DNA from: an uncultured Spirochaetia bacterium
GTDB taxonomy: Bacteria > Spirochaetota > CALGPD01
Assembly (NCBI GenBank): GCA_964449345.1
Contig: CAYUYT010000004.1
Span: forward strand, 1-47,202
Length of the DNA: 47,202 nt
Reading direction: 5' to 3'
The position numbers and the translations under genes were made by a program. The notes below the pieces were generated by a model. It saw nothing but the letters and a program-made list of their open reading frames with translations. It had not been told where the DNA came from and ran no database searches. Numbering within the stretch: the stretch's first letter is position 1; every line of letters starts with the position of its first letter. Of the stretch, positions 1 to 47,202 are shown piece after piece.

Positions 1-137
1 TAATCCGGCACCCCCGGACCGCCGTGTAAAAGTAAAATAATTTCTTTATTGTTAGGCCCTTCAATAGTGAGAAATAGCTCAGATGTTTTCGTTTTTATTG
101 TTAACGTATCAATATTTGAATTAGTTGAATTTAACAT
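1..137 (-). CDS. alpha/beta-hydrolase (proline-iminopeptidase-like), first 45 codons only; gene runs off the left edge
   Basis: Own translation of the minus strand from ATG at 137: MLNSTNSNIDTLTIKTKTSELFLTIEGPNNKEIILLLHGGPGVPD. The HGGPG motif ~37 aa from the start matches S33/alpha-beta hydrolases. AGGAAGG Shine-Dalgarno lies 7 nt upstream. Too short for the ORF track. Confidence 0.5.
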   Translation of the reverse strand, partial: MLNSTNSNIDTLTIKTKTSELFLTIEGPNNKEIILLLHGGPGVPD

Positions 138-238
138 TGTTTTACCTTCCTGTGGATACACGTACAATACTAGCATAGTCAAAAAAATGATTAGAGTTTT
201 TCATTGTTAATTCTCCTTTGCTTGAAAATGTCCGACAA

Positions 239-359
239 CGGGCGGCGGCTATGCGTAGTGTCCCGAGGCGAGTTTTCTCGCCCGAGGGTATTTCGTATAG
301 CCGCTGTTAAGCAAAGTTGCGTAGCAATCTTCCGCTAACAGCGGTGATGCCGCCGCCCG
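239..359. ncRNA. GC-rich three-way-junction structured element (candidate cis-regulatory RNA or small RNA; family unknown)
   Basis: Perfect 11-bp closing helix cgggcggcggc (239-249) / gccgccgcccg (349-359). Arm 2 is tatgcg (250-255) / cgtata (294-299), enclosing hairpin ggcgag-tttt-ctcgcc (267-282). Arm 3 is ccgctgtta (301-309) / taacagcgg (336-344). Flanks are AT-rich. It lies ~100 nt upstream (minus-strand sense) of the hydrolase start. Confidence 0.3.
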
Positions 360-604
360 ATATATTATAACTTTAATTCTGAAAAGTAACAATATATGCA
401 GTATAATAAAACCTTAGCATAAATAACTAACATTCCAAAAGTAAAGCACTACAAGTAATTTTATATTCAACGCATGGAAATTGCAACTATTTTTTATCAA
501 AAAAGTGGACTAGATTGCGCCGGAAAAGCAGGCCTAGTTTAAGCCGGAATATGCAATATGTGGACTTTCATTAAATTTCTAATCTTTACATTAAAGCTCG
601 TTTT

Positions 605-710
605 TATACTAAAGTGATTTTAAAATCAAAGTATTGTATATTGTAATTGCTTTTCAACCGACACTTTAAAGTGTCGGTTGCATAAAATTTAAAGTATTAT
701 TAGTATATAT
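605..710 (+). repeat. 106-bp MITE-like dispersed repeat, copy 1
   Basis: Identical by eye to 14979-15084 and to the reverse complement of 29227-29332. Termini are tatactaa...ttagtata (inverted). Internal 26-bp perfect palindrome caaccgacactttaaagtgtcggttg at 655-680. Confidence 0.85.
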
Positions 711-1044
711 ATTGTAATTTTCAATTGGATTAAGTTTCATTTATTAACTTTACGCTTGCGTGTTCTCTACCTGATGTCTTTTTTTTTGTTTTCGTGCTTA
801 AAGGGTTGTGAGCCAAGTCCGTTGATTCTAAGTTGAATTTTGTGCAGGTAACGCACCTGCACCTACAAAACTACGATGTAAAAAAATATCTGCGTTTAAT
901 CCTTTCGAATCTGCTATAATTGTATATTTAAAAAACGTGTTGGATTTTTTTCCCTATCTTTAACGTTCTTCTTTGTTAGTATATCTCGTTGCTTGCTTTA
1001 TGATGTCTGTAAATTTCAGAAAATAATAAATTGGATTTAGCGTT

Positions 1045-2508
1045 TTAACTGATTTTTATCTTATGATATAAATTTTTTAAGTCTTCCGGTTCTCTTAGTT
1101 CGAAAAAATCTTTAACCTCGTTTTCAATTAATGAATAGTTTAAATCATCAAGTCCTTTATTCAAAGCAATGTGATTAGCCAGATACACCGTATATATTAC
1201 GCTTGTATTTTCTTTTGCCATTAAAGGTTCGTGATGATAACTAATTGCGTGAACGAGAATTTTAGGAAATTCCCAATGTTCTGCAATTTTTCCGCCGATT
1301 AAAGCATGACTTAACCCCATCATTATTTCTTCGACAATGGGAAGTTCAATGCCTTTTTTACTGCATACATCTTCGATTATTTTTGCTTTTTCTTTATCAA
1401 TGCCCATTAAAATGATTTTACCTATATCGTGTAAAAGCCCTGCAGTGAATATTGAATCTTCATTTTGTTTTAAATTGGCAATTTTACAAATCTTGCCTGC
1501 ATAAGCCGCAGTTTCATAAGAATGTTTCCATATTTCTTCAACAGTGCCGAACCTTTGGCTTAAAATTTTCATAGCTCCGTAGGAATATAAAATGCCTTTC
1601 ATTCCTTTTATTCCGAGGTAATTTAATGCTTCGGTAATTGATTCGATTTTTCTCGTTAACGCAAACTGTGCAGAATTAACGAGTTTTAAAACATCTGCGG
1701 ATAACGAAGGGTCGCTACTTACCTGATTTGCAATGTCTTTCACGGTAACATCCGGCTGAAGTAATTTAGCTAAAATAGCTTTAATGTTTGCAGGGAATTT
1801 AGGCAATGTTGTAATCTGACTTAATATTTCTTTTGCAAAATCGCTATAAGGCGGAGGGGTAACTTCAGAATATTTAAAAGATAACTTTGCAATAGTCCTT
1901 CCCTCGTTTGTGCCTATTTTTAGAGATGAGCTTTTAATACCTACCTGTTCAAGTATCTGAAAAGTTAAAAACAATCCTAACCCTGCGCCTTCCGCAGTCT
2001 CTTCGTTTTCATTGCCGAAATAATGCTCTCCGTTTTGTTTGAAATTTTTGTATTTTTGAACTTTGGTATTTATATTATTGATTTCTTCTTTGGTAAGTGT
2101 TGAACTATTTATAACGAAAACGGAAAAATTATCATCCGCGTATTCCTTAAACATAACTTTTACATATTGTTGGTAATCATCAAGCATGATTTCAAGACTA
2201 TTTAAATCGCTATGTAAAGTTTGTTTAAATCCTATAGATCCTTTTTGATAATCTTCGGGAAGGTTTATATATAAATCATTTTGCTTGAAATAAACTCTTT
2301 TTAAATTGGCTTTGTTTGCATTAGTAATAAATTCTCTTAAAACGTATGACAAAGGAATTTTTAAATGTGGGTACTTTCTGTTCAATAGAATATTAGATAA
2401 AGCGCTATCAATTTTATCTAGAAACTTTGGTTCAACACAAGAAATTTCAAAAAGTAAAACCTGTTTTTGCTTTACTTTGTCGAGCAAATTTTCCCTTTCC
2501 GCTAACAT
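1045..2508 (-). CDS. HDOD domain signalling protein with N-terminal GHKL (histidine-kinase-like ATPase)-type region
   Basis: 487-aa ORF. The C-terminal half has the HDOD pattern (LPKFPANIKAIL...DPSLSADVLKLVNSAQFAL...GLLHDIGKIILM). The N-terminal half has ATPase-lid-like AEGAGLGLFLTFQILEQ. Confidence 0.75.
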   Translation of the reverse strand: MLAERENLLDKVKQKQVLLFEISCVEPKFLDKIDSALSNILLNRKYPHLKIPLSYVLREFITNANKANLKRVYFKQNDLYINLPEDYQKGSIGFKQTLHSDLNSLEIMLDDYQQYVKVMFKEYADDNFSVFVINSSTLTKEEINNINTKVQKYKNFKQNGEHYFGNENEETAEGAGLGLFLTFQILEQVGIKSSSLKIGTNEGRTIAKLSFKYSEVTPPPYSDFAKEILSQITTLPKFPANIKAILAKLLQPDVTVKDIANQVSSDPSLSADVLKLVNSAQFALTRKIESITEALNYLGIKGMKGILYSYGAMKILSQRFGTVEEIWKHSYETAAYAGKICKIANLKQNEDSIFTAGLLHDIGKIILMGIDKEKAKIIEDVCSKKGIELPIVEEIMMGLSHALIGGKIAEHWEFPKILVHAISYHHEPLMAKENTSVIYTVYLANHIALNKGLDDLNYSLIENEVKDFFELREPEDLKNLYHKIKIS

Positions 2509-2988
2509 AAATAACCCCTCTTACTATTAAATAAATAAACATGAATAAATAATTATGTCAAGAAATAATATTTATTTTATGAAATTTTATACGTTTTATA
2601 ATATTATTTACATTAAAAATATATATTTATTACAAAACTGTTGCGAAATATAATTTTTGTTATTTGAATATCAATTAAAATGTTGAGTATTAAGCAATTT
2701 ATGCTCTGATTAAGCCGGTTCACTTGACGCGGTTTTATTACACGGTTATATTTGAATTTTAATACCAAAATTCGTTAGAATGTAGAATTTAAATTACAAA
2801 CGGAGAAAAATAAATACATAATAATATAAATTATTCCTAAATATTTAAAATAATTATAATGTAGATGATAAAGTAATATTTCTATTCAACTCCATTGTGA
2901 AATTTATATGACATTCTGCAATTTAAAACAAAATGGTATTATAAGGGATTAAAAATAATAACGCATAAAACGCTAAAGAGAGATTAAA

Positions 2989-4380
2989 ATGGGCAAAAAC
3001 AAAAATGACGATTTAATGAAAAAAGTTGTATCACTGTGTAAAAGAAGAGGCATGATTTTTCCCGGAAGTGATATTTACGGTGGTCTTGCTAATACATGGG
3101 ATTACGGGCCATTGGGCGTAGAATTAAAAAATAACGTTAAGCGGGAGTGGTGGAAATATTTTGTGCATCGCCGTGAAGATATGGTGGGGCTTGATGCGGC
3201 TATTTTGATGCATCCGAAAACGTGGGAGGCATCAGGCCACGTAGGCTCTTTTTCCGACCCCCTTGTTGATTGTAAGCAATGTAAAACGCGTCATCGGGGC
3301 GACCATTTAATAGAAGACCAGCTTGATGCAGATTGCGCAGGCTGGACACTTGATAAAATTTCAGAAACTATTCAAAACGAAAATGTAAAATGTCCAAATT
3401 GCGGAGCAAGTGATTTTACGCCTGCACGGGAATTTAACCTTATGTTTAAAACGCATCAAGGCGTTGTTGAGGATTCAACTAACCTTGTTTACCTAAGGCC
3501 GGAAACAGCGCAGGGAATTTTCGTTAACTTTAAAAACGTTTTAAATACAGCGAGAAAAAAAATACCCTTCGGAATCGCACAAATTGGAAAAGCGTTTAGA
3601 AACGAAATTACTCCGGGTAATTTTACTTTCCGCACCCGTGAGTTTGAACAAATGGAGATTGAGTTTTTCGTTAGACCGGGAACTGAGTTGGAATGGCATG
3701 AAAAATGGTCGAATTATTCAATGGAATGGTTTGTTAACCTCGGCATCAGAAAAGACAAACTTAGGTTTCGTGAACACTCTGAAGACGAACTTTCGCATTA
3801 TTCTAACCGTACGCTTGATATTGAATACGAGTTTCCTTTTGGCTGGGGCGAACTTGAGGGGATTGCTTCAAGAACGGATTTTGATTTGAAGCAACACACC
3901 GAGTTTTCAAACGAAGTGCTTGAATATTTTGAACAGGCATCAGGCGAACGTTATGTTCCTTTTGTAATTGAACCGTCTTTCGGAGCAGACAGAACGGTTT
4001 TAACATTTATTGTAGATGCTTATCGTGAAGACACTTTAGAAGATGGCTCTGTAAGAACGTGGATGAAATTGGATCCCCGTCTTGCACCGATTAAAGTTGC
4101 AATTTTGCCGTTAAAAAAGAATCACGAAGGCATAAAAAGCAAAGCCCGGGAAATTTTCAACGCTTTAAGCATACATTTTAACGTGATGTATGATGATACC
4201 GGTTCAATTGGTAAACTTTACAGACGGCAGGACGAAGTAGGTACGCCGTATTGCGTAACCGTTGATTTTCAAACAATCGAAGAAGACAACAAAGTTACTG
4301 TTCGAAACCGGGATACAATGGAACAGGAACGCGTTGATGTGAATAAATTAACGGAATATTTCGCGCCAAAATTTATCTAG
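2989..4380 (+). CDS. glyQS: glycine--tRNA ligase (homodimeric class II GlyQS type)
   Basis: 463-aa ORF. Hallmark stretches: GGLANTWDYGPLGVELKNNVKREWW, LRPETAQGIFVNF, FRNEITPGNFTFRTREFEQMEIEFF, EPSFGADR. Confidence 0.95.
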   Translation: MGKNKNDDLMKKVVSLCKRRGMIFPGSDIYGGLANTWDYGPLGVELKNNVKREWWKYFVHRREDMVGLDAAILMHPKTWEASGHVGSFSDPLVDCKQCKTRHRGDHLIEDQLDADCAGWTLDKISETIQNENVKCPNCGASDFTPAREFNLMFKTHQGVVEDSTNLVYLRPETAQGIFVNFKNVLNTARKKIPFGIAQIGKAFRNEITPGNFTFRTREFEQMEIEFFVRPGTELEWHEKWSNYSMEWFVNLGIRKDKLRFREHSEDELSHYSNRTLDIEYEFPFGWGELEGIASRTDFDLKQHTEFSNEVLEYFEQASGERYVPFVIEPSFGADRTVLTFIVDAYREDTLEDGSVRTWMKLDPRLAPIKVAILPLKKNHEGIKSKAREIFNALSIHFNVMYDDTGSIGKLYRRQDEVGTPYCVTVDFQTIEEDNKVTVRNRDTMEQERVDVNKLTEYFAPKFI

Positions 4381-4786
4381 TTAGGTATAATCCGGTGGCT
4401 TATACGTAAACAAAGCTTGCGGATTATACAAAAAATGAGTATTGTTTTTAAAGTAAATAGAATATGGTGAAGCGTAAAAATTTGATATAAATTTGTCGAC
4501 TTTTCTATTTTTTTAAAGAAAAATGGTTTTATATTAATACACATTTTTAGTATTAATCGTTATCTTTAGAAAAAGAATAAATTACCAGAAATTACATTAT
4601 AATGTTAAATTGGATTTATTTAAATTTTAAAAAAGCATAAAAAAACGCAAAAAATAAAGACGGCATTAGTCAATATCGCCTCTTTTGCTAATTAAAACGT
4701 AATATATTTTTGATATATATTTCGAAAATAGCGTTTATTGGTATTTTTACAATATTAATCTTTGTCATTAGTATTTGGGAAGTGAT

Positions 4787-5278
4787 ATGAATTATTACAT
4801 TTACGCTCCGGTTGATGAGTTGTTAGCTAAACAAATAAAAAATTGGCGTTACAATTATGATAGGGATAACGTTAACAATAGTATTCACGTTGTTGTTTCC
4901 GAAGAAGAACATGATTATGCCAACGTAAAAAGACTCGTTATTCACGTACAAAACAGCGTTAAAAATATGAATTCTATTAACGTTCAAGCCGGAGAAATCG
5001 AAATTTATAATGATTGGTTAATATGTAATATTAAAGAAAATAATAAATTAAAAAAATTCCTTCAAATACTTCATTCCAACGGAAAATACTTCAGGAATTG
5101 CTGCAAACCGCCTTACATACCGATAATTAATACATACGGTATGGAGTTGACCCAAGAAGTAATTCAGCACATACGAAAAGATTTTAAAAATAAAAGTTTT
5201 TTCATAAGGCAAATGTGTTTATTCGTTAATTACAGCAAAGTGAAAGCGCCTGAAAAAATTAAGATGTTTAACTTATAA
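4787..5278 (+). CDS. hypothetical protein
   Basis: ORF 4775-5278. ATG at 4787 is preceded by GGGAAG. I recognise no family. Confidence 0.5.
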   Translation: MNYYIYAPVDELLAKQIKNWRYNYDRDNVNNSIHVVVSEEEHDYANVKRLVIHVQNSVKNMNSINVQAGEIEIYNDWLICNIKENNKLKKFLQILHSNGKYFRNCCKPPYIPIINTYGMELTQEVIQHIRKDFKNKSFFIRQMCLFVNYSKVKAPEKIKMFNL

Positions 5279-5365
5279 CTATGCCGTTAAATAAATTAAG
5301 AAGAATGTTTACGGTGTAAAATTTACCGTGAATTTATTTTATTTTCGTATTATAATGTAAATGCT

Positions 5366-8050
5366 ATGAATAACAACTATTTAGAAGATATAGAAAAAAG
5401 CATAAAGTTAAGGCCTTCGCAGAAAGCAATATTAAAAGTTATTGAGCACTCGATTAATAATGGTGAAATGGATTCTGCAACGGAACTGACTAAAAAATTG
5501 GGTATGCGCTTAAACCCGAAAGACAAAAATAAATTTAACGAAACACTTTCAAAAATAGATTCATTGCGTCCCCATCTTTTAAAGTCAAAAATAATAACTA
5601 AACAGCAAGCTGCAAAAATAGAACAAACGCAAAAAAAAGTTAAATCCCAAAAAACTGAACAAAAAGCAGGACAAGAATCGGTTGAAGAAATAACTGAAAC
5701 CGGAGAAACCATTGAACAGCAAGCGCAAGAAGCAGAAAAAAGCGAACAAAAATCGGCAAAAATAAATGAAACGGAAAAAGAAAAATTAGCCGCAGATGAA
5801 AAACAACCTTCAAAAAAACAATTAGACGAACAAAAATCTAAATTCGGCGGTGAACAAATCGTTGTTGAGGGTGAAGTAGTTCAAATTTCTACGGATAAAC
5901 ACAGACCAGAAGGAACAGGACAGCGACATCCAAGGCAAGCCAATGAACAAAAGCAAGCGCAAATAGATGATTTTTCATCATTGCAAGACGGCGGATTGCC
6001 GCCTTCGGCTGTAAACTCGCCAACGGAAATGGATATGGCGGAGTTAAGCGGGGAGTTGCCGGAAACGAAAACCGATTCGGTAAGCCCCCCTAAACAGCAG
6101 CAAATACCCGATAATTTCATTACACCGGACGGGCATTATAATTCTCTCGGTTTAAACCTTGTCCCTGAATTCGTTGAAGGCAAACCTCCTGGAGTACCGC
6201 CTAAGGATCAAAATAGAGATTCTATTGGCAGAGGCATACCGTTCCCGTATTCAGGTCAGTTTGTGCCTCCGTCTGAAATCGGTCAACAGTCTTCTACGGA
6301 GAAACAAATACCTTCAGAGCAACAATCAGATGGGCAAATACAATCCGGCCAGCAAGGCAGTATTCCCGGCGAAACCAAAGTGCAGGGTAGCGGTGGTACG
6401 CCCACAGGGCAAACAATCCAGCCGCCTGGTGAAGAACAAAATTTACAGGGAACGCAAAGTGCGGGCGGAGGTTATCCGGCGGATTTTTCTTTTCCGGAGC
6501 AAGGAGCTTTTTCTCAAAATCAGCAAGGATTGCCACCCGGCGCAGGTCAGGGGATGCCTTTTCCCGTTCCTATGCCAATACCCGGAAATTTTTCATCACC
6601 GTCTGAAATGGGTATGCAGGGTACAGGAGGGCAAGGCGGTTTTCCTGAAATTCAACAAGGATACGATAAATTATCCGATTTAATCGAGGAGATGCAAAAA
6701 CAAATTCAACAATTTCCGGGCATGGGCGGGGGAACTGGTCAGCCGTCCGCAACGCCTTCAAGTACTCAAAACGCGCCTCAGCAATTATCAGGCAGAGAAA
6801 AAGATTCCGGACTTATTTCAGAAGATGATATAAAGGATATTGTCGGGCAGGGGGGCACAAATGATTCCATGCTTATGATTGATACTAAGGATATTGGAAG
6901 CGGAGTAAAAATAGGCGGTCAGGAAATCCCTGAACTTAATTTTAGCGAAAAATCAATGTCCGACCCTGAAATCAAACCCGTTTTACAGGCACAAGGCATA
7001 GCATCTCAAGGAAATATATCTGATTCTTTGGATGCATCGGACGTAGTTTCCAACGTTTCAACTCCCGGAAGCACACCTTTTGAGTACGCACCTATTCCCG
7101 GTGGGAACGTCCCCCCAGAACAGCCTCAACAAGGGCAACAACAACCCGTTACTACTCCCCAACCGGCGGTTGATCAAGGATTAAATAACGCTTTAAAAGA
7201 AGCGTTGTCCGGATTATTAACTGATGCTGTTGAATCTTTTAAGGATGAAAATAAGGATATATATGATAAGATAGACAAAAAATCTGAACCGGAAACGGAA
7301 AAAATGAAAATGCCTGAGTTTGAAGAGGAAGAAGACGAAGGCGAACCTTGGATGCGGGATGCAAAAGACACGGAGTTTAAAGTTCATTCCTTTGATGAAG
7401 CAGAAGATGAGTCAATAGGACAACACGACCCTTATGCTGATGTTGAAGATGAAGATGAGATAAAGCCCGACCCGTTTAAAGACGTTAATAAAGGGCTTTT
7501 TGATGAAGTAGAAAGAAAACCTAAAGATTTCAAAGAAGAATTAACAGAAGCTTATAAAGATGAAGACGGAATAAAAGTTGAAACTAAAACATCTGAAAGT
7601 GGCGGCAAAGAAATTGTGTTCACTAATTTGGACGCTTCCAAGAAGAAAAAAAAACCCCCTAAAAAACCCCCTAAACGCGTTCGTTTATCATATTCTTTTA
7701 GAAATTTATTTAACAACAAAACGTATATAAAATATAAAGAAATATTAAATAGAGCTGCGATTTTGGTTGCAGAAAAACGTCTTGACGAAGCTTTGGACTA
7801 TTATTACACAATCCGAGACCAAAATATTCCTAATGTTTTTAAAATGATGGTACAACAAAACATTGATGACATTGAAGATACCATAATGAGAACGTTTCAG
7901 TATTCAGATACTATCGTTAAAGTCAAGGATTCGGGTAGAGCCATACGGCTTAAAGATATTAACGAATATGAGCGTCAGATTGAAGAAGAGGAAAAAGAAA
8001 GAATAGCTTCACGGCAGGAAGAAGTTCTATACTCAGAAGACGAAGAGTAA
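5366..8050 (+). CDS. large low-complexity (Q/G/P/E-rich) protein with structured N- and C-terminal ends
   Basis: 894-aa uninterrupted ORF. About 600 central residues are Q/P/G/E/S-rich. The C-terminal ~130 aa look helical or TPR-like (LDEALDYYYTIRDQ). Antisense ORFs in this span are shadows. Confidence 0.7.
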   Translation: MNNNYLEDIEKSIKLRPSQKAILKVIEHSINNGEMDSATELTKKLGMRLNPKDKNKFNETLSKIDSLRPHLLKSKIITKQQAAKIEQTQKKVKSQKTEQKAGQESVEEITETGETIEQQAQEAEKSEQKSAKINETEKEKLAADEKQPSKKQLDEQKSKFGGEQIVVEGEVVQISTDKHRPEGTGQRHPRQANEQKQAQIDDFSSLQDGGLPPSAVNSPTEMDMAELSGELPETKTDSVSPPKQQQIPDNFITPDGHYNSLGLNLVPEFVEGKPPGVPPKDQNRDSIGRGIPFPYSGQFVPPSEIGQQSSTEKQIPSEQQSDGQIQSGQQGSIPGETKVQGSGGTPTGQTIQPPGEEQNLQGTQSAGGGYPADFSFPEQGAFSQNQQGLPPGAGQGMPFPVPMPIPGNFSSPSEMGMQGTGGQGGFPEIQQGYDKLSDLIEEMQKQIQQFPGMGGGTGQPSATPSSTQNAPQQLSGREKDSGLISEDDIKDIVGQGGTNDSMLMIDTKDIGSGVKIGGQEIPELNFSEKSMSDPEIKPVLQAQGIASQGNISDSLDASDVVSNVSTPGSTPFEYAPIPGGNVPPEQPQQGQQQPVTTPQPAVDQGLNNALKEALSGLLTDAVESFKDENKDIYDKIDKKSEPETEKMKMPEFEEEEDEGEPWMRDAKDTEFKVHSFDEAEDESIGQHDPYADVEDEDEIKPDPFKDVNKGLFDEVERKPKDFKEELTEAYKDEDGIKVETKTSESGGKEIVFTNLDASKKKKKPPKKPPKRVRLSYSFRNLFNNKTYIKYKEILNRAAILVAEKRLDEALDYYYTIRDQNIPNVFKMMVQQNIDDIEDTIMRTFQYSDTIVKVKDSGRAIRLKDINEYERQIEEEEKERIASRQEEVLYSEDEE

Positions 8051-8157
8051 TATTTTCTACTATGATTATTTTTACTTTGAATTTTACGTTATTAAGTTTT
8101 GTCTTTGATTTTTTCATTAAATAAGCGTATAAAATCATAGTGAATAAAAAATTTTTA

Positions 8158-8472
8158 ATGCAAATAGGCGAACTGGCAAAAAAATGCGGAATATCCGTAC
8201 AGGCATTACGTTATTACGAAAAAATTGCATTAATAAAACGCGTTTTCGAGCTTAAAGCCAAATTGATAAACGCGTTTCATAACGGATATGAAAATATATA
8301 TCACCAACGCGTTGATTGGGAACTTGCTATGGAAATAAAATCACACCATGATAATTCAAATTTTATGCTAAAATTTGATAAAAAATGGAATTCACCACAT
8401 AAAAAGCAAAACAGATTGAAAGATAAGAAATCCCCCGTGTTTTACCGCAAAGAGCTTTCTTGCCCCCTTTAA
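8158..8472 (+). CDS. MerR-family HTH protein, divergent or truncated
   Basis: MQIGELAKKCGISVQALRYYEKIALI is a canonical MerR N-terminal HTH. The remainder is atypical, and its 3' end runs into a dispersed repeat. Confidence 0.45.
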   Translation: MQIGELAKKCGISVQALRYYEKIALIKRVFELKAKLINAFHNGYENIYHQRVDWELAMEIKSHHDNSNFMLKFDKKWNSPHKKQNRLKDKKSPVFYRKELSCPL

Positions 8473-8492
8473 ATAAAGAGGGCGGATTTTTT
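8463..8492 (+). terminator. intrinsic terminator after the MerR-like ORF
   Basis: Stem cccccttt / aaagaggg (one mismatch) with loop aaat, followed by a T8 run. Confidence 0.55.
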
Positions 8493-8894
8493 TTATACGT
8501 TGTGATTATGAATTTAAGATAGCTAGACGTAGGGGCAGGTAGGTTACCTGCCAATAGAAGCGACATTAACAAATGTGGCCTCGCAATAAAGTAAAAAAAA
8601 TCGAAATTCCCGTTATTAAATTTTTTAATCCAGATTTTATATATTTTGTTTTTATTCGAAGATAATTAACACTTTATTTGTAAAACGTTAGGTATGGACT
8701 TTCTCTTCTCTTCAAGTCCCCCTTTATTCGAAGGGGGATTTTGGGGGATTTGCCTTTTTTCAAGCCTTGCTTTATCAAAATCAAAGGAATTAAAATAGAA
8801 TAAATTTCCATATTTTTAAACTCATTGGTATAAAACAGAAAATATATATAAATGAACTTTATATTATTATATTTTACCAAAAAAGGAGTGGAAA

Positions 8895-9563
8895 ATGGCT
8901 AAAACTATAAAACGAAAAATATTAAAAAATAAACGCGTTGTGGTTACCGCAGGCGCAAGTATGGAAGATATTGATCCTGTCAGGTACATTACTAACAGAA
9001 GTTCAGGAAAAATGGGTATTCGTTTTGCGGAAGTTGCAAAGCAGATGGGCGCAGAGGTTATTTTAATTCACGGACACGTTGACCAACCTTTGCCAAAAGG
9101 CGTTAAAACCGTATGCGTACGCGGAGCATTGGAAACATTAGATGAGCTTAAAAACTACCTTGAAAATGCTCAAGTTTTAATAATGGCAGGAGCTATTTCC
9201 GACTACCGTGTAAAAGACGTTAGCGGTCAAAAAATTAAAAAAGGTGATGAAAATCTAAAAATTGAACTAGTTAAAAATCCGGATATTTTGAAAACGCTTA
9301 AACCGGATAAGGGGGACAGGATTCACGTTAGCTTTGCCCTTGAAACGGAAAATCTGCTTGAAAACGCAAAGAAAAAATTGAAAGAAAAGGGAGCTGATTT
9401 GCTCGTTGCTAATAAGGCAGATAGTTTCGGCAAAGATGAAACAGAAGTTTATTTGCTTCATCAAAACGGCAGCACAGACCACATAAAAGCAACGGACAAA
9501 TCTAATATTGCCCGTTTAGTTTTAACAGAAGTGTACAAATTATTAAACGGAAATAATATATAA
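8895..9563 (+). CDS. coaB: phosphopantothenate--cysteine ligase domain protein (stand-alone CoaB)
   Basis: 222 aa. VVVTAGASMEDIDPVRYITNRSSGKMG matches the CoaB half of CoaBC. No flavoprotein (CoaC) half is fused. GGAG RBS upstream. Confidence 0.8.
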   Translation: MAKTIKRKILKNKRVVVTAGASMEDIDPVRYITNRSSGKMGIRFAEVAKQMGAEVILIHGHVDQPLPKGVKTVCVRGALETLDELKNYLENAQVLIMAGAISDYRVKDVSGQKIKKGDENLKIELVKNPDILKTLKPDKGDRIHVSFALETENLLENAKKKLKEKGADLLVANKADSFGKDETEVYLLHQNGSTDHIKATDKSNIARLVLTEVYKLLNGNNI

Positions 9564-9572
9564 TTAGGAGGA

Positions 9573-10205
9573 ATGATGAATATACAGGAATTTGAGAAAT
9601 TAGCAAAATCACGTTGTTCGCACCGTAAATATTTGCAGGATGAAATTCCAAAGCAAGATGTTGAAAAGATGGTGGAACTTGCTGTAACTGCGCCGAGCGG
9701 GCATAATTTGCAGCCGTGGAAATTCATTGCAATTACATCGGATAAATTGAAAAGCAAAATGGTGCAGGCAATTACAGATGAACTTAATAAGATTAAATCT
9801 GCGTTGGATGAAAAATACGCGGACAAACTTGATAAGTTTTCTTTTTTCATAACGCATTTTGAAACTGCGCCTTTGGCTTTTGCTGTCTTAGGTAGAAAAG
9901 ATGAATACATCAGTGCTAAAATTCGTGAAATATCAAATGGTGCTATGGCTAAACCTGAACATTTTGACATGGAATTATTGGGAATCGGTGCGGCAATTCA
10001 AAATTTATTATTAAGTGCAACGTCAATGGGATACGGAACGTGCTGGCTTACAGCGCCGATAAATTATGCTCAAGAAGCACTTGAAAAAGTTTTAGAAATC
10101 GAAAATTCGTACAATTTAATTTCTATTTTAGCAATCGGTAAACCTACTAAGGATAGAAAACAGCCGCAAAGAAAACCGCTTGACCATGTATTGAGTTTTA
10201 AATAG
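9573..10205 (+). CDS. nitroreductase family protein
   Basis: 210 aa. RCSHRKY near the N-terminus, APSGHNLQPWKF, GTCWL. Follows coaB by 9 nt with an AGGAGG RBS. Confidence 0.8.
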   Translation: MMNIQEFEKLAKSRCSHRKYLQDEIPKQDVEKMVELAVTAPSGHNLQPWKFIAITSDKLKSKMVQAITDELNKIKSALDEKYADKLDKFSFFITHFETAPLAFAVLGRKDEYISAKIREISNGAMAKPEHFDMELLGIGAAIQNLLLSATSMGYGTCWLTAPINYAQEALEKVLEIENSYNLISILAIGKPTKDRKQPQRKPLDHVLSFK

Positions 10206-10238
10206 AATTTACCCCAAGTGTGGGGACACCGAAATAAA

Positions 10239-10270
10239 GGGTGGCACGTATTTTTCGTTGCCGCCTTTTC
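10239..10270 (+). terminator. intrinsic terminator between convergent genes
   Basis: Stem ggtggca / tgccgcc followed by ttttctc. A second small hairpin, cccca-agtg-tgggg, sits just upstream. Coordinates are approximate. Confidence 0.5.
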
Positions 10271-10277
10271 TCACTCT

Positions 10278-11867
10278 TCATCTGATTATAAGCTGAATGC
10301 ATCCAATTAAAAAACCTAAAATTGCCCCGAAAACATTAATCCATTTTAATTGGTCTTTAATAATTTTTAAAATAATGTCTTCAACCTCTTCCAGAGGGAA
10401 AGAATCAATACGCGTTTTTACAAGGCTTTCCAAATCCAAAGTTTCAAGAACAACGGGGAGCTCTCTGTCTATTAAAAAAACTACGTAATGCATCATACGT
10501 TTTGAAATGTCAAGAATAGTTGACTTTTTGACTTTCAACAAATTTTGCAATGAGCCGATTTTTTTATTGAAAATAAAATCATGCAAACGCGTTTTAATAA
10601 AACCCATAATTCTATCAATGCCCTCATGGCTTGAAAGGTAATGAATGATACTTGTCATAACGCGTTTTTTTATTTCCGTTTTTTCTTCATCATCGATAAA
10701 CGAAGCGAGCTTTTTCTTTTCAAGGTCAAAACCGGAAGTTACTTCGCGTAAAAACAAAACAATTTTTTCCGGATCTTTTATAGCATCTTCAAAAATATTT
10801 CTAAAAAACATTAAAAGCTTTTTTAAGGGGATACCCGATTCGGATGTTAATTCAGACATTTGTTTATCAAGAAAATGACCTAAAAATAAATCGACTTTAT
10901 CTTCAAGATAATCCATGAAAATTATGTCTTTGCTCATTTCAGAAATTTCCGTTCCAAGGCGGTCGATAAAATAGGGTATTTTATCGGCAATTTTATTTTC
11001 AACTCCGAGTATTTCAACAACTACGCTTTGTAAGATATTTAAACTGCTTACGTAATCTTTGACAACTTGCAAAATTTTTTCCTGAATAACGCCTTTTATA
11101 CGGGGGTCGTCAAGCCATGTTGAAACATTAACCATTAATGAAGGTAAACGACTTTTAATATAGTTTGCAATAATATCAACCATGCTTTCGGGAATAACTT
11201 CGCGTACGGGTTTTCCCGATTTAAAAATTTCATTGAAAAAATCTTGAACAATAACAAAAATTCTATCTTGAAGACCTTGTTTTTGCAAAGTATCGCTGGT
11301 GATTTTTGCAATCGCGTTCTGAATAACATCAGCCCCTATTATATCGTCAACGCTTTTATCTAAAAACGCATCAAGTATTTTATCAAGAAGTGTTTTTAAT
11401 ATTGCCTGATTATTTTCATTTTTAAAAATGCTTCCAATGAAAACTTTGATTTTTTCAAAAATCATTTCATAATAAAATTCAAAATCCGCTCTGAAAGCTT
11501 TTTTCATTAATCCTGCAATTGTATCAAATTCATAATTAAGTAAAGTGTTAATGCGTTTTCTTATCCATAGCACAATGCCTTTTTTCATTTCTTTGCTTTT
11601 TACTGTGTTGCGTAATGTTTCCGCATTTAAAAGCTTTTCGCTTACAATTTGTCCGATGCCCTGTGAGATTTTTTGGCGCTGTTTGGGTATTATTCCCGGA
11701 GTAAACGGAACGCGAATTTTGCCTACTCTGTAAGCTTTATACGGCTTAAAAAGCATTTTTACAGCCACCGCATTCGTTACATAACCGATTATTGCACCGA
11801 TTACGGGAGGGAGAATCAACATCCAATCTATTTTATTTAAGAAAGCTAATATTTGTTCCACGAACAT
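10278..11867 (-). CDS. DUF445-family membrane protein
   Basis: ORF 10278-11897; ATG at 11867 is the likelier start. N-terminal TM segment then PFTPGIIPKQRQKISQGIGQIV, typical of DUF445. C-terminal TM segment present. Confidence 0.7.
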   Translation of the reverse strand: MFVEQILAFLNKIDWMLILPPVIGAIIGYVTNAVAVKMLFKPYKAYRVGKIRVPFTPGIIPKQRQKISQGIGQIVSEKLLNAETLRNTVKSKEMKKGIVLWIRKRINTLLNYEFDTIAGLMKKAFRADFEFYYEMIFEKIKVFIGSIFKNENNQAILKTLLDKILDAFLDKSVDDIIGADVIQNAIAKITSDTLQKQGLQDRIFVIVQDFFNEIFKSGKPVREVIPESMVDIIANYIKSRLPSLMVNVSTWLDDPRIKGVIQEKILQVVKDYVSSLNILQSVVVEILGVENKIADKIPYFIDRLGTEISEMSKDIIFMDYLEDKVDLFLGHFLDKQMSELTSESGIPLKKLLMFFRNIFEDAIKDPEKIVLFLREVTSGFDLEKKKLASFIDDEEKTEIKKRVMTSIIHYLSSHEGIDRIMGFIKTRLHDFIFNKKIGSLQNLLKVKKSTILDISKRMMHYVVFLIDRELPVVLETLDLESLVKTRIDSFPLEEVEDIILKIIKDQLKWINVFGAILGFLIGCIQLIIR

Positions 11868-11982
11868 AAATTTTATAATAATTTTACTAAAAAGCAAGTG
11901 AATAAAAATAACGCGTTGTTTTAAGGATGCACGGGATTAAATAGAAAACGCAGTGAAAATTGAGTTAATATTTAACGTATTT

Positions 11983-12810
11983 TTACAAATTTCCCGCAAG
12001 AAAAAAAACTAAATTCGCAAAAGAATGAGCAATGAAACAGGAAAGCAAACTTTTTCGCCATATATAAATACCGGTTAAAATTGAGGAACTGAAAAAATAT
12101 AGAAAGAAAACGGAAAAATTAATCGGTAAATGTACTCCGGCAAACAAAAGGTTTACAACGAAAAAAGCAATGTATTCGTTTGTATCAGCAGACATTCTAA
12201 CGAATAAAAACCTGCGGAAAAAGATTTCCTCTGCCGCAGGAGCAAATACTCCCCTTGTTAGAATTAGAGCGTAAAAATAATTTTTTGATTGCAAAGAATA
12301 GGAATCAACCAGACGGTTAATTATAACGAGAATGAAAAATAATGCGCAAGCTCCTGCTAGTCCGGTGAAAACGTTGTAAAAAATATTTTTTCCCTTAAAA
12401 ATAAGGCGGAACGGGCTTTTACCGTAATAATTTCTTGAGAAATAGCTTAAAAACGGATAAAGAATAACGTAAATTACGCCAGTGTTATTAAAACGCGTGA
12501 AAGTTTTACTCAACGTATTCCTATTAAAATCCTTAACCGCAAAAGCAAGGAAAACGGACAAAGCTATTATTAGGAAAATAAATATCAGTGTTAATAACTC
12601 GAGAGAAATAAGGGGTTTTTGCTTGGTTTTAAAATAATGGTTGAAATCAAGTAATACGCGGTTTTTTTCTTTTTTTGAAAAACTCTCTTTTTTATCTATT
12701 TGATTATAAATTTTATCTTTTTCGCTTTTTGTAAGATAATCTAAAACCGTTTTTGCGTTGTTTTCTTTTATAATGCCTAATAAAATAGCGCATTTTTTTG
12801 CCGGATTCAT
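11983..12810 (-). CDS. CPBP-family intramembrane glutamic endopeptidase with extra N-terminal soluble domain
   Basis: 275 aa. CPBP motifs APAAEEIFFRRFLF and HSFANL. Multiple TM segments. Confidence 0.75.
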   Translation of the reverse strand: MNPAKKCAILLGIIKENNAKTVLDYLTKSEKDKIYNQIDKKESFSKKEKNRVLLDFNHYFKTKQKPLISLELLTLIFIFLIIALSVFLAFAVKDFNRNTLSKTFTRFNNTGVIYVILYPFLSYFSRNYYGKSPFRLIFKGKNIFYNVFTGLAGACALFFILVIINRLVDSYSLQSKNYFYALILTRGVFAPAAEEIFFRRFLFVRMSADTNEYIAFFVVNLLFAGVHLPINFSVFFLYFFSSSILTGIYIWRKSLLSCFIAHSFANLVFFLAGNL

Positions 12811-12864
12811 TTTATAAATAACGGCAAAGCTTTAAAATAAACGGGAAAAATTAATTTTATTTTA

Positions 12865-13482
12865 TTAACGAAATGCCATTTTTTTAACGTATTTCATAGG
12901 AAAATAGCGTCCGGGGCAAACGCGTTCTTCGTGTGTACCGTCTGGTTTGAATAATAACTTATTTCCGTGTATGAGTATTTTACCGTGGGGCACTCCCCCG
13001 TGTCCCATAATATTTTTTTTAGGGATATTGTATTTTTTACACAATTTTTTTATTAACCGGATTAATGATTTTAATTGATTTTTTGTAGGACGGTATTTTT
13101 GAAAATTACCAACAAGGCAAATGCCTATTCCGAAAACGTTGTGATACCAAGCGTCAACCGTTACGTGTGTTCCCGCAATTTGTTCTTTCCATCGAAACCC
13201 GGCTTGAATTTCTCCGTTGCCTGCGCCTCTTCCGTTTCCGATAATGAAATGATATGCGAGCCCCCCGTAACCTTTTTTCGTATGATAAGAATGAAAAGAT
13301 GCAGCCGAACCGGAATTCGTTGCACTGTGATGGATTACAATAAATTTCCAGCCCTTTGCCGAATCAACTGATTTATTGTAAATATCCCGCCACGTAACGC
13401 GCCTGTAAGCGAAAGATTGTTGTTCTTTTTTACACGCTGTTATTAATAAAAAAAGAAATAATATAATAAAAATTTTTTTCAC
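12865..13482 (-). CDS. N-acetylmuramoyl-L-alanine amidase (Amidase_2/PGRP type), lipoprotein
   Basis: 205 aa. Lipobox LLITAC. IVIHHSATNSGSAASFHSYHTKKGYGGLAYHFIIGNG. GTG start. Confidence 0.8.
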   Translation of the reverse strand: MKKIFIILFLFLLITACKKEQQSFAYRRVTWRDIYNKSVDSAKGWKFIVIHHSATNSGSAASFHSYHTKKGYGGLAYHFIIGNGRGAGNGEIQAGFRWKEQIAGTHVTVDAWYHNVFGIGICLVGNFQKYRPTKNQLKSLIRLIKKLCKKYNIPKKNIMGHGGVPHGKILIHGNKLLFKPDGTHEERVCPGRYFPMKYVKKMAFR

Positions 13483-13571
13483 GTTGTTTTTAACACATTA
13501 TTTGTTATCATGGGACAATTTTTTTACTAATTTTATTTTTTATAATCAATTTTAAAAAACGCGTTATGTTT

Positions 13572-14645
13572 CTATGTAAAAATTTTGTCAAAAGGATGCG
13601 AATTCATTTTTGCCGGGTATTCAATTGTTTTTCCCGTTACACCGGCTTTATAAATTGCCATAATCTGTCTAAATGAATTAAGCGCGTGTGTTCCTGATGA
13701 TTCGGGGATTTCTCCTGTTTTTAGATACCGCACAATGCTTTCGGTTAATACAGAGAAAAAGGGCGTATCTTTATATTCCGGAAACTTTTTTTCCTTTAAG
13801 CTATTAAAGTTTTCGTAATACGAGCTTTCCGCCTTAATGTAATATCGATGAATTCCATTTCCAATTGTAATTCTGCCTTTATCACCTTGTAAATCAATTT
13901 CAAAATGAAAGTAATCGCGGTCGGAGCAATCAAGAAATACGTTAATTTGGTCAGAATAATTCATAAAGCATTGAACATTTTGTTCGACTTTTGCGCCGTT
14001 ATTAGGGAATTTTATCTGTGCCTGAATGTTAATTGGGTCGGTTTCATTAAGTAAAAACCGTAAAGTATCAATTAAATGCGTCCCGTCATGAAGTAAAATT
14101 CCTCCGCCTGATTTTCTATAATCATCATCTTCGTTAGGCGGGGAAGTAGATATATTGCAAAGTATGGTTTTAATTTTTCCGATAATACCTGAGTTTAAAA
14201 GGTCTCTGACTTTAATATAATCCGGGGAAAAACGCCTTGAATGATTTACAACAAGCAATGACCCTGCATTTTTACAAAGAGACACTATTTTTTCAGCGTC
14301 TTTAAGATTTGAAGCAATGGGTTTTTCACAAAGTATAATTTTCACTTTATGTTTAACGAGTTCTTCAATTATTTCAAGTCGAGTTTCAAGAGGCGTTGCA
14401 ATAGATACAACGTCGAATTTATTTTCATCTAACATTTTTTTAAAATCAAAGTATATTTTTTTTACGTTCCATTTGGATGAAAATAATTTCAACCGTTCTT
14501 CATCAGTATCAGTTCCTGCAATGAGTTCAATATTAGGGTTTTTTATATAACTTTCTGCATGAGTACACGGTTTTTCTCTTAATTTGTCCTCCGATAACAT
14601 ACTTCCAATGCGTCCACATCCAATTAATCCGGCTTTAAATTTCAC
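13572..14645 (-). CDS. Gfo/Idh/MocA-family oxidoreductase
   Basis: ORF track extends to 14756. GTG at 14645 is preceded by GGAGA and gives VKFKAGLIGCGRIG (Rossmann motif) at the N-terminus. The CEKP motif is present. Confidence 0.8.
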   Translation of the reverse strand: MKFKAGLIGCGRIGSMLSEDKLREKPCTHAESYIKNPNIELIAGTDTDEERLKLFSSKWNVKKIYFDFKKMLDENKFDVVSIATPLETRLEIIEELVKHKVKIILCEKPIASNLKDAEKIVSLCKNAGSLLVVNHSRRFSPDYIKVRDLLNSGIIGKIKTILCNISTSPPNEDDDYRKSGGGILLHDGTHLIDTLRFLLNETDPINIQAQIKFPNNGAKVEQNVQCFMNYSDQINVFLDCSDRDYFHFEIDLQGDKGRITIGNGIHRYYIKAESSYYENFNSLKEKKFPEYKDTPFFSVLTESIVRYLKTGEIPESSGTHALNSFRQIMAIYKAGVTGKTIEYPAKMNSHPFDKIFT

Positions 14646-14978
14646 TTGTATCTCCGATTTATATATTAAACTTAAAGTATTTATTAATATAATTCTAAAA
14701 AGTATTTTTATTAATAAATTTTTTGCTATACTAATGTGATTACAAAACCAAAGCACTAAAATTTAAAATCCATAGTTTCTTTGAATTTATAATATTATTA
14801 GTTATTTGGTTTAAAAAATATCAAAAGATATAATACACCATTAACAAATAAAGTCAATATTTTATTTTTAAAACCATAAAAAAAGATTTCGGTCATACGC
14901 TATACTATTATCATAATCGCCATAGGCTAATGTCGCCTTTATTTAGAATAAAAATTTGGTAAATGTTTGAATATAATA

Positions 14979-15084
14979 TATACTAAAGTGATTTTAAAAT
15001 CAAAGTATTGTATATTGTAATTGCTTTTCAACCGACACTTTAAAGTGTCGGTTGCATAAAATTTAAAGTATTATTAGTATATAT
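14979..15084 (+). repeat. 106-bp MITE-like dispersed repeat, copy 2
   Basis: Identical by eye to 605-710. Confidence 0.85.
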
Positions 15085-15597
15085 CTAAATTTCCGTTAAT
15101 AAAACGAGAAATAATTTTGATAAAAACATCTTTTGCAATATTCATATTTTGTTTAATTGCCGTATATACTTATACAATAACACCGTAAATTATAGGGTAG
15201 GTTTAGCCGGCCCCGCTGGTTGGATGCGGGGCTAGCTAAATAAATTTATGATTTTTAAAATTATTTTCTTACTTTTGAAATATCCGTAGAATTAATATAA
15301 CACGGTTTACCTTCGTTAGTTCCTTTGCATTTTAAGCAAGGGTTGTTTTTCATATGTTGTAATCTTTTACTGTGCGGTAAAAACTTTTTCCAATAACACA
15401 TTTTATCTTCACCTTCTTATTAATTATCTGTGCTATTATATATATCAAATACTGTGCCATTTTATATAAAAAAAGTTGATGCTCTAATTTATTGTTAGAT
15501 AGGAATTTAGAATTTTGTATATTTCTTTTAGTAGTGAAACTTATATACACTGTTGCAAAAAAAACACACAAATTCTGTGTTGAATTCAACACAAATT

Positions 15598-16494
15598 TTA
15601 TATACGGTTTAAAGGATGGTTTTTATTGTGTGTATTTTTAAGCTGGGTGCTGTCCAGATGGGTATAAATTTGCGTTGTGGAAATATCCGAATGCCCGAGC
15701 ATTTCCTGAACACTACGTAAATCCGCACCGTTTTGGATTAAATGCGTTGCGAACGAATGTCTTAATGCGTGAGGGTTTAGGTTTTTATCTATTCCGCTTT
15801 TTAGAGCGTATTTTTTTATTATCTTCCATAAGCCAACGCGGCTGATGGGGTTGCCGTGACGGTTAAGGAAAACTTCGTCATAATCCGTTGTTTTGGCTAT
15901 GAAAGGCCTGCCGGCGTTAAAGTATTTTTTTAGTAAATTAAGAGCAACGCGGCCAATAGGTATAATGCGTTCTTTTGAACCTTTGCCGAAAACTGCAATG
16001 TAACCTTCGCGTGGGTTTATTTGAGAGGATTTAAGTGTAATTAATTCGCTAATTCTAAGACCGCAGGAATACATTAATTCAACTATAGTTTGATCGCGTA
16101 AGTTCATGGGAGTATCTTCGTTAAATGTGTTTAAAAACCGGCTTACTTCTTCTACTGTTAAATAAACGGGAAGCTTTTTTTCAATTCGGGGAGGGTCAAT
16201 GCTTTCAGCCGGGGAATTTTCAATCACCTCTTCGGAGGCAAGGTATAAAAAAAACTGCTTAATCGTAACTAAATTTCTTGCCATACTCCGTTTGGAAATG
16301 CTATCCGAGCGCTTGCCTAGATATTTGGAAATGTCGTCGGTTTGAACATTCCGAACGGTTAACCCCTGTTTATCAAGATAATCGCAGAAAAAACGAACGT
16401 CTCTCTCGTAGCTTTCAACCGTATTTTTTGCAAGACCTTTTTCGTAACGAATAAAATCAACGAACTCTTCAACTAACGAATTAAGATTATCCAC
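15598..16494 (-). CDS. xerD: site-specific tyrosine recombinase XerD (XerC/D family)
   Basis: 298 aa. N-terminal SAM-like domain. Catalytic region with LRISEL, HALRHSFATHL, LGHSDISTTQIYTH. Confidence 0.85.
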   Translation of the reverse strand: MDNLNSLVEEFVDFIRYEKGLAKNTVESYERDVRFFCDYLDKQGLTVRNVQTDDISKYLGKRSDSISKRSMARNLVTIKQFFLYLASEEVIENSPAESIDPPRIEKKLPVYLTVEEVSRFLNTFNEDTPMNLRDQTIVELMYSCGLRISELITLKSSQINPREGYIAVFGKGSKERIIPIGRVALNLLKKYFNAGRPFIAKTTDYDEVFLNRHGNPISRVGLWKIIKKYALKSGIDKNLNPHALRHSFATHLIQNGADLRSVQEMLGHSDISTTQIYTHLDSTQLKNTHNKNHPLNRI

Positions 16495-16518
16495 ATTGTA
16501 CCTCTAATTATGTCGTTT

Positions 16519-17745
16519 TTAATCAAGTAAATGGCCGAGTTTTTCTTTTTTTGTTTGAAGATAATACTTGCTTTCTTCTCTCGGTGGTATAATTATCGGT
16601 ACTCTTTCAAGAACGGTTAAGTCATATCCTTCAAGACCAACAATTTTTCTTGGATTATTCGTTAAAAGGCGTATACTCGTTAACCCTAAATCCTTTAATA
16701 TCTGCGCTCCGATGCCGTAGTCGCGCAAATCGTCCTCAAAACCCAAAGCTTCGTTGGCTTCAACAGTATCAAGTCCTTCTGTTTCCTGTAAATGATAAGC
16801 TTTTATTTTATTTGCAAGGCCTATGCCCCTTCCTTCCTGACGCATATATAAAACAACGCCAAGCCCTTGGGCTTCTATCATTTGCATACTTTTCGTTAGC
16901 TGGTTTCCGCAGTCGCATTTACGAGAAGAAAAAACATCTCCCGTAAGGCATTCGGAATGAACGCGAACCATTACGCTTTTTTTACCTGCAACTTCACCTT
17001 TTACCAAAGCAACGTGCAAGCTTTCGTCAATGTCATTTTCATATACAATTATGCGAAAAGTTCCGCTATCGGTTGGCAAACCCGCCTCACTTACTCTTCG
17101 TATTAATTTTTCCGTTTTACGCCTAAATTCTATTAATTGTCCAACGGAAACAAGTTTTAAACCGTGTTTCTTTTTAAATTCAATGAGTTCGGGCATTCTA
17201 GCCATTGTGCCGTCTTGGTTCATAATCTCTACAATAGCCGCCGCCTCTTTTAAACCCGCTGCACGGCACAAATCAATAGAACCTTCGGTTTGCCCTACAC
17301 GAACGAGAGTGCCTCCCTTTTTAGCTTTCAAAGGGAAAATATGCCCCGGGCGTGCAAAATCATCTGCTTTGGAATTTTCATCTGCAAGTGCAAGAAGAGT
17401 TCTTGCTCTGTCAGCAGCGGAAATACCCGTTGTATTTCCTTTTATTAAATCAACACTAACCGTAAAAGCAGTGTGATGGCTTTCTGTGTTTCGCGTTACC
17501 ATTTGCGGTAATTCAATCTCATGGCAACGCTTTTCTGAAAGTGGGGCGCATAAAAGCCCGCCTGCCTTAATCATAAAATTAATTTTTTCCGGCGTTGCGA
17601 ATTGAGATGCTAAAACGAGGTCTCCTTCGTTTTCACGGTCTTCCCGGTCAATAAGTATAACCATTTTACCGTTTTTTAAATCCTCGATAGCATCTTCAAT
17701 CGGGTCAAGTTCGTGTCTATATTCAGCAAATTCCTGTTTTTTCAT
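16519..17745 (-). CDS. ribBA: bifunctional 3,4-dihydroxy-2-butanone-4-phosphate synthase / GTP cyclohydrolase II
   Basis: 408 aa. DRENEGDLV (RibB) and [21 protein letters not shown] (RibA zinc site). Confidence 0.95.
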
Positions 17746-18232
17746 TTATTCTTACCTTAATAATATTTAATAATACCTGAAAATAATTGATTGTTGTCTT
17801 ATTGCAAATGAGTTTCAAACAAAAATAATGCATTACACCAATTTGAATTAAAATTTGTTTTATTTTAATCCCGCCGTAGAGTCTTAAAGATTATTAGAGA
17901 TATTACTTTGTAAAATATTTTTCTGTCAATTTAAATATTTAATACTTAGGGAATAATTTATATAAAAATTATAGTTATTGTTTTTATATCTCTTTTTTCT
18001 CTGCGCCTCCGCGGTGATAGCCATCTTTTAACGAATTTTCGTAAAAATGGAACTAAACATTAATTTTACCTGTGTTTGAAATCCTGTGCTTTTACGACAA
18101 AAATCAAATAGTAACGTTTATAAATTCTAGGTATAATCTAAATTTTGATAAAATTGAGCTATTAATCAAGTAAAACGTAAAAAACTTTTAAATTTATCCA
18201 AGAATAACGAAAAAACTCACGTATACATCAGG

Positions 18233-19102
18233 CTACGAAATTAAATTTTTCCCTGACGGCTTATTTTTTTTAGCTCCGGCTTTGATTAATATTTCCTGTA
18301 TATTAGCATGGCCTTTTAAACCGGCAATATCAAGCGCTGTGTTACCAGAATTATCCGTTGCGTCTATATCCGCCCCTGAAAAAATTAAAAGCTTTACTAT
18401 CTCTGCATAGCCTTTCGCCGAAGCCAGCATTAAAGCCGTTAAACCGTTTTGCGCTTTTTCGTTGACAAGTGCGCCGGATTCAACGAGTTTTTTAGAAATA
18501 TTTATAAAACCTTTACTTGCAGCATACATTAAAGGAGTGAATTGTGTTTCATTTTTAACATTCAAATTTGCTTTATGTTTAATTAATAAATCAACAATTT
18601 CCTCGTTACCCTTTGATACAGCCATAAATAAGGGTGTAATATTTTCAATATTTTTTGCGTTAACATTTGCTCCGTTTTTAATCAGTAATTTGGCGCATTT
18701 AATATTATTTTTCCAGCTTGCCCACATTAAAGCGCTCATTTTGTGAATATCTTTATAGTTTAAATCAGCGCCGTGAGTTATTAACAAGTCCACTATTTTT
18801 GTGTTACCCTTTGTTGAAGCAATTATAAGAGGCGTTGTTTTTACTTCGTTTGCTTTATTAACATGAGCGCCGTTTTTAATTAAGTAATTGCACATTTCAA
18901 TAAAGCCGTTTGCGGAAGCCCATAACAAGCTTGTGTTTCCGCTTTTATCCGTTCCGTTTATATCAGAACCGTTTTTCAGAAAAGATTTGACTTGTTGTAA
19001 GTTGTTTTTTTTTGCCGCTTTAACGAGTTCAGGTTCGATAGATTTTGAGCATGAAACAATAAAAATAAATATTATTGGAATAAACTTCGTTTTTTTTATC
19101 AA
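18233..19102 (-). CDS. ankyrin-repeat lipoprotein
   Basis: 289 aa. Lipobox IVSCS. About 7 ANK repeats (G.T.L..A...G......LL..GA..N). Its start overlaps the rnhC stop by 4 nt. Confidence 0.85.
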   Translation of the reverse strand: MIKKTKFIPIIFIFIVSCSKSIEPELVKAAKKNNLQQVKSFLKNGSDINGTDKSGNTSLLWASANGFIEMCNYLIKNGAHVNKANEVKTTPLIIASTKGNTKIVDLLITHGADLNYKDIHKMSALMWASWKNNIKCAKLLIKNGANVNAKNIENITPLFMAVSKGNEEIVDLLIKHKANLNVKNETQFTPLMYAASKGFINISKKLVESGALVNEKAQNGLTALMLASAKGYAEIVKLLIFSGADIDATDNSGNTALDIAGLKGHANIQEILIKAGAKKNKPSGKNLIS

Positions 19103-20007
19103 TTTAAATCTCCTTTGACTTTTTTAGTATTCTTAAAATGCCATTTGACGTATTTTTTTAAACCTTTCTCACCGATTTTTTCAAGCAAATTTTTTGCCGT
19201 TTCATCGCATTTTTTCCCTGCCCCCAAAGGCAATTCAAGTCCGGCTTCCTGTGATAACTCCAGCATATTTTCCAGAAAAACCGACCGTGCAATAATTGAA
19301 GCTGCGGCAACCCCGGTATAGGTTTCTGCGCGTTCTTTTAAAACTAAATTATAATCATTACCTAGAAATTCTTTAATAAACCTTTCATCGCTAAATTTAT
19401 CAATTAAATAAACGCTTTTTTTATCATTAAAATCACGAATAAGCCAGGAGTAAGCTTGACCAAGCAAATGGTTTAGTTTTTTGTTTTGCTTTGAAAAAGT
19501 TTCAATGCTTTCGTTATACTCATCAGGCATGATAATTTTCACTTTATAAAAATTTCTTAAATCTTTTTTAAGAATTTCATAAATTTGTAAATTTTTTTTA
19601 TGTGTAAGTTTTTTAGAATCAGCAACACCGAGTTCATCTAAAACGTTTTTTACGTTATCGTTAAGAATAAACCCGCATAGTACAAGAGGACCGAAATAGT
19701 CGCCTTTTCCTGACTCATCCATACCTATATAGCCGTTTTTAAAATTAAAATTCGACTTACTTTTAACGGGAACTTTACCTGATAAAAGCAATAGTATTTC
19801 ATCTTTAAAACTAAAATTGCCTTCACAAACAAAGGAAAAACCTTTTTTTTGGGACCAATATATAACCACAACGCCTTTTTCCCCATTTTTTTGAAAAGTA
19901 ATTTTCTTTGCATATTGAATAGTCCGTATATCTTTTATTTCATACGAATATTCATGAATTTTATTGTTTAATCCTGATAAATAAGTGTCTATTTTACTAT
20001 AATGCAA
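19099..20007 (-). CDS. rnhC: ribonuclease HIII
   Basis: 302 aa. N-terminal extension plus GMDESGKGDYFGPLV (DESGKG signature of HIII). Confidence 0.85.
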   Translation of the reverse strand: MHYSKIDTYLSGLNNKIHEYSYEIKDIRTIQYAKKITFQKNGEKGVVVIYWSQKKGFSFVCEGNFSFKDEILLLLSGKVPVKSKSNFNFKNGYIGMDESGKGDYFGPLVLCGFILNDNVKNVLDELGVADSKKLTHKKNLQIYEILKKDLRNFYKVKIIMPDEYNESIETFSKQNKKLNHLLGQAYSWLIRDFNDKKSVYLIDKFSDERFIKEFLGNDYNLVLKERAETYTGVAAASIIARSVFLENMLELSQEAGLELPLGAGKKCDETAKNLLEKIGEKGLKKYVKWHFKNTKKVKGDLN

Positions 20008-20315
20008 GAATTTCGCCTTTTTTTATTTTTATAATTTCACATTTAAAGTTAAGAAAAATAATCGCCTTTTCAAAAAATAATTAGTTCTTTCTAATAATAT
20101 ATTAACGCTAAAATCGAAAAAGAAAAAATTAACAATTATTTTTATCTCACCCCGCAATTAGTTAAAAACGCAAATTTCCAAATTCACGTTATATAATTTA
20201 AGGTTGTTCTTGTAAGAAATTCTATTAATTGCAGATTTATTTTCTGTTTACTTTTTATATATTAAAAGTTATATTTTTGGTTGCTAAAATGTAAAAATTT
20301 GTAGAAGGCAAAATT

Positions 20316-20786
20316 GTGGCATATAAAACCGTTAAAAGTTGCATGAATTGTGAATATTTTGAACCATGGGAAGATAATATCCTCGTTGGTAAATGTTCAA
20401 GGCATAATGATTTAATGACTAATATTTTTTTTACATGCTATATTTACAAACAAGGAAAAAACGTATATAACTTGAATGAATATGAAAAACGCGTTGTTGA
20501 GGCATACAAAGAGCAGGATAAGCTAATGAATATTAACATAGGCAAAGCCGACGTATTTACTCAGTCTAATTTTTTAAATTCTAATAAATTCAACGTGCGT
20601 TTTATCGACAGTTGCAACAATTGCCGTTATTTTGATCAGTTTAAAGATACGGCGTTTTCTGGAAAATGTAAAAATAAAGGCGCTTTTATAGCAGACGTTC
20701 TTCATATATGCGAAAATTTTATGTCTGCCATGATTCGTTTAAAGATAATTCATCCTCCCTTAGAGCGGGATTTCCATGAAAAATAA
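20316..20786 (+). CDS. cysteine-rich hypothetical protein with duplicated CxxC...GKC...C module
   Basis: 156 aa, GTG start after GAAGG. The two related modules are SCMNCEYFEPW..GKCSRH..C and SCNNCRYFDQF..GKCKNK..C. Confidence 0.55.
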   Translation: MAYKTVKSCMNCEYFEPWEDNILVGKCSRHNDLMTNIFFTCYIYKQGKNVYNLNEYEKRVVEAYKEQDKLMNINIGKADVFTQSNFLNSNKFNVRFIDSCNNCRYFDQFKDTAFSGKCKNKGAFIADVLHICENFMSAMIRLKIIHPPLERDFHEK

Positions 20787-20898
20787 GTTTAAAATCCGGT
20801 GAACTAATATTTTTTGGGAGTCCACAAGTTTTCAGCACTATTATAAGGTATAAGTGCTTTAAACTTATTTCTCGCCGAAATTTTAAAGCTGCCCTGAA

Positions 20899-21291
20899 TT
20901 ATATTAAAGCTTCAAATTTCTTTTTAATAAAATCTTTTGTTTCCGCTGAAATTTTATCATATTTTTTTTCAAGCGTGCCTTCACGGCTTTCGAATACCTT
21001 TGCACCTTCAACGAGATTATCAAGGTCTTTTTCACTAATGCCTTTGGTATGAAGTTCAGGATAATCGGTTAAATCCAAAGTTAAATTAAATTTGTCTGAT
21101 AAAGCTTCAAGAAAAACGATGTCTATTGCAATTTGATAAGGGTCGCCAATATTGTTTCCGATCCGCATAGCTTTATAAGCAAATTTGTTTGTATGTACCG
21201 AGTGTATATCGATTTTATCGGAAATTTCTTTGGGTAGATTATGCTTGCTCAAATATTCATCGAGTATTTTCCGTCTTTCCGTATATTCCAT
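20899..21291 (-). CDS. hypothetical protein
   Basis: ORF 20899-21342. ATG at 21291 (MEYTERRK...) is preceded by GAAGGG. Confidence 0.5.
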   Translation of the reverse strand: MEYTERRKILDEYLSKHNLPKEISDKIDIHSVHTNKFAYKAMRIGNNIGDPYQIAIDIVFLEALSDKFNLTLDLTDYPELHTKGISEKDLDNLVEGAKVFESREGTLEKKYDKISAETKDFIKKKFEALI

Positions 21292-21391
21292 GATGAACCC
21301 TTCTGATGTTAAGTTAAAATAAATAGGGTTAACAACCCGCAATATTAATTATATAAATAATATAAAATTTTTTTTAAAAAATGCATTTTTT

Positions 21392-22165
21392 TTATTCCAA
21401 AGCAAAAAAAGAAAGCATTCTTCCTGTTTTTTCTCCGTCACGTCTATAGGAATAAAATAAATTCTCGTTTGTATAAGTGCAATAATTATCAGTATAAATG
21501 TTTTCCGCGTTAAGCCCCGCATTAACGAGATTGCTGTAATTTGCTTTATTTAAATCGAAAAAAAACTTTCTATCTCTTTCTATAAGAAATTCAGGCGAAA
21601 AATATTTTTTAAATTCCCTGCCCACCTGATACTTATCAGCCCCGATGCAAGGGCCTAAATACGCAATCATGCGTTCTGGAATACAGGAATATTTTTTTCT
21701 CATCAAATTTGCTGCTTTGCCTGCAATATTTAAACGCGTTCCTTTCCATCCGGCATGAACGAGGGAAATAACCTTTTTTAAAGGGCAATAAAGAAAAACG
21801 CTCATACAATCCGCTGTTTGTATTGTTAAAAATATTCTCTGCAAATGCGTTATCATTCCGTCAATTCCCGGTATTGCAGTTTGAGATGATTTTGCACCTG
21901 CCCCCTTATGGGAAGGTTTTATCATTAAAACAATATCTTCATGCACTTGATTGGCATAAACAAAAGTATTCTCATCCGCATTCAAATAATCGTATAAAAT
22001 TTCACGGTTATTAATAATGTGGTCAGGATTATCCCCAGAATTAAAACCCATATTAAGCGTTGCATAACTGTTTTCGCTTACACCGCCAATACGCGTTGTT
22101 ATTCCCGCAATTACGGGTAAAGTTTCAAAACATTTAGGGTGAATTATATTTATTCCGTTTTGCAT
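21392..22165 (-). CDS. pgeF: peptidoglycan editing factor PgeF (YfiH/laccase-domain family)
   Basis: 257 aa. ANQVHEDIV, TADCMSV, HAGWKGT motifs. Confidence 0.85.
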   Translation of the reverse strand: MQNGINIIHPKCFETLPVIAGITTRIGGVSENSYATLNMGFNSGDNPDHIINNREILYDYLNADENTFVYANQVHEDIVLMIKPSHKGAGAKSSQTAIPGIDGMITHLQRIFLTIQTADCMSVFLYCPLKKVISLVHAGWKGTRLNIAGKAANLMRKKYSCIPERMIAYLGPCIGADKYQVGREFKKYFSPEFLIERDRKFFFDLNKANYSNLVNAGLNAENIYTDNYCTYTNENLFYSYRRDGEKTGRMLSFFALE

Positions 22166-22316
22166 ACGCAGATTTTAGAAAAAAGCCGGTATAATGTCAA
22201 GCAATATTAATAAAGTAAAAAAGGTCAGTTTTATTTAAATAAAAATAAATTCAATTTTGGCTTCTTAGGTAAATTGTTTATTAGAAAAACGGGTTTGCAA
22301 TTTTTAATTTTGCACT

Positions 22317-23741
22317 CTAAAAGAGTTTTGTAGTTATATCCTTGCCCACGAGTTTTGATAAATTTGCAATCGCAAGGTAATAGTTATAGATAGCGTTGAA
22401 ATATGCTTTTCTCGTTGAAGCGTAGGAACTTAAACCCGACCTTATATCAGATGCGGAAGCACTGTCTATCATAAACATTTTATATGTATGTAGCATCCAG
22501 CGTTTTCCGTTTAAGAAAGCATTTTCACGGTAACGCAATTTTTTTTCCATTTCTTTTACGCTTAAATACGCGCTTTTTACATCAATAGGAAGTTTTTTCT
22601 TGAGCATTTTAATTTGTTCGTCAAGTTTAACCATATCAGCGCGTTTCTCGTCAATAATATTATCCTGTTTGCCAAATTTAGTGGAATAACTTATGCCTAT
22701 ACCCATAAAGAACGAAAATGAAGAGTTATCCATAAGCCATGATGTATCAATATTATTTGTACTTCCCGCTGCGCTTGCTCTAATTATTGCGAATAGAATA
22801 GGGTTTAACTTTGTTTTTTCATACTCAAATAATGCTTTTTTAGCCGCAAGCCCGAAAACCGCTTTTCTGTATTGATAATTATTCCTGAATGCAAGTTTAA
22901 TGTAATAATCAACGGGTTTTAATTTGATTATTTTTTCGTTAATTTTATCCTGTTGCAACTGGAATTTTTTATTTGAGGGAATATCTAAGAATGATTTAAA
23001 TGCGGCCTTAGCAACGGCTAAATTTTTATCAAGCGTGGCTTGATTAGCCAATAAATCCATTTTCATAATGCGTAAACTGTACAAAGAGGATTTTTGAACT
23101 TTGCCTTTCTTATAATCTTTTTCCGTTTTATCCAGTGATTTATCAAGTTTCTCCATAACGGTTTCCATAATATATTTTTTTATGGACATAGCGTATAAAT
23201 AACCGTAATAATACTTTTTTATTTCATAAATTAAATCCGCTTTTGTGCTCGTTGTGCTTATCTGTTGAACTTTTAATCCGCTTTTTGCCGCTTTAAGTCC
23301 TTTTGGTATTCTTCCGAAGGTGTAAAGCGGGATATTTATTGATAAACTCGTTGTCCCTGCAAAACCCCATTTTTTAAAATCCACGTTCCATGCAGACGGT
23401 GCGTGGGGAGCCGGAAAACCTCCGGCGTAAAAACTTAATTCGGGATTTCTTTCGGATTTTATTTGCCTAATTTTTGCTTTATAAATTTGTTCTGATGCTT
23501 TTGAAGATTTTAAAATAGGCGCGGAGCGTAAAACGCGTTTTAAAATCTGTTTTAAACTAAAACCCTTCTTTTTTTGAAGGGTAACTTTTTTATTCGGGTC
23601 AAAGTTGGTAAATAATCCTCCTGTATCGGGCGGCGCAGCCGTTTTAGCGGCAACGAGTTTAGTTTTATTTTGTTTTTTCTGCGCTGAAAAGACTGGTATA
23701 AATAATAATAAAACAAATAATGCTGTTATTGTTTTTCTCAT
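22317..23741 (-). CDS. TolC-family outer-membrane efflux protein
   Basis: 474 aa. Signal peptide. Long helical repeats with outer-membrane-factor-like periodicity. Assignment is by pattern only. Confidence 0.6.
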   Translation of the reverse strand: MRKTITALFVLLLFIPVFSAQKKQNKTKLVAAKTAAPPDTGGLFTNFDPNKKVTLQKKKGFSLKQILKRVLRSAPILKSSKASEQIYKAKIRQIKSERNPELSFYAGGFPAPHAPSAWNVDFKKWGFAGTTSLSINIPLYTFGRIPKGLKAAKSGLKVQQISTTSTKADLIYEIKKYYYGYLYAMSIKKYIMETVMEKLDKSLDKTEKDYKKGKVQKSSLYSLRIMKMDLLANQATLDKNLAVAKAAFKSFLDIPSNKKFQLQQDKINEKIIKLKPVDYYIKLAFRNNYQYRKAVFGLAAKKALFEYEKTKLNPILFAIIRASAAGSTNNIDTSWLMDNSSFSFFMGIGISYSTKFGKQDNIIDEKRADMVKLDEQIKMLKKKLPIDVKSAYLSVKEMEKKLRYRENAFLNGKRWMLHTYKMFMIDSASASDIRSGLSSYASTRKAYFNAIYNYYLAIANLSKLVGKDITTKLF

Positions 23742-23882
23742 AAATTTTCCTAAAATTATTTAGCGAATATAAATATATATAAAATTACGAATATAAAAAA
23801 TATTAATATTTTTTACGCGTTTTATAAACACCGGTGCAAAAAAAATATTCCTTCTATAAAATTATCGGCAGGAAAGTCTTAG

Positions 23883-24587
23883 TCAGGTATTAATACGTGA
23901 ATCAAGATTAAATATTTGTCCGCTTACGTTTTCCATAATAGACAGATTATAAATAAAATTTGCCAATTCATCCGCATTCTGTAATCTTTTTAACAAATGC
24001 GTTTGTTTTATTTTATCAATGGCTTTTTTCGTTAATTTAGCAGTTATTGAAGAATTGATGAAACCGGGTAAAACAATATTCGCCCGAATATTGTTTTGCG
24101 CCCCCTCCCTTGCTAAAGATTTTGTATATGCTATTAAAGCGCCTTTGGAAGCGGAATATGCACTTTGCCCTTGTCTTCCCTGTAATCCGGAAATTGAAGA
24201 TAAATTAATAATGTGAGCGCCTTTTTGGCTGTTTTTTAGAATTTCTCCGGTTAATAAAAATATTGATTTTAGGTTAACGTTTAAAATATCCGTAAAATCC
24301 TCTTCTGATTGTCTTATACATAAAGCGTCTTTTGTAATTCCCACGCAATTAATATTTATAATTTTTTTATTAAAATCCATTTCTTTTACACATTCTTTTA
24401 TAAATGAATTTTCGGTCATATCCCCTGTTTTTATAAAGTATTGAGGATTTTTAACCTGTGGTTTAACTTTATCCATAAGTAAAACGGAAAAACCTTTATC
24501 AATAAATTTTTGCGATATTTTTTTCCCGATGTGTCCCCAAGCGCCTGAAATAACGGCAAAGTATCGGTTGTTAAAATTATTTTGCAT
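23883..24587 (-). CDS. short-chain dehydrogenase/reductase (FabG-like)
   Basis: 234 aa. Gly-rich N-terminus, NLSSISG, YSASKGAL (YxxxK). Confidence 0.8.
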   Translation of the reverse strand: MQNNFNNRYFAVISGAWGHIGKKISQKFIDKGFSVLLMDKVKPQVKNPQYFIKTGDMTENSFIKECVKEMDFNKKIININCVGITKDALCIRQSEEDFTDILNVNLKSIFLLTGEILKNSQKGAHIINLSSISGLQGRQGQSAYSASKGALIAYTKSLAREGAQNNIRANIVLPGFINSSITAKLTKKAIDKIKQTHLLKRLQNADELANFIYNLSIMENVSGQIFNLDSRINT

Positions 24588-24706
24588 AAAACCTTCCGAT
24601 TTTTTTAAAATCTTTGATTTTTTAAATTCATATTAAACATATTCAAAACCAAATTCAAGATTAAATATACCCCTATCCGTTAATATAAGAGAATAAATTT
24701 GTTTTA

Positions 24707-25824
24707 ATGAATGAAAAAGTAATGAAAAAAATTTTACTCGTTTTATACATATTTTTGTTAAGTTCTTATGTTTCGCACTCGCGGTATAGTGTCAATTCTC
24801 GTTATTTTCATCTTGCAAATTTTGCGCAAAGTTATCGCTTACAGTTATCCTATAGCGTAATAAAAGATAGAATAATATTGTATAAAAGTGGTTACCGAAT
24901 TTATTTACGTCCGGGCACCGATGTAATTTTGGTCAACTCAAAAGTTTTTCAATTACCCGATGTTGTGCGGAAAAGCAACGGCAATATTTTAATTCCGAGA
25001 GCAATGGCTTCTTTAATTGAAAAGTTATTTAAGGGTAAGCTTAGTATTAGTAAACAGTCATTTTTAAAGAAAAAATTTAAAATTTCCCCAATACCCGAAA
25101 AAAAGGAATTAAGTGTTAATAAAAAGCTCGTAATAATTTTAGATGCAGGGCATGGAGGTAAAGACCCCGGTTGTATTAATAAACGCTATGGTGTTTATGA
25201 AAAAAACATTGTTTTGCCTGTTGCAAAATATACATATACGTATTTACGGAAAATGCTCCCTCATGCCAAAATAGCGCTTACGAGGAAAAACGACAGGTTT
25301 TTAAATTTGGAGTCTCGCGCAAAAATTGCTAACGGATATGTAGACAATAATTCCAAAGGAATATTTATTAGTTTTCACGTTAACTATAGCATTTTTAACA
25401 GCGCTTCTTCGGGAATAGAAACTTTTTATTACGCCCCGAATTCATATTCAGCCAGAAAAGAAAAGGACATATTAAATTACCGAATTCGCAATATTTCCAG
25501 GATTTATTACAATGATACTTTACAAGGCAATAATTTAAAAATCGCGGCTCGCATGCTTGATTTAAAATTAAGCCGTGAATCAAAAGAGTTAGCTAATACG
25601 CTTCAACGCAACGTTGTTTCTGCCCTGCCTAATAAAACGGGATTAAGCGGGATAGATTTTTCGTTCTTGCTCATACTATTATGCCTTCTATATTGCTTGA
25701 ATTAGGTTTTTTGTCTAATAGGCGCGAAACCCGTTTATTAATTAATAAGCGTTATCAAAAGTCTCTTGCAAAGGGAATAGCCCGTGGAATAAAAGAATAT
25801 TCAAAAGTATATTTAAGTAATTGA
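24707..25824 (+). pseudogene. N-acetylmuramoyl-L-alanine amidase (Amidase_3, AmiC-like) interrupted by a 1-nt frameshift
   Basis: The ORF ends at 25705 with a junk tail. The +2 frame from 25636 reads NGIKRDRFFVLAHTIMPSILLELGFLSNRRETRLL...GIARGIKEYSKVYLSN* (stop 25822-25824), the canonical Amidase_3 C-terminus. The shift maps to the aaaa run at 25634-25637. Confidence 0.85.
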
Positions 25825-25855
25825 CACCTTAGTTTGTATTAGTTATTATAAATTC

Positions 25856-26368
25856 GTGGATAAAATTAGAAAAATAAACAGGTTAAGAGTCTTTATAATA
25901 TCGTTTTTATTTTTTTCGTTTTTGGGGATTGTTTGTTTTTTTTATTTACAAAAGCAATTTTCCGGTAATAGAGTTGTGCTTTTTTTTCTTAACCAGGAAA
26001 AAACCGGTTTAGTAAAAGAAATGCGCAGATTAGATTTTTCCGGGGTGAAAACAGTTAATATATTCAAAACGTTAAAGGAATTAACTTACGGTCCATTAAC
26101 TTATGAATTCGAGTCGGTTTTAAGCTCGGATTCGAAAATACTAAATATTTGGTTGCGGGATAATACTTTATATGTTAACATAAATAAAGAGAGTTTTGCT
26201 ATAAGGGATAAAAAACATTATGCCATATACTCTTTAAATAAAACAGTTTTTAAAAATTTTCCTTTTATAAAAAAGGTTAAATATTTAATAGACGGAGAAA
26301 ACGTGCCTACAATAACCGGAACGAATAATTTCGGAATTTTTTATGTACGAGGTCAAGAAAAAAAATAA
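25856..26368 (+). CDS. GerMN-domain protein
   Basis: 170 aa, GTG start, N-terminal TM segment. LKELTYGPL...LNIWLRDNTLYVNINKE...VKYLIDGENV fits the GerMN pattern. Adjacent to the amidase, a common arrangement. Confidence 0.6.
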   Translation: MDKIRKINRLRVFIISFLFFSFLGIVCFFYLQKQFSGNRVVLFFLNQEKTGLVKEMRRLDFSGVKTVNIFKTLKELTYGPLTYEFESVLSSDSKILNIWLRDNTLYVNINKESFAIRDKKHYAIYSLNKTVFKNFPFIKKVKYLIDGENVPTITGTNNFGIFYVRGQEKK

Positions 26369-26503
26369 TTTTGTATCGACATTTTTTTTATAAGATTTAG
26401 CAATTTTTTATTTGAATTTTTAGTTTTATATATTGGATGTCGATATGAATTAATAAGTAAATTTTTTTGTTAAAAAATATGGATAATAAAATTAAATTTT
26501 TTA

Positions 26504-26532
26504 TTGACATTTTTCTGAAAAAATTTATAAAT
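26504..26532 (+). promoter_or_regulatory. sigma70-type promoter for flaA copy 1
   Basis: TTGACA (26504-26509), 16-17 nt spacer, TATAAAT (26526-26532), ~53 nt before the ATG. Confidence 0.55.
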
Positions 26533-26584
26533 AATAAAGGCAAGAATTTTTTTGAAATATAAATTTGTGAAAGGAGTCTCTATT

Positions 26585-27688
26585 ATGAAAAAAATTGCAT
26601 TCGTGCTTATGCTCTCTGTTTTTGTGTTGGGAACTTTTTCAGGGCTTTTTGCTATTGAAAAGAAATTAATTAATTTTAACGATTATGAAAAAAAATTGAA
26701 AGAACAAAAAGTGTATCCTGAAGCTAAAGGAAAAGATGAAAACGGCGACGGAGTAATTGACTATAACGAAAGGAAAAAAGCTCTTGAAGTTGACCAAACG
26801 ACAGGGCTTCCTAAGTATGAAATTACTGTATCCGATATGTTAATCCAGAAATGGGTTGTGTTGCTTAACAGCTCAGCTAATTCTGTATCGGCAAAAAGGT
26901 ATTCAATGTGTAAAAAGGTTAAAACCAAAGGTAAATACACAAAAGACCCGAGAGATGTTCTCGGTGCGAGAATACACTTCCCTGCCGGCCCGTTTAATGC
27001 ATGGGCAAAAATAACGCCACCGTTTGAATTCAGAGCATTCGGTAAAGACGGTAAAATTGTAAGCGTTGAAAACGGTGTTGTTGACAACACAGGGCAAATT
27101 TACCAAATCGTTGTTGAGGTTAATGGAAGAAATTATAACCACAGCTTAACTTTAAGGTTAAAAGATGATCAGGAAGACATTACTGATTATTTCATGGGTT
27201 ACCTTTACTTTGCGGGATGGAAAAAACTTATTTGGAAAAATCCTAACTACATTGAAAACGTAGACATTAGGGAAATTTTCCGTCTTCCTCTTTACCCTAA
27301 ATCTGTACCTTATAAAAAACTTGATAGTTTTATTATATACAGACACGGTAATGTGCAGGGTGGTGATTTCGTTACCTACATCGCTAACGTTTCTATTGCT
27401 TATGACAAAGCGGTACTCGAAGAGGAAATGGACGTTGATGATGAAGAAGTATGGCAAATCATTACGCAAAGACAACAAGCTAGAGCAGCAATTGAAGAAA
27501 AAAGAAACGCTGAAATTGTTGAACTTCGCAGAAGAGAACAATTAAGACAGCATCAGTCAGTTGCAGCACAGCAAAGGAAAAAACAGCAGCAAGGTCAAGG
27601 CGGCGGCGCTCAAAATCAACCTGCTGGAAATCAAAATCAGCCAGGCGGAAATCAGCCGCAAAATCCACCTGCCGGCGGACAACAATAA
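26585..27688 (+). CDS. flaA: flagellar filament outer-layer (sheath) protein FlaA, paralogue 1
   Basis: ATG at 26585 after AAAGGAG. Signal peptide then LINF. The core FMGYLYFAGWKKLIWKNPNYIENVD..REIFRLPLYP...YDKAV matches the spirochaete FlaA family as I recall it. Q/N/G/P tail. Confidence 0.72.
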   Translation: MKKIAFVLMLSVFVLGTFSGLFAIEKKLINFNDYEKKLKEQKVYPEAKGKDENGDGVIDYNERKKALEVDQTTGLPKYEITVSDMLIQKWVVLLNSSANSVSAKRYSMCKKVKTKGKYTKDPRDVLGARIHFPAGPFNAWAKITPPFEFRAFGKDGKIVSVENGVVDNTGQIYQIVVEVNGRNYNHSLTLRLKDDQEDITDYFMGYLYFAGWKKLIWKNPNYIENVDIREIFRLPLYPKSVPYKKLDSFIIYRHGNVQGGDFVTYIANVSIAYDKAVLEEEMDVDDEEVWQIITQRQQARAAIEEKRNAEIVELRRREQLRQHQSVAAQQRKKQQQGQGGGAQNQPAGNQNQPGGNQPQNPPAGGQQ

Positions 27689-27723
27689 GAGCATAAAATT
27701 AGCTTATAATATATAGCCGAGAT

Positions 27724-27757
27724 AAAAGCCCTTCAATTTGAAGGGCTTTTCTCGTTT
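27724..27757 (+). terminator. intrinsic terminator after flaA copy 1
   Basis: 9-bp stem agcccttca / tgaagggct, loop att, then ttttctcgtttt. Confidence 0.75.
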
Positions 27758-27860
27758 TAAGCCGATTTTTTGAAAAAATTGTTAACTTTTTTTTACTTCT
27801 TCCGACAGTTAAATATGTTAACACACATAACCCATGTTCCTATTTATAGGGAGGAGTATA

Positions 27861-28958
27861 ATGAAAAAAATTATTTTTACAATGTTAGTTGCGGTTTTCA
27901 TACTTGGAAGTTTCTCAAGTATATTTGCCGTACAAAAAGAATTAATCAATTTTGATAAGTATGAATCAAATTTAATAAAAGACAAAGTTTATCCTAATAT
28001 AAATCCAACGCGGTTACAGGACCCGAATACAGCGGAAAAAGATAAAACAACAGGCGTGCCGATTTATAAAATTTCCGTTTCCGATATGCTTATTAGGCGC
28101 TGGCTTGTGGTTATTAATAGCTCGGGCTCTTCTGTTGAAGCCAAAAGATATTCCTATTGTAAACCCGTACAGACAAAAGGCGTTTACGGCGGAAAAAAAA
28201 GATGGGTTCTCGGCGCTAGAATACATTTTCACCAGCTACCTTATAACACATGGGCAAAAATTAAACCACCATTTGAAATCGTAGCATTTGATAAAGAAGG
28301 TAAATTCGTGAACATCGAGAACGGCGTTATCGATAATACGGGGCAAATATACCAGATAATCCTTGAAGTTAACGGTAGAAATTATAACAATAGCATTACT
28401 CTAAGAATGAAAAATGAAGTTGACGAAACAAAGGATTACTTTATGGGGTATTTATATTTTGCGGGCTGGAAAAAATTAATCTGGAAAAATCCGAATTACA
28501 TCGAGAACGTTGACTTGAGGGAAATTTTTCGCCTGCCCCTTTACCCAAGGTCTATACCGTATAAAAAATTCGTAAGTTTTATAATTATGCGTCAGGGAAC
28601 GGAAACCGGCGGGGATTTTATAGTATATATTGCCAACGTTAACGTTTCCTATGATAAAGCTATAGTTATAGAAGAAATGGATATTGATGATGAAGCAGCT
28701 TGGCAAATAATAACACAGCAACAACAAGCGCGGGCAGAACGCGAAAGAAGAATTAATACTGAAGTTATAGACATCAGGCGCGGCGAAGCAAAACGCCAGC
28801 ATAATTCAGAGGAAATTATAAAAAACAGGCGGGAAAGAGAAGTTAGAGACGTCCAACGCGCAGGAGGGCAAGCTCCGGGCGGTGGAAACCAAAATCAACC
28901 CGCAGGTAACCAAAATCAGCCTAATCAACCCGGGGGAAATCAGCAACCGCCTAATTAA
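27861..28958 (+). CDS. flaA: flagellar filament outer-layer (sheath) protein FlaA, paralogue 2
   Basis: ATG at 27861 after GGGAGGAG. About two-thirds identical to paralogue 1 by eye. Same conserved core and a similar NQ-rich tail. Confidence 0.72.
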   Translation: MKKIIFTMLVAVFILGSFSSIFAVQKELINFDKYESNLIKDKVYPNINPTRLQDPNTAEKDKTTGVPIYKISVSDMLIRRWLVVINSSGSSVEAKRYSYCKPVQTKGVYGGKKRWVLGARIHFHQLPYNTWAKIKPPFEIVAFDKEGKFVNIENGVIDNTGQIYQIILEVNGRNYNNSITLRMKNEVDETKDYFMGYLYFAGWKKLIWKNPNYIENVDLREIFRLPLYPRSIPYKKFVSFIIMRQGTETGGDFIVYIANVNVSYDKAIVIEEMDIDDEAAWQIITQQQQARAERERRINTEVIDIRRGEAKRQHNSEEIIKNRREREVRDVQRAGGQAPGGGNQNQPAGNQNQPNQPGGNQQPPN

Positions 28959-28987
28959 CAGTAATGAAAATTTAACTTAACATATAG

Positions 28988-29029
28988 AAAACCCTTTCCG
29001 ATTAAAAACGGATAGGGTTTTCGCTTTTT
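28988..29029 (+). terminator. intrinsic terminator after flaA copy 2
   Basis: 12-bp stem aaaccctttccg / cggatagggttt (one mismatch), then tcgcttttt. Confidence 0.7.
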
Positions 29030-29051
29030 AAATAAAATCGCGTATTTTGAT

Positions 29052-29080
29052 TTGACTTTAAAAAAGTTTTTTTTTAATAT
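29052..29080 (+). promoter_or_regulatory. sigma70-type promoter for tRNA-Phe
   Basis: TTGACT (29052-29057), 17-nt spacer, TAATAT (29075-29080), 15 nt before the tRNA 5' end. Confidence 0.5.
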
Positions 29081-29095
29081 TGATTGTACAAAAAC

Positions 29096-29168
29096 GCTGC
29101 TGTAGCTCAGTCGGTAGAGCAAAGGACTGAAAATCCTTGTGTCGACAGTTCGATTCTGTCCGGCAGCA
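29096..29168 (+). tRNA. tRNA-Phe (anticodon GAA)
   Basis: Manual cloverleaf: acceptor gctgctg/cggcagc, D-arm tagctcagtcggtagagc, anticodon stem aagga/tcctt with loop ctGAAaa, T-arm gacag-ttcgatt-ctgtc. No encoded CCA. Confidence 0.9.
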
Positions 29169-29226
29169 AAAAAACCGTTATCGTAAAAAGTAACGGTTTT
29201 TTTATTTTTAACGCAAAATTCAAAAT

Positions 29227-29332
29227 ATATATACTAATAATACTTTAAATTTTATGCAACCGACACTTTAAAGTGTCGGTTGAAAAGCAATTACAATATA
29301 CAATACTTTGATTTTAAAATCACTTTAGTATA
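29227..29332 (-). repeat. 106-bp MITE-like dispersed repeat, copy 3 (inverted)
   Basis: Its reverse complement is identical by eye to 605-710. It sits between the tRNA-Phe 3' end and the mnmA stop. Confidence 0.85.
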
Positions 29333-29355
29333 TTTATAAAAAATATTTTTCGTTT

Positions 29356-30384
29356 TTATAAGATTTTTTGTATTATTCCGCTAGCAACAACGCAGTTATC
29401 CTTATAAAAAACTGCTCCTTGCCCAGGAGTAACGGATTTTTCCGGTTTATCTAATATGGCTTTATAAATATTTTCATCAAAATCTTTTATCCTCGCTGCC
29501 ACACCATCGTGCCTGTAACGTACTTTGCAAATAAGCTTTTTTTTCATTAATTCCGGTATAAAAACGATTAAATCGGAAACTAAGAAAGTATCCGAATATA
29601 AAATATCGCCTATTTCAATTTCATTTGTATGCGATATAATTCGCCGTACATATCCCGGTTTTCCCAAAGAAATGCCAAGCCCACGTCGTTGACCGATAGT
29701 ATAAAACGGAATTCCTTCATGTACGCCCACAACGCTACCCTGTTCGTCTATAAAATCACCTTTTTCAATATCAGGATGCAAACTTTTAATATACCCGGCA
29801 TAATCGCCGTATGGAATAAAACAAACCTCCTGACTTTCCGAGCTATTGATATGAATGCCTTTTTTTAAAAGATAATCCTTTGTCTGCTTTTTCGTTTGCT
29901 TTCCTAGCGGAAATAATAAATTTGGGTAAATGTGCCGGGGAATTCTTGATAAAAAATATGATTGATCTTTTGCGTTATCAATTCCACGTTTTAAAACATA
30001 ACCGTATTTAGTTTCTTCAATAACAGCATAATGCCCTGTTGCAAATTTTTCAAACCCGGCTTTTTTGGCATATTCATAAAGTGCGCCGAATTTAATAAGT
30101 GGGTTGCAAAAAATACAGGGATTTGGCGTTGAACCGGATAAATAGCTTTTAAGAAAATATTCAATAACGTTTTTTTGAAACTCACGTCTCAAATCAACAA
30201 CGCGGTGTGGCACTTTAATTTGTTTACAAACTTTTTTAGCTTTCCAAACAGTATTTTCTACGGCAGCATCATTATTATCGTATAAGAGCATAGTAAACCC
30301 TTCAATGCTGTGCCCCTGCTCTGATAATTTCAATGCAGCAGCAGTAGAATCAATACCTCCGGACATGGCAACTGCAATTCTCAT
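29356..30384 (-). CDS. mnmA: tRNA 2-thiouridine(34) synthase MnmA
   Basis: 342 aa. MRIAVAMSGGIDSTAAA PP-loop, NPCIFCN, DQSYFL. Confidence 0.95.
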   Translation of the reverse strand: MRIAVAMSGGIDSTAAALKLSEQGHSIEGFTMLLYDNNDAAVENTVWKAKKVCKQIKVPHRVVDLRREFQKNVIEYFLKSYLSGSTPNPCIFCNPLIKFGALYEYAKKAGFEKFATGHYAVIEETKYGYVLKRGIDNAKDQSYFLSRIPRHIYPNLLFPLGKQTKKQTKDYLLKKGIHINSSESQEVCFIPYGDYAGYIKSLHPDIEKGDFIDEQGSVVGVHEGIPFYTIGQRRGLGISLGKPGYVRRIISHTNEIEIGDILYSDTFLVSDLIVFIPELMKKKLICKVRYRHDGVAARIKDFDENIYKAILDKPEKSVTPGQGAVFYKDNCVVASGIIQKIL

Positions 30385-30473
30385 AACAATAATAATATAA
30401 CAACGTAAACCATAGATGACATTTATTATTACATTATATATATTAAAAAAGTATAATTTATCAGGATAACATT

Positions 30474-31517
30474 ATGAATATTCGAGAACGTATTGAAAAC
30501 CATGAAGAGAACTTTTTAAGCAAATTCGCAAGCAAAGCAAAGTATTCAAAAGGAAGAGTAAAAAAAGAAAATAAATGTCCCCTTAGAACGGTTTATATGC
30601 GCGATAGAGACAGAATAATCCACAGCGAAGCTTTCCGCAGAATGAAACATAAAACACAGGTTTTTTTCTCACCAGCTAACGATTTGTTTCGAACGCGCCT
30701 TACACATACGCTTGAAGTATCACAAATTTCAAGAACTGTTGCAAAAGCGTTAAACTTAAACGAAGACTTAACCGAAGCTATTTCCCTTGGTCATGATTTG
30801 GGCCATTCGCCTTTCGGACATACAGGCGAACACGTTTTAAACAAATTAAGTCCTGACGGGTTTTACCACGCAAAACAAAGCTTTAAGATAATTGATTTTC
30901 TCGAACAAGGCGGACTTAACCTTACAATCGAAGTACGTGACGGAATTTTAAAGCATTCCAAAAGAGGCGGCCCTATAATTGCTACTGACAAATTAACCCT
31001 TCCAATGACCCTCGAAGGGGAAATAGTTAGAATATGCGACAGGATTGCATATTTAAATCATGACCTTGACGATGCAATGAGAGCAGATATTTTACGTTAT
31101 AATGAAATACCAAAATGGATTTTCACAGATTTCGGCGAGACACACGGGCAACGCATTAACACTATGGTTGAAAACATTATTAATGCAAGTATTGATAAGG
31201 AACACGTGGTTGCTACAAAAAAAATGGCTGAAAAATTAGACGAATACAAAGATTTTATGTACAAAAATGTTTATAACCATGAAGCAATAAAAAACGAAGC
31301 AGAAAAAACGGGTAAAATATTAACTGATCTTTTTAATTTTTTTGAAAAAAATCCTGATATTGTGAGAGAAAAAATGCAGCATATAAAATATCCCGGAATA
31401 CCTAGTGTTCAGGAAATGATTATTGATTACATTGCAACTATGACCGACGATTTTGCGTTGCGCAGTTATGAAAAATACATTTTCCCAAAACGCTGGTTTG
31501 AGTTTAACAGGGATTAA
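30474..31517 (+). CDS. dgt: dGTP triphosphohydrolase-like HD-domain protein
   Basis: 347 aa. FRRMKHKTQVF, RTRLTHTLEVSQISR, LGHDLGHSPFGHTGE. Confidence 0.85.
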   Translation: MNIRERIENHEENFLSKFASKAKYSKGRVKKENKCPLRTVYMRDRDRIIHSEAFRRMKHKTQVFFSPANDLFRTRLTHTLEVSQISRTVAKALNLNEDLTEAISLGHDLGHSPFGHTGEHVLNKLSPDGFYHAKQSFKIIDFLEQGGLNLTIEVRDGILKHSKRGGPIIATDKLTLPMTLEGEIVRICDRIAYLNHDLDDAMRADILRYNEIPKWIFTDFGETHGQRINTMVENIINASIDKEHVVATKKMAEKLDEYKDFMYKNVYNHEAIKNEAEKTGKILTDLFNFFEKNPDIVREKMQHIKYPGIPSVQEMIIDYIATMTDDFALRSYEKYIFPKRWFEFNRD

Positions 31518-31646
31518 TATATTTTATAATATTTTCGCTTTTACTTTATATTTATTTGAACACAATCATTAAAAGGTATTATTTTAAATGTAAAACAATT
31601 ATCATTTAAAAATAATTTACGGATTTTTAATAAAATGGAGAATTAA

Positions 31647-32981
31647 ATGGGTTATTATGCTAAATTCCGCTGCATTAACGGTTGTGAAGAACGGGAAGTG
31701 GATGAAATTGTTTACCGCTGTAGTAAATGTGGAAGTCTACTGGAAGTAGTACACGATATTGACGAACTTAAAAAGAAAAGCGCAGATGAATGGAAAGAGC
31801 TTTTTTATAAACGTTCCAGAACAACGGAAATACCATTCGGCTCAGGCGTTTGGGGAAAAAAAGAATGGGTATTGCCTAACGTTGAAAACGAAAACGTTGT
31901 ATCCCTATTCGAAGGGCACTCAAATTTAATGTGGGTTAAGCGGCTTGGTGAACAAATAGGCGTTCCTGATTTATGGGTTAAGCAATGCGGAATAACGCAC
32001 ACAGGCTCGTTTAAAGATTTAGGAATGACCGTTTTGGTATCCATGGTAAACCAGATGATAAATCAAGGGCAAAACGTTAAAGCCGTTGCTTGTGCTTCTA
32101 CCGGCGACACGTCAGCCGCGCTTTCTGCATACTGCGCGTATGCCGGTATTCCCAGCGTAGTTTTTCTCCCTAGAGGAAAAATATCCATTGCCCAGCTCGT
32201 TCAGCCTATTTCAAACGGTGCAATTGTTTGCGCGTTAGACACGGATTTTGACGGGTGCATGGATATTGTTCAGCAGGTAACCAAAGACGAAACAATTTAC
32301 CTTGCGAATTCCATGAACTCCCTTAGAATTGAAGGGCAAAAAACCGTAGGCATTGAAATTTGCGAACAGTTTAACTGGGAAGTGCCCGACCACATAATTA
32401 TCCCGGGCGGGAATTTAGGAAACATATCAGCATTAGGTAACGGGCTTTTAATGGCAAAAGAACTCGGTTTAATTGACCGTCTTCCAAATATAATTTTAGC
32501 TCAGGCAGAAAACGCAAACCCGTTATACAAAGCGTATAAATCCGGGTATGATAATTTTGCTCCGGTACAGGCAAAGAAAACCCTTGCATCTGCAATTCAA
32601 ATCGGCAACCCTGTTTCAGTAAATAAAGCAATCCGTACACTTGAAAAATTCGGCGGCGTTGTTGAACAGGCTAGCGAAGACGAACTTGCAAACGCAGCAG
32701 CCAAAGGCGATTTAACGGGGATGTTTAACTGCCCGCATACAGGCGTTGCTTTAGCCGTTTTATTTAAACTCGTTGACTCGGGAACAATCAAGAAGAATGA
32801 GCGCGTGGTTGTTATATCTACGGCACACGGGCTTAAATTCGCAAACCAGAAGGTAGAATACCATAAAAGCGCAATACAAGGCGTAACGAGTAAATACGCA
32901 AACGAGCCCCTTGAATTACCCGCGGATTACAATAAAGTTTATTCTGCATTAATGGACAGGATAAAGGCGTTGTATGGGTAG
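31647..32981 (+). CDS. thrC: threonine synthase (long form with N-terminal zinc ribbon)
   Basis: 444 aa. CINGC...CSKCG ribbon. PLP-lysine motif [20 protein letters not shown]. Confidence 0.9.
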
Positions 32982-33176
32982 ATCTTTGGCAGAGGAACTG
33001 CCTTACAGTAAACTTTAATTATTATAAAATATATTTTTATTAATTTTTATATTAGTTAAAAGTTTAAAAGGGAACAATAAATAGTACCAATTTATTAATT
33101 ATTAAGTTATAGTTTTTATAAAAAACACTTTACTTTTCACTTGAAATTATTATAATGATTTATTAATTTTACAAAT

Positions 33177-33953
33177 TTGGAGCATATTTTGGAAATTAGT
33201 AAAAAATATGATAATAATTATTTGAAGCAAGTCATATTCCGAATTGACTTTTCCCAATTACTTGAAGTAAATAAAAATGGGTTAAAACCTGAAATTCAAA
33301 GAGAATTTGCGAAAATTAACTTTAATGATTTTTCTAAAAGAGAGTTAAGAGAATTTGAAATTATTTTTAACAAAAGTTTACGTACTGATAAAGATCAATT
33401 AATTGATATTTATGAATTTTTAGATAAAAGCAAAAACAATAAAATAACTATATGTGAAAAATTTATGATAATTGAAAATTTTGAATACGTAACTTTTGAG
33501 GAATTTAAAAAAATAATATCAAATATTGTTAATATTTTTAGTACTCATTATTCAATAAATATAATAAGGCTTGGTTTGAGGTATATTAATGAAATTGTTA
33601 TTGATGAAGGGAATCCTTTTGAATGGTCAAATTTTATTAATAATTCACTAATTTTTTCTTTAAATAATTTTTTAGAATCAGATAAAGAAAATGTGTGTAG
33701 ATACATCGGAAGATTTGATATTAACAAAGAGGACTATATTTTAGCAATAAAATATGGGATATTAAATAGCCTATATCCTGAGAAAATTGCAAGAAAAGAA
33801 TTTACTCTAGATTTTGACTGCAGCACTAAGGATGTTGAGAATAATGATGATTTATTTAAAAAACTTGACATATTCCATTCTGACATAAATAAATATTTTG
33901 AGAAAAGCATAGATGATGGATTAAGAAAAAAAATGGGAGAATTAGATGAATAA
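33177..33953 (+). CDS. hypothetical protein, TIGR04255-like by pattern (island gene A)
   Basis: 258 aa. N-terminal YLKQVIFRIDF and central IIRLGLRYINEI resemble the uncharacterised TIGR04255 family as I remember it (unverified). TTG start at 33177, or more likely TTG at 33189, 6 nt after GGAG. Very AT-rich. Confidence 0.6.
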   Translation: MEHILEISKKYDNNYLKQVIFRIDFSQLLEVNKNGLKPEIQREFAKINFNDFSKRELREFEIIFNKSLRTDKDQLIDIYEFLDKSKNNKITICEKFMIIENFEYVTFEEFKKIISNIVNIFSTHYSINIIRLGLRYINEIVIDEGNPFEWSNFINNSLIFSLNNFLESDKENVCRYIGRFDINKEDYILAIKYGILNSLYPEKIARKEFTLDFDCSTKDVENNDDLFKKLDIFHSDINKYFEKSIDDGLRKKMGELDE

Positions 33954-34131
33954 TATTTTTTATAATTTTGACGAGGAATTAACTTCTTCATTATTGTCTA
34001 ATCAATACAACATAGGGTTCAAAAATGCCCAAATAGAACTAGACGAAATTTTTGAAACACTAGACGATGACCGGTATTTAAAAACTAAAGCTTACACAAA
34101 AAATATAGGTTATGTTAAAAAGCAAAATTGA
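33946..34131 (+). CDS. small acidic hypothetical protein (island gene B)
   Basis: 61 aa. ATG overlaps the stop of gene A by 8 nt, and its own stop overlaps the gene C start by 20 nt. D/E-rich. An open frame of this length is unusual in ~25% GC DNA. Confidence 0.5.
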   Translation: MNNIFYNFDEELTSSLLSNQYNIGFKNAQIELDEIFETLDDDRYLKTKAYTKNIGYVKKQN

Positions 34132-34669
34132 GAATCAATATTCTAAACATAATAAAAGCAGAATTTGTCAAGGCGATATTGTTAAAGATTTTAAATTTAC
34201 AACTGTCACCACGGAAAGCAACGTCATGGAAAATGGTTTTCCCTATGTTGTCGTATTCTCGCAAGATTGTGATCTAGCTAATAATAAGGATAAAGAAGAT
34301 AACGGAAAAATTATTAATAATCAGTTTTTAGTAAATATTTTATTTCTACCGGCTTTTCCAGCAAAAATTTTAAGAGAGGGAAAACATTTAGAGGATTTTT
34401 GTGAAAGATTACAAGACCGATTAAATACACAACGCTGGAAAACAATTAAAACTAATAATAATTCTAGGTATCATTTTTTAAATGGATATTCAAATTTTCA
34501 GATACCTGATTTAGTTATTGATTTTAAACTATATTTTACTTCAAGTGTTGATAATTTTATAAATATGCATAATACTAATTATTTATCTACTGTTAATGAA
34601 TTGTTTCGAGAGAGAATGGTTCAGAGATTTTGCGATTATTTTAACCGTATTGCCTTGCCGGAAATTTAA
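34112..34669 (+). CDS. hypothetical protein with CQGDIV...YVVVFSQDCDL pattern (island gene C)
   Basis: 185-aa ORF. I recognise no family with confidence. Confidence 0.6.
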   Translation: MLKSKIENQYSKHNKSRICQGDIVKDFKFTTVTTESNVMENGFPYVVVFSQDCDLANNKDKEDNGKIINNQFLVNILFLPAFPAKILREGKHLEDFCERLQDRLNTQRWKTIKTNNNSRYHFLNGYSNFQIPDLVIDFKLYFTSSVDNFINMHNTNYLSTVNELFRERMVQRFCDYFNRIALPEI

Positions 34670-34725
34670 CATTTTTTTAAATTTTAATTATAAGTGCCAT
34701 TTTTAGTAAAATCCTCTAACAAAAA

Positions 34726-34968
34726 TTATTTATTTGCTAAACCAATTTTTTTTCCTATCTTTTTTAGTATTCCAATTATTTCATCAGCGCTTTTTTCAAA
34801 TTCTTTTTTAGCATTTTTTTCATTTTCTTTAATCCATTCAATTACTTCATCAAAAAGTTTTCTTTTTTCTTTCCATTTTGCATCATGATCTAATGATAAA
34901 ATTCCTTTAACTTCTTTTTGAAATTCTTCGGGATAATATTTTTCAAGCAACCTTTTATAATAGTTCAC
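34726..34968 (-). CDS. small K/E-rich helical hypothetical protein
   Basis: 80 codons, convergent with gene C. Only a GTG start, no clear RBS, and the start lies inside the 42-bp repeat. The plus-strand ORF 34694-34888 is an F/S-rich shadow. Confidence 0.4.
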   Translation of the reverse strand: MNYYKRLLEKYYPEEFQKEVKGILSLDHDAKWKEKRKLFDEVIEWIKENEKNAKKEFEKSADEIIGILKKIGKKIGLANK

Positions 34969-35006
34969 CGATTCAATTTAGAAATGCATATTTCATACAC
35001 TCATAA
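34965..35006 (+). repeat. 42-bp dispersed repeat, copy A
   Basis: tcaccgattcaatttAgaaAtgcatatttcatacactcataa matches 47148-47189 with 2 mismatches. Confidence 0.8.
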
Positions 35007-35075
35007 CTGCCTGTAAAATTGCTTTTTTAAGGACTAGGCGTTAGTTTTAAAAAATTAAGTTTTTAAGGTAAAAAA

Positions 35076-35360
35076 ATGGCTGTATTTTTAGTTGCAAGTA
35101 TAATCATAAACAACGAAGAAAAATATAAACAATACACTAAATCCGCACGCCCGGTTATTGAAAAGTATTCCGGCGAATACGTTATGAATTCAACGCAAAT
35201 AACGAGTTTAAAAGGCGGCATGAAACCCGATAAAATGCTCGTTTTAAAATTTCCCGATAAAGAAAAATACCAAACGTGTTTCTCCAGCAAAGAATACAAA
35301 AAAATTGTACACCTGCGCCTAGAATCAACGCAAAGCACGGCTTATTTGATTGAACTGTGA
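35076..35360 (+). CDS. DUF1330 domain protein
   Basis: 94 aa. MAVFLVASIIINNEEKYKQYTKSARPVIEKYSGEY...VLKFPDKEKYQTCFSSKEYKKI fits the DUF1330 pattern. Confidence 0.7.
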   Translation: MAVFLVASIIINNEEKYKQYTKSARPVIEKYSGEYVMNSTQITSLKGGMKPDKMLVLKFPDKEKYQTCFSSKEYKKIVHLRLESTQSTAYLIEL

Positions 35361-35532
35361 TTATATACTATTTTAAAATCATCTGAAATTTCAAATTTCA
35401 TTCTTATGTTTGCATTATATAGATGCAGTATTATGCCGGTTAAAATTTTTAAAAATTTATTTTATGGTCAAGCAATTTTATAGAGTTATAATTGATTTTA
35501 TCTTTAAAATGATTTAGAGTAATAAACGGGTA

Positions 35533-37281
35533 TTGATTTTATTTAGAATGTTTCTAAAAACAGTAATGGTTTACCGGGGTGTTATGCTAGACGTATATTT
35601 AATAAATGCGCAAAAAGGGTTAAAAAAAACGTTTACTTATGCGCCCATGCTTGCTTCTCTAAACGGTATTTTTTTAATTTTTTACTATGTTACTAACCTA
35701 AGTTTAACGAGTTTTCAGGTAAAATATTTTATTATTTTAGTATCAATAGGCACAGGGTTGCAAATTTTTATTCAGAGCATTTTATTAAAAAAAGAGACGC
35801 GGGATCTCAATTTAATTATAAATAATAATGAAGGTATCGAAAAGATTAGAAATGAAGTTGCAAACGATGCATGGGTTTGTCTGTGGAATCTGCCTTTTAC
35901 CATAGCAAAACAAATTTTTCTAACTACTAATACGTTATTAATACCGTTTTTATTTATTATGTTTTTCGGATTAAAATTTACTTTTGTTCAATGCGTTCAC
36001 GTTGTTTTGGGAATAAACCTTTTTCTTTGCGCCGCGGTAATTGTTCAATTAGTTGCGTTCGAAATTAACGCCAGGAACATTTTTATTTTTTTACAAGAAA
36101 AATTTGAAATAAATACGAATACTGAAAATTGCGTTGATATTAAACTCAAGAACAAACTTTTAACATCCCTTGTGAGTGTAATTTTAATTTCCCTTTTATT
36201 CATGGGGAGTTTTATATATAATATGGTTTCGGATATTTTACAAAATCCCGGTGCGAACGAAGAAATTTTATTCTATGTTAAGTTAAAATTAATTTCTACT
36301 GCCGGAATTACGGTGTTTTTGATTGTCGTTCTTATTATTTTTATTTCAAATACTCTTACTAATCCGTTTAAGCAGTTAATTGAGGGAATGAAGGAAATTA
36401 AAAAAGAAAATTATGATACACGTTTAAACATACCCGGTGTTGATTCGGATATTGCTAAAATTTACAACGGATTTAATTCAATGCTTATGGGGTTGAATGA
36501 GAGAAAAGAGCTAAAAAAACGCCTTGAGAAAGCTTTAATTGAAACGCAGAACGCAAATCGGCTTAAAAACGATTTTATCTCGATTATGTCACATGAATTA
36601 CGAACCCCGTTATCATCAATCATTGGTTTTAGTGATATTTTACTCGAAAATGAAACCATAAACCCAGAAGGAAAAGAAGAATTAAAATTTATTAATGATT
36701 CAGCAAAAGCGCTTTCAGTTTTATTAAATGATATATTAGAATTGTCTTTGATAGAATCCGGTATTATTAAAATAAAATTAGAAGATTTTTACGTTAAGCC
36801 AATTTTGGAAGAAATATTAAAAATATTTAAACCCAAAGCTGAAGAAAAAAACATTTTTTTTAAATCCGTATGTACAATTAAGCGGAAAATTCGTTCCGAC
36901 CCTGCGCGTTTAAGACAAATTTTATTAAACATCATAGGCAATGCTGTTAAATTTACTCAAAACGGTGAGATCGTTTTGTCATGTACTGAAAACCCTTCAA
37001 GCTTTGTTTTTGAAATTAGAGACACGGGGTCGGGAATAAAAGAAGAATTTATTGATAATATTTTTGATATGTTTTCACAAGGGGAAAACTTTAGTATAAG
37101 AAAGCACGATGGTGCCGGAATCGGGCTTGCTATTTGTAAAAAACTAATTAATGCTATGGGCGGTGAAATCCTCGTTAAAAGTCAATACAAACAAGGGTCG
37201 GTTTTTACTGTAAAAATACCCAAAAAACATGGTTTTGAAGATGAAAAAAAGTTAGAAAACAACGATATCACCGGGGTCTAA
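35533..37281 (+). CDS. sensor histidine kinase (multi-TM, HAMP, HisKA, HATPase_c), orphan
   Basis: 582-aa ORF; the exact start is uncertain (several in-frame ATGs within the first 30 codons). H-box SIMSHELRTPLSSIIGF, N-box NIIGNAVKFT, G-boxes DTGSGI and GAGIGLAICKKL. Confidence 0.85.
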   Translation: MILFRMFLKTVMVYRGVMLDVYLINAQKGLKKTFTYAPMLASLNGIFLIFYYVTNLSLTSFQVKYFIILVSIGTGLQIFIQSILLKKETRDLNLIINNNEGIEKIRNEVANDAWVCLWNLPFTIAKQIFLTTNTLLIPFLFIMFFGLKFTFVQCVHVVLGINLFLCAAVIVQLVAFEINARNIFIFLQEKFEINTNTENCVDIKLKNKLLTSLVSVILISLLFMGSFIYNMVSDILQNPGANEEILFYVKLKLISTAGITVFLIVVLIIFISNTLTNPFKQLIEGMKEIKKENYDTRLNIPGVDSDIAKIYNGFNSMLMGLNERKELKKRLEKALIETQNANRLKNDFISIMSHELRTPLSSIIGFSDILLENETINPEGKEELKFINDSAKALSVLLNDILELSLIESGIIKIKLEDFYVKPILEEILKIFKPKAEEKNIFFKSVCTIKRKIRSDPARLRQILLNIIGNAVKFTQNGEIVLSCTENPSSFVFEIRDTGSGIKEEFIDNIFDMFSQGENFSIRKHDGAGIGLAICKKLINAMGGEILVKSQYKQGSVFTVKIPKKHGFEDEKKLENNDITGV

Positions 37282-39489
37282 ATCCCCGTCATTACCCTCG
37301 TTATTATTATCCGAATTAATATTCTCTTCGAAAACCACTACCTTATCTTTACTAATATAGAAACGCGCAACTGCGTCTTGGAAATGCTTTGCTATGTCTT
37401 TTAAATTTTTAGAAACAACGCTTACTTTCTCCGCAGAATCATTTAAGTTCTGCACGATAGCAATATTTCCATGAATAGCTTTATTAATATTGCCCGAAGC
37501 ATTATTAAGGTCTTCTGAGTTTTTATTTACCTGTTCTATGCTTTGTTTTACTTCCCTAATTGTGATTAAAAAACCGTCTGAAATCTGTATGATTTCTTCA
37601 ATAAAATTAAAAACGTTTTTTATATCACTTGATTGCTGCATTATAGATTTGAAAACATCCTGGTTTATGTCGTTGTTTTTATTTACGTCTACCAAAATTT
37701 TATCAAGCCCTGTAACAGCTTTTTCCGCTAGTACATTTGTTTCAGCCACTTTAGAGGTTATATCACGCACAATAGTTGTAATTTCGTTTGCACTCTTGCT
37801 TGCATTCATAGCAAGTTTTCTTATTTCAGAAGCAACAACGGCAAAACCTTTTCCGGCAGATCCCGCATGTGCAGCTTCAATTGCCGCATTCATTGCAAGA
37901 AGGTTAGTTTGCTCTGTAATGTTTTGAATTACATCAATCACGTCATTAATGCGTTTGGTAAACCCTGAAACTTCATTCATGCCCTGTAAGGCGTTATGTA
38001 TTGTATCATAACCTTGTTTAGCAACGTTTTGAAGTGATTCTGAAATATCTTTGGATTGCTTCATAATATCGAATGAATGCTTAACGTTTTCCGCAACGTG
38101 TTTAATTGCGTCAGCAGAACGGCTTATTTTTTCTTTTTGATTTTCCGCATGCTCTGAAGCATAATTTATTTTGTTAGCAACGGTATTAATATCCTCGGTA
38201 ATTTTATTTAGCGTTTTATTCTGTGCATTAAGCATTGCATATTGGCTTTCAACTTCGCTGATAATTTTATTGACATTATAAAAAGTCTGGTCAGAAGATT
38301 TATTAACATCTTTTGATGTAGTATTAATGTAGTTTGATATAACATTCATAAATGATACAATTTCGGCGATGTTTTGATGAAGTAATTTCATTGAATTAAA
38401 TAAAACGCCGATTTCATCTTTACGTTTTGGGTTTTCCACTGCGATATCCAGATTATTGTTTGCGAGTTTTTCACTCATAGCCGTTATTTTTTTGATTGGG
38501 CTTGTAAAAATACGCGCAATAAAAAACGCTGTAATTATAGTTAAAATAAAAATAATGCCTGAGAGTATAAATGCCTGGGCGATTGCATCATTCAATTCTT
38601 GATAAAATATTGATTTTTTTTTCAAAGCGCCGATTAAATAATTTTTGCTTTTAATTTTATTAAAAAGCGCAATGTATTTTGTATCTTCAATTTTAACATC
38701 GTAAATTTTATCCGTTTCAAAATATTTATCATTAGGAAAACCCTGAATTTTAATTTTTTTTAAAAAATTTTTAGGGTATTGTTTTTTTCTATTAATCTCA
38801 TTTTTTTCTGATTCTGTAAATTTTTTTGTATATGTAAATAAATATTTTTTTAGCTGATGCGCAATTACAACGCTGTTTATATCAACTAAAAACAAATGAC
38901 CGTGTTTCAATTCAGCTTCATTTATGATATTTTGAAGTATTGCCGCGTTAAGTTTAATAACTGCAACACCAACGAAATCTCCTTCTAAGTAAACAGGGGA
39001 GGACATATAAATACCGGCTTTTTTCGTTGTTACCCCTATGGTTATTTCGGAAATATAAACATTGCCTCGTTTTACTTTTTTAAAATACGGCCTGAAGGAA
39101 TAATTTTTACCGACTAATTTTTTATTGGTTGAGGCAACGCATTTCCCTTTGGCATCGAGCATATAAACAATAGAGTAAGTTTTAGGCCTTATTTTTTTAA
39201 TTTCTTCTATAAAAATATCTATCTGTCTGCCGTTTTCATTTTGATTTGAAAGAAAATTTTTAACAATTACGGATTTTGAAAAAATCTCAACGCTGCTTTT
39301 ATGGTTTACGAAAAAGTTATCAACGTTATTAGCAACGCTTTTAATATAATTTCTTAACCTTTGCTCCGAGTTTCCTGAAATAGCGGATTTGAGCTGAAAA
39401 GAACGGATAAAAACATATCCCCCTAAGGGAATTAATGAAATTAAAATGAACAAAAGAAAAAATTTGTAAAATAGTTTTTTAATAGCCAT
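37252..39489 (-). CDS. methyl-accepting chemotaxis protein (Cache-type sensor, HAMP, MCP signalling domain)
   Basis: 745 aa. Conserved hairpin tip EQTNLLAMNAAIEAAHAGSAGKGFAVVASEIRKLA. Two TM segments flank a ~280-aa periplasmic domain. Confidence 0.9.
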   Translation of the reverse strand: MAIKKLFYKFFLLFILISLIPLGGYVFIRSFQLKSAISGNSEQRLRNYIKSVANNVDNFFVNHKSSVEIFSKSVIVKNFLSNQNENGRQIDIFIEEIKKIRPKTYSIVYMLDAKGKCVASTNKKLVGKNYSFRPYFKKVKRGNVYISEITIGVTTKKAGIYMSSPVYLEGDFVGVAVIKLNAAILQNIINEAELKHGHLFLVDINSVVIAHQLKKYLFTYTKKFTESEKNEINRKKQYPKNFLKKIKIQGFPNDKYFETDKIYDVKIEDTKYIALFNKIKSKNYLIGALKKKSIFYQELNDAIAQAFILSGIIFILTIITAFFIARIFTSPIKKITAMSEKLANNNLDIAVENPKRKDEIGVLFNSMKLLHQNIAEIVSFMNVISNYINTTSKDVNKSSDQTFYNVNKIISEVESQYAMLNAQNKTLNKITEDINTVANKINYASEHAENQKEKISRSADAIKHVAENVKHSFDIMKQSKDISESLQNVAKQGYDTIHNALQGMNEVSGFTKRINDVIDVIQNITEQTNLLAMNAAIEAAHAGSAGKGFAVVASEIRKLAMNASKSANEITTIVRDITSKVAETNVLAEKAVTGLDKILVDVNKNNDINQDVFKSIMQQSSDIKNVFNFIEEIIQISDGFLITIREVKQSIEQVNKNSEDLNNASGNINKAIHGNIAIVQNLNDSAEKVSVVSKNLKDIAKHFQDAVARFYISKDKVVVFEENINSDNNNEGNDGDLDPGDIVVF

Positions 39490-39687
39490 AAACCCTGCTT
39501 AAAAATTTTAAATACAGCCGCTTATTTGCCGCGCATGAATAATATTATTTAGCATTTTACTAAAAAACGCAAATAAAGTTATTTTTTTATTAATATTTTT
39601 AATATACTCATAATATTAATATTGAACATAAAAAACATATTTTTTAAAATAATTTTTTAAACATACCTTTTTCTTTTTAACATATAA

Positions 39688-39716
39688 TTGACAACGTTAA
39701 AATGATTTTGTATAAT
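39688..39716 (+). promoter_or_regulatory. consensus sigma70 promoter for tRNA-Leu
   Basis: TTGACA (39688-39693), exactly 17 nt, TATAAT (39711-39716). The tRNA 5' end is 11 nt downstream. Confidence 0.75.
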
Positions 39717-39727
39717 TAATCTACTCT

Positions 39728-39811
39728 GCCGGAGTGATGGAATTGGTAGACGTGCCTGACTCAAAATCAGGTGGCTTTATAGCCGTGCGAGTTCGAGTCT
39801 CGCCTTCGGCA
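39728..39811 (+). tRNA. tRNA-Leu (anticodon CAA), long variable arm
   Basis: Manual fold: acceptor gccggag/cttcggc (one G-U), anticodon stem cctga/tcagg with loop ctCAAaa, variable arm gtggctttatagccgt, T-arm gcgag-ttcgagt-ctcgc. No encoded CCA. Confidence 0.9.
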
Positions 39812-39845
39812 AAGGGGCAAAAAAAAGACGTTTAACTTTTTATAG

Positions 39846-39885
39846 CATAGAGCTTTAAGTGGTTCTATGCTTTTTTTATTAATAT
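39846..39885 (+). terminator. intrinsic terminator after tRNA-Leu
   Basis: Stem agcataga / tctatgct followed by a T-run. Coordinates approximate. It overlaps the 5' part of the track ORF 39867-41003, arguing for a later start for that gene. Confidence 0.55.
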
Positions 39886-39971
39886 CTATAAAATTAATTT
39901 TTTTCGTTGTTAAAAATTTATATATTATATTTAATAAATATATAAATATTACGGGATTGTTTAGGGTATTG

Positions 39972-41003
39972 ATGATAAAAAAAAATTACCCGTTGTTAAA
40001 AAATATGATTTATATTTTAAGTTTATCTCTATTATTTCAATTATTATCAGCTATTTTATCTTCACGATTAATAAAAGTAACGGAAAAAAAGTATGCTTGG
40101 TTATTAATATCATGCGCAATTTTTTTTATGGCGATACGAAGAGGAATTCATTTATCTAAAATACTTTTTTTAGGCAAAGTCATTGTTCCATCTTTTATAT
40201 GGCAGGAATTAACCGCGCTTTTAATTTCTTTGTTAATGCTTTCAGGAATTATTTTAATAGCCCCGGTTTTCAAATCTATAACAAGTGTTAGAAAACTTGA
40301 AAAAAGCAACATCGAGCTTGAACAGTCAAATAAATTAAAAGAAGAATTCCTTGCAATATTATCCCATGAAATCCGTACTCCCGTATCGGCAATAATCGGA
40401 TTTACTGAAATTTTATTAGAAGAAAACTTAACTGATACGCAAAAAGAAAATTTGAACTATATTCACGCTTCTGCTAATCAACTTGAAAAACTTTTAAGTA
40501 ATTTATTACAGCTTTCCGTTTTACAATCCGGTAAAGCGCCTGAAATCAATTGTAATAAATTTGACATTAGGGAAATGGTTGACAGCATTATAAGTACATT
40601 CAGCAATGAACTTGAAAAGAAACACAACGTTATAGCTACCCAAGTAAACATTGATTATTTTTATTCCGATGAGATGAGAATTCAACAAATACTATTTAAT
40701 CTAATAGGAAACGCAATAAAATTTACTGAAAACGGAAATATTTTTATTTTCATCAGTCAACGTGAAAATAGTTACATAATCGAAGTTAAAGATACAGGAA
40801 TCGGTATTCTCAAGGATAAACAGAAAAAAATATTTGAAGTTTTTGAACAAGCGGATAGCAGCAACAGGAGGCATTTTCAGGGGGTCGGTCTGGGCTTAGC
40901 AATAACGTATAAATTCATAAAAACTCTTAAAGGAGATATTTACGTTGATAGCGAACCGGGAAAAGGAAGCAGTTTTAAAATAAAATTACCTTTGTGTAAT
41001 TAA
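39972..41003 (+). CDS. sensor histidine kinase (TM, HisKA, HATPase_c), orphan
   Basis: ATG at 39972 (MIKKNYPLL...). H-box AILSHEIRTPVSAIIGF, NLIGNAIKFT, DTGIGI, GVGLGLAITYKF. Confidence 0.85.
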   Translation: MIKKNYPLLKNMIYILSLSLLFQLLSAILSSRLIKVTEKKYAWLLISCAIFFMAIRRGIHLSKILFLGKVIVPSFIWQELTALLISLLMLSGIILIAPVFKSITSVRKLEKSNIELEQSNKLKEEFLAILSHEIRTPVSAIIGFTEILLEENLTDTQKENLNYIHASANQLEKLLSNLLQLSVLQSGKAPEINCNKFDIREMVDSIISTFSNELEKKHNVIATQVNIDYFYSDEMRIQQILFNLIGNAIKFTENGNIFIFISQRENSYIIEVKDTGIGILKDKQKKIFEVFEQADSSNRRHFQGVGLGLAITYKFIKTLKGDIYVDSEPGKGSSFKIKLPLCN

Positions 41004-41355
41004 AAAAAATATTTTTTTTATTTGCAAAAATCTTTACTATACTCTATAGTAAAAAAACATTATATTTATAGGAAATTCGCAACTGATAATATTAGAATGG
41101 GCGGGGAATTAAATTACTCTTACCCAAAAAATCTCTTCAAATCAGATTAAAGTAACGTCTAAAAAACATAAATTAAAAAATGGGTGAAAAATCTATTTTT
41201 TACTTTAATAACGAAAGATTCGATTTATTTAAAACGCGTGTAAAAATGAAAACGCATATTTTATTGAATTGGCAATATTAGCCAATACCCTCATTTTTAC
41301 TCACGTATTAGTTTGTATGTGTAAAATGAATGTAATTCTTATTTTGAAATTTACG

Positions 41356-42324
41356 TTAATAATATATATCATCACATTTAAGATATTTTTTCACGTATTC
41401 ATAAACCCCTGTTTTAAAATCCGTAAAATCATCATTATAATCCGCTTTTCGTAGTTTTGAAATATCCGCACACGTATAATTTTGATATTTTTCATTCAAT
41501 TGCAGAGGCATATCAATGTATTCTACGTTGTATTCTTTTGACATTGCATTAAAAACGTGTATGGCAAGAGAATTGAAACTATTTGCATCACCTGTGCCTA
41601 CATTGTAAATTCCGCATTTATTGTTTGTCGTAAAAAAATGAGTAACTTTTAAAACGTCTTTAACGTAAATAAAGTCTCGTTTTTGTTCGCCGTGGTCTAG
41701 ACCGGTTAAATTTGATTTGAAAAGCTTAATTTTTCCCGTTTGATTTATTTGGTTGTAAGCTTTAAAAATTATGCTTGACATATGTTCCTTGTGATATTCG
41801 TTAGGTCCGAAAACGTTAAAAAAGCGTAACCCCGTTACTTTGTTTTCATACCCGTTTAAAATAACGTAATTGTCAAAAAGCCATTTGGAATATGCGTATT
41901 TATTTAGTGGCTTTAGTTGACAGTTTAATTTTTCATCATCATTAAAGCCAAAATTACCGTTGCCGTAAACAGCCGCAGACGAAGCGTAAATAAAACGAAT
42001 GTCGTTGTTTAAAGCAAAATTTAACAAAGCTATTGAATATTCCACGTTGTTTTTATATAGGTAGTTCATATCTGTTTCAGTAGTGTCGGAACATGCCCCG
42101 AAATGAATTATGTAGTTGATTTTTTGCTTTAATTTTCCCGTTTTAATTATTTCCAAAAAATCGTTTTTATCATAAAAGCGGATGAAATTTTTATTTCTAA
42201 GATTTTTCCATTTATCTTGATTTCCGAATTCGTCTACAGCAATTATATCATTAATTTTATTTTCGTTTAAGTGTTTTATGAATGCGCTACCAATAAATCC
42301 CGCCGCACCTGTAATTAAAAACAT
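41356..42324 (-). CDS. hldD: ADP-L-glycero-D-manno-heptose 6-epimerase
   Basis: ATG at 42324 gives MFLITGAAGFIGSAFIKHLNE. YAYSK catalytic motif. Overall HldD/RfaD-like layout. Confidence 0.75.
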   Translation of the reverse strand: MFLITGAAGFIGSAFIKHLNENKINDIIAVDEFGNQDKWKNLRNKNFIRFYDKNDFLEIIKTGKLKQKINYIIHFGACSDTTETDMNYLYKNNVEYSIALLNFALNNDIRFIYASSAAVYGNGNFGFNDDEKLNCQLKPLNKYAYSKWLFDNYVILNGYENKVTGLRFFNVFGPNEYHKEHMSSIIFKAYNQINQTGKIKLFKSNLTGLDHGEQKRDFIYVKDVLKVTHFFTTNNKCGIYNVGTGDANSFNSLAIHVFNAMSKEYNVEYIDMPLQLNEKYQNYTCADISKLRKADYNDDFTDFKTGVYEYVKKYLKCDDIYY

Positions 42325-42500
42325 AAATTTGCCTTTCAAAATTAAAATTTTTTTGAATTTTAAGACAAATGTAATAAATTTTCCGATGATTTAAAATAAT
42401 GTATATTAATTTTTTTTTACTGTTTAATTTTCTTGACAATTTGAAATAAATATATTTTAATGAATATGGAGATTACGAAAACGTTACGGAGGGTGCTGTT

Positions 42501-42857
42501 ATTAATTTTCAACAACAAAAAAAATCCAATAAACGCGATACATTCAGAGCAAATATTAACGTTGATGGGGAATACACAATGGACGGCGGGCATGGTAATA
42601 GCCGTTGTACTGTATTAGATATTTCAAACAACGGCATCGGCCTTAAAGTTCCGCAGTTTTTAACCGAAGGCGATATTCTCGATATTAAATTCGAAATTCC
42701 AGAATACGGGGAAATTAAAGCAAAAGTCAACGTTGTGTTTATGAAAGGCACTAAAGTAGGATGCAATTTTGTAAGCGTAGATGATCATAGCCGTAAAATT
42801 ATCAACACTTATATCGACAAATATGCAAGCACTAATTTGCGAAAATTTTTTCGTTAA
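42501..42857 (+). CDS. PilZ-domain (c-di-GMP-binding) protein; 5' boundary anomalous
   Basis: The track ORF starts at ATG 42579, but the PilZ RxxxR motif (KRDTFR) is encoded in frame upstream at ~42531-42548, and D.S..G (DISNNG) lies downstream. The only RBS (GGAGG, 42488-42492) precedes ATT at 42501. Confidence 0.6.
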   Translation: MNFQQQKKSNKRDTFRANINVDGEYTMDGGHGNSRCTVLDISNNGIGLKVPQFLTEGDILDIKFEIPEYGEIKAKVNVVFMKGTKVGCNFVSVDDHSRKIINTYIDKYASTNLRKFFR

Positions 42858-42869
42858 GTAACTTTTATT

Positions 42870-43793
42870 ATGGTTTCTGCTTCAAAGCCGTATAATAATT
42901 TCGGGTCATACTTGCGCGAAAAATTTAAAAAACGCATTTTTAAATTAAGCGTTAATGCAGGTTTCTCCTGCCCTAACATTGACGGCAAAATTTCCACGGG
43001 TGGTTGCATATTTTGCAATAACGCATCGTTTGCAACAGATACTTTTAAGCAAAAAGTAAATATCAAACAACAGCTTGAAAAAAATGCATATTCTATGAAA
43101 AAACGGTATAATGCACAAGCATTTATTGCATATTTTCAACATTTTACCAACACTTACGCACAGGATAACGTTCTTATTAGTACGTATGAACAGGCAATTA
43201 ATTTTCCTCAAGTAATGGGAATTGCAATAGGCACTAGGCCGGATTGCGTTACCAACACAATTCTAGATTATCTAAACGAAATAGGCAAAAATAAATACGT
43301 TTGGGTTGAATACGGGCTACAGAGTATTCACAACGAAACGCTTAGGAAAATAAACAGGGGGCATGACTTTGAATGTTTTCTCGATACTTATAACCGTACA
43401 CGCAAACGGCAGAACATAAATATTTGCGTTCACGTTATCCACGGACTGCCGGATGAAAATAAACAAATGATGATAGAAACGGTTAAAACGCTTTCGCATT
43501 TAGGCATTGACGGCATTAAGTTTCATCAGCTTCACGTTGTAAAAGGAACTACCCTTGAAAAAATGTATGAAAAAGGACAAATAAAACTGCCAACACTTGA
43601 ACAATACCTTGATTTATTGGCAACGAGTATACAATATTTAAACAAAGACATTTTAATTCACCGCCTTTTCGGTGTTAGTGCAAACGAAATATTAATTGCG
43701 CCGAAATGGGGGATAAAAAAAAACCGTCTTGAAAACATTATTGATAACTATTTTAAAGAAAACGGAGTTTATCAGGGCAGGTTTCTGGAATAA
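42870..43793 (+). CDS. radical SAM protein, TIGR01212 (YhcC-like) family
   Basis: 307 aa. FKLSVNAGFSCPNIDGKISTGGCIFCNN cysteine cluster typical of TIGR01212. Confidence 0.8.
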   Translation: MVSASKPYNNFGSYLREKFKKRIFKLSVNAGFSCPNIDGKISTGGCIFCNNASFATDTFKQKVNIKQQLEKNAYSMKKRYNAQAFIAYFQHFTNTYAQDNVLISTYEQAINFPQVMGIAIGTRPDCVTNTILDYLNEIGKNKYVWVEYGLQSIHNETLRKINRGHDFECFLDTYNRTRKRQNINICVHVIHGLPDENKQMMIETVKTLSHLGIDGIKFHQLHVVKGTTLEKMYEKGQIKLPTLEQYLDLLATSIQYLNKDILIHRLFGVSANEILIAPKWGIKKNRLENIIDNYFKENGVYQGRFLE

Positions 43794-45856
43794 TGAAAAA
43801 TTATTTAATCACTGAATTCGAAGGTATAGGGCCTAAAAAAGCAGACTTATTAGCGAAATTAGGCATTGTGGATTCCGTTTCACTTTTAACGTATTTTCCA
43901 ACCGGCTACGAAGACAGAACCGAATATGAAACAATTTATGCAGGGGTATCGAACGAAAAAAGCATTCAGGTTAAAATAAAAGTAACGGGTTTTGACAGGA
44001 TAAAAACCAGAGGTCGAGGGCCGGATATTCTTAAAGTTAATATAACTGACGGAGAAACTAATGCAGCCCTTGTATGTTACAACAGGTATTATTTAAAAGA
44101 TACTCTAAAAAAAGATACAGAATACATTGTAATTGGTAAATTCGAATTTAAATACAACGAGTTTCAATGCTCAAACTTTGAAATAGAAATACCCGGAGAA
44201 AACGTTTTTAATTACGGGCGCATTGTTCCTGTTTACGCGCTAACTAAAGGTATAACGCAAAAACTCTTGCGAAAACTCGTTTTTGATGCTTTAAAAACCT
44301 GCATTAACGAATCAAGCGAAAGCTTACCCTGTTATATTTTAAAAAAACGCGTTTTGGCTAGCAGGATTTTTGCCATAAAAAACATTCATTTTCCTGAAAA
44401 CGAAAATGCAATAAACAAAGCAAGGCAACGTTTAATTTATTATGAGTTTTTTGAAATGCATTTGTCTCTTGCAATCAAAAAAAAATACATAAACACAAAA
44501 AATAAAAACAGAAAATTGAAGAAAACGGACATTATAAGTAAAACGCAAGGTGCACTTGACTTTGATTTGACAGGCGACCAAGTACGCGCTCTTTGCGATG
44601 TTTTAAAAGACATACATGCAGATAATCCAATGAGCCGTCTTTTACTCGGTGATGTAGGGTGCGGCAAAACCGTAGTTGCTGTTTTGCCTGCTTTAATTTT
44701 TTTAGAAAACGGCTATCAGGTTGCATTTATGGCACCAACTGAAATTTTAGCAAACCAGCATTATAAAACTGTTAGCGATTTATTAAAAATACCGCGTTAC
44801 AATATTCATCTTTTAAGCGGTTCAATGACAGCAAAAGAAAAACAACGCGTTTCCCATGCTTTGAATTCTGGCGAAATTCATTTTGTAATCGGCACACACG
44901 CTTTGTTTCAGGATTTGATAAATTTTAAAGACCTAGCGTATGTTATTATTGACGAACAACACAGGTTCGGGGTAAAGCAACGCCTTGAGTTAATGAAAAA
45001 AGCGAAAAATCCTGATGTTTTATATTTATCAGCAACGCCGATTCCCCGCTCACTCGCTTTAACACTTTACGGCGATTTAGATATAAGCGTCATTAAGGAA
45101 AAACCCGCTAACCGTATTCCCGTTAAAACCACAGTGATACAGGAAAGCGATTTAAAGCAAACTTTTGATTTTATAAAAGAGCAAACGCAAAAAGGCCAAA
45201 AAGCGTATATTGTTTATCCGTTAATTGAAGACTCCGATAAAATAGAACTTAAAGCAGCGGCAACGGAATATGATAAAGTAAAAAACAGTTATTTCAAAAA
45301 CGTAAACTGCGGACTTATTCACGGCAGAATGAACGTCCGCGAACGAGAAGAAACAATGCAAGGTTTTATAAACGGCAGTATTTCCGTTTTGTTCAGCACA
45401 ACGGTAATAGAGGTGGGTGTTGACGTTCCCGAAGCTACGGTTATGTTAATTGAAAACGCTCACCGGTATGGTTTATCAACTTTACATCAATTGCGCGGTC
45501 GAATAGGGCGGGGTAATGAGCAATCGTATTGTTTTCTCGTACTGCCTAAGAATACAACGGAAAATGCAGTTAAACGCGTTAGAATTATGGAGAAAACAAA
45601 TGACGGTTTTGAAATATCGCAAAAAGACCTTGAAATGCGCGGTCCCGGGGAATTTTTAGGAACGCGGCAACACGGTATTCTTCCTTTTCGTCTTGCTTCA
45701 CTTACCCAGGATAAAGAGTTATTTTTTAAAGCAAGGGAAGATGTAGAAAACGTTATGCAATCTGACCCTGAATTAAAACGCCGCGAAAATCTAATTTTAA
45801 AAAACACGGTTTATAAAAATTTTATGCAGAAATATAAAGCGTTGTTAAGGAGTTAA
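43793..45856 (+). CDS. recG: ATP-dependent DNA helicase RecG
   Basis: 687 aa. Wedge domain plus helicase motifs GDVGCGKT, DEQHRFGV, SATPIPRS, QLRGRIGRG. Its start overlaps the upstream stop (TAATG). Confidence 0.95.
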   Translation: MKNYLITEFEGIGPKKADLLAKLGIVDSVSLLTYFPTGYEDRTEYETIYAGVSNEKSIQVKIKVTGFDRIKTRGRGPDILKVNITDGETNAALVCYNRYYLKDTLKKDTEYIVIGKFEFKYNEFQCSNFEIEIPGENVFNYGRIVPVYALTKGITQKLLRKLVFDALKTCINESSESLPCYILKKRVLASRIFAIKNIHFPENENAINKARQRLIYYEFFEMHLSLAIKKKYINTKNKNRKLKKTDIISKTQGALDFDLTGDQVRALCDVLKDIHADNPMSRLLLGDVGCGKTVVAVLPALIFLENGYQVAFMAPTEILANQHYKTVSDLLKIPRYNIHLLSGSMTAKEKQRVSHALNSGEIHFVIGTHALFQDLINFKDLAYVIIDEQHRFGVKQRLELMKKAKNPDVLYLSATPIPRSLALTLYGDLDISVIKEKPANRIPVKTTVIQESDLKQTFDFIKEQTQKGQKAYIVYPLIEDSDKIELKAAATEYDKVKNSYFKNVNCGLIHGRMNVREREETMQGFINGSISVLFSTTVIEVGVDVPEATVMLIENAHRYGLSTLHQLRGRIGRGNEQSYCFLVLPKNTTENAVKRVRIMEKTNDGFEISQKDLEMRGPGEFLGTRQHGILPFRLASLTQDKELFFKAREDVENVMQSDPELKRRENLILKNTVYKNFMQKYKALLRS

Positions 45857-45862
45857 TAAGTT

Positions 45863-46417
45863 TTGAGAATAATCGCAGGCCAACACAAGGGAAGAACAAT
45901 AGCCGTTCATAAAGGCAAGCATCAAGGTATAAGCAAAAATAAAAAAAAGCTTCCTTACAGGCCCACAACGGATTTTTTACGCGAAACACTTTTTAATATT
46001 TTAGGAGACAAGGTTATAAATTGCAGTTTTGCTGACGTTTTTGCAGGGTGCGGGTCTGTTGGGCTTGAGGCTTTAAGTCGGGGCGCAGAAAACGTAACTT
46101 TTATAGATTCTAACTCTTATAATTTAAGTTTAATTAATACCAATCTAAATATAATTTCTGAGAAAGCAAAAGTGATTAAAAGCGACGCTGTAAATTTTTT
46201 AAAAAATCCGGATAAAGAATACGATATAGTATTTTTAGACCCGCCATATTATCAGGATTATGAAAATGTTTGCATCGCAGCCGGATTAAACAGCAGGATT
46301 GTAAAACCCGGCGGCCTTCTCATTTTACAACATCACATAAAAATAAATTTAAAAATTAAACCCGATGAAAAGAGGAAATATACTCCGAATGTATTGTCGT
46401 TTTATAAAATCAAATAA
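45863..46417 (+). CDS. rsmD: 16S rRNA (guanine966-N2)-methyltransferase RsmD
   Basis: 184 aa, TTG start. MRIIAGQHKGR, RPTTDFLRETLFNIL, DPPY motif. Confidence 0.85.
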   Translation: MRIIAGQHKGRTIAVHKGKHQGISKNKKKLPYRPTTDFLRETLFNILGDKVINCSFADVFAGCGSVGLEALSRGAENVTFIDSNSYNLSLINTNLNIISEKAKVIKSDAVNFLKNPDKEYDIVFLDPPYYQDYENVCIAAGLNSRIVKPGGLLILQHHIKINLKIKPDEKRKYTPNVLSFYKIK

Positions 46418-46946
46418 ACGCGTTAGTTTTATACTTATACTTGTTTTGTTTCTACTAACAATGCGTGCAAACGCATTAATTGATGGTAGCGGAAACTATT
46501 ATTCTAAAAAATTTAAGCTTACGTTTAAAAAACCTCCGGGCAAATTACAGGCGTCCCATATCCCTGTTTTTTTTAAAATGCCTGGCGTTTTAATTCAGTA
46601 TGTGAACCCAATTGAACGCATTACATATACAATTGTGGGAATGAAAACGAAAAAGCCGTTGTCTGTTTTGGGGCAATATTTGCGTTTTCACATTTCAGGC
46701 CCCGCTAGAAACATTGAAATTGTTGAGGACAACGTATGGCTTTTGAAAGAAAATGCAATAACGCTTATGCAACGGTATAAATGCTACGTTAAAAAAATGA
46801 TGTTTTATATAAACGTTTTTTTAATGATGCATAAAGACAAACGGGAAAAAAAAGTTGCTTTAATGATAGCCAGCCCGCATCACCATTTTAAACGCCTGCG
46901 TTATGAGGGGTACAACGCGTATTTAACTTTAAAGTTTATAGATTGA
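46389..46946 (+). CDS. hypothetical exported protein
   Basis: ORF 46365-46946. ATG at 46389 after AAGAGGAAA. Signal peptide VSFILILVLFLLTMRANA. Confidence 0.5.
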   Translation: MYCRFIKSNKRVSFILILVLFLLTMRANALIDGSGNYYSKKFKLTFKKPPGKLQASHIPVFFKMPGVLIQYVNPIERITYTIVGMKTKKPLSVLGQYLRFHISGPARNIEIVEDNVWLLKENAITLMQRYKCYVKKMMFYINVFLMMHKDKREKKVALMIASPHHHFKRLRYEGYNAYLTLKFID

Positions 46947-47147
46947 GCATTTTTTTGTTAGATTGTATATAAACCGCGAAACAATGAAAAACATACGAAT
47001 GATACGAAATCCCCCGGCTTTTTACCGCAAATGCGGAGGAAGAGAATCACCGCTGTATCTCCCTCTTTGAGTAAAGAGGGAGGATTAGTGATAGTATGGG
47101 GTATTAAGAGAAATCATCCCTAGCCCTTCTTTAAATAAAGAAGGGAA

Positions 47148-47189
47148 TCACCGATTCAATTTCGAAGTGCATATTTCATACACTCATAA
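47148..47189 (+). repeat. 42-bp dispersed repeat, copy B
   Basis: Matches 34965-35006. Here it continues into a hairpin tcatacac-tcataag-gtgtatga (47176-47198). Confidence 0.8.
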
Positions 47190-47202
47190 GGTGTATGAAA
47201 AC

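Follow-up and report, generated by a model that had tools for sequence, protein, structure and literature searches.

Three kinds of described system come closest to the cassette reported here. In mazE–mazF and kis–kid, a small gene overlaps the start of a gene encoding a MazF-fold protein. The type III systems ToxIN and AbiQ have Kid/MazF-fold toxins of ~170 aa that act in abortive infection, and their antitoxin is a repeated RNA. In tripartite toxin–antitoxin (TA) systems, among them TAC (HigB-HigA-SecB-like chaperone), omega-epsilon-zeta, PaaR2-PaaA2-ParE2 and HipBST, a third protein that is a chaperone, a repressor or part of a split toxin controls the toxin–antitoxin pair.

The locus analysed here comprises three genes, A, B and C, within a 47,202-nt stretch of DNA from an uncultured Spirochaetia bacterium, referred to below as the window. 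It shares with the tripartite systems three co-transcribed genes and the form of a mobile, stand-alone cassette, but no component family is common to both, and A is predicted to be a TATA-binding protein (TBP)-like beta-saddle, a fold that to our knowledge is not known as a TA component. Searches for homology to tripartite TA components gave no Pfam or NCBIfam match for A, B or C except TIGR04255 and, since the three proteins have no Pfam match at all, the cassette is without a SecB, zeta, ParE, HipA or HTH family member.

The likeness to MazEF, Kis-Kid and PemIK lies in C, whose predicted fold has MazF/PemK toxins as all of its best 50 PDB matches, in the small gene that likewise lies just 5' of and overlaps this toxin-fold gene, and in a distribution that is likewise mobile, patchy and sometimes multi-copy. 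In contrast to those toxins, C is ~70 aa longer, resembles them in neither sequence nor profile and carries a different invariant residue set, including a Cys. B, unlike their antitoxins, has neither an AbrB nor an RHH domain, and the part of it that is conserved is basic rather than acidic; moreover, B–C is preceded by an obligatory third gene of 254 aa, A. The toxins of ToxIN and AbiQ are similar in size to C, but the ORF upstream of C is protein-coding and under purifying selection, no tandem-repeat array was found 5' of C (only scattered two-copy matches, in AT-rich DNA), and ToxN structures are absent among the best 50 fold matches of C. No description of the triad was found in the TA literature, and annotations in every source read 'hypothetical' or 'TIGR04255 family'.

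With belief and doubt about equally weighted, we interpret the cassette as a tripartite toxin–antitoxin-type (addiction or abortive-infection) module in which C is the putative effector. In such a module C would be toxic to a cellular target and would be neutralised by B and/or A, and the whole may serve an anti-phage or stabilisation role.

Gene arrangement and acquisition of the cassette

A, B and C all lie on the + strand, with a longest-ORF span of 33177-34669 of the window. The ORFs given in the initial annotation proved exact (33177–33953, 258 aa, TTG; 33946–34131, 61 aa, ATG; 34112–34669, 185 aa, ATG), as did the overlaps of 8 nt between A and B and 20 nt between B and C. Given the spacing of a GGAG Shine-Dalgarno sequence to an in-frame TTG and a public gene call of 254 aa for the A protein (P0068), translation of A probably starts at 33189 rather than 33177. 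The features of the locus are listed below.

32982–34725, no strand: acquired segment (approximate), from the thrC stop to the end of a small minus-strand host gene
33129–33156, + strand: candidate sigma-70-like promoter (TTTACT, 16 nt, TATAAT), ~30 nt 5' of A, 10/12 consensus match
33179–33182, + strand: Shine-Dalgarno GGAG of A, 6 nt 5' of the in-frame TTG at 33189
33189–33953, + strand: gene A, TIGR04255-family, 254 aa; longest ORF from 33177, 258 aa
33935–33939, + strand: Shine-Dalgarno GGGAG of B, within the 3' end of A and 6 nt 5' of the ATG at 33946, as read from the sequence
33946–34131, + strand: gene B, small protein of 61 aa, ATG start; variable disorder-like N-part and conserved basic C-terminal motif
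34072–34128, + strand: C-terminal motif of B, R43–N61, RYLKTKAYTKNIGYVKKQN; basic, beta-strand-like
34112–34669, + strand: gene C, putative effector of 185 aa, ATG start; predicted MazF/PemK-like fold
34262–34273, + strand: codons of the C QDCD motif (Q51, D52, C53, D54), of which Q51, C53 and D54 are invariant

The candidate promoter is the joint-best in the region by consensus match only, and such sites are not above shuffled expectation here. Neither an intrinsic terminator nor att-like sites or direct repeats of any significance in the flanks were found at the locus. In B, the overlap with C takes in the last 5–9 codons only.

At 24.9% GC the cassette lies below the mean of the window, 32.9% (sd 3.8% for 1.5-kb windows), and no 1.5-kb stretch in the window is lower in GC than the one that begins at 33001, which bears out the initial description of the cassette region as AT-rich. 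GC3 of A, B and C is 0.17–0.24, against 0.25–0.40 in the other genes of the window, with the exception of an 80-aa ORF (0.11). This ORF, on the minus strand at 34726–34968, is host backbone and not a member of the cassette. It sits between C and DUF1330, a correction to the flanking genes first named.

Comparison with a related contig, L180, was informative. There, thrC (81% nt identity) lies ~100 nt from a homologue of window 34746–34946 (79% nt identity), with no cassette between them, and in the window the same two genes are 1744 nt apart. The exact insertion junctions are not definable, because the intergenic DNA has diverged between the window and L180. This indel, together with the low GC, a patchy spread over bacteria and archaea, and plasmid and prophage copies described below, is in line with the horizontal acquisition originally proposed and shows that the cassette is horizontally mobile.

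Linkage and distribution of the three genes

The association of A with C proved almost invariable in both directions. In 78 of 80 species-level genome loci chosen by C, A is the same-strand gene directly 5' of C, one of the two exceptions being cut by a contig end, and C is downstream of A in all testable metagenome loci chosen by A (64/64). An ORF of 39–115 aa (median 62) corresponding to B is present between them in 126/133 unique triads. Among these 126 homologous triads A and B overlap in 70% and B and C in 82%, and in nearly all of them the genes overlap or are separated by no more than 15 nt. The overlap lengths seen in the window, 8 nt and 20 nt, are the modal ones, which makes them more than chance. 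In this the cassette resembles type II TA modules, which are tight operons read in one direction whose small gene runs into that of the putative toxin.

The distances of A and C also co-vary (r = 0.70; Mantel 0/999). No fourth gene recurs near the triad, and no transporter, regulator or metabolic gene co-occurs with it. Homologues of the three genes were found together almost always and in the same order, they sit in no consistent metabolic operon, and no housekeeping homologue emerged from the searches. The conserved order, the modal overlaps and the A–C linkage uphold the earlier suggestion of a single coupled unit. A, B and C thus form a strictly linked, conserved unit with selection on all three genes, and so strict a link between A and C suggests that each depends on the other.

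A single locus, L002, has A destroyed; B and C are kept, and C has a His at the position of Arg166, which favours the TA-type reading anecdotally, as one case. Fragmented triads in Gracilibacteria were an artefact of translation with code 11, and under code 25 these triads are restored and intact. Apparent B–C fusions were likewise discarded: the N-terminal extensions of P0187, P0190, P0216 and P0267, and the long 'C' ORFs of L017, L050 and L059, are upstream read-through in the C frame and not B-like sequence. C-terminal extensions of C relatives contain no recognisable domain.

Relatives are spread over Spirochaetota, CPR, Proteobacteria, Bacteroidota, Bacillota, methanogens, ANME and DPANN, and homologues are present in cultured Shewanella, Vibrio, Marinobacter, Pseudoalteromonas, Piscinibacter, Methylocystis and Methanosarcina. 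The cassette is duplicated in two genomes (L025/L032 and L034/L066). One copy lies on a Methylocystis plasmid, 3' of a recombinase and an Abi-family gene, and another adjoins a HepT/MNT TA pair. In its patchy, mobile distribution, its variable neighbours and its presence in more than one copy in some genomes, the cassette again resembles type II TA modules. The 138 nearest neighbours match 160 Pfam families, mostly diverse housekeeping families with few R-M, integrase or helicase genes. The defence-type context of the initial annotation is not borne out by this raw tally, and enrichment in defence islands is not supported since the neighbours are mostly housekeeping genes.

Some copies do lie in prophage or phage contigs, adjoining tail genes or an integrase, and one lies in a phage-like contig with 7-deazaguanine genes. 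These would fit a phage or plasmid 'moron' acting in superinfection exclusion, counter-defence or host takeover, the chromosomal copies being remnants, as would the weak match of C to phrog_4575, a PHROGs family with no assigned function, and the weak, partial match of an 848-aa Caudovirales protein to the C model (TM 0.44 when normalised to C and 0.12 when normalised to the target). We nevertheless regard this origin as very unlikely, given that matches were found in only 3 of 2.9 million IMG/VR contigs, that C has 0 matches among 50,697 GenBank phages, and that most chromosomal copies have no nearby phage genes. It also overlaps with a TA or abortive-infection role and does not exclude one.

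Predicted folds and conserved residues

The C family numbers 2057 cluster representatives at 50% identity and about 2,000 clusters at 90%. The best 50 PDB matches of the C model (pLDDT 87.6, pTM 0.83) are all MazF-family toxins, with TM scores of 0.52–0.70 on the target (mostly 0.60–0.70) that fall to only 0.34–0.47 when normalised to C, and with Foldseek probabilities of 0.91–1.0 at best E values that are borderline (5e-4 to 1e-3). The two best matches in BFVD are PemK/MazF. C is confidently modelled as a MazF/PemK barrel, and this predicted toxin fold strengthens the TA-like layout first read from the gene order.

Similarity at the level of sequence was sought in several ways. C has no Pfam match at E <= 1, none of 30 C-family members matched PemK_toxin (PF02452) at E <= 10, and comparison with a seven-sequence MazF alignment (MazF/Kid/ChpB) gave an hhalign probability of 1.4%, the control alignment itself being valid (E = 3e-47 to PDB MazF). 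Sequence and profile searches of the PDB found no relatives of C, and NCBIfam and PADLOC contain no family for it, in agreement with the earlier view that C belongs to no nameable family. Where MazF has its catalytic Arg (G-x-R-P strand) and Thr/Ser, C by eye has F/P and P-A-[FY], in a local alignment of 22 columns only. C has its own set of residues invariant in 131/131 triads (Q51, C53, D54, R119, D137, F138 and K139), with Arg166 conserved in 129/131, and is not basic (median pI 6.2). Against the defence HMMs of PADLOC-DB v2.0, A and C match 0 families and B gives only a chance-level match (E = 0.025), as expected from the initial statement that no named defence component is present.

The barrel of C might instead be a binding scaffold only, within a non-toxic accessory A–B–C complex that binds or processes nucleic acid or a small molecule, or has a regulatory function, and confers a niche benefit with no addiction or abortive infection. 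C is without the MazF sequence signature and seems to lack the catalytic positions, neither A nor C is basic, the neighbours are mainly housekeeping genes, defence models are not matched and stand-alone TIGR04255 genes exist, all of which is consistent with such a complex. We consider it unlikely, however, as patchiness across domains, the indel relative to L180, prophage and plasmid carriage and multi-copy genomes typify selfish or defence modules. The lack of a co-occurring transporter, regulator or metabolic gene and the mutual dependence suggested by the A–C linkage also argue against it.

B has no Pfam, NCBIfam or PHROG match, and none of the DNA-binding domains of type II antitoxins (RHH, AbrB, HTH, Phd) was found in it. 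The initial annotation described a small acidic protein; this holds for the window (pI 4.65) but is not a trait of the family, in which the median pI is 6.6–8.4. Family members combine an acidic N-part with a basic C-terminal motif, the last 22 aa having a median pI of 9.8. In a right-anchored comparison of 70 B sequences this motif is of the type Y-x-K-[TS]-x-x-K-x-K-hydrophobic-x-Y-hydrophobic-x-K-x-D. B is rich in K, S, E, T and D and, judged from its sequence, looks mostly disordered. A dN/dS of ~0.12–0.5 in most informative pairs indicates purifying selection on B, and its amino-acid change is 2–3.5× that of C. Fast change and such a composition are as expected of a labile, disordered partner.

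A small, S/T/K-rich protein with conserved and variable segments could also be a RiPP-like ribosomal precursor peptide that A and C process or modify, and the invariant Cys and His residues of C could suggest a thiol enzyme. This appears most improbable: neither a RiPP-type enzyme nor a protease or exporter accompanies the triad, no RiPP family was matched in Pfam or NCBIfam, the fold relatives of C are toxins rather than peptidases, and the module is present in DPANN and CPR organisms of minimal metabolism.

The TIGR04255-like pattern noted at first in A was confirmed, A being a full-length member of this family (NCBIfam 'sporadTIGR04255'; 115.1 bits, cut-off 30, model positions 1–252 of 252), which has no assigned function and of which no full-text mention was found in the literature. 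The A model (pLDDT 95.9, pTM 0.90) consists of two tandem beta-alpha-beta4-alpha repeats, units likewise seen in the TBP-domain superfamily (TATA-binding protein, RNase HIII N-domain, glycosylase N-domain). As modelled, A is a TBP-like beta-saddle of two repeats, and no solved structure is closely related to it: sequence similarity to that superfamily is absent, structural matches (TBP/AdoMetDC) are weak, with TM 0.3–0.43 and rmsd above 10 Å, and sequence and profile searches of the PDB found no relatives.

Residues G129, R131, Y132, G190, D208, D210 and E238 of A (254-aa numbering) are invariant, and the charged ones resemble an enzyme or ligand site more than they do a classical repressor. 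A is not basic, and no DNA-binding family was found for the A family in Pfam beyond isolated single-member matches at E >= 0.01; nucleic-acid binding by A is conjecture. The stand-alone TIGR04255 gene P0175 is indexed in 146 collection blocks, and 24/24 contigs read show it in solo context, so A-like proteins can function without C. More distant TIGR04255 members are solo or lie 5' of other partners; for the A subfamily the tie to B and C is strict (64/64 testable loci). A distant variant, L175, has a TIGR04255-like gene followed by one for a protein with an Xre-like antitoxin HTH (sub-threshold, E = 1.3e-3) and one for a 289-aa protein with 'VVTSNDCDI'. Though suggestive, it was dropped as evidence for the triad, the similarity not being significant (hhalign probability 9.6%).

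The conserved charges of A raise the question of whether the roles are reversed, with an enzyme-like A as effector or toxin, C as a non-catalytic partner (an inhibitor, a regulator or a CcdB-like binder) and B as adaptor. Some TA systems, such as higBA, place the toxin gene first, giving this order a precedent; the invariant charged set of A is the larger one (R127, R131, D208, D210, E238, R171, R246), and C appears to be without the MazF catalytic residues. On the other hand, C too has residues that never vary and look catalytic (Q51, C53, D54, R119, D137, K139), and its structural relatives are all toxins. In at least one lineage (P0175) A-like genes commonly stand alone, unlike a toxin gene, and L002 has lost A and kept B together with a substituted C. 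A reversal of roles therefore seems to us quite unlikely.

Proposed mechanism and implications

In the tripartite TA-type module that we favour, C would be a growth-arresting effector built from a MazF/Kid-type barrel and ~70 extra residues, with an invariant polar set of Q51-x-C53-D54, H92, R119/H121, D137-x-K139, R166-E167 and R172, and its target would probably be nucleic acid. B would dock through its conserved basic C-terminal strand motif and act as neutraliser or adaptor. A, with its invariant charged patch, would be the obligatory third partner that keeps C harmless, whether as a sensor or trigger receiver, a regulator or a modifying enzyme. The overlapping stop and start codons would couple translation and set the A:B:C ratio. 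Weighing against this reading are the failure of C to match MazF in sequence or profile, the borderline Foldseek E values, a C that is not basic, a B devoid of DNA-binding domains, the enzyme-like charges of A, the mainly housekeeping neighbourhood, the lack of PADLOC matches and the existence of solo TIGR04255 genes.

More tentatively, the triad may represent an unrecognised tripartite TA or abortive-infection class in bacteria and archaea, in which a TIGR04255 protein of TBP fold, enzyme- or sensor-like, controls through a disordered B a MazF-fold C in which a new catalytic centre that includes a Cys has evolved (Q-x-C-D / R-x-H / D-x-K / R-E). The hypothesis is directly testable, since homologues exist in cultured organisms. 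If true, it would for the first time place TIGR04255, a curated family without a known role, and the C family, which is hypothetical in every source, in a functional context. It would also add a three-component architecture with two folds or roles new to TA and defence systems, a TBP-like partner and a MazF-fold effector whose catalytic set differs, and would mean that one module passes among bacteria, CPR, methanogens, DPANN archaea, plasmids and phages.

Layout and family membership

The ORF listing confirmed the three chained genes on one strand that the initial annotation describes, with overlaps of 8 nt (A/B) and 20 nt (B/C).

Features in and around the cassette (coordinates, strand, description)
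33129–33156, +, candidate σ70-like site upstream of A (TTTACT, 16 nt, TATAAT)
33177–33953, +, gene A as the longest ORF, 258 aa
33179–33182, +, GGAG before A, 6 nt ahead of the in-frame TTG at 33189
33935–33939, +, GGGAG before B, 6 nt ahead of the B ATG
33946–34131, +, gene B, 61 aa
34112–34669, +, gene C, 185 aa
34726–34968, −, 80-aa ORF with no family, GC3 0.11, conserved beside thrC in the related contig L180

The TTG at 33189 is most likely the start of A, because the public gene call for this protein (P0068) is 254 aa long. A sequence scan found no intrinsic terminator around the cassette. Directly 3′ of the thrC stop lies a short hairpin (GGCAG-AGGAA-CTGCC, 32988-33002), which lacks a T-run and was not flagged as a terminator. 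The AT-richness that had been claimed for the cassette is borne out: its GC content is 24.9% against 32.9% for the window, whose lowest-GC 1.5-kb stretch starts at 33001, and the GC3 of its genes is 0.17–0.24 against 0.25–0.40 in the other window genes, the small downstream ORF excepted.

Protein A, previously described only as TIGR04255-like, proved to be a full-length member of that family (115 bits; cut-off 30) with no match in Pfam or PADLOC. B and C had no match in Pfam, NCBIfam or PADLOC, in agreement with the earlier statements that C has no nameable family and that none of the trio resembles a named defence component. Against PHROGs, the sole match of C was a weak one to phrog_4575, a family of unknown function (E = 2.4e-6). 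C has 67 close homologues. Clustered at 50% identity, its family comprises 2,057 representatives (E ≤ 1e-3; 293 of them at E ≤ 1e-30); a broadened profile gave 1,952 clusters at 90% identity. Every source names them 'hypothetical' or 'uncharacterised'. For a triad carried by a Methylocystis plasmid, the labels of the NCBI pipeline read 'TIGR04255 family protein / hypothetical / hypothetical', and a full-text literature search for TIGR04255 gave no papers.

Linkage of A, B and C across genomes

Patterns from the C alignment were used to scan one genome for each of 185,579 species, yielding 126 confirmed C relatives, of which 80 loci were fetched. In 78/80, the gene immediately upstream of C is a co-directional TIGR04255 gene, separated by a gap of ~140–200 nt; one exception is cut by a contig end and the other is locus L002. 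In the reverse test, 80 metagenome loci were picked by the A motif only, and C was present downstream in all 64 that had enough downstream DNA. A B ORF (median 62 aa) occurs within 126/133 unique A–C spans. Where B is present, it overlaps A in 70% of triads (modal 8 nt) and C in 82% (modal 20 nt). The A–A and C–C distances correlate (r = 0.70, Mantel 0/999), and clustering of all flanking ORFs revealed no conserved fourth gene. The homologues thus co-occur in the order that the initial annotation describes for the window, and A, B and C are one unit.

Three triads (L071, L074 and L079) are broken under genetic code 11 and intact under code 25 (TGA = Gly); two are from Gracilibacteria and L074 is from an unclassified 'uncultured bacterium'. 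Surveys of code-11 ORFs will under-count code-25 lineages such as Gracilibacteria.

B is a real gene under selection, with dN/dS of ~0.12–0.5 in most informative pairs when the overlap regions are excluded; at larger distances its amino-acid sequence has diverged 2–3.5× as much as C. In its composition K, S, E, T and D are abundant, and L, A, W and C are scarce. The description of B as a small acidic protein holds for the window copy (61 aa, pI 4.65) but not for the family, in which what is conserved is a C-terminal motif, basic and β-strand-like, …Y-x-K-[TS]-x-x-K-x-K-Φ-x-Y-Φ-x-K-x-D. Overlap with C constrains the last 5–9 codons only of this motif. An aromatic pair, [YF][FY] and most often YF, is found in the first 30 residues of ~40% of B sequences. 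That the cassette is a RiPP-like system seems hardly plausible.

TIGR04255 genes also occur beyond the triad. A distant 238-aa homologue, P0175 (L087 4001-4717), stands alone between leucyl aminopeptidase and AI-2E transporter genes, in a lineage widely sampled (146 blocks of the collection) and with the same context in 24/24 contigs read; the family is therefore not always tied to B and C. Other distant members lie ahead of different partners. In a Methanobrevibacter MAG (L174 3001-4611) the two genes after it, of 138 and 146 aa, overlap or adjoin; they are unrelated to B and C, have no family and may be a different partner set. At L175 309-2793 (also L176), a distant TIGR04255-like gene precedes a 274-aa protein in which an Xre-like antitoxin HTH scores below threshold (E = 1.3e-3) and a 289-aa protein whose 'VVTSNDCDI' resembles 'VVLSQDCDL' of C. 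The arrangement could be a distant form of the triad architecture, although the match is not statistically significant.

Predicted structures and a proposed tripartite module

The structure prediction and fold search proposed earlier were run on C and A. For C, AlphaFold2 with 30 homologues gave a confident model (pLDDT 87.6, pTM 0.83), and its top 50 PDB matches were all MazF/PemK/EndoA toxins (probability 0.91–1.0, identity ~10%, best E-values ~1e-3), with TM scores of 0.52–0.70 on toxin length (mostly 0.60–0.70) and 0.34–0.47 on C length. In an independent viral structure library the two best matches were likewise PemK/MazF toxins (E = 5e-4, TM 0.70). At the sequence level, C falls outside MazF: 0/30 family members matched PemK_toxin at E ≤ 10, and when its profile was compared with that of a validated MazF/Kid/ChpB alignment the probability was 1.4%. 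Judged by eye, C does not appear to retain the catalytic Arg and Thr of MazF. Across 131 triads, Q51, C53, D54, R119, D137, F138 and K139 are conserved at 100%, Q20, G21, D22, G90, R166, E167, R172 and R179 at ≥98%, and H92 and H121 at 95%. We read this residue set as that of a MazF-fold protein whose centre differs from that of MazF and is probably catalytic. That A, B and C form a non-toxic accessory complex we regard as unlikely.

The model of A was very confident (pLDDT 95.9, pTM 0.90) and shows a tandem pair of β-α-β4-α units. Its structural matches, to AdoMetDC and TBP, were weak (TM ≤0.43, rmsd >10 Å), and it has no sequence relative in the PDB. The invariant residues of A include R131, Y132, D208, D210 and E238, and R127, N134, R171 and R246 are nearly so; this conservation suggests a ligand or active site. 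A reversal of roles, with A as the effector, is distinctly unlikely in our assessment.

The reading with most support is that the cassette is a tripartite toxin–antitoxin (TA) or abortive-infection-type module; we give this general mechanism about an even chance, and the individual roles less. In such a module C would be the effector, B a labile neutraliser or adaptor, and A an obligatory third partner acting as sensor, regulator or enzyme, while translational coupling would fix the A:B:C stoichiometry. L002 (7700-8564) is the only locus in which A is lost: its last ~25 codons are left, an unrelated minus-strand gene replaces the rest, and B and C remain intact, C carrying His at the otherwise conserved Arg166. 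This single case would fit C being tolerable in the absence of A only in an impaired form. By how they work, the closest known systems would be MazEF/Kis-Kid and the known three-gene TA systems. MazEF/Kis-Kid share the gene layout and the fold predicted for C, but not MazF membership by sequence; TAC, ω-ε-ζ, PaaR-PaaA-ParE and HipBST are likewise made of three genes but share none of the component families.

Spread and neighbourhoods of the module

The thrC gene of L180 matches that of the window with 81% nucleotide and 90% protein identity, and is followed after ~100 nt by a homologue (79% nucleotide identity) of the 80-aa ORF. In the window a distance of 1,744 nt, filled by A-B-C, separates this pair. 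From this decisive comparison the cassette is a discrete indel, its junctions not placeable to the base, and the 80-aa ORF, conserved next to thrC, is a real host-backbone gene outside the cassette. No repeats flanking the cassette were found. Genes for tRNA-Phe(GAA) (29096-29168) and tRNA-Leu(CAA) (39727-39812) flank the wider region; neither adjoins the cassette, which is therefore not a tRNA-targeted island.

In the genome survey, C relatives were extremely patchy and crossed domains, the best match of the window C being archaeal (51% identity). Bacterial carriers include Spirochaetota, Elusimicrobia, Omnitrophota, Desulfobacterota, α/β/γ-Proteobacteria, Bacteroidota, Bacillota, Chloroflexota, Actinomycetota, Planctomycetota and many CPR lineages; archaeal carriers include Methanosarcinales/ANME, Methanobacteriales, Methanothrix, Aenigmarchaeota and Nanoarchaeota. 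Two MAGs hold two copies apiece. Together with the indel and the plasmid and phage-contig copies, this spread upholds the horizontal acquisition initially proposed.

On the 31.5-kb Methylocystis iwaonis plasmid NZ_CP143318.1 (L089 3020-6567), a recombinase, an 'abortive infection family protein' and two WGR-domain fragments precede the triad, forming a small defence-like cluster. At L173, a triad has a HepT/MNT (HEPN / nucleotidyltransferase) TA pair (1944-2613) ~400 nt ahead of it, encoded on the other strand. The contigs L081-L086, a phage-like family, carry the triad (L081 7069-8600) as an insert of opposite orientation, with 7-deazaguanine-type genes (PTPS, radical SAM, GTP cyclohydrolase I, ParB_N-like) on one side of it and replication genes (DUF1064, SNF2 helicase, Lin1244_N) on the other. 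Three IMG/VR contigs also carry it: in one its neighbours are tail and tail-fibre genes, and in another an integrase is close by. A further copy adjoins an integrase and SmpB. A moron mainly serving the phage, a reading that overlaps with the tripartite one, appears improbable. The enrichment next to defence genes for which the initial annotation proposed a test was not seen: of the 138 nearest neighbours, the overwhelming majority are housekeeping genes of diverse kinds, and only a few are R-M, helicase or integrase genes. In its scatter the module resembles a TA cassette, and it is not a regular defence-island resident.

The cassette is an uncharacterised, widely dispersed three-component module, open to testing in cultured hosts of Shewanella, Vibrio, Marinobacter, Pseudoalteromonas, Piscinibacter, Methylocystis and Methanosarcina.
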